The position numbers were made by a program, and so were the translations under genes. Of a DNA stretch of 64,000 bases, positions 1 through 64,000 are shown one piece after another. The DNA lies in contig NW_024704742.1 in the NCBI RefSeq assembly GCF_018977255.1, positions 38,442,001-38,506,000 of the forward strand. The letters run 5' to 3'. The number at the start of each line of letters is the position of its first letter. The stretch's first letter is position 1. The DNA comes from Callorhinchus milii (lineage: Eukaryota). Below the pieces are notes generated by a model, which saw only the letters and a list, made by a program, of their open reading frames with translations, was not told where the DNA came from and did no database searches.

Positions 1-224
1 AAGATTAGTTTTATGATTGTTGTCCCTTAAATTGCTCTTACCCAGCTATACCATGTATTCTTCTGCAGACACAATGCACTTACTCCAATGGTCTGGTCTG
101 TTTCTTGCTCCCCACTCTCCACTGCACCTTCAGTGATTGACTCTTCAGCCTTCTTGCCCCCATACTGTGAGATGCTCATTTATGTGAAAGATCTGATGTA
201 AATGCAGTTTTGTTATACACACAG

Positions 225-348
225 GTACCTCGGCTCAGCAGCTGGATGCAACATTCAGCACAAATGCTTCCCTGGAGATCTTTGAGCTGGATTTGGCTGA
301 CTCCACACTTGACATGAAATCATGTGGCACATTTTCTTCTGCACACAG
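225..348 (+). CDS. SEC31A: SEC31A coding exon (first in window; WD40 region)
   Basis: ag|GT ACC TCG...CAC AG|gt; translates (G)[40 protein letters not shown](R), matching the vertebrate Sec31A N-terminus. The ATG exon is outside the window. Confidence 0.96.
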
Positions 349-559
349 GTAAATTTAAAAAAATGTTAAGTAGAGTTTTTTGGTAGAGGGTCTTATAAAA
401 TATACTTTCCAGTGTTCTTTCAGGTTTCTCAGCTACTTGGAGAAAGGGGTTTCAGGTAATCCATTCTACCAAACAACCCCCCTTCCCCACACACTAAAGA
501 ATGGACCGTATGGTTTTCCTAGGTTTTCTGGCAGAGATGTTTTCTCGCTGGGCCAAATC

Positions 560-732
560 CATAAATTATTTTAAAAGGGAATTCGATCAATGCTTAAAGA
601 ACAAAAAATGTTAAGGGGTATAGGGACCGAGCAGGCGAGTGGGATTAAAATGTCTGATGTGGAGAAAAACACCAGCAGACTTGATGAGCCGAAGGGCCTG
701 TTTCTGCGCTGTAACATTCTATGACTATGATT
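560..732 (+). mobile_element. CR1 LINE 3' fragment
   Basis: ...ggggtatagggaccgagcaggcgagtgg...gagccgaagggcctgtttctgcgctgtaacattctatgactatg: typical CR1 3' UTR and terminal short repeat. Confidence 0.7.
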
Positions 733-758
733 TATTTATCAATCAAATTATTGCCCAG

Positions 759-957
759 GTACCATAAGCTGATTTGGGGTGGTCATGGAAATGAAGATGA
801 TGGGCTGACATCTGGGGTCCTCGTTGCTGGTGGTGAAAATGGGAACATCATCCTGTACAATCCCTCCAAAATCATAGCGGGAGAGGAGGACGTTGTGATT
901 GGGCAGATTGATAAGCACACTGGTCCAGTTCGAGCACTGGACTTCAATCCTTTTCAG
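759..957 (+). CDS. SEC31A: SEC31A coding exon (WD40)
   Basis: YHKLIWGGHG...GVLVAGGENGNIILYNPSKIIAG...KHTGPVRALDFNPFQ; canonical AG/GT, phases fit the neighbouring exons. Confidence 0.97.
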
Positions 958-2055
958 GTAAATTGTCCAATTAATCACTTATAAAATGGCATGTTCAAGC
1001 AACAGGTGGCCAACCTGTGGTCATAGGTAAGTCCATGTTTGCATGTTAGTCTGTTTTCAGTTTTTTCCTGATTTATCTCTGGATTTAACATTCATTATTC
1101 AATCAAGAAAAATTATTTTGTTAGATGCTTTTTGGAAGAGCTATTTTGCCCTTTAGCCTTTTTATTTTCACACTTTACCGACTTTTGGAAATCATAATGG
1201 GTTGTTTTGAGACTATTGCAAACACATGGCTTTTAATATTCAATTAGCATGTCAATTCCAATATCTTTGCCAATATCAGATATTATGCCCTGATCTCAGC
1301 TTCCATTAAATATTGGCATTGTGGGATCACGCAATCCTGCAGTTTATATTAGTGCTCTATACACGGGGAGATCTGGTTCCAATGGTTATAACTAACAATG
1401 CCTTTTCCCCTCCCAGAAGGCATGGGCATGACATTCCTCATGAGCCGGTGTATCAAGTTTGACATTATCCACTAACTGGGCTAAAGGCCATTGTTAGTGA
1501 ATAGTAGGCTCTCTTAAGTACCACATATAAACTGTATGTAAATACAGGTGTATCATGTGCTTTGTGTAAACAGTGTGTAAACTTCCAGGTATCCAATTAT
1601 TTAATTCACAATCAATCATTTTCATTGGTTATTAACTACATGATTAATGGTACCTGTAGTTTCTCTGTACACATGATTGTTCATATGGTTTACACCAGGC
1701 ACTTAATAGACCCCATTGTCAGTGTCCCTAACTTCAACAGAGAGGGGAATTTCCCCCTTAATATTTGTTGCTCTTACATTTCAATTTAATGTTGTTATGC
1801 AGTTGCAGGAAGTTCCACAGAGTTTACCTAACAATAGAGTCTTTTTGCAGTAATGTTATTTACAGCCTGGGTTGCATTTGTGATACTTTTATTTGTAAAT
1901 GGCACTTTGAGGCTAAAGGTTAGAGGGGGAACATACCCTCTTCAACAAGGAAATTATAACAAAATAGCTGTTTAATTGATTAGATGTTTTGGTTTCTCTG
2001 TGAGGTTGCATTTTCCTCAGGGTTTCATAAACAATTAATGTTTTTTGTTGTCCAG

Positions 2056-2151
2056 AGCAATCTTGTAGCTTCAGGAGCCAATGAGTCGGAAATCTACATT
2101 TGGGATTTGAACAACTTTAAAACTCCAATGACCCCCGGATCCAAATCCCAG
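2056..2151 (+). CDS. SEC31A: SEC31A coding exon (WD40)
   Basis: [32 protein letters not shown]; cag|...|gtatgt. Confidence 0.97.
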
Positions 2152-2914
2152 GTATGTGCTCCCTATTAACATCTTGTTATATTTCATCTACTTTCTCACT
2201 TGTCTTGGGGGTAGGGTCCCTCTCTTGAAGGCAGTCAGTGGCTTATGCTGCTGTAGAGGGATTGTGTGATCAACCCTAGCCAAAGTTGTTTCTGTGAGTC
2301 AGCAAATGTTTGCATATACAACCAAGGTTAGGTTGTCATCATGAAGTAGCTGATTGTGTCCTCACCTCACAATAAAAATAAATAATGACAATCCACTTGA
2401 CATGACCACTCATCTGAACTCATGACACTGTTCTCAGCTGGTGTTTACAGCAGAGGTCAGAAGCAGGAACTCTGGCAATTTTTTCTCCCACTATCGTTCT
2501 TTCCCCCCCCCCCCCCCAACACCCGTGCCACCCTAACCTGAGGATGCTGAGGACAATAGTAGTGTTCCCACCTTCGAACAGATCGGGGATCATATCTTCT
2601 GGTCTTCATGGCTCAGTACATTGGTGCTGCTCGGCCACCGGAGGGAGCTCTTGTCATACGCGTTACTGGTGGTGGAAATAGCTGCGACCGAACAATTCCT
2701 CACTCGGGGCCAGAATTGAAATGGAAACTCCCTGGTGGTGATAAATCTTTTTCAAAGCCACACCGTCCTGTGTACCTCAAGTTTAATAGATTTGAGGTGT
2801 ACTTGCCCAGTTACGCCTATCGTGACTGAAAATGCAGAAATTAACGGGATTGTTGTCCGGCTCGTGAGGTTTTTGCCTTGCTGACTTGTTCTTCTCTGAG
2901 GTACCAGACAGACA

Positions 2915-3330
2915 TATATATATAGGAACATAGGAAAACAGGAGCAGGGCCAGTCAGCCCATCGAGCCTGTTCCATCAGTTTATTACATTTTAGTAGATC
3001 TTTTTAATCCTAATGCCGCCCTTTCTCCATACTCTTTAATATCTAACTGTCTCTTGCTTAAATATACTTATTGGTAATGTTAGATTTTTGGGGCAGAGCA
3101 TTCCACATCTTCACAACCCACAAAGAAATGCTTCTTGGCCTCAGTTCTAACCTCCTTAGTTATCATTTTACAGCTTTTAATGGGTCCATGAACTAAAGGG
3201 AAGAGTCAACTACTATCTAACCTGATAATTCCTGTCATTAATTTAAATATGTCAAACAAATCACCCCTTAACCTACTCCGTTCTCAGGGATAGAACCCCA
3301 GCTTCTCAGCGGAGCTAAGCCACTTCAGCC
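2915..3330 (-). mobile_element. Degenerate CR1 3' fragment
   Basis: ataggaacataggaaaacaggagcagggcc...tcgagcctgttcc tail, similar to the tail of the CR1 at 39400. Confidence 0.65.
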
Positions 3331-4809
3331 CAAGTATATTAAGTGCAGCCATTATTAATCTTCCTGACTTCCTCTTCTTCTGAGTTCCCATGTCATCAGA
3401 GAGCTTAGGATAGAAACAGTTTGACAAACAATTGTCCACATTTCACTTGAATTGTCTCTACTAGGGACTTCTTTTGACAAATGATGAATCCCTCCTTGCA
3501 GAAGCCAGAGGGTCCTCCCCACCATTGCCCATTTACCATAGCCGATTCAGCACAGTCTGAATTCTGCTCTGTATGGCTTTAGGGTCTACACTGGTTGGTC
3601 AATTACAGAAGAACCCCATTATAACACACTGTTTTGGACCCATAAGGCCAAATATAACTTTACAACGGGAAAGAGAGCCAAAATGGCTGCTACACTTCCT
3701 GTAAACTTCGCGTGGCTGATGTTATTTCCTTCCTGAAAAATGGTCACCCCTGCTGTCACTTTCTGTGCTCTGTGCCTACTTGCCAGCTTCTCATGCTAAA
3801 AAAAAAAGTCCACCTTTCAGTTTGCTCGTTTGCTGCTGACATAATTTCTTGCATGTTGCGCGTATGTTCTTTGCAAGATACTTCCTGGACCTATTGTATG
3901 TGTGCAGCATGCAGGAAGTGAGGTCGGTGGGGACATAATCACCTGGAAGTCGGTCATTTTTAGCATATGAAACCAGCCAGTCTGAGTGAATAAGATAAAC
4001 ATGTCTACAGGACTAGCTTATCAGCAAACTCACCTTACAAGGGGGCTCTTATAATTCTACAGTACTCACTGATATATTGGCGAAAGCTATCTAAAAATCA
4101 TGTTCTAAACTATCCCTGCTCAAAATAAAAAGCAAACTTTGTTGTATGAAGAAGGGAATTTTATGAATCATTCCGGAGTGATTTTAATGTTATTTGATTT
4201 GAGAGCAGGTCAGTTTCACCAAGGGAATTTCTCTCTTGCTGTAGGGCAATTTCAGTCTCTTATTCACTCCTGACTCTATTGAGATCTATTACTGCCTTCC
4301 CTTCCTAAGTTACATTTGCAGATTGAAGCTATATTCAATTTCCATTATTGCTCATAAAATTAAGAAGAGTGCTTTGCTGTTGGACCTGGCGTAAAAAAAG
4401 AATCTGATACTAAATAGACCTTGTCCGGAAGTACCTCCAAATCTTTTAAGTTTTCTTTTAAGTTTACTCTACAACATGTTTTCTCCTTATTTTTAAAAAT
4501 AATCCTCACCCTTGATATAACTGCTTTCACATCAGTACGATGTCTCAAATTGTTTCACAGGATTTACTGTAAAGTGCCTTTATTTTTAATTGAAATGCTA
4601 CAGCCAATTTGCACATTAGAATGTCCCACAAACAGCCATGAAGTCAACGGCCACTTTTATTTGGAGGACGATTTACATTTTTATTACTTTTATTTTTTTC
4701 TGAAAGGCTACCAAGAACTGGAATGTATGAAATTGAACAGATTTGGTGCCCTATTTATTCCTATTTAATGTATTGCCCTACTTTTCATGCTGTCTAAATT
4801 ACAAAGAAA

Positions 4810-5480
4810 TCTCTTTGTCAAAATGAGCTGGGGAAGGCAGCCAAGCAAGGTGGGGAAGGGAAAGAGGACTGGCTCGATCAAAGAGGGAAGTCTTGACTGA
4901 AGTTGAAAGAGGTGATGGAGGGGGTGATTTGGAGGTACTGCGGGATGCAGTTCGAGAGAATGGGGGCAAATAGGCTGAAAGACCGACACCAACGGTAGAG
5001 GGAGTAGAGCGGGGGACATGAAGGAGTCCGGTGCATGCTGAGCAAAGGGAGTGGCTGTGTTGATTAGGTTTGAGGAGGTCAGGGTGTGCCAAGGCCCTGG
5101 AGGGATTTGTAGGTTAGGATGAGAATCTTGAACTTGATCCACTGGGGGATTGGGAGCCAATAGAGCCGGGCAAGGATGGGGGTGATCGGCTTGCGGAGCT
5201 TGGTGCAGGAAAGGAAACTGGCTGCAGAGTTCTAGATAGACTGCAGCTTTTGTAGGGAAGTGTTGGGTAGTCCAGTGAGCAGAGAATTGGCGTAGTCAAG
5301 TCTGGACAGGTAAATGCATGGATTTGGGTCTCAGCGGCCCGAGGGAAGAGGTAGTGGCAGAGGCGGGCAATGTTAGGGTTAGGGGAAAGCTAAGTGGGTC
5401 AGAGCGTGGATGTGGGGTTTAAAGGAGAGATGTGAATCGAACAAGACGCTGAGGTTCTGCACCAGCTCCATGAGGTGGAG
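4810..5480 (-). mobile_element. L2 LINE ORF2 C-terminal fragment
   Basis: Minus-strand translation SRLDYANSLLTGLP...LQKLQ..NSAA...PITPILARLYWLPI..WIKFKILILTYKSLQGL is characteristic of L2/CR1-group ORF2; contains stops. Confidence 0.85.
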
Positions 5481-5779
5481 TGTGCATCCATGCAGGTTGA
5501 TGCTGCAGTGCCTGAGCCAAACAGGAGAGATCGTGTCCTCCTCATATCCAGCAAATGCAACCCTAGTTTATTCACCCATTCGTTCTAGGTTTCAATCAAG
5601 TGAATTATCACTGAATGCTCTGCAAAAAGCCAATATATCTCCCAAATAGTGTCACTGGAATAATATTTTAGATTTACTGGATTTTCATTAAGTAAAGTGT
5701 TATCCTGAAAGGAGTCAGTACTCAGTGTAGACAATCTGATGTGCACATGTTTCCTAATTATTATCTTTACATTCCTAAG

Positions 5780-5920
5780 CCTCCTGAGGACATCAGCTGT
5801 GTGGCCTGGAATAGACAGGTCCAGCACATCCTGGCCTCAGCTAATCCCAGTGGTCGCGCCGTTGTTTGGGATCTGAGGAAGAATGAACCAATCCTGAAAG
5901 TCAGCGACCACAGCAACCGA
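5780..5920 (+). CDS. SEC31A: SEC31A coding exon (WD40)
   Basis: [47 protein letters not shown]; aag|...|gtaagt. Confidence 0.97.
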
Positions 5921-6602
5921 GTAAGTAGCACAACAACAACTTGCATTCATATAGTTGATCCCAGGAAGCACGGCAGCTGTGATGAATCTGGTCCAGCCTC
6001 ATTGAGCTCAGTAGAGGCATTGTGGCACATCCTGGATGGTGTTTGCCTGGATTAATCGTGTTCAATATGGATTGAATATTGGGTGAGGTGAACCATAAAA
6101 CCGGAGTAACACCAGAGTAATATGCCAGTCAGTATCAGTTGTTTAGGACTGTGCGGTTCAATTAGTAGAAACCAGAAGCTTCAAATTTCTGCCAATCTCA
6201 GCCTTAGGACCAGTGTTATAAAATATAAGATGGTGCAGAATTTTGGAATATTCTTAAAATTCAATTTTAATTTGGAAACGACACCCCCAAAAAAGAACTG
6301 TTGAAAAGTGGCATTCATATTAATTGAAGAATATTTCCCAAAATTTCCACATGATCTTCAATTTGAAGACATCAGTCTTAAGGTCTTCACCATGAAGATT
6401 TTCAATTCTCTGGGATATACAAGTTAACCTATAAGAACATTCTTAAAGAGGTAGTGAAAAGTATACATTGCACACAAAAGGTCAAAGACCCCAATTGTGC
6501 TTTATAGTGTGTGTGTGTCTGTTTGTATTCACATGCATGCGTACACCTGTAAGTGTGCACGCCTGTGTGCCTACTATTAAAATGCTTTGCTCTCCCTGGC
6601 AG

Positions 6603-6745
6603 ATGCACTGTTCAGGACTGGCCTGGCACCCTGATGTTGCCACACAGATGGCTGTGGCCTCTGAGGATGACCGAATGCCTGTGATACAAATGTGGGATCT
6701 GAGGTTTGCAACCTCTCCTCTTCGAGTGCTGGAAAACCACACCAG
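6603..6745 (+). CDS. SEC31A: SEC31A coding exon (WD40)
   Basis: [47 protein letters not shown](R). Confidence 0.97.
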
Positions 6746-7228
6746 GTACAATCCGCCTTGCTTTAGAGCACCTCAGATCTAACTTGATTTGTTCTCTGGT
6801 GTAGCTCACTCAGTGAAATGCTAATTTTATTAAACAATAATTTATTTTGTGTTCACTGGCTTAGTTGGTGAGTGAGTCATTTTGCAAAGAGAACAACAAA
6901 TTATTAATTCAGGAGCCCAGACAGTCTCATGCTCTCAGGCGTATAATCGTTATCTTAACATTTATGAGTATGTAGAATTTTGGAAAGCAGTCTTGAATTC
7001 AGTTTTTATTTGCAGGATTTTTTTCCCGTGGTCCATTAGTGGTACTGCAGACAAACTGCTTCCAAGTTGACACTAATTTTAAGATACTGTATTTTTGTTT
7101 GACCTTTTTTAAGAAAATGGATTTAAGCCATTGAAAATTTTGGGCCCCTTTGCCCTCTTTAATAATTCCAAAAGAGTAAAGGGAGAGCATTCCATTGTGG
7201 CTGATGTAAATCCTGATGTGTTTTACAG

Positions 7229-7328
7229 AGGAATCTTAGCCATTGCCTGGAGTCTGGCAGACTCGGAGCTACTCCTCAGTTGTGGCAAAGACAACCGGAT
7301 TCTGTGCTGGAACCCCAACACTGGAGAG
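7229..7328 (+). CDS. SEC31A: SEC31A coding exon (WD40)
   Basis: [33 protein letters not shown]; |gtaagc donor. Confidence 0.97.
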
Positions 7329-8410
7329 GTAAGCTTTTGTTATTTGGTCCCTGGTATCTATCACATGTGGAAAGCCATCACTGTGCTTACGAGTGTCTAA
7401 ACCAGAGTTTCTGAGTGTGTGGAATGGAAAATTCCCTATGTCTGGAGAGGTAAGCAGAGAGTGGGATACAAAATACCACTATGGCCTCTGCACTGTGACA
7501 CTCAGCGCTTTCACTCACTTTATGACTGGGTCATAAATCTTTAACTTTCTTCAGTAACACATAGTATTTTACTTCTGTCCATCCATTTGCTGTCTACTCT
7601 GTTGATGGGCTTGTGGAAATTGCCTGAATTTTACTGATTTTGTTTTTAGCTGATACTGCGATATGAGTTTTTTAAAAAAATCACAAACATAAATTCTCCC
7701 AGTTTTCTCCTCATCCTGTGGTGAAGATGTTGACTTGATGGAGTATGGTTCCACAGTTGCCATATGGCCTGATTTCTTGGCCAAAGTGACCATTCATGTG
7801 TGAAGCTGTTTAGCCATTGGGATCTGTTATCTGAGTTATGTAAGCCATTCTGGAGGTTGTGAAAGCTGTGTGTGAACTCATGTACAATGAGAATTGTAGG
7901 TCTCCTAAATTATGTAATTAACAGCGCCAGAGGCTATTTGCCTGCGCTGTCACAACTAAGCCTGATCATGCCCTCATCTGGATAACAATCAGGAATAGGA
8001 CCCTGAGCTAATAGTCTCGCCCCTTCCCTCACAGCCCAGGTACACTGAGGCCAATCTTTGTGATTCTATTGTTGCTCAGACTGAGAGTAAGTAACTCAAT
8101 ACAAGGTTAAGTACATGGAACCTTCCTGTGACTCTGGCTTAGTTTGTCACTGGGGATTGCACTTTCCATTGTAAGAGCATTTCAGCTGCTGTTTGAAGGG
8201 GATGAAGAAACAAGAGGATGAACCTCTGCTACATTCTCCCCATATTGGTTGTGTGCAGTGGGTGACCGCATACTGTAAGTGCAGGGCCTACTGAACAGCT
8301 CTGTAAATAATTGAAGGTTGGATGGTGTATTGGGTAGGAGCAAGATGACTGAATTATTACCAGGTGTTATCCATCATAATTCATTATGTTTCCTCCTTGT
8401 CCCTGCCCAG

Positions 8411-8572
8411 GTTGTGTATGAGCTCCCTACAGCTACTCAGTGGTGTTTTGATATTCAATGGTGTCCCAGGAACCCGGCTGTCCTCTCTGCTGCAGCCTTC
8501 GATGGCCGCATCAGCATCTACTCCCTCATGGGCGGGAATGTGGATGAGCAGAGGCAGAGGCAGGCTGACAGC
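8411..8572 (+). CDS. SEC31A: SEC31A coding exon (WD40)
   Basis: VVYELPTATQWCFDIQWCPRNPAVLSAAAFDGRISIYSLMGGNVDEQRQRQADS; |gtaagt donor. Confidence 0.97.
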
Positions 8573-8710
8573 GTAAGTGACGCTTCTCAAAGATGGTGGT
8601 TTGTGTATGTGTACATGAGTATGTGTAGATGTATAGGGGTGTGTGTGTGAGAGAGCCCATTCATATGATGCCTTCACTCCCTGCTATCTCTTTGTGCTTT
8701 TAGTCATCCC

Positions 8711-9194
8711 CAGGGCCAATAGTAAATTATGGAAATATTTGCCAAAATTGTGGGGAAATTTGACACATTCTGTGGAAATTGGTGCTATTGAGTCACATTT
8801 TTACTGCCAACCTAGATTTTTTTAACTTTATTGATAAAAACTAAACATGAAAAAAAACACATGAATTGTTGCAAAGAAAGTTATTAAATGCATTCTTTAA
8901 CAAAAAAAGTGTGGCCCATTTGGGGGGTGGTGGGGGGGGGCAGGCCCAAAGAGCACACAGACCATCCGGGTCGCTACCACCATCCTGCTCCCCCCTCCCT
9001 ACCCGCGCCACACCTGTGTATCTGGAGCTGCTCTGCCCACAGTAGAGACACCGAGGTCATCGAGCAAATAGCTGGAATTGGTACGAAGAGGCCCCGGGGC
9101 CAGACACACGGCATGTTTACAGAGTTTTTGCAGGAAGTGTCTGTTTTAGCGGATTCTGAGGGGAAATTGCGGCCTCACTTTTCTATTGGCCCAG
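8711..9194. mobile_element. hAT-type MITE
   Basis: TIRs cagggccaatagtaaa / ttttctattggcccag; 8-bp flanks gtcatccc vs gtcattgc (6/8, decayed TSD). Confidence 0.7.
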
Positions 9195-9455
9195 GTCATT
9201 GCTCTCAAATTCATCTCTCCTTCCTCCTTGTTTGTTGATTCCTGTCATCATCATGAAATGTTTTTCAGATGCTCATTCTACATGACACGTCTTATATAAG
9301 AGCAAGTTGTTGCTTTTGCTTAAGCTTATTGAAGCCGTGGTTTTAGTGTGAGTGGCATACTGTTGCTTCTTTGGAGCAACAGCAATGCGTATTTGCATTG
9401 AAATGTTGCTCTCTGGCACCATGACAACCAATGCTGTACCTCCTCTTCTTGACAG

Positions 9456-9608
9456 ATTTCCTCCTCATTTGGGAACCTGGACCCTTTTGGCACTGGACAG
9501 GCTCTTCCTCCCTTACAGCTACCTCAAACCACAGCCCAGCCGAGTGCTGTGTTGCCTCTGAAGAAACCACCCAAGTGGGTCCGGCGTCCTGTGGGAGCCA
9601 CGTTTGCT
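9456..9608 (+). CDS. SEC31A: SEC31A coding exon
   Basis: ISSSFGNLDPFGTGQALPPLQLPQTTAQPSAVLPLKKPPKWVRRPVGATFA. Confidence 0.97.
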
Positions 9609-9948
9609 GTAAGTATTGCACTTTGTACAATCTACCCTGGAACAGGAGATGAAATGGGAGTGGCATGGGGAGGGAATAAGAGAAGGAATGAATCTGCCCG
9701 CCCTCCCCCCCCTCCCCCCAAGCCTTGCAGGCTAGGGTGTGGCACACTTCCCTGGAGATCAAGGAAGGTGTGTGCACAGAAAAGGCTGAATTACCATATG
9801 TGCAGTTGTATCCCTGTTGGTGCCAGTGTTTTGGATTCTGCCCTGGAATGTAAATGTAAGATCCTAGTGCCAGTAAGCTCCAGGCTCAGCTTTTTCAGCC
9901 ATATTTAATGTGCCCTGTAGTGTAAGCAGCATATTAGTGTAAGCATGT

Positions 9949-10195
9949 GTCAGCCTGGCTCAGTTGGTATCACTGTTGATTCGGAGTCAGAAGTTGTGGG
10001 TTCAAGCCCCATGTTGGGACTTGGAAACCATATAGTCTAGGCTGACAATCCATTGTAGTGCTGTGGGTATGTGCATATTAGCTGCTGGATTCACCTGCAA
10101 AATACAGAGTCACTACACTTCACAGTATATCCTGTGAAGCACTTTGAGACATCCTCCCAACACAAAATATATATATCAAAATGCAAGAATTATAG
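9949..10195 (+). mobile_element. Old tRNA-headed SINE (DeuSINE/SacSINE-like); related copies near 19040-19350, 23120-23480, 23820-24195, 49570-49910
   Basis: gtcagcctggctcagttggt...gagtcagaagttgtgggttcaagcccc head (A/B boxes), ggctgaca..cagtg body, L2-like tail. Confidence 0.65.
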
Positions 10196-10989
10196 GACTA
10201 ATATTATGGTCTGCTACGCAGCAGCTTTAGACAGCATAATTATCTATTTTCGGAGCGGTGTTGTTGCTAAATGAACCTTGACAGTGACAGTTGTCAGGCC
10301 ATTCAATTGAATGGAGGGACACAGCTGAGCTACATCCTGTCCACTTGCACATAATTTCCATCGGGGGATCCCAGTTAGTGATTAGAGATCCACACTTTCT
10401 TATGGTCTTTGCGTAAACTCACTGTTTAAATTTTTTTGAGCAGAATTTTGTAAAATTCTTAAACTCGGTCTGAATTTGCAAACCTAAAAAGTACTGTGAA
10501 AAATGTTATCCAAGTTCAGACTGATTTCAAGAATTATTCAAGATTCTAGACTACCTAGTTTTTAAGGCAATGTTCTTAAGCCTAAAACCATGATAAATTT
10601 CAGGGTCCCAGGGGTGTTGCCCTAGCTGAGCACCCCACCTAAGATCAGGTAACTAAGCACAGACGGAGTTAGTTGATTCTAATCTCTAACCTTCTGGATA
10701 GTGTGTAATAGTGATGGATGGAAGTCCCTCTGATGACTTGCTTGACTCTGATTACCCACAGTGTACATTAAGCCATGTCTGTCTGCATTTAGGTTGAATG
10801 GTGTGTGGTCTGGTAGGATGGTAGGCTGGTGCGCAGTAGGTTTCTTTGATTAACTGCTGCTTGTAGCATTGAAATGAGTTTGGACATGAGTGCGATGTCA
10901 GTTTGTGTTATGCCGTTGCTTTGAATTGTGCGCGACTTAACTCTTTCCTCTTTTTGTTGTGTTGCTTTGTTTGCTGTTGCCTTGTGAAG

Positions 10990-11214
10990 TTTGGAGGGAA
11001 GCTGGTGACCTTTGAAAACATGAAGCCCCAGCACCAGCAACAGGCTGGCCCATTCCAGGTACTTGTCAGTCAGGTGGTCACGGAAACCGAGCTCCTGAGC
11101 CGTTCCAACCAACTGCAGTCGACAGTCCATTCGGGAGACTTTGTGGCATTCTGCCAGTTGAAGGTGGACAATGCCCAGACCGACTTTGAGAGGAACATGT
11201 GGGGCTTTCTGAAG
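10990..11214 (+). CDS. SEC31A: SEC31A coding exon
   Basis: FGGKLVTFENMKPQ...VSQVVTETELLSRSNQLQ...FERNMWGFLK; |gtgagg donor. Confidence 0.96.
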
Positions 11215-11845
11215 GTGAGGACGAAACAATAACTTCAGAGCATGATGTTTGGCCCCTTTCCAAAAGGATAATCAGTCCTCTCTATTGAAAAGTGCGGGGG
11301 GNAAAATTGCACCCGGGTCTAGACTACATAGAGCTTGCAGAATTTGATAAATTCTTCAATTCAGTCTTAATTCAAAACCAGCTTAAAAATTAACTGAATT
11401 TAATAATTGGTCAAATGCTGCACATGTTGCTCTGGAATGGTAAGAATATAGTGGAAGCCCAGGCTTGGGTGGCATTTCTCGCCCTGGATGGGTGAATGTT
11501 GGGAGGACCAGTTAGGACTCGGATGTGAATCTGCTCGTAGCTCAGGCCCTGTTGCCATTCGCTGTCAGACATGAAGAGCATGCAATCAGGTAATGAACTA
11601 GGGAGGACACATTGCTGTGAACCACATCCAGCAAGAGTTAGCACCTTCGGTGGAGGGAGAGGCAGAAAGGGAAAAGCGAGTGTTTTGGGCCGCTGTTAAA
11701 TATTTTCCTGTTTCAGAAAATCTGTAACTAGCTTCAGTATTGTTTCGAGCTCTAATCAAAAATCAATATGTTGCAGCTATTTCAATGTCTCGGATGTCAA
11801 ACTATGGATTTATATTGAATTACTTTTTTCTAACTCTATTCGCAG

Positions 11846-11920
11846 GTCAATTTTGAGAAGGATTCTCGCCATAAATACCTGGAGCTTTTAGGATATCAGC
11901 CAGAAGAGCTTGCAGAGAAG
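11846..11920 (+). CDS. SEC31A: SEC31A coding exon
   Basis: VNFEKDSRHKYLELLGYQPEELAEK (not in ORF track; found by manual translation). Confidence 0.95.
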
Positions 11921-12110
11921 GTAGTCAGAAGATTTACTGAGTACTAAATAACAGTTGCATTCAATATGACGCTTTATATCTTGAGTCATCTCCAAGGTCA
12001 TAAGAAAGAGTTACTATCAAGTGCAGTTGGTGCTGTTTTCTAGGCATACCCAGCACTCATTTAGTTCCATCATCTATGAATTTGGATGAGGGAGGGATTT
12101 TTTTTTTTAC

Positions 12111-12903
12111 CAGAAGTCCAATGGGCTATCCGTTGGGAAGGGGCATGTGCCCGAGCTGTAGACAGGAAGACGGGGGCAAGGCTATCACCCATTTCATGCT
12201 GAGATGCGTTGCCCACCTGGAAGCTCACAAGGAATACCTACCATCTACCTAGTGGATGTCAAACAACCAATTAGAGATTATCCTCCTTGGGGGAGGCAAG
12301 CAGGGTTTCCTCGGAGCGGAACTGGCTCCAAGGTGACATACCTGACAATGGAATGTTGGAATTGAGCCAACTCTCTGCGGCAGTCTTGGTAGTCCAGTTC
12401 CTGAGCCACACGAGTCCACAGTATTCCAGGGCACTGCTGACGACAGCACAGCTAGCCTAGCTCATTGGCAGGACTCAGAAGGACAGACCAGTCACTCAGG
12501 GCAGGGAATCATCCCACGCAGCTCCTGTTAACCCTGAAGCCCAAACTAATGGGTAGAGTGGTCTTAGCTGGACAAGCAGCAGGAAAGGTTGCAAGACAGT
12601 GATATCAATGGCAAGCTATGTGGTTTTAGCTGGTTAGACTCCAGCAGTACCCCAATGCGCATTCTGGGGTCCCTAAGCCTTGGCTCTTACCAACCTGCAC
12701 CTAATACTTTCCGAAATTAGGTAAGCAGGATGTGTCCCTCCAGAGAGAGAGTACGCGTTCCATTCCAACAATCTATCTCTGGGATTTCCATGTGTAGGTG
12801 GGATGCACCACACATTCCATGGATTTCTCAGCTCGGTTTGGATATTCTTACGCATGGTGAAGGATTTCTGCATATGTCTGACACCCGGCTGACCCAAAAA
12901 AAA
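12111..12903. repeat. Unclassified ~800-bp interspersed repeat (other copies ~44500-44878 and ~47765-48810)
   Basis: Shared block tagctggacaagcag...tcaatggcaagct in all three loci; ttttagctggttagact.cagcagtacccc in the first two; terminal acacc.ggctgaccc plus A-run in the first and third. Confidence 0.75.
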
Positions 12904-13114
12904 TGAGGGAGGGATATTTGCTACTGCACATTGCGCAGAAACGATGAAAGCTCAGGCGTCAGCTGCAGTCAATATGCAAACACAGATTTACTGGCAGTTC
13001 TCAAGTGCTAAAAGAATTAAGTAGAAATCTGTACCAGCTGTGATCTCCTAAAATATAGTTTAGACTTGAGTACAATGTAGAATGGAACCGTGAAAAAGAC
13101 TTATTTTGCTTTAG

Positions 13115-13168
13115 ATTGTGGCAACACTGCAGGAGGGCAACACTGGAGAGAAGACCCCATCAGATCAG
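13115..13168 (+). CDS. SEC31A: SEC31A coding exon (linker, 54 nt)
   Basis: tttag|ATT GTG GCA...GAT CAG|gtacag = IVATLQEGNTGEKTPSDQ; phase 0/0, at the position of the short IALAL... linker exon of mammals; low sequence similarity. Confidence 0.78.
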
Positions 13169-13938
13169 GTACAGTCACCTTTAATTTAACTGGATTTAAT
13201 TAAGTATAGAATTCACTCAGGTCTGTAGTCATTTTGACTTTAACAGTGGTAACAACATTTGTACAAGTCTTTAAATGCATGTTCTGGGACAGGTTTTGTA
13301 GGTGGAATGAGGAGGATGTACACTATTATAAACACTACAGAGACATAACCACATTTAGAAACTGGCAGGTGAAAACTGTTGGAATCCTAATGCGGAGCTT
13401 GAACCCACAACCTTCTGACCCAGAGCAGAGAACGTTACCACCTGAACTAAGATGACAACCATTATGGTCAATGAGCCCAATATTTATTATCCTGAAGCCA
13501 CTATTGAATGGTTATTCTATCTGACTGCTTATGTACATTGAAACCATTTTTGTAACTCAGAAAGGATCATGCATGGCCCTTGCAGCCAGCCAAAGATTCT
13601 TTTCCCATCCATCCAGCCTGAATTCCTACCAAGGTCATGGAGGGCAAAAATTAATGTACTAACTTATTCCTTTTATAAACATTTTCATTTGACAATGCAA
13701 GGACCGTTTGTTTTGGGGGCAAGCAAATGGAAAAGGTCTTACCATCGTAAACAAATGACTTAACGTTTCAAACAATGGAACATAGTATATTTGAGGGCGA
13801 ATAGTACAATTTCACTGATGTTATACATTGTGGAATAAGCTGCAAGTTGCAGAATCCTCTCTGCTGTGCTATTGTCCGCTCTGTACTCTTGCTTCTTTCA
13901 CTCTTATGGTGCTGTCATTTGACTGCTCCACTTTAAAG

Positions 13939-14013
13939 GCTCCTGATGACTCTGAGCAGGAAACAGAAAGTCTTGAGGACAGCCCCACCATGGAAGAGGA
14001 GGTCCCGGGGGAG
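13939..14013 (+). CDS. SEC31A: SEC31A coding exon (acidic linker)
   Basis: APDDSEQETESLEDSPTMEEEVPGE, resembling the mammalian ...GEESPAAEEQLLGE exon; phase 0/0. Confidence 0.85.
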
Positions 14014-15658
14014 GTATTAGATTGATCCCATATTATTTTTGTAGTTGTAGTTATGCATGCTGTAGTTTTCTACATTGTAGCTTAACTTTGTTGTAGTTTT
14101 TCTGTATTGTAGATTTGCATGTTACAATTTTCCATGTTATTTTTATACTTTGTTTTTTATGCTCCAGTTTTGTATGTTATTTTTATGCTATAGTTTTGCA
14201 TGTTGTAATTGTTCTGTTGTGGTTTGGTATATTGTATTGTATAGAGTCGAGTTCGCATGATGTTAAGTCACCTATTTTGTTATAATCCGCACAATGTTAT
14301 ACTGGTGGCTGGTACTAGCCATGCCGATTATGTTTTGTACACATTTGAGTTTGTGTATTGTTATAGCCAAATAATGTTATAATTCGTCTAAGGTTATACA
14401 AACTTGGGGCCCGATTAACAAGAAGATTGAATAATGTTATACCCAGGAGTGTAGTTTTGCTGGAGAGTCCTGGAGCATTGATCTGGCATCTGAAATCCAG
14501 AACGAAGAGCCAAGGTGATAGCTTCCTGGGATTGCGAGTCCAGTGAGAAGAGGCTGTTACAGTACCTATAGTGTCAGTTATTTTTGTGATTCAAATTAGA
14601 AGATAAAAGAATCAAACATAACCAATTTTTTTTAAAAAAAACCTTGTTACTGTGAAATTAAAGTAAAATATTGGATTTTTAACTTTTTTTCTTAATGTTG
14701 AAATTATAAATGCCTTCAGAACAGTCTGAAAGCATTTGCATTTTAAGGGAAGTTCCCCTGTTGATAGAGTATGCATAATATTATAATTTTGTTAGGCCTG
14801 ACAGACTAACATTAAGCAAACTCGACAATATATTGTGTGTAGGCTGATGCATTTCCTGCTGATTGTGGTAATATCACACATATTTAGATAGTGTTAATCT
14901 TCAAAAAACACTGTGCCCATCCCCTCGAGACTCCACGAAAGAGATTGTGTAACTAAATTACAAGTTTGGAACAGAGTGCCATGAATGACAGTTTACAGTC
15001 TGCTAAAAGCCAAGCTTGACATTGCAAGTCACTGCTTCATTTACGTTTTCCTCTCCTACTGTTCTTTGAACTTTGTGGTGTCCTGCGCCAAGGACCCTTT
15101 ACCTGGATTTCTCAGCGTAAGAAATGAATATTCTTATTCTAACTTCACACACCTTTGTTTTCTCTAGCATTAAGTAGGAACCTGGTTGTTAAGTCGATTC
15201 GCAGATCGCTTTTCCAGGGTTAATAATTCCTTGAAAATAAATTAAAAAAATAATTGGTTCACTCAATGCACAACTGTTTTTGGGACACTGCTGTGTGCAA
15301 ATTGCCTTTCAGCATGAATTTTCTTTGTGCCTTGAACAGCGCCTTGAACAGAGCCGTTCCAGAATTTCCAGGCACTCTGAGTCCCGATGGTTAAGCTCTC
15401 GAGTTGTAAAAGCTTCAATAATTCAGTGGAGCGGGTGTCGGTGATTATTTTTACTCTAGGCTGTGCTATTAACCTGATCTCAACCAGCATGAACATACAT
15501 TACTTGGAGAGCACACTCACCTGTCTTGTTCCTCAGATGCTGGAAAACGCATTGAGGAAGGTATACTGTGCTTTGAATGCAAAGGCTGGTGATTGTGTGT
15601 AGTTGTCCAATCTATGAAAATGTTTGTGTTTGTGTCTGACCTGGGTTTGTTGGTGCAG

Positions 15659-15758
15659 GCGGAGGAGGAGGAGGAGGAGGACGATGTGGCACTCGATGAA
15701 TCTGCACCTGAAATGCAAGACACAGATGAAGCAAAATTCAATATTTCTGTCAGTGGAG
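15659..15758 (+). CDS. SEC31A: SEC31A coding exon (acidic linker)
   Basis: AEEEEEEDDVALDESAPEMQDTDEAKFNISVSG; ends in the conserved FNISVSG, phase 1 donor. Confidence 0.92.
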
Positions 15759-15785
15759 GTCTGTGCTCTTGAGTTGTTACCTGTG

Positions 15786-16020
15786 TCTCCACACTCTGGA
15801 ACTCCATCCCACGGTCCCTTGCTTCCTCCCTTGCCTCCTTCAAGGTCGGTCTCAAGACCCTTCTCTTCGATTGTGCCTTTGGCTGCCCTCCCACCTCTCT
15901 GCCTTCCCTCACCCCTACACCACCCCTCCCCCATGCTCGGCCCCCGACACCTGACTAATCAGCGCTTTGGGACGTCCTCCCGACGTGAAAGGCGCTCTAT
16001 AAATGTCATTTTGTTGTTGT
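15786..16020 (+). mobile_element. L2 LINE 3' end (5'-truncated)
   Basis: ctctggaactccatccc...tccttcaaggtcggtctcaagacccttctcttcga...agcgctttgggacgtcctcccgacgtgaaaggcgctctataaatg(ttg)n; near-identical copies at 34957-35225 (-) and 56657-56948 (+). Confidence 0.8.
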
Positions 16021-16097
16021 CTTTAGGGCTTTAGACACAAAGGCTGGAAAATTTACAATGCTGTATCTTTGATATCTTTTCTCTTGTCATGGAGACA

Positions 16098-16478
16098 CCA
16101 GAGAGACAGTGAAGGTGTACAGAGAGAGAGTGAAGGTGTACAGAGAGACAGTGAAGGTGTACAGAGAGACGGGGAAGGCGTACAGAGAGACGGGGAAGGC
16201 GTACAGAGAGACGGGGAAGGCGTACAGAGAGACGGGGAAGGCGTACAGAGAGACGGGGAAGGCGTACAGAGAGACGGGGAAGGCGTACAGAGAGACGGGG
16301 AAGGCGTACAGGGAGAGGGGGAAGGAGTACAGGGAGAGGCGGGAGGCGTACAGGGAGAGGCGGGAGGCGTACAGGGAGAGGCGGGAGGCGTACAGGGAGA
16401 GGCGGGGAAGGCGTACAGGGAGAGGCGGGAGGTGTACAGGGAGAGGGGGAGGCGTACAGGGAGAGGGGGAGGCGTACA
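16098..16478. repeat. 21-bp purine-rich minisatellite (~18 units)
   Basis: Tandem gtacagagagacggggaaggc and variants. Confidence 0.95.
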
Positions 16479-16634
16479 ATGTGAGAAACTTTTAAGAGGC
16501 AACTGTATAATTTTTTAGTGAATCAAAGGGAATGGGTCTAATGCCCTGTACATTCCTATGTTACTAAGTATTGCAATAATTCAACAGTGTCTGAGTGAGG
16601 GAATGGTTATAAAAAGCTGGTTTCCATACGACAG

Positions 16635-16813
16635 ATGTTGACGGGCTGATCAAGCAGGCTTTGCTGACTGGTAACTTCGAGGGAGCTGTTGATCTTTGCT
16701 TGCATGACAATCGGATGGCTGATGCTATCATTTTAGCAATAGCTGGAGGACAGGACCTTCTAGCTAAAACGCAAAAAAAATACTTTGCAAAATCCAACAG
16801 CAAGATCACTAGG
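16635..16813 (+). CDS. SEC31A: SEC31A coding exon (alpha-solenoid/ACE1)
   Basis: (D)VDGLIKQALLTGNFEGAVDLCLHDNRMADAIILAIAGGQDLLAKTQKKYFAKSNSKITR. Confidence 0.97.
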
Positions 16814-16954
16814 GTAAGTGGCCATATAATAATAATAATAATCCTTGCATTTGATATCGCACCTTATGTCACTGGTTATTTTAGTATTTGGTGTGTTCTT
16901 TAATACGTCGAGCTGTTCTGATGCAGACCTCTGTGTTTTGGGTGTGCGATTTAG

Positions 16955-17081
16955 CTGATTGATGCTGTTGTGACGAGAGACTGGCCGGAGATTGTTCAGT
17001 CGTGTGACCTGCAGAACTGGAAGGAAGCTTTGGCTGCTCTGCTGACCTACGCGAGACCTGACGAGTTTGCAGCACTTTGTG
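16955..17081 (+). CDS. SEC31A: SEC31A coding exon (alpha-solenoid)
   Basis: LIDAVVTRDWPEIVQSCDLQNWKEALAALLTYARPDEFAALC. Confidence 0.97.
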
Positions 17082-17709
17082 GTCAGTAGAGCTTCTCTCT
17101 TTATTCTCTCCTGACATTAATTCTGGAATAGCATGTCCTAAAGAAACTCGATCATGCTCCAATGATTTATTTCCAAACTGCTCTGTTAGTAAAGTTTCAC
17201 TAATCTTTCAGCTTGTGTACGTGTATGCATGACTGCATGTATAAGTATGCACCTGTCTTTTTTGCACGTGTGTGGTTGTGTACTGGGAGTGGATGGACCC
17301 AGCACACGTGCTTGTGTGCACACGGATGTACATTTGTGTAAATGGGGCGTGCATTTGTGTGCATGCGTGTGATGCATGTGAATTAGATGTACGTATGTGT
17401 GCGAGCACGCAAGCATGTCAGCATGTAGATTTACAAAAGATTTTCCAAAATGTAATCAACAGCAACCAAATAGGAGAAATATAACCCTTTGTTGAGTGGA
17501 CTGCTTTACATGTGCCAGCACTATTGTTGTTTTTATGTGACAGGACACCGCTAAATCCATTAGTTTTATTACAAATCATAGAGGCTATGCCATTATAATC
17601 AGTGCAGTTTAATTTAATTCTAATTTATTATTTTATTCTTAGAAAATAATGCAAATGGGGAGGTGTGTTATAACTAAAAGAAATTGCAAGTAATTTGTTT
17701 CTGGTTCAG

Positions 17710-17855
17710 ATCTGTTGGGATCCCGGCTGGAGAGTGAGGATGACAGCAGTCTACAGGCCCAGGCCTGCCTGTGCTACATCTGTGCTGGGAATGTGGAGAA
17801 GTTGGTGGCCTGCTGGGATAAAGCTCAAGGTGGAAGTTCACCTCTGGCTCTTCAG
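17710..17855 (+). CDS. SEC31A: SEC31A coding exon (alpha-solenoid)
   Basis: (D)LLGSRLESEDDSSLQAQACLCYICAGNVEKLVACWDKAQGGSSPLALQ. Confidence 0.97.
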
Positions 17856-18266
17856 GTGAGGAACACAGGAGCCAGGACGTTAGGAACATAGGAGCAGGAG
17901 GAAGCCTTTCTAGCACATGGATAATAGACACACTTGGGGCAAAATACTGGAGGGGTCTGTCCTGTGTCTGTGAAACTATAGCCCAGTGAAAGGAAAAAGG
18001 AGGCAATACCTCGGGGCAGGAGGAGAGGAGAAAAATCGAAAACAAAACCCCCAACGTTTGCTGAACCAGGGCGGTTGAAAACTGCTCTACTTCAGACTCT
18101 AGCAAAACATCTCTCTTGACAGCCACCAGGGGTGAATCATACAGAACACCTGTCACTATTGTGGCCCTTTCCAGCTGCACGGTGTCACCTTTTAAAGACC
18201 CTGCCCCTGTTCCCCGTGGAGCCGGCTGCTAATGTTCTCTCTGCTCTCTGGGTTTCTCTATTTCAG

Positions 18267-18440
18267 GATCTGATTGAGAAAGTGGTGGTTTTACGTAAAG
18301 CCATCGAGCTTCGGCAGGGCACGAACAACAATGGAGTGGGAGACGTTCTTGCGGAGAAGATGAGTCAATACGCCAATCTGCTGGCTGCCCAGGGTAGTCT
18401 GTTGGCTGCTCTGTCCTACCTGCCGATTGACACCAGTCAG
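18267..18440 (+). CDS. SEC31A: SEC31A coding exon (alpha-solenoid)
   Basis: DLIEKVVVLRKAIELRQG...LAEKMSQYANLLAAQGSLLAALSYLPIDTSQ. Confidence 0.97.
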
Positions 18441-19472
18441 GTAAAAGCTAAAAAGCTTGCCCCTCCCCCACTATCAGTCCATATCACTATCCCTGCCCTC
18501 CCCTGTTCCCCCACCCTTTGCCTATGTTCCCCACTGCTCCCTGTCCCCTCTCTCACTGCTTCCCCTATTCCAATCCCCGTATTCTTGCACCCCCTCACTC
18601 ACCCTCAACTCTATCTCACTTGCAGGCACACACAAGATGAAGTATTCCATGCACTACATTAGGGGGACAGCTTGTCAGACTTTAACAATGAATTATTCTT
18701 TAAAAATACAATTATTTTATGATTTTTATGAGATAAAGGAGTTATAGTTGTATGAGAAATAATTTTTCATGCCATTACCTGTAAACTAAATCCCAAAACA
18801 AAGTATTGAGTAAAATTAGCATTTTTAGAGACTCGGTATACACTTGTTCGGTTGTACATACTTATCCTTTTACCTTGATTCGTTGCTGCTCTGTAATTTT
18901 AATACAATAAGCTCACCAAGTTTGTTAAATTTATCAACTAGGAGAGAATATTTTCTACCCCATATCTACTGCATATATATTCAATGCTGTTCAAACCATT
19001 TAGTAAAAACTGTACTGACTGACATGATGGATAACAGATTGGGGTTGTCTGGAAAATTGTTGGCCACAACACCAGGAGAAGCTTCCTCCTCTTTTCAAAT
19101 ATTATCATGGGAATCATTGCCATCCACTAGAACAGGCAGCTCAGTGCAATTCAAACCATTCAGCAATACCTGTAATGATTGACATGATGATGGGTGACAT
19201 GTCAGTCATCACTGTTTTTACTAAATGATTTATACTCTTCAGTTTTTACTCCTCTCCACTGAGAAGAGCTCAAAGTCCCCACTGAGGGGTTTTAACCCAC
19301 AGCCTTCTGGCAGAGGCAAGCATGCTACCAACAGAGCCAGGCTGACTATGATGAGGTTGATGTATTAAAGGAATCTTTTGGAAAGTTGGATGGGTAGTTT
19401 GATGGGTCAATCAGTGGGTCTCTTCTGTCAGAAACTGTACCTGTGTTATAATCTCTCACTCTTTCTCGGCAG

Positions 19473-19658
19473 CTGAAGATCATGCATTTACGGGATCGAC
19501 TGTTCCGTGCTCAGGGTGAACAGGCCTTGGGACAGCAGTCGGCTCCCTTCCCAGACCAGATGCAGCAAGTCACAAGAGGGAGAGACGGGACCCCAGGCCC
19601 TTCCTTTGCTCCTGGACAGAATCAGCAGCAAGCAACGACCCAGCAGTACTACCCACAG
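19473..19658 (+). CDS. SEC31A: SEC31A coding exon (start of Pro-rich region)
   Basis: LKIMHLRDRLFRAQGEQ...QQQATTQQYYPQ; |gtaagg donor. Confidence 0.96.
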
Positions 19659-22600
19659 GTAAGGCTGCTGTGAGAGGCCTTTTTTCCCCTCCATGAAATG
19701 GGGAAGACATTTCAGCGTTGAGGATTAATGTTTTAGCATTTTAATATGTGCTGTCAAGAATTTCTTTCTAACGGGTAATCCTTGTTTTTCTAACTTGATA
19801 TTGCTGATTGAGCAGATGTCTGCGTAAAGTGAAAGGTGAAGCTCAGACTGAGCAATTATCACTTGTTTTCTTCCAAATCTCTTTCCTTTACCTCCCTCTG
19901 GTTCCTGTTGGGGTGAGATTCCTCCTGAATTCTTCATTTGTGTTAAGTAATGGGCCATGTGACTGTGGGTGATATCAGAGCCAAGCCTGCTCCTTACCCT
20001 CGCCAGATGTTTGTCTCCACCCACATGCACACTTTCCAGTTAGGGTCAATGGATAACTGTCAGGAGCAGGATCCCTTTCCAATTTGTAGCTGTTCTGAGC
20101 CCAAGTGTGCTGAGGTCATTTGCCACCCCCAGACACATACACCACATGCACAGGCACCCACTGATGTAACACCAGCTGACTCACAATATACTCGAGACCT
20201 TCTTGGGCCATAAGGTTCAGTGTCAAACAGAGTATCAGATTTACAACTGAACAATTAGGGATAATTTGGGACTGAGACTGACTAAACACATGCACCCGGA
20301 AGTCTTTATGTCAAAAGGAGACTTTTACTTTAGCTGTCCTCACTGGTCCCTAGAGGTGGAAAATATGGGCAAACCCACTGTACCACCTCCCCCTGCCCCC
20401 GTACTAAAACAGCTTGAAAACGTGACTGACTGGAAAGCAAATTCATAGACCTGGAGAGAAAGACGTCTGTTAACAGACCATTCTAAAGCAGATTCTGATA
20501 ATCCAGCAAGCTGTTCATGCTTGAGTGCTGTCTGAGGTTTTAGTATCTCGTTTTGTTTCCATTTTCCTCCCTTCTCCTCTCTAGGTTTGAATGAGCATGA
20601 TTTTTCCTATATAAATGTAAATTATATTGTATAAGGGAAATCATGGCAAGAAGAGATAAGAATGATGGTCCATGACAATTTCCAATAAATGGCAAGCTCA
20701 CCAACCTCCCGGGGCATTTATGAATCTCTGTAGCTGGATGGCAGCAAATCATTTACACAAACGAATACTTGCTATTTGCAATGTTGTCCAGCAGGCGCCA
20801 CTGGACAGTCATTATGCGCTAATAGCTACTGTTGTTGTTTAAGAGTTCTGAGATGCTATTCCACATTATATGGATGTAAGTTGTTGTGTGAAAAAAAATA
20901 TAAGCTTTTGTCTGAAAGAACCATTGTGGCTTCTGCTTACCAGCGTGCACTGGTTAGTGCACGACCTGAAGCAGCAGGCAAAAAGGGAGCAGGTCTAGGG
21001 ACACAAACGGCAATCTCAGGATGGAACCAGGAAGCATTTGTTTACACAGATGAAAAACAACCTGAAACAGTTTATAGAAAAATAATACTCATAAATGCCA
21101 AGTCATTGGTCTTATGCAAACATGGCCTCAAATGGACAGATTGGTGAACATTCATCAAAAAGGAGATACTTAATTAAATTAAGAACTGTTTAATTTTTTA
21201 ATCAAAATTATGTGAGAAAAATAGAAATATCTGGAGATTACATAAGCAATTTAAAACAAAAAAACAAATTGAGTTTTAAATTATGCAGCACTCTATTTAA
21301 TGAGATCAAATGAGAGGTCTTGTTGAGAACAAGGCAGTGAAGCAGTGCGTGAACCGATCTTCAGTGATGGAGCACAGTGAACTAGTACTGGGTGATCATC
21401 AACTACAAGCAGGGAGTAAAAATTATATTGGTAATTATGCACATTGCTAGTGGTGATGTGCCATTAGAATGGGATATCCCACTAGTAGCTGACAAGACCA
21501 AAGGAACTGCATACATGCCACACAAAAATATTTTTACATGGTAGATATTTTCAGCAAGGGGAGGCCATTCAAGCACTTTGAGACATCCTCCTGATGTTAA
21601 AGGGGCTATATAAATGTAAATTGTATTGTATATTCAGCTTATCATATCTATGTCACTGCTGCCTGTTTTTTCAAAGCTTTTTGGATAATGATATCCCTTA
21701 TTCCATATGGTTTTACTGCCAAGTTGCTTGTCAAGTACCTCTTTGAGTGATTCTATTGACTCAGCCTATCCACATATTCTCTCTAGTCTTTTAACCCAGA
21801 ACTTTTATACTTCAGACATGTGCTTCGGACATAGCAACACTGTGATAGAAGTTGGACATACAACAACTCTGTTACTTGGTAGCTGCAATAGAAAATAAAT
21901 GTTTATCTCAGCTCACTCCCTCCACCCAACAATATTGTGTGCGAGGTCACGAGTAACATACACACTGCACAATGTCTCTGAGATGTCACTCACTATCTGT
22001 CTGTGATCACTGAGTGGAGTGCGAACAACACATTGAAATCCTTCCATTGGACCCAAAATGAGGGCAGAGATTCAATTATAAGTCTAGAATGTTATAGTCA
22101 GCAGCTAATAGTCACTAATTATATACAAAGAATAATGTGTGAGAGTATATAAATATATCAAAAAACAGACCACACATAGATACATAACTATCTAGAGGAT
22201 GGAAACAGGCTCCAGGGAAATGAGAACCTCTCCCTCATTAGATGCTCAATACAGCCAGGGGGTGGGTGGGGAAATCAAGCTCAAGTGGATCACAAAACAC
22301 TTCTCTTTTCCTTTTAAGGACAGCTAATGCAATCCATTTTTTCAGAGCAGATTTGAGAGAATTCTCTTCCTTCTCGATTTTCTTCTCTCTTCTCCCTAAG
22401 GAGACATTTACTTGTGGTGGGGTAGTGTTACAAGTGCTAGCAGGCCCTCCAATAACTCATCCTGGTTACCATGTCAGCATGTATCCATGTTGGGGGGGTG
22501 TTGGTATCATATCTGAGCTCAACCTCACCCAGTGTTTACGTCCCCAAAGTCACACTGGTTAGAGATCAGAAGAGAGGTAGTTGGGCTGATTATTCTCCTA

Positions 22601-22874
22601 CTCCAATACTCCATGTTCCTAGGAGTTTCTAATTCAGGAAATTCGCATAATTGTTTCTGAGTCTCCTTTCTTACATAAAGTTTTATTTGCCCACCTTATC
22701 AGTGTTACATGTCTATGCTGAAATGCCCTTTCTTTTTGTCTGAATGCTTATTATTTTTCTATGCAGTATTTTTTCTGCATGGTTTGTGTTTTGTTAACTC
22801 TGTATGTTCAGGGGGTTTGTTGTGTGTTTCTTTATTTTTTTTCCTTTATCGTTGTGCGTCTGTATTTGATTCAG

Positions 22875-22964
22875 GTTAGACCTGCCCCTACTGTCACATC
22901 ATGGAGTAACCAGACCTCCACTGCCCTCCCCAGGCTTCCACCAGCCTCTACGTCTAACACCCAG
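22875..22964 (+). CDS. SEC31A: SEC31A 90-nt cassette (probably alternative) exon
   Basis: ttcag|...|gtacag; VRPAPTVTSWSNQTSTALPRLPPASTSNTQ resembles the mammalian alternative segment VRIAPTVTTWSNKTPTALP... (recalled); phase 0/0. Confidence 0.9.
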
Positions 22965-24278
22965 GTACAGCAACATTGATCTATTCCTCTCTACTGTGCC
23001 AGAAGAATGGTTGCAACAACGACAGGCAATCATGCCCATTCCACTTTGCTTGTTGACACACAGATGCTTTTTTACATACCGCATATATCACTGCATCCCA
23101 CATATGTGGACTTGGAAGCACACAGGCTAAGTTGACACTCCAGTGGAGTGCCAGGGATGTCTTGCATTGTCGGAGGTTCCGTCCTTCAAACAAGACATTA
23201 AACCGAGATCTGCCTGTTCACGTGGACACTAAAGATCCCACGTTGACCATGACACTATTCGAAAAGAGAAGGCAGTTTCCCTGGTGTCCTGGCCAATAAT
23301 CACCCAAAACAAAATTGATCATTCGAATCATGGCTCTTTGTGAGACGTTGCTGTGCGCAAACTGGCAGCAGCATTTCACCCATAAAATACGCAGTCACTC
23401 CACTTTACAGTATACCCTGTGAAGTGCTTTGATACATCTCAACAACATGATAAGGCGTAATGCCAAAATGTAAGTTATATATGTAGCACAAAGAACAGGG
23501 GGTGGGGGAGAACTAGGAATAGGCAATTTAAACCACTAATTTCTTTTGCCATCATTTCTGCTTTTCTCAATATCCTTCAATTCCCTGCTTCCCAAATATC
23601 TGTCTATCGATTTCCATTTTTAAACGTACAGATTGATTCTGCATCTGCAATTTTCTGGACTGTACATTCTACATTCTTACCACCCCCGTGGGTGATGAAA
23701 CGTTTTCTGTCTGGGGACTAAGTAAACTAATGGAATTCATCATCCTTTGAATTTGGTTTAACTCTTTAATTTATAGAGGTCATCCTCTTAAGACAGTGCA
23801 CTGATTAAAACATTATGATAATAATGCTTACATTTGATATAGTACCTTATTGCATCTCGGAGACATCTCTAAAGTACTTCACGATTTATTTTAAAGTGTC
23901 GCCATTGTGTTAGTGAACACGCCAGCCAATTTGTGGCACATCAATGTCTCACAAACCGCCATGAAGTGAATGACCAATTTTATCTGGGGGATTGTTGGCC
24001 AGGGCACCAAGAGAAATTCCTTTTTCTATTTGAATAGTGCTTTGGTATCTTTAATGTCCATCTGAACAAACAGATGGGACTTTGGTTTAACATCTTACTG
24101 GAAGGATGGCATCTCCAACAAAGCAGCAGGTCCCCAGCACTGAACCCACAGCCTTCTGACTCTGAGGCCAGAGTGCTACCAACTGAGCCGGAGTAACTGA
24201 AGCAAGAAACTTTGTTCTAAACGTGATCTATACATGAGCTTGCCTTTATGGTTTGTGTTGCCTTCCTCCTCTCCTCAG

Positions 24279-24414
24279 GGTGAAGCTCCACCACCAGCAG
24301 GTTTTATACAGCAGGGGTTTCCCAATCCCAGTGGCCAAGTCCTGCCGCAGCCTTCAGCAGCACCTGCATACAGTATGTATTCCCAGGCCAGCACTCGTCC
24401 TGGCTTTCCTCAAA
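24279..24414 (+). CDS. SEC31A: SEC31A coding exon containing the ALG-2 (PDCD6) binding-site equivalent
   Basis: GEAPPPAGFIQQGFPNPSGQ...RPGFPQ; aligns to human GENPPPPGFIMHG; |gtaagt phase 1. Confidence 0.95.
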
Positions 24415-24884
24415 GTAAGTACGCTCATTTGCCTCTGCTTGTTTGTACTCTTTGTACAATTGGGGAGGGGGTAGTAATAAGCGTTACATAGTATGAAAAG
24501 ACATCAGATAAATACAGGTTATCCAGCAATCACTTAATGTTTAGTGAGGACACTTTGTTACCTCGAGTAAAATTGCATTTGTTCACCAGTCGTTACCTTT
24601 CTGTGCACAGCTAATTTTCTGAAGCCGCGTAGGTTTAGCTGATTGTATAAAATAGATTTTAAAGAAATTAATCTGTTCCTATTTCCCCCTCTGCTGTCCT
24701 CTGTGTTTACGCTCACACATTATTGGGTGAAAATGCTGGTACTTCGACAAAATGTCCATTCTTCATATATGGTCCCAGATAGAGAGTGCTTTGCCGAGCT
24801 GTTCAGCTCTGCATCCAAACCATATCCTAGCCTCACCTGATGCTCTTATGCTCCATTCACTAAACACTTAAAGTTGCTGTTATA

Positions 24885-25145
24885 AACAGGATTCTTAAAC
24901 TGAACTCAATCCACACAGTGTGGTGAGAAGGTGGGACTCACTTCCGGAAGTCATGGTTGAAGCAGAAACCATCAATTCATATATGAGAAACTTGATGCAT
25001 ACATGAGGGAAAAGAAGATATAGGGGCGTAAGGATAGACGGGTTTAGGAGGGGTGGAGACTCGTGTGGAGTATAAACACTGGCATAGTTTACCTGGGCAA
25101 AGTGGTTTGTTTTGATACTGTAAATTCTGTGTAATTCTATGTAAT
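24885..25145 (+). mobile_element. CR1 3' fragment
   Basis: agtgtggtgagaaggtgggactcacttccggaagtcatggttgaagcagaaaccatcaattc...ctgtaaattctgtgtaattctatgtaa. Confidence 0.7.
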
Positions 25146-25401
25146 TAAGACCATCACACCCAGAGCTAGAATCCACTTTCTTCTTCCGACTCAATTTTTT
25201 AAAATGTATTACTTATTTTATCACAAAGGTGAAGGGCTGAGACTTGGACCCACAGTCTTGCTGACCTCATATCTATGGTGAAACAGCTGAGCTATGCAGT
25301 ACTTCATGCTTTGCTGGGGTTAATACCCTGATAAATGTCCAGTGGCTGTGTTATTGCTTGTTTACTGATTTAATAATAATGTGGTTTGTTCTTTTTCATA
25401 G

Positions 25402-25707
25402 CTTACCAACCACAACAGTATCCCCAGGGAGCAGGGAGACCCACTTTATATCAACCTCATCAGCCCATTGCCCCTCCACCTCCTTCTTCATACCCTTCCA
25501 GCTACTTGCCTTCTGCTCCTTCTCACTCCACAGCCCCACCGTACCCAGCACCGTCGCAGGCATCCCCTCCAATCCCTGGCCCCGCTTCTCCTTTCCCCCC
25601 TTCTCTCTCTGGAGCGTCCTACCAGCATGGCGGGCCTGGGGCTCCAGCCTCTTCTTCAGGCTATGCACTACCGACTGGACCAACAGGTACATCACTATGG
25701 CCAGCGG
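25402..25707 (+). CDS. SEC31A: SEC31A Pro-rich exon with two in-frame donors (25686 and 25707)
   Basis: YQPQQYPQGAGRPTLYQPHQPIAPPP...SGASYQHGGPGAPASSSGYALPTGPT(G), then ACAG|gtacat or, 21 nt later, GCGG|gttggt. Confidence 0.92.
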
Positions 25708-27643
25708 GTTGGTCGTTGGCACGCGGTTTAGTCTCGTTTTGAGCTAGCTGTTGCATGTTGTTTTGCATTGAATGTTAAGCTGCTGGCATCATTGAAATCT
25801 CTGCAGCATCACAGTTAATACAAAAAGCATGTGGATTTTTAGATCTGTCAGTCTATAGGAAGCAGCATCTCCTGCATGGTCTTTCATTTCTCAAATGGTC
25901 ACTCACCATCTTCGTGAAATGTTGCTTTTCTTAATCTTCCAACCCCACCTCACCCGGCTTGTTCACAAGCATCTAACACAATGCAAATCTCTTTTAACAA
26001 GAACGTGTTGTATGACAGGTGTGTGATATTCTCAGAATGGAACCAGCACAAGCCTCTTCTCACTCCTCACAAACAAACACAGCTTTGTCAAAAAACTTCT
26101 TTGCATGAAGAAGCTATCTCTTTAAATAGTACAAAAGGCTTTAAATTTAAGTGACTTGTAATCTGCGCGATGGAGAGCTGTGCCACTGTAAAGTGATACT
26201 GCTCAAATGGTGCATCTTTTCTGCTACGTTTTGTTTCAATCAACTAACATAAACTCTAAACTTTAGTCCTCCTCTCTGCCCCCAATCCCATCCCCATGCC
26301 ACTAGTGGGAAGGGGGGAAAGCCTGTATTACCCAGTCATTATCTTATCTCTGGCTCTCTTAAACTTCTGACCTCAATCATTAAAGCAAACAAACCGATTC
26401 TTCATAAGTATAAGTCTTCCTAAATATCCTCACGCTTCATCAAACACAGACCAGAACTGTCAGTTTCATCTTCACACCTCCACCAGTTTTATTATATATT
26501 ATCTGACTAACTTTCAAATTTTCATATTGTACAAGCCAACTGATAAGGTTTAGGGCAATAGTCCCAACAAAAACAACAACTTGCATTTATATAGCGCCCC
26601 TCATGCAGAGTAGCATCCCAGAGCGCTTACACTCCAGTGTAGTTCTGGGGAATTGGTGCCATCCTTCAGAAAAGACATGAAACCAAGTTCCCTTCTGCCT
26701 GTTCAGGATGTTAGGGATTCCATGATAACGATTTGAAAGAGAAGGGAGTTTGTGCTGGTAACCTTTCTGACCAGTAATCCTCCAGATTAATTGATTATTC
26801 ATCTCATGGCTGTTTGTGGCAATGTTCCAAATGCAAAAATGCCTGGTGTATGCTCTACAAAACACAGTTACTACACTCTTCTGTAATTAACCTATGCAGC
26901 ACTTTGAAAGCTTTCAAAATAATAAGTCATTATAAAACTTAAATGTTTTTCCCTTCTATAATCCAATCCTCTTTACATAAATTCTAAACGTTAATCTAGC
27001 TCAAAAAAGCTTCAGTCCTTTTTCAGGTATTTACAGACAATGGAGCAGTCCATTTAGTGCCCACTCTTATCTTCAACTATGTCTGCTTTATTCAGTATTA
27101 GTATTAAGATGACAGTAAATATTTCGCTTTTACAAATGTAAAATAGCACAGAAGCATGATATGAGATTGTGTGCACTGTTTAACATACTATTGTTGAGGT
27201 GGATAAACAGGTGATTGTCTGACACGGCAACTTTTATTTTAAGCATTACTTTGCAATTAACCGTGCTCTGACGTGAGGTCTTCAACCTGCTCTGTTTATG
27301 ACTTGGTTTGTGCTTCAAACGTATCTTGCACCAAGGTTCAGTAAACATACTGCTGCTGGAACTACGTCGGGTATGAGGAGTGCTGCTCTGTGATAACTCG
27401 AGCTCCTCCTCACCTCAGTGATGTGCATACATATAGATTTCTAAACGAAAGGTGTGTACACAGCAGCACTTCCAGCCTCTGTTTGATAAATAGAGTCTGT
27501 AACCTTTTAGTGCATGCAGCCGTGTTTAGTGTATCAAGTCTGCAGCCTGCACTTGATGTGCACAGACTCCAGCTTGCGTTTGGTGTGTATATAGCTGCAG
27601 ACTGTGTTTGGTGTGGATACAGCCTGCAGACTGTTTGATGTAC

Positions 27644-27796
27644 TAATAATAATCCTTGCATTTGATATTGCTCCTCACATAATATACTGTAAAATGAATC
27701 AACTGTATATTTTGTGGACGAAATGCGACAGCCAGTTGCGCACAGCAGTGTCCCACACACAGTCGTGGATTAAAGTGACTAAATTATTATTATTAA
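27644..27796 (-). mobile_element. 3' half of the tRNA-derived SINE fused to the LSM10 copy
   Basis: aataataatccttgcatttgatat...tgtaaaatgaatcaactgtatattttgtggacgaaatgcgacagccagttgcgcacagcagtgtcccac matches the SINE copies at 32429, 43900 and 51791. Confidence 0.88.
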
Positions 27797-27843
27797 TGCC
27801 CAGGGTTGGGGGGAGATACCCCCAATGCCCTGTGCGGTAGGGG

Positions 27844-28198
27844 TCATTTCCTGGACGGGAACTCCCTCCTTCCCTCATCTTTGCTCCCAAAGTTCCTGAC
27901 GCGGTGGGTCTGCTCCATCTGCCGCTCGATGGTGTCCATGATATCCACCTAGTCAAGGACGTGCACGTAGCACACGTTCCTGCCGGTGATGAAGAGCTGG
28001 GTGAGGCGGGACCCACCGGTCAGTGGAGGCCACGGCCTATAGGCGGATGTTTATGAAGGCGTCCACATTGAGCAGCCAGCCCTGCGCACTGCTCTCGTCC
28101 CGCAGCTCCACGGTGGTGAGCTGCCCGTGCAGGCCCTGCAGCAGAAGGAGGCTGTTCTTAGCGATAGTGCACTCCTAAATGGAGTGTCTGACTTCCAG
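27844..28198 (-). pseudogene. LSM10: LSM10 (U7 snRNP-specific Sm-like protein) pseudogene/retrocopy, antisense in a SEC31A intron
   Basis: Minus strand reads [60 protein letters not shown] / frameshift / [54 protein letters not shown]. This is colinear with LSM10 (…[21 protein letters not shown]…VDAFMNIRL…LFVTGRNVRYVHIP…HRVRNFG…). Start is CTG; three internal TAG stops; frameshift near 28012. Confidence 0.93.
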
Positions 28199-28606
28199 GA
28201 TGGATACATACAGACTACAGTCTGTGTTTGGTGTATCCAGACTACATACAGCCTGTGTTTGGTGTGTAACAATATCAGCTGCATATATGTCGAGTCACTA
28301 ATTCCCTGTGAGAAATTGGATCACTAATTCCTAATGAGGCCATAGGTCACTCATTCCTGGTGAGGACATGGATCTAAGGGAAGAATCAGGTCACTTATTC
28401 CCAGTAAAGAAGCAGATTCATTCATTCCCGGTGTCGACACAGTTTGAGCAATGAAGTATTCAGAATATTTGGTAAAGTAATCCTATCAAATGTTTGTGAG
28501 TATGCTCTACTTGTTAAAAAGCACACACTGAGAAGTAGTTTGTTAAAAGAAACACGAGCAGATGTATTCGTTCCAAGGGGTTATTACTTTTAATAATATA
28601 CACTTT

Positions 28607-28936
28607 GGAGTCTTGTAGAGTAGTAGTTAGAGCACTCGTATGGCAAGCGAGAGGTCCTGGGTTCGACTCCTGGGCAGGGCCAAACCTTATGCAAGTGCCC
28701 TTACTCCACATCCCTCTGTTTGCCTAGCAGTAAGTAGGAATTCGGTTATTAGTCATTTGGCAGATTGCTTTCCGGAGGTAATAATTACTTTTAAAAAAAA
28801 TCCACAATTGCACGCAACTAGCGTTTCACTCACAAAATATACTAAATTTACTTTACAATATATTCTGTGAAGCGCTTTGAGAACTTTCAATGACGTGACA
28901 AGGCGCTATATCAAAATGCAAGGATTATTATTATTA
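28607..28936 (+). mobile_element. tRNA-derived SINE, full length
   Basis: tRNA-like head ggagtcttgtagagtagtagttagagcactc...gggttcgactcc (B box), body, L2-type tail ending aaatgcaaggattattattatta. Confidence 0.88.
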
Positions 28937-29040
28937 TACTTTTGATTTATCCAATAATACCGCCCCAAAACCATCAGTATTTAAGGTAACTAAAGTATGT
29001 GTCTCTTTTTGCGCTGAATTCATTTTGCTTTTATCTACAG

Positions 29041-29079
29041 GAAACATATTTCCCCAGGACCCAACTGATTTTTTAGAAG
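29041..29079 (+). CDS. SEC31A: SEC31A 39-nt cassette microexon
   Basis: Pyrimidine-rich acceptor ttttgcttttatctacag|GA AAC ATA TTT CCC CAG GAC CCA ACT GAT TTT TTA GAA G|gtgaac = (G)NIFPQDPTDFLE(G); phase 1/1; same size and position as the mammalian NQSIQDQAPMLE exon (recalled). Confidence 0.85.
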
Positions 29080-31669
29080 GTGAACTAGATTTGGTCAAAT
29101 ATTACTTCTGAAATTCTCTTTGATTTTTGGAATCATTTTTGTTGATTCAAAACCAATTTTAGCAGACAGCAAATCACAACGAATGAGTAAAACTAAGAAT
29201 ATTTGATAATATTGCATTAAATTATTTCAGTTATTTGTAAGCTGTATTTTAATTGGTATAAATGGAAGGTCAGAACTGCACACGTCTTTGCATCAAACAC
29301 AGTTTCAAATATGATGAGTTTTCAGGTGTGTAATTTTTAATGTTTATTAAATGCACAAGTATTATACAATAATGGGGATGAGAGCTACTGCTCACATACA
29401 GTACAGCCTCTAATGGCCGTTCCTTCCTCTGTATTAAAAAGTGCTACCGCAACAGCTGGGGTTCAGAATCCCAACTACTCTTTGTAAAAAAAAAACAATT
29501 TCTCCTAAGGTTTGAGATCATGCAAAATAGTGGAACATTCTTACATTCAGTCTTAATTTTAAGCAGGTTCACCTCATTTCTTAAAAAGAACTGGCTTCCA
29601 AAATTAAGATTTTTTCACAATTCTGCCCAATCTTGCATTTTATGACAAAATAGCCAAGATTAGGTAGATTTTCAGAGCTCTGGTGAATGGAGTGAGAATT
29701 TGGGGGAACTGCAGCACTCTAAACAGAAGTGATTTGAAGTTCAGTGCTGGGTGGGAAGATGTGTGCAATTCTGAACTTCGTTCTAAAGCCCATTGAGGTT
29801 TTGGATAGTGTGAAGTCCACAGTGCATCAGGGATCAAAACACACAGCTCATCAGACCATTCTCTCTCAACCTACCTCTCCATTTTAACGCTCATTCAAGA
29901 CATATATTGTCCCAGTTGAATTAAAAGTCACTTTCATTGTCATCAAGTTGTCCCCTGACTTGGATATGTTGCTATTGATCCTGAGGAGGTGGAATTACTG
30001 GAAGATTTCTTCTGATCAGGTTTGATTCCAAACGTCATGGAAACTTATGGGGTTTCAGGATAACTTTGAAGCCGAGGAAAAAAATTCCAAGGGGAAAAAA
30101 AAAACGAGAGATGGAAAGTTCCCATTGAATTTTGAAGATGACCTTGTTGAAATCCTCATTATAGCCTAAGAAAAGTGCTCCTGTATTGCTCGTTTATGGA
30201 TTTGGTTTCGATCCTCTGTGGGCTGTAAAACAAGAAATATTTTATGTCAGAAATTATAACCTGATACAAGTATCAGGATGTGGAAAATAATCATTTCTTA
30301 CCCCAAAGTATTTTGCAACTTTACTACAAGTTATAATGTCATTGGCAGGCGCAGGGTTTTGAAGCACCCTGCTTGTAACCAATCACCACCTGGTTGTATG
30401 GAGTTGCTGGTGTGTGGGTGGCACAGTGATAGTGAACCTTTCCTGCCTTATTTGTATTAGATTTGCGGGGTGGCCTCAGTGCAAGTGGCTCCACAGTACC
30501 ACGGGAAACTGTCTGCCAAATCCACCCCCATTCTCTCTGCCACCAACCACATGTGGTTCAAACACAGGTTATCCACTGTTCTCTCAAGTGTTCCTGGCTG
30601 CAGGTTGTTCCGAATCTCTGAGAAATGACCACATTTCCCACCTATGCAGGCGGGCTCAGCTCTCAAACACAGGCTGGGGGGGTGGGGAGCGCAGGGGGAT
30701 AGAGTGGAGAGTTTAATTCTCATGCCTCCAGAGACTTTGAATAAACCACTCCTTGAAACTGTACTCTTGCTTTTGGGGGCAACAGTGTCTGCTCATGTAC
30801 ATGCTGGTCACACACTTGAGAAAGATCTAATGATAATTGAGAGGTGAACAAGTAGCAACAATTATCAACACATGACAAGGTCATTTCTGAGTTAGGGTTC
30901 AGCTTGGTTCAGTTCTTATCACTCTCGCCTATGTGTTGCAGGATTATACATTCATGCCCATGTTTGAACTCTAGCCCAAGCTGACACTCCCTGCAAAACA
31001 GTCACTATTCTTGACATTAATTATCCTGGAGGTATTATGAGACATTTGGGTGCAATAAGGTCCTATAAGACGTAACCTGTTGTGTGTTTGATCCAGTTAC
31101 ATGAGTAGGACACAAAGTTGAGATGTTTGAGGGAGTGGGCTTGTGTTAATGTCTGCTCTGTTTACCTTTCTAATCTATCTGGAGAACAACCGGGAAACTG
31201 GTTTGTTCAATTATGAAATTGACTGTAATTTGATTTTTGTCATTCCCTGAACTCAATTTCATTGATTTAGTGCTATCTGCTGGACAAGACGAGAAACAGA
31301 CAGTGTGTGTTGGATCAATTGCAGTTTCTTCACTGCAGTTAATACTTGTAATACCACCACAAGTGCTGCTAATTCATATTTGCATTGAAAACTGAAAAAT
31401 AAAAGCGCAGTTTATAAACATAAATCCTCCTTCAAAGTGCTCCACCATTCAGTCGCACTGCTGTCTGAAACCAGTTCTTCCTTACTAACTTAATTTGTTA
31501 AATTCTTGACAATTAAAATGTAATGGACATTTGGTAACAATTTGGAACAGAGTTTTAAAATTGATGATGAGACTGCTGTTTGAACACTTGAGGTACAAGT
31601 TCATGTAAACATTTTTATTTGTTCTCTGTATGTAATTCAGATTAAAAGACACACAATTCTTTTCTGTAG

Positions 31670-31731
31670 GACCTCAGAATGGTTGGAATGATCCTCCGGC
31701 TTTAAGCAGGATGCCAAAGAAAAAGATTGTG
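31670..31731 (+). CDS. SEC31A: SEC31A coding exon (Sec23/Sar1-stimulating WNDPP motif)
   Basis: (G)PQNGWNDPPALSRMPKKKIV; |gtatgt. Confidence 0.96.
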
Positions 31732-32428
31732 GTATGTTTTCAGTTTTATGTTCAATTATTAAAGTTGTAACTGACTTATACGTTCATCACTTATTGTTAA
31801 TTGTCGATGTGCATATGAGATTTTCAGGTAACTGATTGAGGTGTTTCAATTGAATGAGGGATTGACAAGTTAGATGGGGGAGGGGAGTGCTTCATTCTGC
31901 TACAGGAAACCAAAACAAGGGAACATAGAGGTTGAAAAGTGACCAAATAGCACAACCACCACATCATCAGTGCCTCACAGCCAGAAACATCAAACTGCCT
32001 AGAGGTAGGTGTTTAGAAAGTGAACAGGGAAGTTTGCAATGTGATGGGAACAGTTGGGGTGGGGTGATAGGGGAGTTCACTGCAAGTGACATGTCTCTTC
32101 CAGTACATACCAATAGTGAAGCATTAGTAACAAGGTGTTTTTTCAGCCTCAATAACTTAAAATTAAGAGCTAATCCCATTAGAAGTGAGATCAGAAAACA
32201 TTTCTTAACACAAAGCGTTGTAAGAATGTGAAATGTAGTGCCACAGAAGATCCAGAATCAATCAAGATCTTTACAGGGGAGGAGATATACTTGATAAGTA
32301 CAAGTGTTGAGGGATATGGAGAAAAAGCAGGAAAATGGAATGTGATCTAATAAATGGCTCAACAGGCTGAAATGCCCTCTTCCTGTTTATCAATTGCTAT
32401 GTATTCTTTACTGAAGTATTAGTATATC

Positions 32429-32734
32429 ATAATAATAATCCATGCATTTGATATAGCACTTTTCACGTCGGGAGGATGTCCCAAAGCGCTTCACAGAACA
32501 CACTGTAAAGTGAATTGACTGTATATTTGTGGGCGAACGCGGCAGCCAATTGCGCACAGCAATGTCCCACAAACAGTTGTAGATTGAAAATGACCAATTT
32601 ATTTTTGGTTTTGGAGGGATTATTATTTGACGTGTGGAGTAAGGAAACTTGCCCAAGGTTTCGCCCTGCCTGGAATTGAACTCAGGTCTCTCACTTGCAA
32701 AGTGAGTGCTCTAACCACTGAGCTACAGGACTCC
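32429..32734 (-). mobile_element. tRNA-derived SINE (internally deleted, young tail variant)
   Basis: Minus-strand head ggagtcctgtagctcagtggttagagcactc...gagttcaattcc; (ATT)n tail. Confidence 0.88.
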
Positions 32735-33524
32735 ACGTCAAACTGAGAGAGGAATTATAGCTCTGACTTCCCAGCTGAATAGTGCTTTGTTCTTCACTGT
32801 TACTTATCAAGCAAATTAGGGTGTTTTTTTTAAAATCGTAAGTTTGGTTTGCATGAAAAAAGCCCTTCGGCCCATCTGATCTCATCCCTCCACTACACCC
32901 ACTGTACTGTCCTATCACATCATCAAGTTGTTTTTTTTAATAAGTCCTGGCCTCAACCATCCATCCTGGAAACATGTTCAAGTCATTAATTCCCTTCCAA
33001 GTCAAGAAAAACTTCCTAGTATCGGTTCCAAAATTACCTTTTGCAAATCTAAACCTATGTCCTCTTGTTATACTGTTTTGGTACATCGTAAAGCATTGTC
33101 TGGGTTTACCTTTTCAGTTCCATTTAAAATGTTATGTACCTCTATAAGATCCACTCTTGAGTTGTGAGAATGTGAAATGTAGTGCCACAGAAGATCGTAG
33201 ATCCAGAATCAATCGGGATCTTTAAAGGGGAGGAGATAGATACTTGATAGGTACAAGTGTTGAGAGATATGGAGAAAAAGCAGGAAAATTGAATGTGATC
33301 TAATAAATGGCTCAACAGGCCATTTTTTTAAGATCACATTCAAGATTTCTAGTTGTGTAATAATTGCTCAAGGTTCATTGTTCTAACACAGGTGATCATC
33401 CACATTTCTCTCCTTTGCACCTCCCCCTTGTGTTACAGTGACCACAACTGTATTCACTCCTCGAGGTGCAGCCCAACCAGAGTACTCTACAGCCTGACCT
33501 TTTTAACTCACAATATTCTTCCAG

Positions 33525-33788
33525 GTTCCAGGCAATTATACTCCCCCTGCACCCATCACAGCTCCCATCATGAACCCGATGGCAGACCCTCAAGTCCAAA
33601 TGCAGCAGCAGCTGCCTCAGGCTTCTGCTCATCTTCCACTACAAGCTTCATTCCAGCAGCACCCAAGCCAGCAGGTGCATCATAATCCATACCAAGCAAT
33701 ACCTCAGACAGGGATACAACCAACACTACAGACACCAAAGCACAGTTCAGAGGAGGCACCTGGTGCACCTACTGGGGACATTATGCAG
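33525..33788 (+). CDS. SEC31A: SEC31A coding exon
   Basis: VPGNYTPPAPITAPIMNPMADPQVQMQQQ...EEAPGAPTGDIMQ. Confidence 0.96.
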
Positions 33789-34470
33789 GTGCGTAAAATA
33801 TATGCATTTGGTACAAGGTTTGCTTTTGTTCTTAAACCTGTTAAATCTCTCCCCACCCCATCCCCATGGCTCAACACGCTTACCCATTGAGCAGTTAGAG
33901 CCATGTAGGCCAGGAATGTGTCAGATTCGATCTGTGGTCTGTCCTGAGTTTGCTGATCTGAATGGATAGCTAAGAGTGTTGAACCTGGCCTCAGATCATG
34001 TAGAGAAAATCAGTCAGTGTTCACATTCCTGTTGACCATGCAGAGCCTTCTCCCATCGCTGGAGGAACGTGTGTATGTATATAATACACAGTCCAGTGAT
34101 CAGCATCTAAAAGGGAAATATAGGTTAATGCTTTGAGTGTAATGTTTCACTAATGCTGAATTATTAATGTACCTTCCCTCTCTGTATATCTCCAGCATTT
34201 TGTGTTTACATTTCAGACTTCCAGCACTTTTTCTCTTTTCCGTGCCCCACTATGACCCCAGGCAAGTGGCAGGAGAAGCTGACACCCTACTCAACCTGGT
34301 ATATCTGAGCACTGTGTAGAGTAGAGAGGCCAGTCTGTTTACAAAGTCACTGTTGTTGCTGCCAAGCTCTTTGTGTTGAAAACTTTGTGATACATTGTGG
34401 TTCAAAAAAGATAAGATGGGTCACTACTATCTGACGAGAAGTGCACAGTATCTGATTTTTCTCCTATCAG

Positions 34471-34590
34471 CCAGTACAACCACTAACCACTGAGAAAATT
34501 GCCAAGAAGCCCATTCCAGAAGAGCATGCTGTTCTGAAGACCACATTTGAAGGGCTGATCCAGCGCTGTATGACTGCAGCTGGAGATCCA
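34471..34590 (+). CDS. SEC31A: SEC31A coding exon (C-terminal helical domain)
   Basis: PVQPLTTEKIAKKPIPEEHAVLKTTFEGLIQRCMTAAGDP. Confidence 0.96.
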
Positions 34591-34956
34591 GTACGTACAC
34601 AAGCCTATGTTATCCGACTCTATGCTGTACTGTCTATCCTGACCTGCTATCCTGCCCTATTCTTTACTGTCAGATTCTACGCTGTATTATATCTTGTATT
34701 GTCCTAGTCTATGCTGTACTATACCCTATACTATCCTATTATGTGCAGTATTAAACCCTACACTTCATTATCCTAATCTATATTGTACTTTATCTTATTC
34801 TTTACTCTGCTACCCATTACTGTTCTACCCTATGCCAGACCAGAACTTGGCTTAATATCTCAGCCAAAAAAATTGGATCCTAACAATCTCCCAGTATTGC
34901 ACTGGAGTATTAGCCTAAGTTGTAGATGGTATAAAATGACCTCAGTGTATTGCAAT

Positions 34957-35225
34957 CAACAACAAAATTACATTTATAGAGAGCCTTTCACGTCGGGAGG
35001 ACGTCCCAAGGCGCTGGACAATCAGGGGTCAGGACCCAAGCATGGGGGAGGGGTAGGATAGGCGTGAGGGAAGGCAGAGAGGTGGGAGTGCGACCGAAGG
35101 CACGATCGAAGAGGAGGGTCTTGAGACCGGCCTTGAAGGAGGAAAGGGAGGAAACAGGGCGAAGGGACTGTGGGATGGAGTTCCAGAGTGTGGGGGCAGA
35201 GAGTCTGAAAACTCGGCCACCGATG
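34957..35225 (-). mobile_element. L2 LINE 3' end
   Basis: Reverse complement closely matches 15786-16020. Confidence 0.8.
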
Positions 35226-35930
35226 GCAGGTGTACATCTTATTTTGTGGGCTAAACACTCCTTGAGATTAACTCATAGACATAGTTTGCCAATTATTTAG
35301 ACGTTATTCAAGATGACTCCAGCGCTAAGGGTGCAGGTGATTTTTAAAATAGTGCTTATGTTAAACTGTTTGATCTTCTCCGGTTGCTCATTGATAAATT
35401 CATCACACGAAATGTTACTGAGCCTCACAAACCAGGATCGTCCCAGTTAGGCCCAAGGCAAGTTAGTGGGGCCACCAATTAGCCTCACTGTCCCCAAATT
35501 AGCCAAGGTTTCCCTTCCAGACAATTGTATAGTGATCCCTGTTGTAAAGCGTGTTACTGGGTCAGTCTGTGATCTTCTCTCCACCTCTCCCCAGATTGAA
35601 TAGAAAGGCCCATTCTGTTCAGTAATGTTTACCTGCCATTGTAATACATTAAGATCATTTCCTCTACCATCTATACAACCTAGGCTAACACGCCAGTGCA
35701 GTACTGGTATAGTGGAGTTCTGCCAGCATGTGTTTTTCATTATTGTTCAACATGAGTCACCACCTCAGGGAGAGGAGACATTGAAGATGTCAAAAATTGG
35801 ATAGAATGGGGAAGACCACGTGTGATTTAGAGTTCTATTTTGTAATTGTTGAAATAAACTGCATTTGATAACTTTAAATATTTTTTGCATCTATTCAATA
35901 TAATTTGCTCTATATGCTTTTTGTGTATAG

Positions 35931-36002
35931 CAAACCAAGAGAAAACTGGACGACGCCAACAAGCGATTGGAATCCCTGTATGACAAGCTCCGGGACCAGG
36001 TG
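35931..36002 (+). CDS. SEC31A: SEC31A coding exon
   Basis: QTKRKLDDANKRLESLYDKLRDQV; |gtaagt. Confidence 0.96.
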
Positions 36003-36910
36003 GTAAGTAACCTACCAGGATCCGATTACCCAGACATTACCCATTGATGCACATCCATTGACGGAAAATGTTGCCATATTCAATCTTTGCAAGAGAGATT
36101 TCAGCCAGGTATGAAGCACTGCTTAAACCATGAATTGCTCAATGGGGATAATGTCTACTTCAACCTGGTGCGAACTACAGAAACCGAGCACAGAGAGACA
36201 ATGCAAGAGATTTCTAAATCAAAGCTCTACTGATAGGTTGAATAGGTAAAGGCACAACCTAATGTACAGAACTTGAAAATACTTGCAATCCATCTGGTCT
36301 GCCCTAAAGCAGCACTAAGCTATTCTAGAAGATTAAATTTTGAATCCTTATGTCTGATCTCAGTTTTGGATCAATGATTTGCCTCAGTGCCTGAGTTAAA
36401 GATAGGAAAATCGGTGACTATCAGGTGATTCCTTTCTGTGAGGTGCTGGTGTGCAGAGAGAATAAGGGTTGGTTGAAATGATATGTTGAAATGCCCGACT
36501 CAAGGCTCAGGCATGAATTGTGGCTGCTGGGGACAGAGTACTGGATTGGTACCTGCGAATCATCAATAATCCATTTCATTGGCTGTCCATTGCACAATGA
36601 AAGGCACCCGCTTCGCTGGGTAAGGTATTTATTCAGGGTTAACATAACCTTGGACTTAATTGTACATGTAAGTTCTTTTGTGGATCGGTAGATCTTCCAG
36701 GGCCGGGATAGGGAGGGGGCTTGTGAGAGAAAGCATCTGCTGTGTAATAACAGGTCATTGAGGTCATCCTAAAGAGCAGTGCCTGCTGGGTGAAGTACAG
36801 CAAAAAGCGGCTTTGATAGTGAGCCAAAGGCAAGATATGCATCACAGCTCAAGATTAGGATCAACTTGTATTAGTTTTAACACTTGCTTTTTTTCCCCCA
36901 TCTTTTGCAG

Positions 36911-37090
36911 CTGTCACCAACCATCATTGGCGGTTTGCACAGTATTGCGAGGAGCATCGAAACCCACAACTATGCTGAGGGTTTAAACATCCACACGCAC
37001 ATAGTCAGCACCAGTAACTTCAGTGAAATCTCTGCCTTTATGCCAGTTCTGAAAGTGGTCCTCACCCTGGCCAATAAACTGGGTGTTTGA
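36911..37090 (+). CDS. SEC31A: SEC31A last coding exon
   Basis: LSPTIIGGLHSIARSIETHNYAEGLNIHTHIVSTSNFSEISAFMPVLKVVLTLANKLGV*; C-terminus diagnostic for Sec31A. Confidence 0.97.
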   Translation: MSPTIIGGLHSIARSIETHNYAEGLNIHTHIVSTSNFSEISAFMPVLKVVLTLANKLGV

Positions 37091-37707
37091 GGAATGATAT
37101 AAAAGTGTAACCTGCAGGAAAAAAATATATATGGTACTTTGTTAAAAGTATATGTTGGTCAAACCTATGGAGGTTTAGAGTAAAGTGAGAATCTGAACAA
37201 ACCAATTTAAATACCCAGCGGCCATAAGTTTCATTCCACGTTGCATCTTTTGGCTGTTTTAGCAGAGTAATCTGTAAAGAGGCAAGACATTCCAGTAATC
37301 AGGTAATCAAGCCAAGTCAATAGTGGTGGGCTTTTGTCTTTTAAATCTCTTCTGTTTTGCCTGTTAAAAATATGAATTATGTGACCTAAGTAAGGCAGAT
37401 GGAATCCATACAGTATTGTAAAAATTAAGCATGCATGCATTATTGATCAAACTAAATTAGGGCAGGTTTTGTGCCATTGACGTATGGCAAACAATGGTAA
37501 AGTTTAGGACTATATCTAGCGCCAGTACAATAGAATGAAGTGGCTGAACATGCTCAATCTATAGTCAAGCCTGTGTGGGAAGGGGAGACACTTGCAACTG
37601 CTGTTTAGTCTGCAGTATTCACTGCAGGAAGCCAATTGTGGCTTCTCTTTTCTCTGTGTTCAATGCAAAATACAGACAAAAATACACCTGCAAACCACCT
37701 TATTTTA

Positions 37708-37713
37708 AATAAA
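37708..37713 (+). terminator. Likely SEC31A polyadenylation signal
   Basis: AATAAA about 620 nt after the stop, followed by a U/GU-rich tract (tctgtgtcctttttg). Confidence 0.7.
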
Positions 37714-38404
37714 CATTAATTTATTTAACTCTATATCTGTGTCCTTTTTGGGGGATGTGGTCATTTAACCGAGTGTGGCTGTTACAGTCAGGCCTATTGA
37801 TCTTTAGAAATGGCCAGTTGTCTCTATCCAACAACAAACAAAAGTCTGATCACATTACAGACCCACTTAGTGCAAAATCAGAGTACAGAAAATCACTTTG
37901 TCATGACTGATGAGAAACCTGATCGTATCTTGTAGCAGAGATAGAAAGCAAAACTATAGATCCTGGATATCTACAATTCAATCATCTAATGAAAAAGAAA
38001 GCTTTTCAGATGAGCTTTTCAGGTACCATCCTCCAAAAGAGCTGGTGGTCACAACTGAAGTGTTGACCTCTCTTTTCTGATCATGTCTTGTTTTTATAAC
38101 TTTTCTATGGAGCAGGAAAAATTGGGTGCAAATCACAAGCAAGGATCTGTTGCTCAATGAGGTCCAGAGAGGATCCTGAAACTTCCAACACTTATCTCGC
38201 CTGGTGCTTGCAACCATGCTTCACTAACTCATGTCTGCCTTTTGAATCTGCATTTCCTCATATCTTAAACTCAGTGATAATTATACATCTCGCTTTTTGC
38301 TACACAGATCAAGCTGAATCTCATACTTTGGACAGTGGTCTTTGTTGGGGTTTAGATACAGCAGACGTATAACCACAATTGAGTTATGTTGCCGTAACAT
38401 GGCT

Positions 38405-38592
38405 GGAAATCCTTCATGGTCTTAGTCTTGAGACTATAGTCTTAAATTTAAGATTGTGCTTAATTTTGGAAAAGCTTAAAAATAATTAATTTGGGAGTCA
38501 GTTTTCCACAATATCTACAAGGAACTGTTTCCAAATTCTGTACAAACTTAAATTTTAAACCAACTGATTAAGGCTGAGACCATAAGGATTAT
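38405..38592. mobile_element. Palindromic MITE-like element (related copies ~6190-6400, ~10400-10600, ~29500-29640)
   Basis: TIR aatccttcatggtcttagtcttga vs ttaaggctgagaccataaggatt; AT-rich quasi-palindromic interior. Confidence 0.6.
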
Positions 38593-39189
38593 TGGGACTC
38601 TGAAGCACTTGGCTATAAACATCTGAGTTTCACTGATCTCAAGGGATTATGTTCTCACTGTCAGTATGTGCTTCCTTTCCAAAGACTAACTACTAATTGT
38701 TAATGTTTTTACAGCCTTGGTATTCAACAATGACAGTACCAGTGATGTCCTGCACACTAAACAAACATTGATTCATGTAGTAACAGAATTTGAGCAATCT
38801 TGTTACCCACATATAGAATCATCCTAAACTATGTTTCATGATCCACCAGGCAAGGGTAAGGTCACTCTACTCATATTATGTCACATAGCTCAGTTGGTAG
38901 GTTGCATTCTCTCCTTTGGAGTACATGTAAAATAACATCAGCTGAAAGGAATGACAGTTAATGAAACTCCAGAAGTGTTGAAGAGGAACAACTAAGGATA
39001 TCTACAGAGATGAGGAAATTTTTTAATTGTTTTTTTCTACCAATTTTTCTCCTAATCCAAAGGTTCCATTGATACCTTACCCCCAGGTAGGTGTTCATTC
39101 ATCACTTATCTTGAGCAGGAATATTGACAGGCTATTCAACTGAGGTTGGTATTACAGCCAACCAAACCTAATCCTGTTCTTGAATAAAA

Positions 39190-39398
39190 CGCAAAATACT
39201 GCAGATGCTGGAATTTGAAACAAAAACAGGGAAAACTCAGCAGGTTCTGACGAAGGGTCGTGGACCCAAAACGTTGACTCACTTTCCTTTCTCCATAGAT
39301 GCTGCCTGACCTGCTGAGTTTTCCCAGCCCCCTCTTTTTTTTCTATTCGTGTTTTTACTTAACTTCCACCTGTCTGTAACTTCCAGCACCTTCATCTG
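39190..39398. mobile_element. Fold-back element resembling a Penelope-like LTR remnant
   Basis: aaaatactgcagatgctggaa...; perfect 17-bp inverted repeat at 39229-39245 / 39309-39325 enclosing a hammerhead-like core; decayed relatives near 34100-34240 and 54000-54115. Confidence 0.65.
39241..39280 (+). ncRNA. Degenerate minimal type I hammerhead ribozyme motif
   Basis: CUGACGA-a-GGGUC gug GACCC-aAAAC-GUU; the conserved GAAA box reads AAAA. Confidence 0.55.
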
Positions 39399-39399
39399 G

Positions 39400-42300
39400 A
39401 TAAGAACATAAGAATTAGGAGCAGGAGTAGGCCATTTGGCCCCTCGAGCCTGCCCTGCCATTCGATAAGATCATGGCTGATCTTCAGACCTAACGCTAAT
39501 TATCTGCCCTATCCCCATATCCCCTAATCCCTCTATTTTTTAAAAATCTATCAGTCTCAGCCTTGAAGATGTTCAAGGACTGAGCATCTACAGCCTTCTG
39601 GGGTAGTGATTTCCATGAATTCCATGAATTCACTATCCTCTGAGTGAAGAAATGTTTCTTCAACTCTGTTCTAAAAGGCTGACCCTTAATTTTAAGACTG
39701 TGACCCCTGGTTATAGATTCTCCTACCAGGGGAAACAAACCCTCAGTGTCTACTTTATCAGCCCTTTAAGAATCTTATATATTTCAATAAGATCTCCCCT
39801 AATTCTTCTGTACTCTAGAGAATATAGCCCTAGTTTATTCAGCCTATCCTCATAGGTCAGTCCCCTCATCCCAGGAACTAACTTAGTGAATCTACGCTGC
39901 ACCCTCTCTAGGGCAAGTATGTCCTTTTTTAAATAAGGAGATCAAAACTGCACACAATACTCTAGGTGCGGTCTCACCAAGGCCCTATACAGTTGCAGCA
40001 AGAGTTCCCTACTCTTGTACTCTAAACCTTTTGCAATGAACGCTAACATGCCGTTCACCTTCTTAGTTGCTTGCTGCACCTGCAAACTAACTTTTTGAGA
40101 CTGGTGTATAAGGACACCCAAATCCCTCTGAACACTAACACTATCTAATCTCTCCCTCTCTAGAAAATAATCTGTTTTTCTATTTTTTCTACCTAGGTGA
40201 ATAACTTCACACTTCCCCACATTAAATTCCATCTGCCACCTACTCGCCCACTCCCCTAGCCTATCTATATCCCATTGCAATCTTTTTGCATCATCCTCAG
40301 AGCTTATTCTCCCACCTAGTTTAGTGTCATCCGCGAATTTAGATACGTTACATTCAATGTCCTGGTCTAGATCATTGATGTAAATAGCTGAGGCCTAAGC
40401 ACTGATCCTTGTGACATCTTGCCAATTCGAGAATGACCCATTTATCCCATCTCTGTTTTCTACCCGTTAGCCACTCTTCAATCCATGCTAATATCTTCCC
40501 ATTAATCCTGTGGGCCTTAACCTTGTGCAATAGCTTTTTGTGTGGCACTTTGGCAAATGCCTTTTNAAAATATAAATATACTACATCTACTGGTTCCCCC
40601 CTATCTAACCTGCTAGATACATCTTCAAGAAACTCTAAGAGGTTAGTTAAGCATGACTTCCCTTTTGTAAAGCCATGTTGACTCTGCCTAATCTTGTTAT
40701 GGTCTTCCAGGAATCCCATAAGGACATCTTTAATTAAGGGCTCAAGAATTTTCCCTACCACTGATGTCAGACTAACTGGTCTATAGTTGCCCATCTTTTC
40801 TCTCCCACCCTTCTTAAATAGCGGTGTTATATTTGCAATCTTCTAATCAATGGGAACCGTTCCAGAATCCAGAGAATTTTGGAAGATCATAGACAAGCCA
40901 TCCACTATCTCAGTAGCCACCTCTTTTAAAACCCTAGGATGTAGGCCATCAGGTCCAGGAGATTTATCAGTTTTAAGACCTGACAATTTACCTAAAACCA
41001 TTTTTTTACTAATATTAATTCCCCCAAGTTGTTCGCTAACATTGTCTTTTTGGTTCCCTTCTATTCTTGGTAGGTTCAGTGTCTTCTAAAGTGAAGACAG
41101 TAGCAAAGTACTTGTTTAATGACTCTGCCATGTCTTTGTCCCCTACTATAATTACCCCCGTCTCTGCCTGTAGCAGACCCACATTTACCTTTGACAGCCT
41201 CTTCCTCTTTATATATTTATAAAAACTCTTGCAGTCTGTCTTTATGTTCTTCGCTAGTTTGCCCTCATATTCCATTTTCTCCCTCTTAATCACTTTTTTG
41301 GTTCTCCTTTGTTGATCCCTAAAGTTCTCCCAATCCTCAGGTTTACTACTCATCTTAGCTGTTTTATAGGCTTCTTCCTTTAACTTTATACTTTCCCTAA
41401 CTGCTCTAGTTAGCCACGGTTGGGCCACCTTTACCGTGGCATTCTTATTCCTCAAAGGAATACATACTCACTGGAGATTTTGCACTATCTCCTTAAACGT
41501 CTGCCATTGCTGGTCTACTGTCGAATCCTTAAGTCTAATTTCCCAGTTTATTTTGGCTAAATCCTCTCTCATACCAACAAAATTGGCTCTACTTAAATTT
41601 AAAACCTTTGCTTCAGACTTAACTGCTTCTCTCTAACTTAATGCTAAATTCCATCATATTATGATCACTTTGCCCTAGAGGAGCCTTCATTTCTAGTTTG
41701 CTGATCAGCCCTGCTTCATTGCACAAAACAAGGTCTAATATGGCCTGTTCCCTGGTTGGCTCCTCTGCATACTGATCTAGATAATTATCCCTAATACATT
41801 CTATAAACTCTTCCTCTATCATACTTTTCCCAATTTGGTTGTCCCAATCTATGTGCAGATTAAAATCACCCACAATTAATGTTTTTCCTTTACTACATGC
41901 TCTGCTAATTTCCTGATTTATATCTTGAGAGATACTGTGACTGCTGTTCGGGGGTCTATAAACTACTCCCACAAGAGTTTTCTGCCGCTTGTTACGTACC
42001 TCTACCCATACTGACTCTACTTCCTGCTTTTCTGATTTAAAATTTTTCATCTCTACTGTTTTTATCCCATCCTTTATTAGCAGGGCCACCCTCCTCCTCG
42101 TTTACCACATTGCCTATCTTTTCTATACGCCACATACCCTGGAATATTTAGCTCCCACCCTTGATCTCCCTTTAACCATGTCTCGATGATGGCTACCAGA
42201 TCATACCCGTTTGTTTCTATTTGTGCATTTACTTATCTATCTTGTTTCGAATGCGTCACGCATTCAGATATAGCACCTTTAATTCTGACTTCGGGCTATT

Positions 42301-43850
42301 AGTCCTATTCACCAGTACCCTATCCTTGGGCTTTCTTTCCCCGCATGACACACTTTGCTCATTTCTCTGGTTAATCTGCTCTCCCACTTTCATCGGTCCT
42401 AATTTTAATTGTGACAGATTACAAGTGATCAAATTTACCACCCACCCCCTTACTAGTTTAAAGCCCTGTCTACCTCCCTATTTATTTGTGTTGCCAGGAC
42501 ATTTGTCCCAGCCCTGTTTAAGTGGAGTCCATTCCTTTGGAATAGCTCCTGTCTCCCCCAATACTGGTGCCAGTGGCCTATAAAGTGAAACTCCTGCCCT
42601 CCACACCATTCTTTTAGCCAGGTATTCAGTTACTTAATTTTTTTTTGCCTGTACCAATTTGCCCCTGGCTCAGGTAATAATCCCAATATTAATACCTTCG
42701 AAGTTCTACTCTTCAGCTTAACTCCCAATTCCCAGAACTTGTTTCTCAACTCGTCCCTACCTGTCCTACCTACATCATTGGTCCCTAATTGAATCATAGC
42801 TATTGGATCCACTCCCTCCTGCTTCACATTTTTCTCCAGCCCAGAAGTGACGTCCTTCACCCTAGCCCCAGAAAGGCAACAGAGTCTTCTTGTCTCCCTG
42901 CTACAGCTGCAGAAAAGCGCATCAGTCTTCCTGACTGTCTCATCCCCAATTACCACTATATTCCTTCTGACTATTCCCCTTTGTGTGGCCTCCTGTATAG
43001 AGGTGTTGGGGTAAGTTTGCCCATCTTCCTCACAGACTTCCTTGTCCACACAGGTTGCAAGTATTTCATACCTTTTGGACAAGCCTGGGGTTCCTCTGCC
43101 CCTCTCTTTCGGGTCCCCTTATGTGCCTGTCTGACCGTCACCCAGTCCTGTCCGTGGTTGGCAACGGAATGTTCCCTGGGACTCGTGGGAGTGTCTGGCT
43201 CCAGGGTGAAACTGTCCAGGAAGCTCTCCCCATCTCTAATGCTGTGCAGTGTCTCCACCTGAGACTCCAGCTCAGCTATTCTCAGCTGGAGCTTCCTCAG
43301 TTGCAGACATTTACTGCAGATGAAGTCGCCCAGGCTCAGGTTGCCGTCCATCAACTCCCACATACCTCACACATCACCCTCCAGGTCATTCTCTCCTCTC
43401 TCTTTATCCCTATGTTATTGTCATTAGAAGATATACTACAACCTTACACCTAATTCCCACTCTGACCCAATTCCTTCTCACTCTGGCCTCACCTCATTCT
43501 GGGCTCTCTGCTTGAGTAAGGCTCTAGCGGCTATCCACTTTTTATACCCTCTGGATGCAACCAGTTTCCAATTGGTCAGCAGTAAGTTAGAATTAACACC
43601 AAATCAAGTGATTAATTAGTATATTGCTTGTTATTGGTTAAGTCTAACTCAAATTAACTACAGCTGCTCCCTGTAGAGTTTCACCACAAGACCAATCTAC
43701 CAACGGTATCAACAGTTTAAACAGTTTTTAGCAGCACAACACTTGAACACTCACGATAGCAGTTCCCACAGCAATTCCCACTCTCACCCAATTCCTTCTC
43801 ACTCTGGCCTCGCCTCACTCCGGACGTAGCTCACTCTGGGCTCTCTGCTC
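39400..43850 (-). mobile_element. Near full-length CR1 LINE (ORF1 zinc finger + SGNH esterase; ORF2 APE + RT), inactivated
   Basis: ORF1: CSKCLQLRKLQLRIAELE and NIVVIGD...CLSGARVKDV...LGTNDVG. ORF2: LKVLYLNA, VGVVYRPPN, GDFNL, LGQSDHNM, NYRPVSLTSVVGK, QHGFTKGKSCLTNLLEF, WQMEFNVGKC, LYRALVRPHLEYCVQF. The 3' tail reads ...cctactcctgctcctaattcttatgttcttat. Multiple stops and frameshifts. Confidence 0.95.
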
Positions 43851-43899
43851 CTAATAATGGGGCAGTGGGCATTCAGACACCCTGATTTATCACATCATC

Positions 43900-44261
43900 A
43901 TAATAATAATAATCCTTTCATTTGATATAGCGCCTTTTCACACCTTCAAGACGTCTCAAACCACTTCACAGAATATATTGTAAAGTGAATTGACTGTAGA
44001 TTTTGTGGGTGAAAAGTGGCAGCCAATTGCACACAGCAGTATCCCACAAACTGTCATGGATTGAGGGGCCAAATTATTTTTATTTTGAAGGAATTCTCAC
44101 TCCCGGAAACCAACTGACTAACAACCAGGTTCCTACTTACTGCTAGGTAAACAGGCATGTGGAGTAAGGAAACTTGCCCAATGTTTCGCCCTGCCAGGAA
44201 TCAAACCCAGATCCTCTCACTTGTGAGGCGAATGCTCTAACCACTAAGACTACAGGACTCC
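43900..44261 (-). mobile_element. tRNA-derived SINE, full length
   Basis: Same family as 28607-28936. Confidence 0.88.
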
Positions 44262-45543
44262 ATAATCTTGAAAACCCATTATTTGATCACCCCTTAAACC
44301 TCTAAGCTCTAGTGGAAACAACTCTAACTCAATTAATTTCTTTCCTTCAACCAATTTTAAAATAATTGGTAAGATTGCTGAAAATGTGTGGGTAGGGAAT
44401 GGTTATGAAAGCACATAAAGACACCCTTGTCTTTGGCACATCTTCTGTTGGCAAAACAGCATATTCATAGGGAAGGGGGGTGGAGATAGGGATGGGGGCA
44501 CGGTGATGGGGTGGAGGTAGGGATTCTTCCCACTCAGCTCCCGTTAACTCTGCATGCCAAAGCCCTACCAGATAAGATGATCCTAGCTGGACAAGCAGCT
44601 TGCCAGACATTGCTTTCAATGGCAAGCTACACAGTTTTAGCTGGTTAGACTGCAGCAGTACCCCCAACACACATTCTGGGGTCCTCAAGCCTTGGTTCTC
44701 GCCGATTTGATCTTAATCCTCAACAGCATTAGGATTAGGTAAATAGGGTGGATCCCTCCAGGGATTCTATTCCAGACAGTGACATTTCCATGTATAGATG
44801 GCATACATATGTAGAACTTCACTCTGGTGTGAATACTCAAGCATGGTGATGGGTTTCCACATGACCATTAAAAAAAAGTATAGGTATGGATTGGAATAAA
44901 GACTGGTTTGCTGACAATTCATTGCATATTCTCATAACTCTGGGAGAATTGACCCCCTCCTCCCAACATTCCCCTTCACACTTCTAGTCAAAATCTTAAA
45001 TGAAACACTCTCTTGTCCTGGAATCATCCACAAGTAGAAATAGTTCTTCGCCATTTATCAGATTAAACCATTTAATTATCTTAAGTACACTCTCGATTGA
45101 AGCGTTGTGACAAGTGTCTGAAGTACATTGTCTTTTTCCCCAACAACAAATTACATTTGTATAATGCATTTCATGTCGGGAGGAAGTCCCAAACTGAGTT
45201 CTACCACCGGTCCTACCCACAAGTACTGATGGGTGAGGTTCTTCTATTTAAATAGCAGCTTCACCCAACCTCCACTCTCACAGAGACAGATTGAAGTCTG
45301 CTGCGATTGAGCTGTCTCATCAACACAAATTGTTTTTCTTTGATAAGAAATCAGTCATTTCCATGTGTATGGAGGGAGGGGGGCCGGGGTTAGGAAATCA
45401 GCAATGTTTATTGCTGGTATTCAACCAAAATGAAAATCTGAATTAATGTTTGAGTAGGTGAGGGGCAATGATGATCTGAGCCAAAATGTTCCACCAAAGG
45501 TGGCTTTGCCTGGGCTCTCTGGCTGGGGACTACTTTGGGTGAC

Positions 45544-45792
45544 CAGGGTGGCCAGAAATTAAAATACATCTCTAGCCCAAAGTCAACCAAATAGTTAGCC
45601 CAAAAATAGCCCAATATGTGTTGCCTTCTATGGGTAGCAGAGTGACCAATTTAGGTTAGTGCTTTTGAAACTGTGTAAGAAAGGATCTTCAAAGGAAAAA
45701 TAAATTGCAGGTATAATTTAAAATTTAGGCACCCGCCCAGGGCGTTTTTACCCCTGTACAGTGCAACAAAACCCGCCCAATTGTGGCCACAG
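45544..45792. mobile_element. Probable hAT-type MITE
   Basis: Starts cagggtggccaga and ends tgtggccacag; internal repeated gcccaa motifs; gggtga present on both flanks. Confidence 0.45.
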
Positions 45793-46547
45793 CGGGTGAG
45801 GCGGCTGATGGAGGAAGCACTTTGCTTATTTGGGTCAGTTTTCTGCATCAGCCCTTCCGCTGCACCAAAGCCAAGACAGACCGTCTGCTGCACCAGACAC
45901 AGCTAACTGCGCGTCATTTCCATTTATATATAAAAAGATAACCCCTTACACATCGCAACAGTAAAATATGTTAAAACAAACACAATCCAATGATTCAAAG
46001 TGAAGCCCCAATTCAGAATCTCAATTGGGAACGAGAGGGGATCAAACGCTTCCAATAAACTCAAAAAGAGAAAAGCACGTATCAAAATGCAATGAGCAGT
46101 GCACGTTTACTGCTGTGCACATCGAATACCAAAACCCATTTTGCTTTAAACCTCACAGAGAAAGGGGGGGAAGCACGCAGGCTGCAAACATTCAAGACTG
46201 CTCACAAACCAGATTCCACCTTGAAATCGACAGAATATTCAAAAGCACAGCTGGGTGCTTGGCTTTGCAGCAAATGGATGATGCAAAACAAATGAGTTTC
46301 AAATGCATCCAATTCACACCAGCTGCTCATATTAAAATCCAGCTCATTTTAAACCACCCACCTTCACTTTGCAAACCATCCAGCGGGTCGTTTGCCAGCT
46401 AGGTTACACATTCTGCATATTGCATGAAAAAAACACACGCCAGAAATGAACAGGAAACACAGTTCCCTGAATAACAGCCCCTATTCATAACTCGTCGAGC
46501 TGTAGATCTGATCAGTGCATTTATTTCCAAGCCTGTGACATCAGCGC

Positions 46548-46757
46548 AATAATAATAATAATAATAATCCTTGCATTTGCTATAGCGCTTTTCACATCGG
46601 GAGGACGTCCCAAAGCGCTTCACAGAACACACTGTAAAGTGAATTGACTGTATATTTGTGGGCGAACGCGGCAGCCAATTGCGCACAGCAATGTCCCACA
46701 AACAGTCGTAGATTGAAAATGACCAATTTATTATTGTTTTGTTTTGGAGGGATTATT
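46548..46757 (-). mobile_element. SINE 3' half (young variant)
   Basis: Nearly identical to 32429-32626. Confidence 0.88.
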
Positions 46758-48922
46758 TAATAAATGTGAAATTTAGCGGATTAAAAGCCTGAAAGAAAAA
46801 AAATATGTTTGCAGCTCTCGTTTTTTTTATTGTGGGTTGTTTTAATTTGGGTTCACAATGGATTCAAAATAAAAAGCGAATACAAATTAAGGATCCGATG
46901 AAATGAATCCCAAATTGTGCATCCGAAAACAGGACGCATTGTCAAATGCATTCGAATAATTTTTTTTTAAAACATCACAGATACAGCAAATCATATTTGA
47001 ATAATTTGAAGCCCGATTGGCCTGACTGCTGTCTTGCTCTTGATGCATTAACTCACGTTGATGCTCTCCAGCTTCACACACCAATGCACAATTGTATCAC
47101 ATCTCGCACGTCAATTGGGGGGAAAATGACCCAGATTTGCACAATGTCATGTCTGAGCTGGAGATTTTGCAGTGCTGTAAGACACTTCTGGAAAATTTGA
47201 TTCTGGAAGGCAGTCAAGCTGGCTTCTTTGATATCAGTCAAAAAGAAGGAAAAATGAACTTCTCATTATAACTGCATCCTATTATAAAGTTACTCAACAC
47301 TAACTGTGGGATATTGATGTGTGCCACTGGCTGCAGCGTCTCGCCCACAAAATACATGGTCAATCTACTTTACAGTGTATCCTGTGAAGCGCTTTGAGAT
47401 GTCTCAACTACGTGATAAGGTATTATATCAAATGCAAGGATTAGTATTAATAATGTTATTATAAATAATTAATATGATCAATCTCCTCATGTGTTGGGCC
47501 TTAGTAAATAAAAAAAAACATTCTCTCTCCTCCCTCCACAGACTCCACTGGCCCAACAATAAGTCAGTGTAGGCTGAAGAACACAACCCCCCTCAACAAT
47601 GGATTTGGTTCTCTAGAACATCAGGACTGTCCTTTAAAGGTCCTTCTGCCAAACCAAAGGCAGATATCCATCAAATCACTGATGTGGAAACTTTAAGGCT
47701 TGTGACCACAGCTGCTGGAAGGTGTTCCCTGGAATCCAGGATCATGAACACATGCTCATAAATCTAGGGCAATGGGTAGGGATGGTGTCCTAGCTGTGGG
47801 CAGGAGTACATTGGCAATGCTGCCAACGCATTCACGCTGAGCTGTACTGCTCACCAGGAGGTCTGCAGGCAGGTCTGCAGGGAGTTCTGTTGGCTGACCA
47901 ACAAAATACATTTTCTTGAGTGAATTTTCAATCAAGAAAAAAACTGAAAACACACGACTGATCGAACACAGACTTACCTGGACTTGTGGGAATATTCGAG
48001 GAGCTGCGTCTTGACGGCCCCATGGGCCACTTCTGGTTGGCCACCACTGATCTGCGGCTTGGGATCCCCCATGCAGAGGGGTAAGCAGCTGCTTCTCAAG
48101 CTCCACGCTTCCAACTGGTGGAACCATCGCTCAATGGGTAGGGGATGGTGTTGTCAATGCTGCCAATGCATTTCACTCTGAGCTGTACTGAGCTGCTCAC
48201 CCAGAGGTCTGAATGGAGTTCCTGGTATTTGCTATCTATCCAGTGAGGGCTATGCTTATTGGATATCAAATAATGAGCCAGTGACTATTCTCCTTGCATT
48301 GAGATAATCAGAGTCTCCTTGAAGCTGAGCTGACACTAAGTAGGTGACATGCCTGGCAACAGAATATCGGAATCAAGTCAACTCTCTGGTGTCAGTGAAT
48401 CAGTTGTCAGGTTCTTCAGCCTTGTGAATCTGCAGTCCTCCAGCACAGCTGATCTCAGCCCAGCCAACCTACCTTATTGGCAGGTTGGATTTGGAGTGGC
48501 AGACCATTCATGAGGGTGGGGAAGGTTGGGATTCTTCTCACCCAGGTTCTGTTAACCCTACAAAGCAAAGCTCTGACAGGATGGTGGTCCTAGCTGGACA
48601 AGCAGAAAGCTTGCCAGATAGTGATATCAATGGCAAGCTTCGCTCTTGCCATTGTAAACAAATACTCTCCTGATTTATGTAAAATGGCTAAATCTCTCCA
48701 GGAAAAAAGTACCCATTCCATTCCAGGTACAGGAAAATGTCCATGTATAGGTTGTATATATATATGGTTTGTTCCCTTGTGTGTCAGACACCTGGCTGAC
48801 CCCTAAAAAGTAAAGTTGGTATTATGTCAATCTATTGCTTTAAAGAACCATTGACACCTGAATGAGTTAACACAGGTTTGTCGTTTCCTTTTAATAAAAG
48901 CAAGAAGGGAGGAGAAGGTACT

Positions 48923-49250
48923 CCTGCAAAACATTTAACTACATGATCAAAATTGCATGATCAAAACTTAATCTACTTGTCAAATCGTGCTCAATAGACA
49001 CCATTGTGAGTGCATTCAAGCTGTCCTAGATCATCGTGGATCTGAGCGAGTTTTTGATGAGATTCATCTTTGAGAACGAGAGTTCACCACAGACTATTAC
49101 TGGTTATGTTAAGAAAGTACAAAGAACAACAGCCACATTTGGAAATGTTGATTCCACCAAGTGATTCTGAGCCTTATACTTTAGCATTTCATGCAGAGTT
49201 TTCTCTGATGCAGTGTTTTTTGATGCAGACAGCGCCACTGAGATAGGCTT
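48923..49250 (-). mobile_element. hAT transposase fossil (C-terminal dimerisation domain)
   Basis: Minus-strand LHEMLKY...STFPNVAVVLCTFLT*PVIVCGELSFSKMNLIKNSLRSTMI*DSLNALTMVSIEHDLTSRLSFDH matches the hATC motif FPN...LT.PV...ERSFSKL.LIKN.LRSTM...RL..L...SIE. Confidence 0.88.
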
Positions 49251-51790
49251 TATTGCTGCTAGACATGGTCCTGCTCTCCACATTACGTCTTACCTGGTTT
49301 AAACTCCTGCAGATATGACAGTGACTAAGGAAGCTATAAGAAAATTTAGGAGGAACTATTACATGTGGAGCGGCGTGAGATTGTGGAACTTGGTGGTTGA
49401 ATCAGATGTTGTGGATGCATTCAAGATGAAGCTAGACCTTCACTTGAGGAAGAGCGGAATAGAAGTGTGTGGGAGGAATGGGTGAAGATTTGTGTGTAGT
49501 AAAACACCAGCATGAACTGGTTGGGCTAAATGGTCTGTTTCTATGCTGTACATTTATTTGTAAATCTTTGTTGAGGCTGACACTCTAATGCAGTCTTTGA
49601 GGTGTGCTGCATTGTTGGAGGTGCTGTTCTTCAGATAGGACGTTAAACTAAGGTCTGTCTATTTGTTTGGGTGGATGTTATAGATCCCATTGGGTCTAAT
49701 CAAAAGGAAATGTTTCCCAGAGTCCTGGCCACTAATCCCCCAGATAAAATGCGTGATTTACATCATGACTGTGGGATATTGCAGTGCACAAATTGGCTGT
49801 TGAGTTTCTCCCACAAATACATCACTACACTTTACCTTAAATCCTGTGAAGCACTTTGAAATATCCTCCCAAAGTGAAAGGCACCATATTATTTCAGGGG
49901 TTATTATTATTATTTAAACCTTTATATTAGGAAATACTATATGCCATTTGCATAAGTCAGTTATATATTCACTGTTTATGTTCATTTTATGAACAGTTCA
50001 TTTTATTTCTAGAACAAACGGCATATTCAGTACCTCTTTACTAGTTCCTCTTTACTAGTCCCAGGACCTTGGGATGTCCTCCCAACTTGAAAGGCTCTAT
50101 ACAAATGCAATTTTGTATTGTATTAACTATTATTTACCATATTATCAGTCATACCTTCCTCCTGTCTCCATGTTCGGTGATCCATACTCTCTCTGTAAAG
50201 CGCTTCCAGACATGATCCCACAATAAAGCCATTACTGTATATAATTGCAAGCTGGTTAGCCAAAGAAAATCATTATGATTTTGTTCTTTACTCTGCTTCA
50301 CGTGTTATTGATCTTGTGAGTGGGAAAGGAGAAAAGCTAGCTGGAAACAGTAAAAATTATACACAGTACATGGATCATGAGAGCACTGCACTCTCAGACT
50401 GAGGGAGACAGAAGACTGACAGAACTCCTACCAATGGCACTCAAGCTGTTGGCTGATGGGTACACAATGGGCACACAAACAGTTCTCCTGACCTGTGATG
50501 GTGAGGAGACTCTACTAATGATTTTACCTCCCCCCACCACTGTCAAGAAGAAGCATGGAGGGTTTGATGATACAGGCGAGGCAATGAACATTTGGGGGTG
50601 GTGGTGGGGGTATCATAGTCTCTCAGATGCATAGTCTTGCGTTGATTCATTCATAAAATCAGCAACTTCAACCATTTATTTTGCAAATTTTCTTGGAGAA
50701 ATTTTACGGGCATTTATGGGGCTGAAAGAGCGCCAATTGGGAAAACGTGAATGGCATCTTGTCAGCAGAAAGGGATCTCCGGACATAAAGTGCCTTTCCT
50801 GCTGGGGACTCCAATACAAACCCATCAGAACCCAGCTCCAGAACAATGTTGTGCCTTTCCAGGCTTCAGTTTTTCCCCAAAAGTACTTGACATAATCTTG
50901 ATTTTTTCCCTATTTTGTCTCAGGCAGCAGTGTTTATATAGTATCAATCAGGCCAAATATGCCAGCAATAGGGTCTAAGGACATCAGCACTCTATGTGAA
51001 GCCCACAGAAGTCAGTCAGTGGCCTTTTAAGATTGAACTTGGTTTAACATGCAAAGAGGATTACTCTGGCTCAATGTAAGAAGTTCAGGAAATTCTGCAT
51101 AATTGATATCTTAAAAGCTGCAGATTCCAGTGATTTAAAGATTCATTTCTCAGTATCAGCTATGTTCCATCAATTAATCAAGGTATTTAAAGTACTTAAG
51201 CCACCAACATTATTGTTCCCCACAAGATTTCTTTCCCTCCCCTTCATTCCTGAATACATTTAGATTTGTTTTCTTATTATTCTTGTAATAATCTTGCAGT
51301 AATGTCGTGAAATAATTCTTGCATTTAATATCATGGCTAGAATGTCAAAACATCTCAAAGAGTTCACAGGTAATTTGTGCATAGTAATGTCCCACAAACA
51401 GTCATGAAGAGAATGATCAATTTATCTAGACAGGAGGAGTGCATTGGAAAAATTGAGGCATAAGGTGTTAAAAGTATGATTGAGAGTTTCAGCAGCGTTT
51501 AAAATAAGATAGATTTGAAGCAATTCAGTAAGATTTGAAGTAAGTAAGATAGGAAGTGATCCGCGTTAGGACTAGGTTGTGCCTCATGAATTGACTGAAA
51601 TTCTTTTAGGAAGAAACTAGATTAGTGTGAATAACAGGCTAGAAAAACTCTCATCAGGAAAGTGGTAGCGTTAGTTAGGATGTATGTGATGCCTCACTGC
51701 AGGAAATAGCACCTCGAGATATGAAGTATATTTCCCACAGGAACCCCACATATGTCATACTAACTCCCTAGGGCTTGACTCCAACCTGAG

Positions 51791-52183
51791 ATAATAATAT
51801 AATAATAATCCTTGCATTTGATATCTCACTTTATCACATCGTTGAGACCTCTTAAAGCGCTTCACAGAATATATTATAAAGTGAATTAACTGCGTATTTT
51901 ATGGGCAAAACGCAGCAGCTAATTGTGCGCAGTATTGTCCTACAAATAGTCGTGGATTGAGTGACCAAACTATTATTATTGTTTTATTTTATATTTTTTG
52001 GAGGGATTATTACCCCTGGAAAGCAATTTGACAGTCGACTAGCAATTTGACAGTCGACTACTTACTGCTGGGTAAACAGAGGTGTGTGGAGTAAGACAAT
52101 CTGCCCAAGATTTTGTCCTGCCCTGGAATCGAACCCGGGTCCTCTCGCTTGCGAGGCAAGTACTCTAACCAATACAGGACTGC
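51791..52183 (-). mobile_element. tRNA-derived SINE, full length
   Basis: Same family; contains a local duplication of agcaatttgacagtcgact at ~52022-52060. Confidence 0.88.
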
Positions 52184-52734
52184 ACCTTGGAGATCACCTT
52201 GGAGCCAAGGTCTAGCAAGTCAGCATGATGTACATAGGGGTTCCCTGCAGGAGATGCACTTTATGTTTTTCCCTGTGATGAGTTTCTTTCCTGAGAATGG
52301 ATTTTTTCAAGCCCATGGTTTATTTGGATTCTCAGAAGATACTTGGTAGAGTTCTATTTATGAGATGTTTAAAGAATAGAACGACGGAGCTAACAGCAAA
52401 TTGTCCTGCTGGATTAAAATTGTTAGGAATAGAAATACAGTGGATAAATAGAAAAAGATCAGTCTGCAGTTGGTTGTGTTGTGCTGAAGTCTGTTCTGGG
52501 TCCCCTGCAGTTTATGCTATTCATAAATTATACAGCTGAGTAATAATAATAATACGGCAATAACAGTTCGAGTTCATATAGCACTTGCCGTGTAAAAATA
52601 AACATCACAAAATGCTTTAAAAAACATAATTGTTTAGGAATGAAAATGACTGCTGCTATGGCAAACATGGAAGCTAATCCGTGCCAGCCATGCCCCATAA
52701 ACAATATGGGATGAGAAGCCAATTAATTTGAACT

Positions 52735-53000
52735 TGAATTGAGAAGTTAAGGTTGTTTTCACTAAGGATGGGAGAGTTAAGTGGTGATCTGATAAAAGGA
52801 TTTCAAGATTATAAAGGATTGCAATAGGGTAAAAAGTAATAAATTATTTCCGCTGATCAGCAAGTCAGTAATAGGAGAGGACAATTTATATATATAATTT
52901 ATAAAGGGAAATAAAGGGGAGATTAGAAAACACTTCCTTGCATAGACGGCAGTTGGAATATGCAATTTTCTGCCACAAACTTTAGTTGAACTAATGTAAG
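52735..53000 (+). mobile_element. CR1 ORF2 3' fragment
   Basis: EKLRLFSL...LSGDLIK.FKIIKG...LFPL-type translation. Confidence 0.65.
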
Positions 53001-53094
53001 TGAGCAATTGTATTTGGAGGATTGTTGGCCAGGACACTAGGAGAAGCTTCATTTTCTTTTCAAATAATGTCATGGATTTTATTATAAAAATAAT

Positions 53095-53703
53095 AGCAGC
53101 ATATCTTCACCATGTCCAGCCCTAGCGTAAACAGAGTACCTGAATTAACCTAACAATGTAACTAAATATATCCACTGAACAATCTGTACACACTTCGATA
53201 TTGACATAAAGACTAGATGGTAGGAACATCAACCAGCAAAAGTAACATCAAAAGGTAACATTACAATAATCTGGGACTCACAAGTACTGTACATACACAT
53301 AGAACAGTTATCTGTAATAAACCAGATATCATTAAAAAAAATTGTACATACAGTATCATTGATATGGCCATTCCAAGTCACTACAACACCTGAAATAAGG
53401 AACGAGAGAAGATGAGCAAGTATGTTAACGTACAAATTGAACACAGACCCATGTGGCAGTACAAGACAAGCAAAGTTGCTATAATCATTCATGCAAATGG
53501 GACTGTTAATAAGATGATTCAGAAATGGCTTGACAAGATACCCAGTGCACAAAATGGGAAGCTTGAATACACAAAGAAAAGTACATCCATTCAAGCATAA
53601 CGTGGCAGTAGTATTGGTCTGGATTGACTGACCCATCATTGAAAACCACTCAGAAACTATCTCTACAGAGTGATCTAAACTGCAGTAACATAATAATAAT
53701 AAT
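53095..53703 (+). mobile_element. R4/Dong (Rex6-like) non-LTR retrotransposon 3' fragment with restriction-like endonuclease
   Basis: Decayed translation CPALA*TEYLN*PNNVTKYIH...RW*EHQP...ITIIWD / RTVICNKPDII...IIDMAIPS...KEREKMSKY...MW...VAIII; ends in (TAA)n at 53690-53703. Confidence 0.85.
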
Positions 53704-54714
53704 GCTCACACATGTAATGTTACAAGTGGAAAGTGGAAGCGGGCTGTTACTTCCAGGTGGGGTTCAGCAATTCTGGATACTCTCTTTTGTCAGCTCTGAT
53801 AATGGGTCACAATACAACACAATAACATTTACATTTATATTGCGCCTTCCAAAGAGCTTCATATAGTTGGTTGAGCAACCAACCTGAGGAGATGAGATCT
53901 GAAGAGAATGGGAGGAGAAGTGACCAAAAACACAGTCAAAGGGGGGGGTGGGCTTTGAAAATCGGGAGGGAGTGGGGGAGTCAGAGGGACTAAGGGACAG
54001 AGTTACTCATCTGGTTTTAAACACAAATCTATTTTTCTCTTTCAGAAGCTCACTGACATATGTGGATTTCCAGCGTTTCTGTTTCATATTTTGGATTTCC
54101 AGGATCACAGCTTTTGTTTGGGTCGAACAATGGATAGACTGAACAGTATTTGTTGGGCAGGGAATTATATTAAACAAGTAGCTCAGGGAAATTTCTAGGC
54201 TGAGTCAAGAATTTGTTTTATAATAATAATCCTTGCATTTGATATAGCGCATTATCACAAATTTGAAACATCTCAAAGTGGTTCATAGAACATACTATAA
54301 AGTGAATTGACTGTGTGTTGGAATATTCTTCTTGAATCAAGAATTCTACACCTGGGAACAAACCCGACATATTACAATTCTACATGTGGCTCACATTTGT
54401 TCTTTGATAGCATATCCCTTTATGCTTACACATTGTCAAAAAGAAAAATGGTTGCATAATATACCAAATGTATCAAATGAAGAACTCTGCTCTTTTCAGT
54501 CACTTGCGCAAAGCAGATTTAGAAACTATAATTCCGTGAGATACTGGATAGCATTTTTGGGTTCTGCGACGTATAGATGCAATCCATCACAATTCTATTC
54601 GTATTCATCTTTTGAGGAGCAAGGACTTTTAACAACAACAAATTGCACCTATTTATTCAATAGGTTCTTTAACATTTTTTCCCCACGAGTTGTGACATTG
54701 CAATAAAAACAACA

Positions 54715-55255
54715 ACAACCGGATGTAGGGGAGAAGGACAGTTGGAGGTTGAATTGAACTTCTAGATTACGCATTGGTTCAGTGAGTCTGAGGGAGAGGG
54801 AGGGAGGTTGAGGAGCTCAGATCCGCAGGAGTGAAGATGTTGACGGGAGCCAAGGAGAATGGCTTTGTCTTGTCCACATTCAGCTACAGGCCCTGATGTC
54901 TGCCAGACAAGCTGATAGAACATTGGTGGACCTGGAGTTGGTACTGGAGGAGGAAAAATAGACTTGTGTGTCATCCGCAGACATGTGGAAGTTTACCCCG
55001 TGTCTGCGGATGACATCGCCAAGAGGAAGTATACAGATGAGGAAAAGAAGAGGGCCAATGATGGAGCCCTGGGGTACCCCGTAGGTGACCGGGCGGGGGG
55101 CAGGAGGAGAAACCATTTGCTGAGATGAAGTGGAGGCGGTTGGTTAAATAGGACTCGAATCATGCGAGTGTGGTTTCATTAAGGTGGATGAGGGAGGAGA
55201 GGCGGTGGAGGAGGATGGCGTGGTCGACTGTGTCGAACGTGGCAGAGAGATTCGG
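54715..55255 (-). mobile_element. L2 LINE reverse transcriptase fragment
   Basis: LSATFDTVDHAILLHRL...[44 protein letters not shown] (YADD mutated to SADD). Confidence 0.9.
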
Positions 55256-55837
55256 AAGTTAGCATCCACAAAACACTAACTATTGCATGCACTCTTATAC
55301 ACAGTATCAATAAGCCAAAACATATTGGTCGTTTCACCTTCAACAGGGATAACCCTGGATCTGGACCCAGTAAATACCTGGGTTGGGAGAACCTTTGCTC
55401 TGTATCCTCTATTGTGATTTTCCAGACTTCTTCCCCATAGCAAAACAAACTAACAGAAGACCTGCTTCAAAATTAACGACGACAACAACTTGCACCTATA
55501 TAATGCCCTTCACATGGGATAGCGTCTCAGATCACAAAAAAAATTGAGGCTGAATTCAAGAATTTGCCTAATTCTGTACACTCTGAAATGCTATGTTATT
55601 AGAGTAAATCGAGACCCAGATGTAATTTCTACCCCTTGGGGCCCAATAATGGGAAAGCTTCCAATCATATCTACTTCAGGGAGGCCAGAGCAGAGTGCTG
55701 TCTATTTGCACTTATATATCTGGGTAGAATTCTGCTCACTGCCATCAAATGCTGGTGATGTAATTAATGTGACGAAGGAGCTGATAAGACGGTAGCAACA
55801 AAATTACCAGCAAGATCTTCTGTGTGGCATAACACTG

Positions 55838-58800
55838 TACAGAGATCTGGTACTGCTCTGTGTGTGTGTGTGTGTGTGTGTGTGTCAGAGATCTGGTGCT
55901 GCTCTGTGTGTGTGTCAGTGATCTGGTTGCTGTGGTGATGTGGTTGATGTGTGTGTGTGTCAGTGATGTGGTTGATGTGTGTATGTGTCAGTGATGTCGT
56001 TGATGTGTGTGAGTGTCAGTGATGTGGTTGGTGTGTGTGTATGTGTCGGTGATGTGGTTGATGTGTGTGTGTATGTGTGTGTGTGTTTGTCAGTGATGTG
56101 GTTGATTTGTGTGTGTGTGTGTGTGTGTGTGTCAGTGACGTGGTTGATTTGTGTGTGTGTGTGTGTGTGTGTCAGTGACGTGGTTGATGTGTGTGTGGGT
56201 GTGTGTGTCAGTGATGTGCTTGATGCATGTGTGTGTGTGTGTGTGTGTCCGTCATGTGGTTGGTGTGTGTGTGTCAGTGATGTGTGTGTGTGTGTGAGAG
56301 TGATGTGGTTGGTGTGTGTGTGTCAGTGATGTGGTTGATGTGTGTGTGGGTGTGTGTGTGTCACTGATGTGCTTGATGTATGTGTGTGTGTGTCAGTGAT
56401 GTGGTTGGTGTGTGTGTTTGTGTCAGTGATGTGGTTGGTGTGTGTGTTTGTGTGTCAGTGATGTGGTTGATGAGTGTGTGTGTGTGTGTGAGTGATGTGG
56501 TTGGTGTGTGTGTCTGTGTCGGTGATGTGGTTGATATGTGTGTGTGAGTGATGTGGTTGATGTGTGTGTGTGTTAGTGATGTGGTTGATGTGTGTGTGTG
56601 TGTCAGTGATGTGGTTGATGTGTGTGTGTGTCAGTGATGTGGTTGATGTGTGTGTGCTCCCATCAACTCCATCCCCCAGTGCCTTCGCCGCTTCCTCCCT
56701 TTCCTCCTTCAAGGCCGGTCTCAAAACTTTTCTCTTTGACCGAGCCTTCAGCTCCCCTCTCGACTCTCTTCCCCCTCCTCGCTCCCTCCCTTCCCTCCCC
56801 TCACCCTGACCATTTCCCCCCTCCTCGCTCCCTCCCCTCACCCTGACCATTTCCCCCCTGCTCGGGTCATGACCCAACTGTGCAGCGCCTTGGGACGTCC
56901 TCCTGACGTGAAAGGCGCTTTATAAATGGAATCTTGTTGTTGTTGTTGTGTGTGTGTCAGTGATGTGTGTGTGTGTGTAAGTGATGTGGTTGGTGTGTGT
57001 GTGTGTGTGAGTGATGTGGTTGGTGTGTGTGTGAGTGATGTGGTTGATGTGTGTGTGTGAGTGATGTGGTTGGTGTGTGTGTGAGTGATGTGGTTGGTGT
57101 GTTTGTGTGTGTGTGAGTGATGTGGTTGATGTGTGTGTGAGTGATGTGGTTGGTGTATGTGTGAGTGATGTGGTTGATGTGTGTGTGTGAGTGATGTGGT
57201 TGGTGTGTGTGTGTGAGTGATGTGGTTGGTGTGTGTGTGTGTGTGAGTGATGTGGTTGGTGTGTGTGTGTGTGTGTGAGTGATGTGGTTTGTGTGTGTGA
57301 GAGTGATGTGATTGATGTGTGTGTGTGAGTGATGTGGTTGATGTGTGTGTGTGAGTGATGTGGTTGGTGTGTGTGTGTGTGTGAGTGATGTGGTTGGTGT
57401 ATGTGTGTGTGTGTGAGTGATGTGGTTGGTGTGTGTGTGTGTGAGTGATGTGGTTGATGTGTGTGTGTGAGTGATGTGGTTGGTGTGTGTGTATGAGTGA
57501 TGTGGTTGTGTGTGTGTGTGAGTGATGTGGTTGGTGTGTGTGTATGTGTGTGAGTGATGTGGTTGGTGTGTGTGTATGTGTGTGAGTGATGTGGTTGGTG
57601 TGTTTGTGTGTGTGTGAGTGATGTGGTTGATGTGTGTGTGAGTGATGTGGTTGGTGTATGTGTGAGTGATGTGGTTGATGTGTGTGTGTGAGTGATGTGG
57701 TTGGTGTGTGTGTGTGAGTGATGTGGTGTGTGTGTGTGTGTGTGAGTGATGTGGTTGGTGTGTGTGTGTGTGTGTGTGATGTGGTTGGTGTGTGTGTGTG
57801 AGTGATGTGGTTGGTGTGTGTGTGTGTGTGAGTGATGTGGTGTGTGTGTGTGTGTGAGTGATGTGGTGTGTGTGTGTGTGTGAGAGAGAGTGATGTGGTG
57901 TGTGTGTGTCTGTGTGAGAGTGATGTGGTTGGTGTGTGTGTGTGTGTGTGAGTGATGTGGTTGGTGTGTGTGTGTGTGTGTGAGAGTGATGTGGTGTGTG
58001 TGTGAGAGAGTGATGTGGTGTGTGTGTGTGTGTGAGAGTGATGTGGTTGGTGTGTGTGTGTGTGTGTGAGAGTGATGTGGTGTGTGTGTGTGTGAGAGAG
58101 TGATGTGGTTGGTGTGTGTGTGTGTGTGAGAGTGATGTGGTGTGTGTGTGTGTGTGTGAGAGAGAGAGTGATGTGGTGTGTGTGTGTGTGTGTGTGTGTG
58201 AGAGTGATGTGGTGTGTGTGTGTGTGAGAGAGTGATGTGGTTGGTGTGTGTGTGTGTGTGAGAGTGATGTGGTGTGTGTGTGTGAGAGAGTGATGTGGTG
58301 TGTGTGTGTGTGTGTGTGTGTGTGAGAGTGATGTGGTGTGTGTGTGTGTGTGAGAGAGTGATGTGGTTGGTGTGTGTGTGTGTGTGTGTGAGAGTGATGT
58401 GTGTGTGTGTGAGTGTGTGAGAGAGTGATGTGGTGTGTGTGTGTGTGTGTGTGAGAGAGAGTGATGTGGTGTGTGTGTGTGAGAGAGTGATGTGGTGTGT
58501 GTGTGTGAGAGAGTGATGTGGTTGGTGTGTATGTGTGTGTGTGTGAGAGTGATGTGGTGTGTGTGTGTGTGAGAGTGATGTGGTTGGTGTGTGTGTGTGA
58601 GTGAGTGATGTGTTTGGTGTGTGTGTGTGTGTGTGAGTGTGTGTGAGAGTGATGTGGTGTGTGTGTGTGTGAGAGTGTGTGTGAGAGTGATGTGGTGTGT
58701 GTGTGTGTGAGTGTGTGTGAGAGTGATGTGTGTGTGTGAGTGTGTGTGAGAGTGATGTGGTGTGTGTGTGTGTGTGTGTGAGAGTGATGTGGTGTGTGTG

Positions 58801-59995
58801 TGAGTGTGTGTGAGAGTGATGTGGTGTGTGTGTGTGTGAGTGAGAGTGATGTGGTGTGTGTGTGTGTGTGTGAGTGTGTGAGAGTGATGTGGTTGGTGTG
58901 TGTGAGAGTGATGTGGTGTGTGTGTGTGTGAGAGTGTGTGTGAGAGTGTGGTGGTGTGTGTGTGTGAGAGTGATGTGGTTGGTGTGTGTGTGTGAGAGTG
59001 ATGTGGTGTGTGTGTGAGTGTGTGTGAGAGTGATGTGGTTGGTGTGTGTGTGTGAGAGTGATGTGGTTGGTGTGTGTGTGTGAGAGTGATGTGGTGTGTG
59101 GTTGGTGTGTGTGTGTGAGAGTGATGTGGTGTGTGTGTGAGTGTGTGTGAGTGATGTGGTGTGTGTGTGTGTGTGAGAGTGATGTGGTTGGTGTGTGTGT
59201 GTGAGAGTGTGTGTGAGAGTGATGTGGTGTGTGTGTGCGTGAGTGTGTGAGTGATGTGGTGTGTGTGTGTGTGAGTGTGTGTGAGAGTGATGTGGTTGGT
59301 GTGTGTGTGTGTGTGAGTGAGTGAGAGTGATGTGGTGTGTGTGTGAGTGTGTGTGAGAGTGATGTGGTGTGTGTGTGTGTGAGTGTGTGAGAGTGATGTG
59401 GTGTGTGTGTGTGTGAGTGTGTGTGAGAGTGATGTGGTTGGTGTGTGTGTGTGTGTGAGTGTGTGAGAGTGATGTGGTTGGTGTGTGTGTGTGTGTGAGA
59501 GTGATGTGGTGTGTGTGTGTGTGTGAGAGAGAGTGATGTGATTGGTGTGTGTGTGTGTGTGTGTGAGAGTGATGCGGTTGGTGTGTGTGTGTGTGAGAGT
59601 GATGTGGTGTGTGTGTGTGTGTGAGTGATGTGGTTGGTGTGTGTGTGTGTGTGTGAGAGTGATGTGGTTGGTGTGTGTGTGTGTGTGTGAGAGTGATGTG
59701 GTGTGTGTGTGAGAGAGTGATGTGGTGTGTGTGTGTGTGTGAGAGTGATGTGGTTGGTGTGTGTGTGTGTGTGTGAGAGTGATGTGGTGTGTGTGTGTGT
59801 GAGAGAGTGATGTGGTTGGTGTGTGTGTGTGTGTGAGAGTGATGTGGTGTGTGTGTGTGTGTGTGAGAGAGAGAGTGATGTGGTGTGTGTGTGTGTGTGT
59901 GTGTGTTAGAGTGATGTGGTTGGTGTGTGTGAGAGTGATGTGGTTGGTGTGTGTGTGTGTGTGAGAGTGATGTGGTGTGTGTGTGTGAGAGAGTG

Positions 59996-60031
<36 letters not shown>

Positions 60032-61205
60032 TGTGGTGTGTGTGTGTGTGTGAGAGAGTGGTGTGTGTGTGTGTGTGTGAGAGTGGTGTGTGTGTGTGTG
60101 AGTGTGTGAGAGAGTGGTGTGTGTGTGTGAGAGAGAGTGGTGTGGTGTGTGTGTGTGAGAGAGTGGTGTGTGTGTGTGTGTGAGAGAGTGATGTGGTTGG
60201 TGTGTGTGTGTGTGTGTGTGAGAGTGATGTGGTGTGTGTGTGTGTGAGAGTGATGTGGTTGGTGTGTGTGTGTGAGTGAGTGATGTGTTTGGTGTGTGTG
60301 TGTGTGTGTGAGTGTGTGTGAGAGTGATGTGGTGTGTGTGTGTGTGAGAGTGTGTGTGAGAGTGATGTGGTGTGTGTGTGTGTGAGTGTGTGTGAGAGTG
60401 ATGTGTGTGTGTGAGTGTGTGTGAGAGTGATGTGGTGTGTGTGTGTGTGTGTGTGAGAGTGATGTGGTGTGTGTGTGAGTGTGTGTGAGAGTGATGTGGT
60501 GTGTGTGTGTGTGAGTGAGAGTGATGTGGTGTGTGTGTGTGTGTGTGAGTGTGTGAGAGTGATGTGGTTGGTGTGTGTGAGAGTGATGTGGTGTGTGTGT
60601 GTGTGAGAGTGTGTGTGAGAGTGATGTGGTTGGTGTGTGTGTGTGAGAGTGATGTGGTTGGTGTGTGTGTGTGAGAGTGATGTGGTGTGTGTGTGAGTGT
60701 GTGTGAGAGTGATGTGGTTGGTGTGTGTGTGTGAGAGTGATGTGGTTGGTGTGTGTGTGTGAGAGTGATGTGGTGTGTGGTTGGTGTGTGTGTGTGAGAG
60801 TGACGCTGTGGTGTGTGTGTGTGTGTGTGTGAGTGACACTGTGCTGTGTGTGTGTGTGTGTGAGTGATGTGGTTGGTGTGTGTGTGTGTGTGTGAGAGTG
60901 ATGTGGTGTGTGTGTGAGAGAGTGATGTGGTGTGTGTGTGTGTGTGAGAGTGATGTGGTGTGTGTGTGTGTGTGTGAGAGTGATGTGGTGTGTGTGTGTG
61001 TGAGAGAGTGATGTGGTTGGTGTGTGTGTGTGTGTGAGAGTGATGTGGTGTGTGTGTGTGTGTGTGAGAGAGAGAGTGATGTGGTGTGTGTGTGTGTGTG
61101 TGTGTGTGAGAGTGATGTGGTGTGTGTGTGTGTGAGAGAGTGATGTGGTTGGTGTGTGTGTGTGTGTGAGAGTGATGTGGTGTGTGTGTGTGAGAGAGTG
61201 ATGTG

Positions 61206-61236
<31 letters not shown>

Positions 61237-62890
61237 AGTGATGTGGTGTGTGTGTGTGTGTGAGAGAGTGATGTGGTTGGTGTGTGTGTGTGTGTGTGTG
61301 AGAGTGATGTGTGTGTGTGTGAGTGTGTGAGAGAGTGATGTGGTGTGTGTGTGTGTGTGTGTGAGAGAGAGTGATGTGGTGTGTGTGTGTGAGAGAGTGA
61401 TGTGGTGTGTGTGTGTGAGAGAGTGATGTGGTTGGTGTGTGTGTGTGTGTGTGTGAGAGTGATGTGGTGTGTGTGTGTGTGAGAGTGATGTGGTTGGTGT
61501 GTGTGTGTGAGTGAGTGATGTGTTTGGTGTGTGTGTGTGAGTGTGTGTGAGAGTGATGTGTGTGTGTGTGTGAGAGTGTGTGTGAGAGTGATGTGGTGTG
61601 TGTGTGTGTGAGTGTGTGTGAGAGTGATGTGTGTGTGTGAGTGTGTGTGAGAGTGATGTGGTGTGTGTGTGTGTGAGAGTGTGTGTGAGAGTGATGTGGT
61701 GTGTGTGTGTGTGAGTGTGTGTGAGAGTGATGTGTGTGTGTGAGTGTGTGTGAGAGTGATGTGGTGTGTGTGAGTGTGTGTGAGAGTGATGTGGTGTGTG
61801 TGTGAGTGTGTGTGAGTGTGATGTGGTGTGTGTGTGTGTGAGTGAGAGTGTGTGTGTGTGTGTGTGTGTGTGAGTGTGTGAGAGTGATGTGGTTGGTGTG
61901 TGTGAGAGTGATGTGGTGTGTGTGTGTGTGAGAGTGTGTGTGAGAGTGATGTGGTTGGTGTGTGTGTGTGAGAGTGATGTGGTTGGTGTGTGTGTGAGAG
62001 TGATGTGGTGTGTGTGTGAGTGTGTGTGAGAGTGATGTGGTTGGTGTGTGTGTGTGAGAGTGATGTGGTTGGTGTGTGTGTGTGAGAGTGATGTGGTGTG
62101 GTGGTTGGTGTGTGTGTGTGAGTGTGTGTGGTGTGTGTGTGAGTGTGTGTGAGTGATGTGGTGTGTGTGTGTGTGTGAGAGTGATGTGGTTGGTGTGTGT
62201 GTGTGAGAGTGTGTGTGAGAGTGTGGTGTGTGTGTGCGTGAGTGTGTGAGTGATGTGGTGTGTGTGTGTGAGTGTGTGTGAGAGTGATGTGGTTGGTGTG
62301 TGTGTGTGTGTGAGTGAGTGAGGTGATGTGGTGTGTGTGTGAGTGTGTGTGAGAGTGATGTGGGGTTGTGTGTGTGTGTGAGTGTGTGAGAGTGATGTGG
62401 TGTGTGTGTGTGAGTGTGTGTGAGAGTGATGTGGTGGTGTGTGTGTGTGTGTGTGTGTGAGAGTGTGTGGTTGGTGTGTGTTGTGTGGAGGTGATGTGGT
62501 GTGTGTGTGTGTGGTGATGTGGTTGGTGTGTGTGTGTGTGTGTGAGAGTGATGTGGTTGGTGTGTGTGTGTGTGTGTGAGAGTGATGTGGTGTGTGTGTG
62601 AGAGAGTGATGTGGTGTGTGTGTGTGTGTGAGTGATGTGGTTGGTGTGTGTGTGTGTGTGTGAGAGTGATGTGGTGTGTGTGTGTGTGAGAGAGTGATGT
62701 GGTGGTGTGTGTGTGTGTGTGAGAGTGATGTGGTGTGTGTGTGTGTGTGTGAGAGAGAGAGTGATGTGGTGTGTGTGTGTGTGTGTGTGTGTGAGAGTGA
62801 TGTGGTGTGTGTGTGTGTGAGAGAGTGATGTGGTGTGGTGTGTGTGTGTGTGTGACAGTGATGTGGTGTGTGTGTGTGAGAGAGTGTGTG

Positions 62891-62921
<31 letters not shown>

Positions 62922-64000
62922 TGATGTGTGTGTGTGTGTGTGTGAGAGAGTGATGTGTGTTCGTGTGTGTGTGTGTGTGTGTGAGAGTGATGTGTGTGTG
63001 TGTGAGTGTGTGAGAGAGTGATGTGGTGTGTGTGTGTGTGTGTGTGAGAGAGAGTGATGTGGTGTGTGTGTGTGAGAGAGTGATGTGGTGTGTGTGTGTG
63101 AGAGAGTGATGTGGTGGTGTGTGTGTGTGTGTGTGTGAGAGTGATGTGGTGTGTGTGTGTGTGAGAGTGATGTGGTTGGTGTGTGTGTGTGAGTGAGTGA
63201 TGTGTTTGGTGTGTGTGTGTGTGTGTGAGTGTGTGTGAGAGTGATGTGGTGTGTGTGTGTGTGAGAGTGTGTGTGAGAGTGATGTGGTGTGTGTGTGTGT
63301 GAGTGTGTGTGAGAGTGATGTGTGTGTGTGAGTGTGTGTGAGAGTGATGTGGTGTGTGTGTGTGTGTGTGAGAGTGATGTGGTGTGTGTGTGAGTGTGTG
63401 TGAGAGTGATGTGGTGTGTGTGTGTGTGAGTGAGAGTGATGTGGTGTGTGTGTGTGTGTGTGAGTGTGTGAGAGTGATGTGGTGGTGTGTGTGAGAGTGA
63501 TGTGGTGTGTGTGGTGGTGTGAGAGTGTGTGTGAGAGTGATGTGGTTGGTGTGTGTGTGTGTGAGAGTGATGTGGTTGGTGTGTGTGTGTGAGAGTGATG
63601 TGGTGTGTGTGTGAGTGTGTGTGAGAGTGATGTGGTTGGTGTGTGTGTGTGAGAGTGATGTGGTGTGTGTGTGTGTGTGAGAGTGATGTGGTGTGTGGTT
63701 GGTGTGGTGTGTGAGAGTGATGTGGTGTGTGTGTGAGTGTGTGTGAGTGATGTGGTGTGTGTGTGTGTGTGAGAGTGATGTGGTTGGTGTGTGTGTGTGA
63801 GAGTGTGTGTGAGAGTGATGTGGTGTGTGTGTGCGTGAGTGTGTGAGTGATGTGGTGTGTGTGTGTGTGAGTGTGTGTGAGAGTGATGTGGTTGGTGTGT
63901 GTGTGTGTGTGAGTGAGTGAGAGTGATGTGGTGTGTGTGTGAGTGTGTGTGAGAGTGATGTGGTGTGTGTGTGTGTGGTGTGTGGTGGTGATGTGGTGTG
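55838..64000. repeat. Compound satellite: (GA)nGTGATGTG(GTTG)G(TG)n array, >8 kb, runs off the window
   Basis: Hundreds of AGTGATGTGG cores separated by variable (TG)n; interrupted once by an L2 tail. Confidence 0.97.
56657..56948 (+). mobile_element. L2 LINE 3' end inserted in the satellite
   Basis: tccttcaaggccggtctcaaaacttttctctttgaccgagcc...cagcgccttgggacgtcctcctgacgtgaaaggcgctttataaatgga...(ttg)n. Confidence 0.85.

Follow-up and report, generated by a model that had tools for sequence, protein, structure and literature searches.

A dead LSM10 retrocopy in Callorhinchus milii that appears to have been copied from a SINE/L2 tail present in the 3' region of its parent gene

Gene retrocopies are commonly attributed to enzymes of the L1 type, for which any polyadenylated RNA can serve as template, and integrants of the eel element UnaL2 are known to end at tail repeats. 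Genomes ruled by L2/CR1 elements are said to make few retrocopies, as their enzymes need their own 3' tail (PMC5470649 and PMC3747384, in the portions available). According to the same portion of PMC3747384, such stringent LINEs mobilise RNAs bearing their tail, and the eel and zebrafish L2 experiments, as related there and in excerpts of PMC5729268, predict copying of any RNA that carries this tail. For eel UnaL2 and its SINE (Kajikawa and Okada 2002, as summarised in those two sources) copying of a tail-bearing RNA likewise starts at the terminal repeats and requires no poly(A), and many copies are 5'-truncated. The locus described below differs from UnaL2 in that the template would be a natural cellular mRNA whose tail comes from a SINE fragment in its 3' region, and in that our evidence is genomic whereas that for UnaL2 comes from an assay, with L2-2_CM assigned here from the literature alone (an excerpt of PMC5499810).

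Several other systems resemble this locus in part. In the available text of PMC5199112, Alu/B1 elements embedded in 3' UTRs are over-represented among the parents of processed pseudogenes, and a SINE in the parent 3' UTR is likewise linked to retrocopy formation; that link is a statistical one, reported for the relaxed, poly(A)-dependent L1, whereas the copies reported here end physically at the tail and have no poly(A). Platypus snoRTE (Schmitz et al. 2008, as cited in the accessible part of PMC5499810) is also a cellular RNA made mobile by a LINE-derived tail, but it is a multi-copy SINE-like family derived from a small RNA, and here we deal with single dead mRNA copies. The L1-U6 and Magnaporthe MGL chimeras (PMC2104539, in part) likewise place a cellular transcript 5' of a retroelement 3' part in one insert; these were formed during reverse transcription and have no parent junction, whereas here the junction is in parent DNA. 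A classical L1-type processed pseudogene likewise is a dead copy on another chromosome with short flanking duplications, but the present insert has neither poly(A) nor AATAAA and its 3' end is the SINE/L2 tail. A literature search returned no paper on such a route for L2 and cellular mRNAs, the closest being PMC5199112 as far as its accessible text goes.

The window analysed here is a stretch of 64,000 nucleotides of the C. milii genome (contig NW_024704742.1, positions 38,442,001 to 38,506,000 of the forward strand). We read its positions 28198-27641 as a dead, 5'-truncated LSM10 retrocopy, made from an mRNA in which a SINE half followed the stop codon, with copying from the SINE tail, and we assign this reading a probability of about 0.8. 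All features of the insert and of a second, independent case are collected in Table 1.

Table 1. Coordinates of the LSM10 insert, its flanks and the PPIL1 loci; positions without a contig prefix are those of the window.
Feature	Position	Strand	Basis
Whole inserted unit (dead ORF, UTR remnant, SINE 3' domain, tail)	27641..28198	minus	homology to parent locus L002
Dead LSM10 reading frame	27844..28198	minus	83% DNA identity to parent ORF; codon table with 18 outgroup proteins
3' UTR remnant, 49 nt	27795..27843	minus	alignments with parent UTR
SINE 3' domain, CmiSINE / SacSINE1-CM type, from (AAT)n linker on	27654..27794	minus	identity to genomic copies
Microsatellite tail ATTATTATTAGTA, (ATT)n end of SINE/L2 tail	27641..27653	minus	aligns to parent ATTATTATTATTA and to family tails
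Candidate target-site duplication, 5' copy, CATC	28199..28202	minus	read directly
Candidate target-site duplication, 3' copy, CATC	27637..27640	minus	read directly; abuts tail
Local minisatellite, units ~28 nt, ACACCAAACACAG.CTG.AG.., 3' side	27400..27636	minus	TRF
Same local minisatellite, 5' side of insert	28203..28290	minus	direct reading and self-comparison
Dead PPIL1 copy	C16:142411-142944 (in L086 = G000:C16:141400-143000)	minus	genome search, alignment
Dead 5'-truncated PPIL1 copy	C2:64551955-64552273 (L088 = G000:C2:64551620-64552010)	minus	spans exon junction
Multi-exon PPIL1 parent, 3' region	L087 = G000:C19:4376780-4377250		alignment

The segment is one discrete insert of 558 nt, located on C1, with its parent on C55. 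Homology with the parent extends from 28197, within the start codon (its TG), as far as the SINE tail; when 2 kb around the copy were compared with the parent locus by word-7 BLAST, nothing more was found except other SINE fragments. An initial annotation, made from the letters of the window alone, had let the unit end in the SINE tail, which it does, at 27641 and not at 27644, 3 nt farther. Both flanks belong to one local minisatellite, for which TRF reported a period of 28 at 27578-27634, and the flank 27562-27615 is 75% identical to the flank 28210-28266. When the insert and one CATC are taken out, a minisatellite unit is restored (..TATCCATCAAACAGTCTGCAGG..). With 4 bp only, the CATC duplication is weak evidence for insertion; for the SINE family, a k-mer test on 18 of 29 full-length copies gave target duplications of 3-6 nt, a value made unusable by a head boundary about 8 nt off, and by eye 5-8 bp were seen in a few copies. 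A paralogous empty site was sought genome-wide and none was found, each flank being unique in the genome. Outside the inserted unit, about 420 nt from the LSM10 5' end, a full-length old SINE copy lies in opposite orientation at 28621-28937 (~70% identity to the reference copy). Farther off, the plus strand of the window holds an open Pro/Gln-rich stretch at 25401-25688, between ..ttcatag and gtacat.., which looks like a coding exon; if it is one, the retrocopy would lie in antisense orientation to a host gene, within or next to one of its introns.

Read on the minus strand, 28198->27844 can be aligned, codon by codon, to the intact LSM10 ORF found elsewhere in this genome (83% DNA identity, E 2.9e-103), and the two frame pieces match LSM10 at the protein level with E values of 3.5e-20 and 1.2e-17 in the genome search. 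This alignment confirms the dead, full-length LSM10 frame with a CTG start that the initial annotation had read on this strand: CTG stands in place of ATG at 28198-28196, and the final stop of the copy is the TGA at 27846-27844. The frame is interrupted by TAG stops at 28177-28175 (codon 8), 28039-28037 (codon 55) and 27951-27949 (codon 87), and it has lost 3 nt after 28152 and, with a shift of frame, 8 nt after 28012; in the codon table these stops, and a deletion of about 8 nt near 28012, fall where they had been annotated. Arg-to-Cys and Arg-to-Trp changes, previously ascribed to CpG decay, are seen at codons 10 and 80 (Cys) and at codons 42 and 63 (Trp), and Arg has changed to Gln at codon 40. 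The parental ORF has 35 CpGs, which in the copy are kept in 18 cases, read TG in 8 and CA in 1, and are otherwise changed or in a gap in the remaining 8. The longest open piece, 28037-28174, matches the Pfam LSM model with an E value of 0.0015 and 18.6 bits, below the cut-off of 23.4 bits.

Behind this frame the unit runs directly, and in the same orientation, into the 3' half of a tRNA-SINE, as the annotation had stated; the distance from the stop, given there as about 48 nt, is 49 nt. The first ~27 nt of this remnant are homologous to the parent UTR and are followed by one C-rich unit, TCTCCCCCCAACCCT, and the remnant terminates in GCATT (27799-27795). The SINE part begins at the linker, in agreement with a junction placed at the internal (AAT)n run of the SINE. 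From 27794 to 27641 it consists of the SINE 3' domain, with 78-83% identity to four other copies in the window and 88-92% identity over ~120 nt to the best genomic copies. Direct reading of the inserted unit found no AATAAA, no ATTAAA and no A-run of at least 8, and hence none of the poly(A) signature of L1-type copies; no SINE head lies 5' of LSM10, where the local minisatellite stands instead. The lack of AATAAA, of poly(A) and of a SINE head had all been noted before.

The full SINE, as seen for example at window 44250-43900 (minus), comprises a tRNA-like head, a body, an A-rich linker, a 3' domain of ~175 nt and (ATT)n. It has at least 11541 first-look candidates in the genome, and about ten copies lie within the window. 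The 3' domain is common to elements with different bodies, and many head-less copies begin at the linker. The window SINE matches the published description of CmiSINE / SacSINE1-CM; both the names and the link to L2 are taken from the accessible part of PMC5499810, which describes a 3' tail common to CmiSINEs and SacSINE1-CM and homologous to the L2-2_CM LINE, with a similarity of 78.6% for the CmiSINE tail. Folds of well-kept family copies have two predicted hairpins (z about -1.9), and folds of single tail sequences are weak (z -0.4 to -1.9). In the insert, an internal deletion of ~30 nt near 27681-27674 removes the predicted second hairpin, so that the copy as it stands today lacks it, which weighs against copying from this tail. 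We take this deletion to be later decay, because deletions in the second-hairpin region are frequent across the SINE family. An Rfam search of 26000-30000 gave no match.

As a separate observation on this family, 16 matches cover the last 90-115 nt of the SINE only, and their starts fall in a narrow band at reference positions 237-258. Such tail-only units were found in L004, L006, L008, L009, L019-L022, L029, L031, L032 and L034, and at window 54220-54314. Among 11 of these units of ~110 nt that were compared, no common upstream homology that would indicate a LINE body was found. They may represent either mobilised RNAs of minimal length or LINE ends after strong truncation.

Two LSM10 loci were found in the genome, the window copy and an intact parent on C55, and no other locus scored better than E 0.12. 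The parent ORF (G000:C55:107295-107660 = L002:1500-1865) encodes 121 aa, is 100% identical to the protein named LSm10 of C. milii, matches the Pfam LSM model with an E value of 2.8e-13 and, at E<=1e-10, has 437 relatives. Behind its stop codon come the homologous UTR (to L002:1892), a C-rich minisatellite, GCATT, the linker and a SINE 3' domain. The latter (L002:2501-2652) has the same orientation and the same linker start as that of the copy and ends in ATTATTATTATTA. The copy is therefore collinear with its parent from the start codon through the SINE tail. Aligning the two loci had been proposed in the initial annotation as a check, and the alignment places a SINE half behind the stop in the 3' region of the parent and the end of 5' homology at the ATG. 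In the copy as in the parent, GCATT immediately precedes the linker; it is not part of the SINE, because it was absent within 22 nt of the linker in all 67 other family copies (0/67). The C-rich minisatellite of the parent (L002:1907-2489) measures ~580 nt, with a period of 23 and ~24 units, and is represented in the copy by one unit; either the repeat grew in the parent or the copy lost units, and we assume one of the two. Because the CDS is continuous in the parent and nothing of the 5' UTR is present in the copy, intron loss cannot be demonstrated for LSM10 itself.

Other features of the parent locus were a second minisatellite directly upstream of the ATG (L002:1000-1424, GT-rich, with 30-47-nt periods) and two more sense pieces of the SINE/L2 tail less than 600 nt downstream (L002:2680-2775 and L002:2895-3070), of which one is partial and one lies behind a different SINE body. 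Contigs of three runs from two studies, guessed to be RNA, cover the CDS at L069 5227-5680 and the unique downstream stretches 6509-7169 and 7982-8553. Among the contigs listed from four runs, whose RNA nature is likewise a guess, none extends across the C-rich repeat or the SINE half of the LSM10 parent.

We compared the divergence of the two parts of the insert. Measured against the majority of 105 family copies, the SINE part of the copy has 11 changes in 108 positions (family median 8.3%), mostly C>T or G>A. Among 75 unselected copies its minority states showed no linkage, apart from one pair with an uncorrected p of 0.04, and they look like private mutations. In the LSM10 part, copy and parent differ at 20/119, 9/118 and 25/118 first, second and third codon positions, which corresponds to 7.6% at second and 21% at third positions. 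With 18 outgroup proteins in the codon table, a hand count assigned ~22 derived amino-acid or nonsynonymous codons to the copy and ~4-6 to the parent (38, 110, 119, possibly 27, 63, 92). Non-CpG nonsynonymous changes, again counted by hand, number ~17 over ~265 sites and, like the differences at second positions, come close to the divergence of the SINE part; CpGs are kept at 18/35 in the LSM10 part versus 4/5 in the SINE part, the latter read off the alignment by hand. By these comparisons the LSM10 and SINE parts look equally old, as expected of one insertion event.

The SINE copy of the parent was more diverged (18/106, versus 11/108 in the window copy), with GC-biased changes and different internal deletions, and it differs at the sites of the copy's minority states. 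No excess of derived SINE states common to copy and parent was found: there are only two such non-majority states, one a 50:50 polymorphism and one a rare A>G, and 53 of 105 other family copies have at least two non-majority states in common with the window copy. Direct descent from this parent would thus need an entry of the SINE into the parent shortly before retroposition, together with faster, GC-biased change at this GC-rich locus since. The third-position divergence of 21% in the CDS is compatible with faster evolution of the parent locus and is not proof of it.

A second gene shows the same arrangement, and here introns are present in the parent. A scan with the cyclophilin Pfam model detected an intronless stretch with stops at C16:142562-142918, whose best solved relatives are PPIL1 (E 1.4e-20). 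In this C16 copy the stop is followed by ~50 nt of UTR and then by the SINE 3' domain from linker to tail (88.6% to consensus), in which the second-hairpin region of the tail is retained. The PPIL1 parent has at least three separate exon matches, C19:4373843-884, 4374949-5105 and 4376586-6867, which are contiguous in the C16 copy; query positions 202-263 were not among the matches listed in this exon search. Its 3' order is stop, ~60 nt of UTR, AATAAA, an A-run, the SINE 3' domain (L087:93-264, 81% to consensus), the tail and unique DNA, in which another AATAAA lies ~110 nt past the tail. Both PPIL1 copies are collinear with the parent through UTR and SINE and end at the tail, and beyond it the three flanks differ. 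Within the SINE, three derived states are common to the parent and the C2 copy, the maximum for the parent versus any of 147 family copies. A 17-nt deletion in the parent SINE is found in neither copy, so changes in the parent after the split do occur. As judged from these alignments, the PPIL1 copies have lost their introns, which shows a route from an mRNA with a SINE half to a copy started at the SINE tail, and PPIL1 has the proof of intron loss that LSM10 cannot supply.

The initial annotation had left two routes to the LSM10 insert. In one, which the evidence favours, a SINE half sits in the 3' region of the parent and copying of the transcript began at its tail; the collinear parent locus and the PPIL1 case both support this route. 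In the other, a LINE reverse transcriptase would start on free SINE RNA and at the A-rich linker jump to LSM10 mRNA ~49 nt past the stop, or, in a hybrid variant, jump into a homologous SINE copy inside the LSM10 transcript. Template-jump chimeras are described for L1 and the fungal MGL LINE (PMC2104539, in part), template switching has also been proposed for SINE genesis (PMC5729268, likewise in part), and a SINE part near the family consensus, with no excess of derived states in common with the parent's copy, would suit such a jump. However, the gene-SINE junction already exists in the genomic DNA of the parent, where orientation and SINE start are those of the copy and the GCATT absent from all 67 other copies examined is present as well, so no template switch is needed; moreover, the PPIL1 junction is identical in the parent and two separate copies, which independent jumps would not reproduce. 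We therefore regard a template switch as unlikely. For the same reason the word "chimeric", under which the insert had been annotated, describes a real LSM10-SINE unit but is a loose term, as the junction pre-exists in parent DNA.

A DNA-level duplication, by which the C55 segment from the ATG to the SINE tail would have been copied to C1 without an RNA intermediate, draws on the intronless LSM10 CDS, in which intron loss is undemonstrable, and on the lack of poly(A). Homology extending beyond the transcript, named in the annotation as the result that would speak for such a duplication, was absent at the parent locus: the 3' edge is the end of the SINE microsatellite tail, the 5' edge is the ATG, and no flanking DNA is in common. 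The insert is also short, lies on another chromosome and is flanked by CATC, and the PPIL1 copies combine the same 3' end with lost introns, all of which makes this explanation very improbable. Two separate events, an older LSM10 fragment joined by a later 5'-truncated SINE at its 3' edge or the reverse, would be helped by the great abundance of the SINE and by the many head-less copies that start at the linker. Yet past the SINE tail there is neither LSM10 UTR nor poly(A) and the minisatellite resumes at once, both parts have similar divergence, and the parent has the same arrangement; we give this explanation hardly any credence.

The preferred reading, copying of an LSM10 mRNA from its SINE tail, would proceed as follows. 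The C55 parent carries a head-less sense SINE (linker, 3' domain and (ATT)n tail) behind its stop codon, and the literature assigns that tail to the L2-2_CM LINE. A read-through transcript of the SINE element would have been recognised at the tail by the LINE reverse transcriptase, and priming at (ATT)n would explain that there is no poly(A) and that nothing 3' of the tail was copied. From there the enzyme would have worked its way through the short UTR and the entire CDS, ending at the start codon, and the cDNA would have been integrated on another chromosome (C1), inside the minisatellite, with a duplication of ~4 bp (CATC). Subsequently the copy may have decayed through three stops, a frameshift, loss of CpGs and the 30-nt deletion in the tail hairpin region, and in the parent the C-rich stretch may have expanded to ~580 nt and the SINE copy diverged. 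Three parts of this scheme we infer, namely a transcript that took in the SINE, L2 as the acting enzyme, and internal priming; the choice of enzyme follows the literature (PMC5499810, in part).

How common such copies are was approached through family scans of the genome. The LSM scan gave 14 matches, of which none but the LSM10 parent spans the domain without a break, and the cyclophilin scan gave 24; a cyclophilin locus on C4 was considered and proved to be an ordinary intron-bearing gene with no SINE. RPS3A is a major retrocopy source in mammals, and the RPS3A scan here gave 4 matches, which are the exons of one gene. With Slu7 there were 10 matches in two intron-bearing loci, and neither the RPS3A nor the Slu7 scan of the genome found a retrocopy. 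A scan with the GAPDH C-domain gave 0 matches of any kind and is uninformative. The second Slu7 locus (G000:C7:20519914-20523509) retains its exon-intron layout, but two of its exon matches contain stops; probably it is a pseudogene that arose by DNA-level duplication. All three dead copies collinear with a mature transcript (LSM10 one, PPIL1 two) come from parents with a SINE half, a very small sample drawn from four informative scans. A search for other CDS fragments on the same tail, which the initial annotation had suggested genome-wide, thus yielded PPIL1 with two sense copies, within the scope of these four family scans. Many retrocopies have been reported in cartilaginous fishes, with 3' ends not addressed in the accessible part of that preprint (bioRxiv 10.64898/2026.06.26.734816).

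The three copies, from two genes, are direct structural evidence for a natural way round the tail requirement of L2/CR1 enzymes, in which an mRNA acquires the tail it needs from a SINE fragment in its 3' region, and they give a testable rule on which genes are retro-duplicated. In addition, the LSM10 retrocopy would preserve an older state of the parent 3' UTR, before the repeat expansion to ~580 nt. Only tentatively, and with some doubt, do we suggest that retrocopies in this genome come mainly or only from mRNAs with a sense SINE/L2 tail in their 3' region. If this were true, the genes open to retro-duplication would be set by SINE insertions into 3' UTRs and not by expression level, and each such retrocopy would keep a tail that could let it move again.
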